A DNA stretch of 14,570 nt, from the NCBI GenBank assembly GCA_054661495.1, contig BAAFSQ010000247.1:1-14570 (forward strand), in the 5' to 3' direction. The notes beneath the pieces are model-generated. The model had not been told where the DNA came from. It saw only the letters and a program-made list of their open reading frames with translations, and ran no database searches. Below are positions 1 through 14,570 of this stretch, in pieces. Each line of letters begins with the position of its first letter. Within the stretch, counting starts at the first letter, position 1. This DNA comes from Zygophlyctis sp. KS116. Lineage: Eukaryota; Fungi; Chytridiomycota. Both the position numbers and the translations under genes were made by a program.

Positions 1-78
1 GCTATTCATGCAAAGAGAGTTACTATTCAACCAAAGGATATTCAATTGGCTAGAAGACTCCGTGGAGAGAGATCTTAG
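1..78 (+). CDS. H3: Histone H3, C-terminal fragment (5' truncated by window edge)
   Basis: Frame 1 reads AIHAKRVTIQPKDIQLARRLRGERS* (TAG 76-78), the canonical H3 C-terminus. The TIQ..RLRGERS variant is typical of fungi. Confidence 0.97.
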   Translation, partial: AIHAKRVTIQPKDIQLARRLRGERS

Positions 79-225
79 ATTAGGAAATTGTGTTTATAAA
101 CATTTTATTTACTATTTACTGCTAAAAGAATTTGAATTTTAGATGAGAATATAATATTTTACTTGAAAAACACTGAGAGAGAAGAGAAAAATTGAACAAT
201 CAAGAAGATCTGTTTTTTGTTAAAA

Positions 226-918
226 ATGCTGCAAGGAATGGATTGGGAAGTTGAGAGTTTGAGTGAGAGAGATAATCCATTTTTATACTATTCACAAGAG
301 TCTTGCAAGTCTCTGATAAAGGAAGATATGTCACAATCAAACCAGGAACTAAAAGAACCAGAAGAACTCCAAGAACTAAAAGAACCAGAAGGACTTAAAG
401 AACCAGAAGGAGTAAACAAAGAGTCTAAACCACTGGAATCATGGACTGAAAAAGATGGAGAACCAGAAGAACAAGAGTCTAGAGAGATTGTAAATTTGGA
501 ATTTGTGGATAATCAAGACTCTAGATTTGATATTTATCAGTTACCATTCTTAATCAAGACTTATATATCCTCAATATCTTCTATTTTATTATTTTTATTT
601 GCATTATATCTAATCTCAACTCTATTTTGGACAATTAGAAATGATTTATCTGTAAAATCTCATGAAATGTATTTGGAATTAATGCAAGAGATTAAGGATT
701 GTACTAATAATTATCAGATTAATGCTTGTCATTTGGATTTACCAGCTATAAAGGAATTATGTTTGGAATGGAAGAGTTGCATGTCGAAACCTTTGCAAGT
801 TAAAAGACTAAAGATTACTCTAGGATATATTATTGAAGTCTTGAATTCAAGTTTAGACTCTTTTTCTCTTAGGACAATAGCTCTAATGGCTCTAATCTCT
901 ATATTGAGACTCTTTTAA
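226..918 (+). CDS. BRR6: Brr6/Brl1-family nuclear envelope membrane protein
   Basis: Acidic disordered N-terminus, then TM (SSILLFLFALYLISTLFWTI), RND-like motif, luminal 4-Cys segment (CTNNYQINAC...PAIKELCLEWKSCM) and a second hydrophobic helix (SLRTIALMALISIL). This is the Brr6-like di-disulfide architecture. First ATG is 226 (alternative 238). Brr6 vs Brl1 cannot be resolved. Confidence 0.85.
   Translation: MLQGMDWEVESLSERDNPFLYYSQESCKSLIKEDMSQSNQELKEPEELQELKEPEGLKEPEGVNKESKPLESWTEKDGEPEEQESREIVNLEFVDNQDSRFDIYQLPFLIKTYISSISSILLFLFALYLISTLFWTIRNDLSVKSHEMYLELMQEIKDCTNNYQINACHLDLPAIKELCLEWKSCMSKPLQVKRLKITLGYIIEVLNSSLDSFSLRTIALMALISILRLF
346..411 (+). repeat. Imperfect coding repeat (ELKEPE/GLKEPE x3) in the Brr6-like N-terminus
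   Basis: gaactaaaagaaccagaa occurs twice, followed by ggacttaaagaaccagaa. Confidence 0.7.
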
Positions 919-935
919 ATTCGGAAATAAAAAAA

Positions 936-2572
936 ATGCTGACAGAATCGCCCAGTGATTTGAATATTGTTATATTAGGATTAGTTTTATTTGTAACGTT
1001 TTTATTCGCAACAGAAAATTTTGGATGGATAAGTAAAATGGACAAGATGGAGGAAAAATCTCTTTCAAATGATCAAGTAGAGAAAATTCAAGTTTTAGAA
1101 AAAGTTTCAAGGGAAATGGAGAGAAGAAGACAACGGAAAATCAAGGAGTTATATTCTAAAATTGCAAATTTAGAGTCTCAACGTAATTCTCTCTTGGAAA
1201 GACTATTACAAGAAAAGGAAGAAGATAATTTAGAAAAATTAAAAATACTTGTACAAAAGAATTATGAAGAAGAACAAAGAGTTTTAACGGAACGTGCATT
1301 ACATGATAAAGAAGCGGATTTAGAAACTATGGAAAAATTATATTTGGATGCGAGAAGACAAGTTGTACTGTTGGATGTTAAAGACGCGCAATTGAAGAAT
1401 AAGGTGGCTAGTTTTCGGATTTTAATTATTAGGAACTTGAAATTCAAGAGAAAATATGTCAATTAAAAGTAGAAAGACGTAATGTTTCTACTCAAATTTC
1501 TCTAGAGGCCTCCGAGGTTTCAGAGTCTACTAGAAATCAAGAAGAATTTAAAGATTCTCAAACTAAAAAAGAAGATTCAGGAAAAGATTATTTAAAATTA
1601 ATTTCAATCAAGGATGTAGAAATTCAAGAGCTACAAAAGAAATTACGAGACTATGAAAAAAATATAGAATGCACCAAGAATTTCAAGGTTTATCAAGATA
1701 CAAATCGGGTTTTAACACAATTATTGGAAAAATCTCAAGATTCTGTTAAAAGTTTACAGGAAAATCTAGGTCATGAACTTTATGCTCAAAAAAGTATTTA
1801 TGATTCCGCAGAATTAGAGTATCTAAAGAGAATACATGAATTAAAGTCTGAAAATAAGGATTTTAGGAATTTAAATCAACATTTGTCTAAAAAGGCTTTA
1901 AATTTAGAAAAGCTATACTCTAAACTATTAAATGAAACAAGTCATGAAATATCAACGAACAGAGGAGAAAATCAAGAATCGTCAAGGTTGAAGGAAAAGA
2001 TTGTTGAATTCAAAAATAGGCTAGAATCTTCAAGGAGAGAGAATGACTTGATCAAAGTTCAGATGCAAAAAGAACTTCAAGATAAAGTCAATGAAACAAG
2101 GGAGGAAAATAATCTCTTAAAGAAAAATATACACGATTTGCTCGTTAAATTACAGCAGATGGAACATCAGATCTCCGATATGGAAAATATAGAAAATAAC
2201 AAGCTGGATCAAATGGTTATGGATCATGAATCAGAAATACGAATTTGGAAGTCAAAAGTTTCAGAATTACAAACATATTTGAACTCTGGCAAGGAAAAGA
2301 TCCAATGTCTGGAGGAGAAATTATCATTTGCTCGGGAGAAATCTAGGCATAATGATATTGTTAAAAATTCTTTAGATTCATCTTGGAGTAGTAATCTCTC
2401 TCGTGGTTCTTCTATAGAGACTCTTTCTAACTTGGTTGATGATGAGGTAAACTTTTTATGTCTCAATAATCAAGAACCTTCTTCCAAGGCCGAAAGAATC
2501 CAAGCACAAGATCGTCTTTCAGAACTTTTGATTAAAAATTATCTATCAGGAAATAAACTTATTCATATTTAA
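936..2572 (+). CDS. Uncharacterised N-terminally membrane-anchored coiled-coil protein (exons 936-1403, 1433-2572)
   Basis: A 29-nt intron GTGGCT..TTATTAG (1404-1432) joins ORF 936 in frame to ORF 1724 through an open stretch (ELEIQEKICQLK...). TM segment IVILGLVLFVTFLFA, then E/K/L/Q-rich heptad-like sequence. A possible extra intron at 2447-2474 would change the C-terminus. Confidence 0.75.
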
Positions 2573-2719
2573 ATCATAAATTGTGAGATGTTAGCGACCG
2601 TTCAATAATCTTCCCGACTCGGAACTAAAGTTTTAATGATAATCTTGATCAATTTTAGGCTGAAGGAGGGGTTATAATCTTGTCCGAAACAGCAATCTAA
2701 AAAATATTCTCTTTCTAGG

Positions 2720-3929
2720 ATGCTTAGAATCTTTTTGTTATTTATTTACTGTAATGCTGCACATGCATTGTTTTCTGATGCATGCAGTAAAGGTGATTTG
2801 TCCAAAATCTAATTTTTAGAACTGGCATGCGGATCATCTTGCTTATTTTTATGTTCTTTTGGATTTCCTTGTACAACAAAAGAAGATTGTAGCTCTAAAT
2901 CATGTACAGCCAAGTTTTGTGATGTTGGAAATGCTGGAACATTTCAGCTGATACCTGCATTTAAATTCAGGATCATAGCTGATAATACTCAACTCGCGAC
3001 TGGATCTACATCATCAAATGTGTATAGTAGTTTTGTAACGACATCAAAGACTGGATCTACATCATCAAATGTGTATAGTAGTTTTGTAACAACATCAAAG
3101 ACTGGATCTACATCATCAAATGTGTATAGTAGTTTTGTAACAACATCAAAGACTGAATCATCTACAAGCTCTCAAAAACCAATCCCTACGAGCCCGACCA
3201 TCGTTAAAACAACTACAAATTCCCAAAACTCAGTTAGCACTATTACTTCTTCTACTTCTAAAACACAAAATACTGCAAGTACAAGTTTTCAATCATCAAA
3301 GATAACAGTTACGTCTGTAATTACCCTGATTAGAAGCACCTCAAGTATTTCTTCAGTCACGATTACATCAAAAACGTCTACAACTACTACTACGTCAAGC
3401 GTGGAGACACCTAAATCCAGTGGTTCACCGGCGTCTTGGGGCGCTGAATGTCTATCTCAGCACAATATTCATCGTGCATCTTGCGAGACACTTGATGGCC
3501 TCCCAATTCCAGCTCTTTCCTGGGATAGTAATTTGGCAAGGGATGCTCAAATCTGGGCAAACACATTAGCTTCACAGAATAGGTTTTATCATTCCATTCA
3601 GATGAAATGGGGACATGGTGAAAATCTCTATGCAGTAACTCTTAATGGAAATTTAAATTGCAAACCGGCTGTTGATGCATTCTTTAATGAATACAAGTTG
3701 TATAATAATGAACCAATCGGACAAGGTAATTTCGAGGCATATGGCCATTTTACTCAGCTCGCTTGGCCTACTACAACTAAGATTGGCTGTGCGTACGCTG
3801 ATGGGACTAACTGGAGATATACTGTTTGTGAGTATGATCCACCGTAAGTGTTTTTTATTAACAAAAAGTGGGAATTTTGTTGGCAGGAGACTTAATGTCC
3901 GAGTTAAAGGAAAATCATCGTATAGATGA
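2720..3929 (+). CDS. Secreted CAP/SCP/PR-1 (Pry-like) protein: signal peptide, 8-Cys module, Ser/Thr-rich linker, CAP domain (exons 2720-2792, 2820-3843, 3869-3929)
   Basis: Signal MLRIFLLFIYCNAAHA; 27-nt intron 2793-2819. CAP motifs HNIHRA, LSWD, YHS, GENL, NE, GHFTQLAWPTTTKIGCA. Removing the 25-nt intron 3844-3868 restores the canonical VCEYDPPGNFVG. Confidence 0.92.
2783..2929 (+). other. 8-Cys module, copy 1 (on CAP protein)
   Basis: Spliced translation CSKELACGSSCLFLCSFGFPCTTKEDCSSKSCTAKFCDVG. Confidence 0.9.
2998..3155 (+). repeat. 51-bp tandem repeat x3 (+5 bp) encoding TGSTSSNVYSSFVTTSK
   Basis: Units start at 2998, 3049 and 3100, with a partial unit at 3151. There is one synonymous difference (acg in unit 1 vs aca). 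Confidence 0.97.
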
Positions 3930-4070
3930 TTATGTAAAAAAGGCTGTGTAAATTTAATAATTAAATTGTATTTATTTATTAATGAATTCAAAATAATGCT
4001 GAAATTAGATGGTATAAGACCGGCCTCTTGCGACGTAATGCTAGTTTCCTGTCCCATCCGCTTAATTCTA

Positions 4071-4820
4071 ATGATACTTTCTATATTCTACTTGATCTTG
4101 TTCATTAGATCAGGAGTTGTATTGTCTAGTAGATGTGATCAGGGTAAGAAATGACAATAAATCTTAGAAGTGGGCTGTGGATCTCATTGTCCATTCTTCT
4201 GTCCATTTGGCTTTCCTTGTGATAGAGCCGATGATTGTATCTCTAAATCATGTACATCTGGATTTTGTGATGTTGGATCAGCGGCAAAATTTCGGATTCT
4301 ACCGAATAATCAATCAACTGCGACAGTCCAGTCTACAATCACTGCGCCTTTAACGACTCAAACTCCATCTATGATTCCATTCGGAAATTCAAATTACAGT
4401 GGCCGTATAACTTATTATGGTGATTACTACAATACTGGCGGAAGAGGAGATCCTCCACCGATCGGCCCAGAAAACGGAGGATGGTATGGCTCCTGTTATT
4501 TAGATTTTGGAATCCCAAAGAATTGGAATAAGTTTGCAGCTTTAAATCAGGAGCAGTATCAGAAGCTAGGACTGAAGAGCGTTTGCGGAAAGTGTGTAAA
4601 GATATGGAATGGAAACAGATCTACGATTGTTCAAATTGTTGATATGTGTCCATCCTGCAAATGGGGCGCATTAGATATATCACATCAGGGTATGGCAGAG
4701 CTGGTTGGAAGTTATGATCAGGCAACTTTTGTAGGATTTTTGCCCAGTGCCAACTGGTCTCAAGTTGACTGTTCTACTTTGAATGAAGAAGCATTTTTTA
4801 CTGTTGTGCATGGGAAATAA
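4071..4820 (+). CDS. Secreted expansin/loosenin-like protein with an RlpA-type double-psi beta-barrel (DPBB) domain and N-terminal 8-Cys module (exons 4071-4143, 4168-4820)
   Basis: Signal MILSIFYLILFIRSGVVLS; 24-nt intron GTAAGA..TCTTAG 4144-4167. DPBB motifs G-x-ITYY, GSC, FAALN, CGKCVKI, VQIVDMCPSC, ALDIS, W..VDC. No C-terminal CBM63-like domain. Confidence 0.88.
4134..4277 (+). other. 8-Cys module, copy 2 (on DPBB protein)
   Basis: Spliced translation CDQEVGCGSHCPFFCPFGFPCDRADDCISKSCTSGFCDVG. Confidence 0.9.
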
Positions 4821-5026
4821 TTCAAACGTCATTTTTATGTTTTAAATTATAGTAATTGCAAATAAATGGAAATCTCCAACGATCAGCTTTTGCGAGAAGA
4901 ATACGGGTAACGTTCAATTTCATCTTTTCTTTTTTGCTCGATTTCCACAGGCTATCAAAGATAAATCAAAGAAAAAATAAATCGGATTTGATAGGCATTG
5001 TTTTTGATTTTAATTGTATTTAGACT

Positions 5027-8000
5027 CTACATGTTTTTGTAAAGATGATCAAAGTAGCTTTCCATATCGTTAGAATCTTTAGCCTTATAACTTAAGCAAA
5101 GTGATTCGATAGCATGTCTTCTAGTGGCAGCGGGTTTTTTTGAATTTGTTAATGCTCTGAGATGTATCCCGATAGATATGCAAGTCATCCTTATTAGTGA
5201 AGACATCGACCGCATAGTTACTAAGGAATCATGTATCAGTGGGCATGAATTCTGTAGAAACTTTCCTATCGAAATATTTTTTTTTACTTCAATGCGTATC
5301 CGATGCAAACCAGATAAATCCCTCAATGGGATTATGAAAATGCAAATTAGAACATTTTCGTCTTTGAAAATCTGATTCAACAAGCTTTCATAGGAGTTCG
5401 AAGAGCTCTGATACCATATTATAATAATAGGATTGGATTTTGGAATATTATTCGCATAAGGAACATAAAAACTAATTTCCTCCGTTGCTGTCGCCCAATG
5501 AATATTCTGAGAGTTATCGAATTTATGACCCCGGGATGCATCTATATCGTCTTTCATTATCCAGCCGAGTGATCCAACAAAGGCTTTAAAGTCCGGACTT
5601 AATTTTACCGCTGAATATATTTTATTTAGGTTGTCTGTTTCATCATCGCAATACAGAACTGTAGCACTACATGATTCCCGTCTAAAGGTTTAATAAAAAC
5701 TATCAGATACTCTTTCAGTTGATCAATTCTCTTAAATTCCTTTTTAAGGTGCTCTGATGAATTGGGGTTAATTGGAAATGGAATTAAATCTTGAAGTCTT
5801 GATCCATCTAAATATCCAAAATGAGCAAGGAAAAGGTTAAAAATATGACTTCTATGTAATTTAGATGTATTTTAGTATTACGGGTTTTTAAAGTCGTCCA
5901 GCTCCACTAGAGTTGGTTTTTTCGCTTGATCAAATCCTTTCAACTCGCCTCTGTTATCATTAGTTTGTCAATTTTTACTTTTGTATTTTTGATTCCAGAA
6001 ATTCTTGATCATATTTCGAAAGATCTGACACTTTCTGTCTGATTGCTATAAATCTGGCATATTCCTTGGATGATGGATCAAGTAGAGTTTTCACATTAGG
6101 TATACTGGAATCAATATACGGGTCTATATGATCTACAGATGAATTTTCAGGCTTGTAGGGATCCGATCTAAAAATTGTACGAGACAAATATGATTTATCA
6201 ACTTCATCCTTAACTTCGCCATCACTCTTCAAGCTTTGAAGTTTATTCTGATTCAATTTAAAGATCCAACTAAATTTTCCCAGCATATCTCTCAATAGTA
6301 ACAGGATGTAACCGTCACGATTTGATAAGTCAAATTGTTGTACTTTGTGAAGCTGCGTTGGGATTCCTCTTTCCAATGCCCAAAGTGGAAGCTCTATTAA
6401 AGTCATAATAATACGATTTTGATATCCATAATAATGTACAAATTTCTGTTTTTCGTCATTTGTGATTTCAGCTGACCGATCTTTCTTGCAGAGATCAAGT
6501 CTTAGTAAAACAATTTCAGAGATAATTTCTTCTTCATTTAAATAGCATCCGTGAAAAAATCCATATTGACTGGAAAAATGGGACGGCTTATTTAAGACTG
6601 AAGAGAATGCCAATTCAGCCGATACCTTGATTTGGATTTCGGCGGTGAGAACTGCAAAGCTAGATACTTTTGAACTACCCCCGTGCTTTATTTCTTTGGA
6701 AAGCTTTTCTTCGGATTTTTTTGTCTCTTTCGATTGAAGATCAACATGAGACACAGTTCTAGGAATCATAAAAAGTCGTTCTGGATTGATAAATTTCCCC
6801 GCACGCATTTTTACTGCAACTAGAGAATTGTCTTTCTCAGAAATTGCCATACCCCTCGAAAGCGTCGATATAACCAGATTAAAGATTTCTGAAGCTTTTG
6901 AAATCCAATTGCCAGCCAAACACCATTTTCGAAGAGATCCATAAGCTTTTGAGACTAGAAGTGCATTTTCCTATTTTTGAGATATTTTTACATACTTTCA
7001 CGTCAGGTACATTTAATTTCTTTTCAATAAGTAGGCAAATCGCTGATACCAATGAATGAACACATTCCCATTCCTTCAATTATAATTTAGGAAAAATACC
7101 TTGCATTCAATAGATTCACGATGCAGGTAATATTCTATGCACCTTTCAGTTAAATCCAGACAGTCTATGAGAACATTATTCGACAAATTATCGCTTATTA
7201 TCACTTCAGTCTGCAGCTTTAATATTATATTAACAAATATCAAATTATCCGCAAATGTTTCAGCGAGAAAAGCTGAAGCTGCGAGGAATAGTAACTTTAA
7301 ATGTTCGTGTGATTTTTCCTTTGTAATTGACATAATAATTAGGTAAAAACAACATCTCTGCATCTCTGAGTTTTTCATGCCACCTATTTGTCCATATATG
7401 TCCGTTATCTAAACACTTATATTAACTTGAATTACTATCATTGATATATTGTCTTCTCTTTTATATATTGCTGGGATATCGAAGCGTAAATTTGAATTGA
7501 TGTACACTTGAGATATAGCAATAAGCGGAAAAATAAGTTTAATTCCAGAAAGTCGTGCAGATTTTAAATGTTCGTTAGGAGAGCCAATCCAATTTAAGCT
7601 CCTGTGCAATCCTTCAAGAATAGGTCCGATTAGAAACCGATTCCCTTCTAATTCTGAAGAAAATAGCTTCTGACAATGAAGAAAAACTCCTGCGAGATTA
7701 AAATCAGTTCCTTTCAAATTCTAAAATTTTCAATTGATAATAAATACCTCAATCACTGCCGAAAAATATTGATTTCTATATTGAGGATTTATTCTCTCCT
7801 TGAATCCAGCATTCAAAATAATCCGACTGAATATCCCCAAAGCAGCAGATTTTCCCATTTCATAACTAAAATTACTCAAAATATTAAGTACCCCTTCTCA
7901 TTTTTACGTGCTGATTCATTAAGCCACGGCCCGAGCATACTTAAGATGGTATTTCTTGAAATATGGATGTCTCCAGTTTGATTTTCTATTTCCTGAGTCC

Positions 8001-9147
8001 CCATCAAAGCTTCAGCGGTATCTGAAAGGCCCTAAAGATTTGATTTATTTTATTACCTCGAGTATAATATCAAAGTTGGAAGCAGAATAATTTCCAGGAT
8101 TACCAATAAGATCTAGTCAATAAAAGTAGTCAAAAAATACGAAGAAATCGGTACCAAAAGAATTTAACGAAATCTATCTGCAGCTCCACAAAAATTTCTT
8201 TTTCATCTCTAATATTATAAGATTTAAATTGGATACGTTGAAATATTTAAGTTAACCAAACTGCTTTGCATGTTGTATAAATGTTTACTTATAACAGTAT
8301 TCAAAGTTTTTATGGTGCATTTCCAAACATTCGCCACAGATTTATGATTAGCCCATAAAGGAAAACGCTTCTATGAGGATAAGTCACTGAATCTCACAAT
8401 TATCAATTTCCATAAAAATTGATCTCTACATTTGGCTCTTTGCAACGTCTCTACAAGGAGTTTCATCAAAGGTTCGGCCAATCGATCAACCATTTGCGTG
8501 TATTCTGGGATTCCTTCTTCTTTAAGACAATTTCCAAGCACAGTGTCCACAATTCCAAATAAAATTTTCAATAACGATACCCAAGTATCTTCTAAAATGA
8601 AACGTTCATGTTTCCGTATTACCAAAAACAATCCCTTTACAATATCAAAGCATAAATTAATATTTAAAGAGGCAGATTGTTTCTTTTGCGTATCAGAAAT
8701 CCCTGTAGCCGTTGAGTCTGAATTGGTCAAATCTCTTGGCTCAAAAGCCATTGATAAGTGCTGAAATATTTTGATCAAAAGTTTATCATGCATATCAGTC
8801 TCTCTGAACTCTCTTACTGCTTTTGGTAAATCATATATTTCCCCTAGGAGCCATTTGAAGTATATTGACAGACATGAAGTCTTTAACGATATATCATCCA
8901 TTGGCATTCTAAAAGCATGTCCTACTATTTGCATTGTCCATTTTAAATGACCCCATGACTCTAAATCGAGTATTACATCCTGAGATAAAGAGTCTGAAAC
9001 TTGATAGATCAACTGTTTTTGTACAGTATAAGGAAATGCCGATAATACATTGTCATCTTTCTCGTCATTAAATGCATCAACTTTACCTGGATTAGCAGGA
9101 AATAACTGATACTCGATGATCTTGTTACAAAACATACGCAACGTCAT
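5027..9147 (-). CDS. RALGAPB: Ral GTPase-activating protein beta subunit-like (RalGAP-beta), ~1264 aa, 12 introns
   Basis: Introns (minus strand): 8397-8371, 8236-8209, 8140-8113, 8056-8032, 7891-7866, 7747-7721, 7435-7409, 7099-7074, 6995-6971, 5978-5951, 5881-5852, 5710-5682. Removing them gives one 3795-nt frame. Motifs resembling RalGAP-beta: KWTMQIVGHAFRMP, FWYRFLHLIGNP, NTILSMLGPWL, YEMGKSAALG, LFLAHFGYL, plus a C-terminal RapGAP-like region (FVGSLGW, WATATEEISFYVP). Start may be 9135. Confidence 0.85.
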
Positions 9148-9164
9148 TTCCTAATTTCCCGCAT

Positions 9165-11080
9165 ATGTTTGATGATTCCCAAAGAGCCGGAGGTAATATA
9201 CCATCTATAACAATAGCTTGCTTGCTTTCACAGGCCGCTGATTACACAAGTGTCCAGCCGATTCCACGAGAAGGCATTAGACGGCATACAAAGGCACTGT
9301 ATTTTGATGCGCATGAAGGCGGCTTTAACGTTTATGGTATGTAAATCATGATTAATTTTAGACCATTATGATAATTATTCTTTGACCTCTGCTGATGACA
9401 CAAAGGACTATCAGATATTTGGCGTTGTTGGATATATGGATTTTGGTGAGGAAACTTGGTTAATATTAGGATTTGCTCAGTATCTATGTGTAATCACTGA
9501 TCGCAAATTGGCTGCTGAAGTTTGTAATTTTGCCATTTGGAAGATTCTCTCAGTCTCAATGATTCGGATCTCAAGGGCAAAGACAATGTCGCTCGCCGAA
9601 GAGGAGCAGGAGATTCAGTATGTTAATGCAATAGTTGACACATTCTCTACTAAATCTTGCTATTATTCTTTAAATTTGGATTTAACTACAACTATGCAGC
9701 AGGCACAAGCTAAAAATTTAAATCATTTGACTGAAGGGGATACATTTCGGTCTCTTAATCCAAAATTTTGTTGGAATTGGCATTGGATTGAGCCATTAAT
9801 CCAAGATCAATGCACTCATCCATATATTATACCAGTTGTATGTGGATTTATTGATTCAATTTTTATGTCATCAATTCCAATGTTATTCAAGTCTGTACTG
9901 AACAGAAGTAGAGTTGGTACAAGATTCTGGAAAAGAGGAGCAAACTCAAATGGTGATTGTGTTATGGATGTATTGACAGAGTTTACGCTATTTCATCCGA
10001 ATTATGTAGCTTCCTATTGTATTAGAAGGGGATCTATACCTTTATTTTGGAGACACGAGGAAGTGGATCCTTTATATATTCCTTCAATTAACATTTCTGA
10101 TGCAAATAGTAACGGCTCAAAAATTGCATGTTTTTCACATCTTTCAAACTTAGGAAATCAGTTTGGAACTCCAGTGATCGCTTTAGATATTCTTGAAAAA
10201 TCCCAAACTGATCTCTCTTGTATTTTTGCAGAGACAATTGGAGAAATGAACCCAAGCAGATTCCTATATATGAAAAAAAACCCACAGTTTCTAAATTCAA
10301 AAAGAAATTTTAAGAAGTTTATGGATGTGGAATTATCAAATCATATCAAAGAACTTAAATTTTTCCTCGTGAATGTTGACGATAAAAAGTTTGCGGAAGA
10401 ATACCAATTTAGGCAAAATGGAATATTTAGGTATTTTTGATTTTACTAATACTAGAGTCTCGTCTGTAGATTGCGTAGATGAAACCGACGTAGCGCAGTT
10501 TTTGATTTGTAAAAAAGCTCTTATTCATATTTTAAAAACCATTGGGGAGCTGGGCAACTCGGCTGAGTCTTTGGACAGGCTCGATCAGCTCAATTTTGAG
10601 AAGCTATGGATGAAAAATGGTGATGCTCTATCAAGAATATACACGGGGACTATCAGTATTAATAGATCATTAGAGTATGGATATTTTTCATTCCTTTTCA
10701 AAAAGATTTATATTGGAATCTCAAGAGCGTACCTAAACTGTTTTACAGATCAAGTTCGGCAGGACAAATTGAACATATTTATGAATCAATTGACCGATGG
10801 ACATAATCCGTTGATTTCACCAATCGCAAATGATATTCACAACATTCGAATGCAAATTAGACAAGCTATCAATCAGAGAGAATTTTCAAGCAAAGTCAAT
10901 TTATCGACATTTTTCTTCATTCAAACATGGATACTACCACGTACAGTTGATGGTTTCATCCAATTTCTCGCAGCGGTTTTTTGGCTCATCATATATATAT
11001 TGTATCGAATATTTGGCTTTAGGCCAAATGATCTTGTTCGAAAAACAATGTCTTTACAGACGATGCCTCAGGTGAATTAG
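9165..11080 (+). CDS. SAC1-family phosphoinositide phosphatase-like protein, predicted catalytically inactive (exons 9165-9336, 9362-10430, 10456-11080)
   Basis: 25-nt introns at 9337-9361 and 10431-10455. SAC motifs IFGVVG, YYS..LDLT, FCWN, RSRVGTRFWKRG, RGSIPLFW, QNGIFR, LWMKNGDALSRIYTGT, FTDQVRQD, and a C-terminal hydrophobic anchor. The P-loop reads SVDCVDET instead of CxDCLDRT. The first exon is less certain. Confidence 0.85.
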
Positions 11081-11125
11081 TAGATTCAATCCAAAATACA
11101 ATTTTAGTACAAATAACAAACTCTT

Positions 11126-12060
11126 CTACTTTTGATATGAGATTGAGAATTTTCTGAAATGGGTATATTGTGTTGTCGGAGTAGCCCAAGAGGCATCACT
11201 TCCTCCAAAAAAGGTTTCAAATTGCATGCCAATAAAAGGTATTGGAGTATCTCCCTGCCAGGCCATCTTATCAAAGTATATAACTAGTTGCCCATTATAA
11301 TAAACTCTCAAAATCCCATTGGCTTTTCCTAAAGTATTTAACGTTATACTCTGTTGTAAACTATTCCATGTGCCAGGCTTAAACCTGAATGAGCCACGTC
11401 CGACACTATCACCATAAACAGGATCACAAACAGTCAGGCGGGGTATTTGACAATAAGAAGGAACCTGCTTTAGCGGGTTTACATATAGATAAATTTCTCC
11501 AACTCCTGATTGCCGAAACTATAAATAAATAAATCTTTATCATCTTCATCATACCATAAAGCGAGTGGAGAAGCAATCAGTGGCACCACTCCCACCTGAG
11601 CAAGACATTCGACCAGCGAAAATGCCAGGAAGTTTCCCCCCCTTTACAAAGTTGAAATTGGAAGGGAAATAGACTTGATAAGACAATGTAACTGTCTTAG
11701 CGGTTGAAAGATCTAACGGATCTGCATAAAATCCCAATCCTCCGACTGGAATTGCAGATGGTTTATAACTTCCTGCTGGATATCTAATTATCATGATACA
11801 TAGATAATATACTTGATCTTAATTACGGTGTCCGATCCCAAAGGATTCTTTACAAATTCTTGATTTCCATTACCATAAGCTACTTTTATGATATTTCCAA
11901 AGCTATTCATAGATGTGATATTTTCAACACACCACGATTGGGCTGTAGCTCTCTTTACTACCGAACTGCGGTGATTTAGTAGATACTGGGGAACGCTCGG
12001 GGAGGCAAGAGACAGGACGATTGTATCCAAAAACAAAAATGCCTTGAGCAAAGTAATCAT
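11126..12060 (-). CDS. Secreted polysaccharide lyase family 14 (alginate/glucuronan lyase-like), paralog B, no Cys module (exons 12060-11813, 11783-11555, 11518-11126)
   Basis: Signal peptide and propeptide ending VVKR. Introns 11812-11784 (29 nt) and 11554-11519 (36 nt). PL14 motifs YPAGS, GGLGFY, F.FVKGGKLPG, CSGG, CFSTRFMFR, GEIYLY, YGDSVGRGSF, FETFFGGSDASWATP. Confidence 0.9.
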
Positions 12061-12145
12061 TTATTTATCCAAATGAGTAACCTATAACAATTCTGACACT
12101 CCAAAATGCGGAGTTTGATTAAATGAATGCAAGAATGAATCACTT

Positions 12146-13228
12146 TTATTTATAAGTAATTGAGAAATCTTTGTAGTATGAATATTGAGTAACTGGTGAT
12201 GCCCAGGAAGCATCTGATCCACCAAAAAATGTTTCGAATTGAATACCAATAAATGGTATTTTAGTGGCACCTTGCCATGCAACTTGATTGAATGATATGA
12301 CTACTTTTCCATTGCAAGAGACTTCTAACTTCCCATTAGTCTGTCCGATAGTATTTAATGTAATAGTTTGAGAAACTGAAGTCCAAGCACCAGTTGCAAA
12401 AGTAAATGCACCTCTTCCAATACTGGTTCCATAAACTGCATTACATTCACTGAATGGAGGAATTTGACAGATTGCAGGTACCTGAGCACTATCATCCAGA
12501 TACGCATATAGTTCACCAAGTCCGCCTTTACGAAACTAGGTATTTAGATTATTGTAATCAAACCATGAATCTAGTAGAAAAGCAATCTTTCCCAGCGGAT
12601 CCACCAGAGCAACTAGGACGTCCACCAAATAATCCTGGAAGCTTCCCTCCCTTCACAAAGTTAAAGTTTGGAGGAAAGTAGACCTTGTAAGACAGAGTAA
12701 CAGTTGTGGCTTTAGATAAATTAACAGGATCAGCATAAAATCCAGTTCCTCCAACTACTGCTCCAGAAGGATTAAAACTTCCTGCAGGGTACCTTGAATT
12801 AGTGATACATTTAATTACTTTATCTTGATTGTAGAGCCACTGGAACCTGTCGGATCTGGCGAAAACGCTTGATTTTGGCTCCCGTATGATACCTTTATGA
12901 TGTGACCAAAATCAGACAAAGAAGAAATACTGTTAGCCGACCATTGACTATTAGAAACTGGCCGATCAATTGGAACCGTTGGCTTGACTGTAAACCCTGC
13001 CGGCTTCCCAACATCACAAAAGTTTGCAGTACAAGATCCAGATATACAATCATTCTCAACAGTACAAGGAAATCCAAAAGGGCATTTATACTGGCATCCA
13101 AGTGATGGCGCACCACAACCCAGTTCAGACAAACAATCCGCATTAATTCCAGCATTATATAATGCAAGAACTGAAATTAATAATATTGTAAAAGAATGCT
13201 GTGCCTCACTTATAATAGTATAAATCAT
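12146..13228 (-). CDS. Secreted polysaccharide lyase family 14, paralog A, with N-terminal 8-Cys module (exons 13228-12819, 12792-12564, 12535-12146)
   Basis: Introns 12818-12793 (26 nt) and 12563-12536 (28 nt) lie at the same codon positions as in paralog B. Spliced: KYPAGSFNPS..GGTGFYADP..FNFVKGGKLPGLFGG..CFSTRFMFRKGGLGELYAY..YGTSIGRGAF..FETFFGGSDASWASP..DFSITYK*. Exons 2-3 are absent from the ORF track. Confidence 0.9.
13007..13135 (-). other. 8-Cys module, copy 3 (on PL14 paralog A)
   Basis: CLSELGCGAPSLGCQYKCPFGFPCTVENDCISGSCTANFCDVG; no intron inside. Confidence 0.9.
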
Positions 13229-13267
13229 TAATTATCTTGAATTGAAACAATGAGGGATGAATGACGT

Positions 13268-14009
13268 CTATTTTTTAGCCTTGGATCCTTTAAAACTGGC
13301 CTTGATCTCTTTTTTATCCATGGATCTATCTTTCCATTCTGATTTTTGAACTTTACAAGGCCTTTGTCCTATATATTTTCCTATAATTTAAAAATCTTGG
13401 CATACCATCCATTTCTTTTAGTGCATTAAGATAGTCTGTCGCATCTTTAAATGATACAAAACCATATCCTTTAGTTTTACCTGTTTTCTTATCTCTGATG
13501 ACTCTTGCTTTTTGTATTGAAGAATATTTATTGAATGCCTTGTACAAGAGTTCATCGGTTGCCTCATTTCCAATATCACCAACAAAAATCCTATAATCAT
13601 TTTGATCCCAGTCCATCATTGATGCATCCTTCCAAGTCTCTCCACCACCCTTTCTATAAATACTTTTAACTCCAGAACTAGTGGCAGCAGGAGCTTTTAT
13701 CTTGTAAACCTTTGAATGTTTTTTAACTGTAATTCCCATTTTTTCAATGGCTTGTAGAGTTACATTGGGCTTATGATATCCAAGAGGATAAGGAGCAGCA
13801 CCAGCCATTTTATGAACAGCAGCGACTTGTTTTCCTGCAGAAAACTCATAGACTGGACCAATTTCATTTACAGATGATAATGCAGCAGGATTTAGACAAG
13901 GTTCAGCAACTATAGAAAAAGTCTCTTCTTTTGCAGGAATATTAAAAGTATTAGAACTATCCAAATACTGATTAAAATAACTGTCGTCAAACTCTTCGTC
14001 CTGATCCAT
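13268..14009 (-). CDS. RBM42: RNA-binding protein 42 (RRM; U4/U6.U5 tri-snRNP-associated) (exons 14009-13406, 13380-13268)
   Basis: RKGGGETWKDASMMDWDQNDYRIFVGDIGNE...RDKKTGKTKGYGFVSF...ALKEMDG. Removing the 25-nt intron 13405-13381 restores KYIGQRPCKVQKSEWKDR, the typical RBM42 C-terminus. First in-frame ATG is 14009. Confidence 0.9.
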
Positions 14010-14570
14010 TAGGGTTTTACAGTTACTCAAATTGAACTACATCTCAATAATACATTGAATAAACTTATCTGTTCAATGATCAACTTGCATTGAGACCCTG
14101 ATGCACTACTGTGGACTCCAATTCCAATTCATCCAAAGCTTGGCTTGCTGCCTATAATAGAGATTTTATTTAAAGTCGATAAAGCCTTAAAATCGCATGC
14201 CTGAATTCAATTAGTATTGAAATGATCTCTTATCTTTCCGGAAATACTAAATTTTACAATGTTCGGACACGATTAGAATAAATCTAATTTGATTCTTCTC
14301 ATTACATTATGATGGATTTTACAAATAGTTCAAAATTCAAAAAAATTTAATTTCAGATTTTTATGAAAATTCCTAGTAAATTTAACAAGATTGTTATTGT
14401 TCGACTCATAATCCTTCAAAATCAGGACCAGGGCCGGGTCAAAACACGTTATTTGTGTTGTTTGATAGTATATGTTAGAACCGCTAACGTCCTTTTCTGT
14501 TACACATTCAATGCTTGGTTAAATACTTTTCTTATGCTTTTGGGCTTGGTCGATAATTTGATGCTTGCTT

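What the first reader, a model, noticed from the sequence alone, without database searches (positions are those of the whole stretch)
2720..13228. One 8-cysteine N-terminal module shared by three unrelated secreted proteins (CAP, DPBB expansin-like, PL14 lyase): candidate new targeting/docking system
Seen: directly after the signal peptide, three genes within 10.5 kb encode the same ~40-aa module (2783-2929 +, 4134-4277 +, 13135-13007 -). Consensus: C-x2-E-[LV]-[AG]-CG-x(2/5)-C-x3-C-x-FGFPC-x4-DC-x-S-x-SCT-x2-FCDVG-x4-F-x3-P. All 8 Cys, FGFPC and FCDVG are invariant, and DNA similarity persists (ttttgtgatgttgg in all three). Each module is followed by a Ser/Thr/Pro linker and a different fold. 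Established: signal + small disulfide module + S/T linker + enzyme is the architecture of CBM1/CBM18-bearing enzymes and of fungal-dockerin (CBM10-like) cellulosome subunits, but I do not recognise this motif as any of these. Inference: an uncharacterised carbohydrate-binding module (three conserved Phe) or dockerin-like tag that co-localises a wall loosener, a uronic-acid polysaccharide lyase and a CAP effector on one substrate, host wall or scaffold. The Cys spacing also loosely recalls the CGG..C..C..G..C...DC.S..C repeat of some bacterial extracellular proteins, which I have not verified.
Basis: partly seen in the sequence, partly recalled or inferred. Interest (0 to 1): 0.9.

Follow-up and report, generated by a model that had tools for sequence, protein, structure and literature searches.

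The report
Chytrid lyase's shuffled cysteine-rich module
A small, unnamed disulfide-rich domain that chytrid fungi have long carried on one polysaccharide-cutting enzyme has been copied, in a lake-dwelling lineage, onto a neighbouring wall-loosening protein and then a CAP protein; it is probably a new sugar-binding anchor, not a docking system.

Summary
The module is not private to this locus. It is the N-terminal domain of a PL14 lyase subfamily in three chytrid orders (Rhizophlyctis, Spizellomyces, Polyrhizophydium, Batrachochytrium and others), with a shared phase-1 intron. It also sits on a DPBB expansin-like gene in three related taxa, twice directly beside PL14. The CAP copy is most like the DPBB copies and lies right upstream of one. 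So the order is probably PL14, then DPBB, then CAP, by local gene shuffling. No Pfam, NCBIfam, PHROG or PDB family covers it. It is homologous to an unnamed bacterial (mostly myxobacterial) DCGG cysteine repeat and contains a knottin-like hairpin; the fungal form adds four to six aromatic residues. Best reading: a new CBM-like wall anchor (binding untested). A dockerin/scaffold system is not supported: one copy per protein, 3 carriers per genome, 1 of 8 CAPs, 1 of 4 PL14s. The scan had not reported the module on other DNA.

The parts
2720..3929 (+). Gene 1: signal peptide + 8-Cys module + long Ser/Thr linker + CAP (SCP/PR-1) domain; introns 2793-2819 and 3844-3868
2783..2929 (+). Module copy 1 (on CAP), split by phase-1 intron 2793-2819; closest to DPBB-borne copies (73% aa to the L051 DPBB module, 51-57% to PL14-borne ones)
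2998..3159 (+). 51-nt tandem repeat x3.2 (98% match) inside the Ser/Thr linker of gene 1
3452..3835 (+). CAP domain of gene 1; 63% identical to a module-less paralogue on contig C635
4071..4820 (+). Gene 2: signal peptide + module + short linker + single DPBB (loosenin/expansin-D1-like) domain; intron 4144-4167
4134..4277 (+). Module copy 2 (on DPBB), split by the same phase-1 intron
12146..13228 (-). Gene 3: signal peptide + module + short linker + PL14 lyase; introns 12818-12793 and 12563-12536; the Lys, Ser, Arg, Tyr, Tyr positions of the solved alginate lyase 5gmt are kept
13007..13135 (-). Module copy 3 (on PL14), ancestral partner; intron lost in this copy
11126..12060 (-). Gene 4: tandem PL14 paralogue, sister of gene 3 (SH-aLRT 98), without the module
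13353..14030 (-). RBM42-like RRM gene: synteny marker upstream of the PL14 array in Rhizophydiales
9382..11080 (+). Sac1-like gene: synteny marker downstream of the PL14 array
5027..9147 (-). RalGAP-beta-like multi-exon gene that separates the PL14 pair from the DPBB and CAP genes (extent approximate)

Best explanation
The 43-49 aa module is a disulfide-stabilised, non-catalytic accessory domain that works like a carbohydrate-binding module: it tethers a secreted wall-acting domain, through a Ser/Thr/Pro linker, to an insoluble wall polysaccharide. History (supported by sequence): it arose from a widespread extracellular cysteine repeat (DCGG type), shortened the acidic N-terminal loop, gained aromatic residues (FGFP, Y/F before the last Cys), and was fixed on PL14 before Rhizophlyctidales, Spizellomycetales and Rhizophydiales split. 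In one Rhizophydiales lineage the 5' end of the gene (signal + module + intron) was copied at DNA level onto an adjacent DPBB gene, and later from that gene onto a CAP paralogue just upstream. Function (inferred, untested): the aromatic patch stacks on a neutral glycan (chitin, cellulose or beta-glucan) in which the lyase's uronic-acid substrate is embedded; the module's net negative charge argues against direct binding of the polyanion. Lyase, loosener and CAP would then reach the same wall layer because each carries the same anchor, without binding each other. Whether that wall is the chytrid's own or a host's or prey's is open.
For: Module on PL14 in 12 named chytrid genera plus metagenome proteins; no score over 8 bits in the Mucoromycota, Basidiomycota or mollusc PL14s among the 120 best hits. 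Same phase-1 intron between Cys1 and Cys2 in R. rosea, Polyrhizophydium, E. helioformis, B. salamandrivorans, L011, L013, L031, the L030 DPBB gene and genes 1 and 2. Gene order RBM42-PL14(n)-Sac1-like-RalGAPB shared with Polyrhizophydium, E. helioformis and (without RBM42 in view) B. salamandrivorans. Module+DPBB in L012, L030, L051; directly next to PL14 in L012 and L030. CAP copy closer to DPBB copies. Always one copy, N-terminal, before a linker; every partner found is a secreted wall-type domain. 3-6 aromatic residues in 22 of 25 fungal modules against 0-2 in the bacterial repeats; median net charge -3. Compact model, pLDDT 85. Precedent for a small Cys-rich CBM at the N-terminus of an expansin-related protein: swollenin carries CBM1 (PMC12779228).
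Against: No binding data. No sequence or fold match to any known CBM. I could not inspect the model's coordinates, so a flat aromatic face is assumed. The module is dispensable: gene 4, the two other PL14s of the genome and many chytrid PL14s lack it, and Batrachochytrium and L030 PL14 copies have lost the aromatics. CAP domains are lipid/sterol binders by established knowledge, not wall-cutting enzymes. The module tree is unresolved, so the PL14-to-DPBB-to-CAP order rests on distribution, spacer length, identity and adjacency. The DPBB and CAP copies have a 2-residue spacer while the neighbouring PL14 copies have 5, so the DPBB copy predates that insertion or came from another PL14 paralogue.
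Confidence: 0.55

Rival explanations
1. Structural passenger: the module is a folding, stability or spacer domain of the PL14 N-terminus. DPBB and CAP got it only because they borrowed a nearby promoter + signal-peptide exon; no shared targeting.
For: All copies lie in one 10.5-kb block and local copying explains them. Its bacterial relative occurs as tandem repeats in many unrelated surface proteins, as spacers do. Easily lost (gene 4). Gene 1 versus gene 2: dN 0.31, dS 0.61 on 39 codons, a weak contrast.
Against: The FGFP and Y/F-C-D surface motif is kept on all three partner types and across orders, beyond the cysteines; module+DPBB is kept in four taxa whose synonymous sites are near saturation; in L030 the DPBB copy kept the aromatics while the PL14 copy lost them.
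Confidence: 0.22
2. Protein-binding tag (dockerin-like): the module docks lyase, loosener and CAP onto a scaffold or cell-surface receptor, making a small wall-breaching complex.
For: Small disulfide module on unrelated secreted proteins; knottin-like hairpins often bind proteins; fungal dockerins do occur on expansin-like proteins (PMC12954947).
Against: Unrelated to CBM10/dockerin. Fungal cellulosome genomes hold hundreds of dockerin domains (312 across three fungi, PMC6690862); here 3 single copies per genome, and in named chytrids it was found on PL14 only. No scaffold candidate seen; none could be searched for.
Confidence: 0.13
3. Inhibitor or toxin-like knottin: the module acts on a host protease, glycosidase or ion channel and the enzyme is the carrier.
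For: Best PDB matches are venom knottins and a trypsin inhibitor (1hvw E 0.009 by sequence; Z up to 3.5).
Against: Matches are weak and cover only the C-terminal four-Cys hairpin; the adjacent Cys-Cys pair of inhibitor cystine knots is absent; no processing site after the module; conserved in soil saprobes with no host.
Confidence: 0.07

Closest known systems
Unnamed bacterial DCGG cysteine repeat (C.DG..NG.ETD.DCGG.C..C..G..C....DC.S..C....C; mostly Myxococcota surface proteins)
   Same: All 8 Cys in the same order, CG after an acidic residue, G before Cys5, DC.S; hhalign 97.7% over 36 columns; a profile of the repeat finds exactly the three modules in this genome (E 5e-5, 1e-4, 4e-3); the ten best Atlas structure matches are Myxococcota proteins, TM 0.65-0.71 over nearly the whole module.
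   Different: Fungal form is single, N-terminal, has 3-5 residues between Cys1 and Cys2 instead of about 13 with an acidic loop, and is rich in aromatic residues. The repeat itself has no Pfam/NCBIfam model (only a weak TIGR04201 match, E 0.005, 2 of 12 units) and no known function. Direction of any transfer was not tested.
CBM1 and CBM18 (small Cys-rich fungal CBMs)
   Same: Size, disulfides, position between signal peptide and Ser/Thr linker, shuffling among secreted wall-active proteins (swollenin = CBM1 + expansin-like, PMC12779228).
   Different: No Pfam match at E up to 1 for any of 25 members; no CBM among fold hits; different Cys number and spacing.
Fungal dockerin / CBM10 (PF02013)
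   Same: Small Cys-rich tag on secreted proteins; a superficial GFPC word.
   Different: Profile comparison 15.7%, 7 columns; lacks the CC pair and the YG..NG.SC tail; single not tandem; three carriers only.
Inhibitor cystine knot / disulfide-directed hairpin (omega-atracotoxin, EB, Dickkopf-N-like)
   Same: The C-terminal half C..G..C....DC.S..C....C superposes on knottins (1hvw rmsd 0.7 A over 23 columns).
   Different: No adjacent CysIII-CysIV pair; an extra N-terminal part with more Cys; all matches are below significance.
PL14 lyases (Aplysia-type alginate lyase 5gmt, chlorovirus vAL-1 3a0n)
   Same: Catalytic domain of genes 3 and 4; active-site positions kept.
   Different: The solved PL14s have no such module; the substrate of chytrid PL14s (glucuronan or alginate) is not known.

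Membership tests
Fungal dockerin / CBM10 | Sequence match to PF02013 or to this genome's own CBM10-like repeats | tested here: not met
Fungal dockerin / CBM10 | Often tandem copies, on very many enzymes of a genome | tested here: not met
   single copy, 3 carriers found; counts are lower bounds in a draft genome
Fungal dockerin / CBM10 | Binds a scaffoldin | not testable with these tools
   needs pull-down
CBM1 | PF00734 match; four Cys with QCGG and the YY.QC binding face | tested here: not met
   alignment
CBM18 (hevein) | PF00187 match; CCS..G.CG motif | tested here: not met
   alignment
Carbohydrate-binding module (functional class) | Discrete folded non-catalytic domain contiguous with a CAZyme | tested here: met
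Carbohydrate-binding module (functional class) | Demonstrated glycan binding | not testable with these tools
   needs glycan array or pull-down
Inhibitor cystine knot | C-C-CC-C-C pattern with knotted third disulfide | tested here: not met
   no CC pair in 25 members; only the hairpin part aligns; disulfide pairing itself not inspected
Bacterial DCGG cysteine repeat | Eight-Cys spacing and profile similarity beyond Cys spacing | tested here: met
Bacterial DCGG cysteine repeat | Acidic DG..NG.ETD loop and tandem arrangement | tested here: not met
TIGR04201 Myxococcales Cys-rich repeat (TraA type) | NCBIfam match | tested here: not met
   (no match for the three modules); PMC3325183 describes a shorter repeat with three invariant Cys
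PL14 (gene 3, gene 4) | PF21294 above cut-off; Lys, Ser, Arg, Tyr, Tyr of the active site | tested here: met
   which residues are catalytic is from my own knowledge of AkAly30/vAL-1, the paper was not held

The most novel reading that the evidence does not exclude
The module defines a new binding-module family that a lake chytrid lineage has turned into a shared address label: lyase, expansin-like loosener and CAP protein are co-expressed and delivered together to one wall site (host penetration point or the sporangium's own exit papilla), through a common glycan or protein ligand.
Probability: 0.2. Interest if true: 0.72.

Novelty: new variant of a known kind. Interest (0 to 1): 0.45.

Why it matters
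If it binds glycan it would found a new CBM family, the first tied to fungal PL14 lyases, and give a probe for the unknown substrate of chytrid PL14s (own-wall glucuronan or algal wall). It shows domain shuffling caught in steps at one locus, and links a chytrid domain to an abundant, still unnamed myxobacterial repeat. The aromatic motif is lost in the Batrachochytrium orthologues, a hint that the ligand matters less in amphibian skin. It does not, on present evidence, reveal a cellulosome-like system outside gut fungi.

Tried and rejected
Word-based protein search with the DPBB module alone found only the gene itself. Pfam, NCBIfam, PHROG: no family. Atlas feature searches: only low-score toxin-like clusters or nothing. 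Module tree unresolved. rRNA search of the genome failed, so the organism is placed by gene order and PL14 relatives only. CBM1 and CBM18 searches of the genome were blank with blank controls, so uninformative. A fourth and fifth weak genome hit (C430, C18) are generic four-Cys hairpin repeats without the motif. Paper searches for the repeat motif, for chytrid knottin CBMs and for this domain on PL14 found no description. Assembly chimera rejected: independent lake contigs join module 1 to its linker and the CAP end to the DPBB start. RNA evidence is one 151-nt piece in gene 1 and proves nothing.
Full report
Observation. The window is a whole 14.6-kb contig of a 12.7-Mb eukaryotic draft genome with 24-36 nt introns. 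Gene 1 (2720-3929 +) encodes signal, module, a 168-aa Ser/Thr linker with a 51-nt triple repeat, and a CAP domain. Gene 2 (4071-4820 +) encodes signal, module, short linker and one DPBB domain that matches solved expansin-like proteins (E 5e-4) and keeps the IVD.CP.C...LD.S core. Gene 3 (13228-12146 -) encodes signal, module, short linker and a PL14 domain. In genes 1 and 2 a phase-1 intron splits the module between Cys1 and Cys2. Spliced models were built only inside scripts from the window file; all searches were made exon by exon by reference, and the joined search step was left out. The PL14 tree used exons 2 and 3 joined inside the script.

How many copies. Three profiles of rising depth find only these three copies in the genome (counts are lower bounds). 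The genome has at least 8 CAP domains, 4 PL14 genes and 2 DPBB-type genes; one of each has the module. Gene 4, the tandem sister of gene 3 (SH-aLRT 98), has an intact catalytic domain and no module. A close relative (L051, 64-74% DNA identity, same gene order) has a single module-bearing PL14 there, so gene 4 is probably a later duplicate that lost it.

Relatives. A full HMMER scan of 1.84 billion representatives gave five true members: four PL14 proteins and one DPBB, including Rhizophlyctis rosea KAJ3051238.1 and a Homolaphlyctis model. A PL14-wide search then showed the module at the N-terminus of PL14s from Rhizophlyctis, Borealophlyctis, Spizellomyces, Powellomyces, Geranomyces, Thoreauomyces, Fimicolochytrium, Phlyctochytrium arcticum, Polyrhizophydium, Entophlyctis helioformis and, without the aromatics, Batrachochytrium salamandrivorans; B. 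dendrobatidis keeps mainly the four-Cys hairpin. PL14s of Mucoromycota, Basidiomycota and a mollusc in the same list lack it. The phase-1 intron is at the same place in R. rosea, Polyrhizophydium, E. helioformis, B. salamandrivorans and four metagenome loci; gene 3 and the L012 DPBB gene have lost it. The order RBM42, PL14 array, Sac1-like, RalGAPB is shared with Polyrhizophydium and E. helioformis, and PL14-Sac1-like-RalGAPB with B. salamandrivorans, but not with R. rosea. This places the organism in Rhizophydiales; runs that hold the DNA are lake and estuary metagenomes.

Shuffling. Module+DPBB occurs in three other taxa: L012 and L030, where it directly abuts a PL14 gene on the same strand, and L051, where it lies as in the window. 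Module+CAP was seen only here; no relative's contig reaches that position, so its absence elsewhere is not shown. The CAP-borne copy is 73% identical to the L051 DPBB copy and 72% identical in DNA to gene 2, against 51-57% amino-acid identity to PL14-borne copies; it shares the short spacer and the intron with gene 2 and lies directly upstream of it. Its CAP domain is 63% identical to a module-less paralogue. The simplest history is PL14 to DPBB to CAP by DNA-level copying of a 5' gene end. The 42-column module tree does not resolve this, so the order is an inference. Independent lake contigs confirm the local assembly.

What the module is. No Pfam, NCBIfam or PHROG family covers it. AlphaFold gives a compact model (pLDDT 85) whose C-terminal half superposes weakly on knottins (Z up to 3.5, no significant Foldseek hit); the Cys-Cys pair of a true cystine knot is missing, so a disulfide-directed hairpin with an N-terminal add-on is the better description (inferred). 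The ten best Atlas structure matches are Myxococcota surface proteins, TM 0.65-0.71, and the weaker HMMER hits include tandem DCGG repeats. Profile comparison gives 97.7% and score 53, above shuffled controls (17.7; 36.6 with Cys fixed) and above a generic hairpin repeat (32.8); the repeat's profile picks out exactly the three modules in this genome. The fungal form lacks the acidic loop and has 3-6 aromatic residues in 22 of 25 members against 0-2; net charge is about -3. I found no paper describing either form; TIGR04201 of TraA is a different, shorter repeat (PMC3325183).

How it most likely works. Shown: architecture, conservation under constraint, partner domains, history. Inferred: a CBM-like anchor. 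PL14 holds alginate and beta-1,4-glucuronan lyases (PMC11890756), and fungal PL14s have been proposed to remodel wall glucuronan (PMC11325530). An acidic, aromatic module fits binding to a neutral wall glycan next to such a polymer better than to the polyanion. Since module+PL14 is kept in soil saprobes and in an amphibian pathogen (lifestyles from my own knowledge), the target need not be a host wall; the chytrid's own wall is as likely. The dockerin reading fails its tests: no similarity to CBM10, although this genome has separate CBM10-like repeats, and three single-copy carriers against hundreds of dockerins in gut fungi (PMC6690862).

Verdict. Interest 0.45; the shared-address reading has probability about 0.2 and would deserve about 0.7.

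Noticed in passing
window 10454-10500 (+), Sac1-like gene: The CX5R phosphatase motif is replaced (SSVDCVDE here, NSLDCVDE in Polyrhizophydium, B. salamandrivorans and E. helioformis; first Cys present but Arg absent in L031 and L051): a pseudophosphatase conserved across Rhizophydiales.
   Followed up: partly
L049 1324-2765 (-) (G000:C2) and L048 1495-1593 (+) (G000:C68): At least six tandem CBM10/dockerin-like units on contig C2, apparently one or two per exon, and one unit on C68, in an aerobic chytrid.
   Followed up: partly
L030 5938-8046: In this relative the DPBB gene keeps the aromatic module while the adjacent PL14 has lost the aromatics: possible hand-over of the binding role.
   Followed up: partly
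P0096, P0101, P0113 (Batrachochytrium PL14s): The module has lost its aromatic motif in B. salamandrivorans and is mostly reduced to a four-Cys hairpin in B. dendrobatidis.
   Followed up: partly
window 11126-12060 (-): Module-less PL14 paralogue has a Lys-Arg-ending propeptide-like stretch in place of the module.
   Followed up: no
P0009 (Homolaphlyctis polyrhiza): The 621-aa model with two PL14 domains and an internal module is probably two tandem genes fused by the gene caller.
   Followed up: no
L021 1243-2328 (G000:C26): A divergent PL14 with a C-terminal hydrophobic tail (possible membrane or GPI anchor) and no module.
   Followed up: no
bacterial proteins P0012, P0013, P0015, L052 3092-4288: The abundant DCGG cysteine repeat has no Pfam or NCBIfam model and is auto-named 'tryptophan synthase alpha chain' in one Atlas cluster; it also occurs in Ralstonia.
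   Followed up: partly
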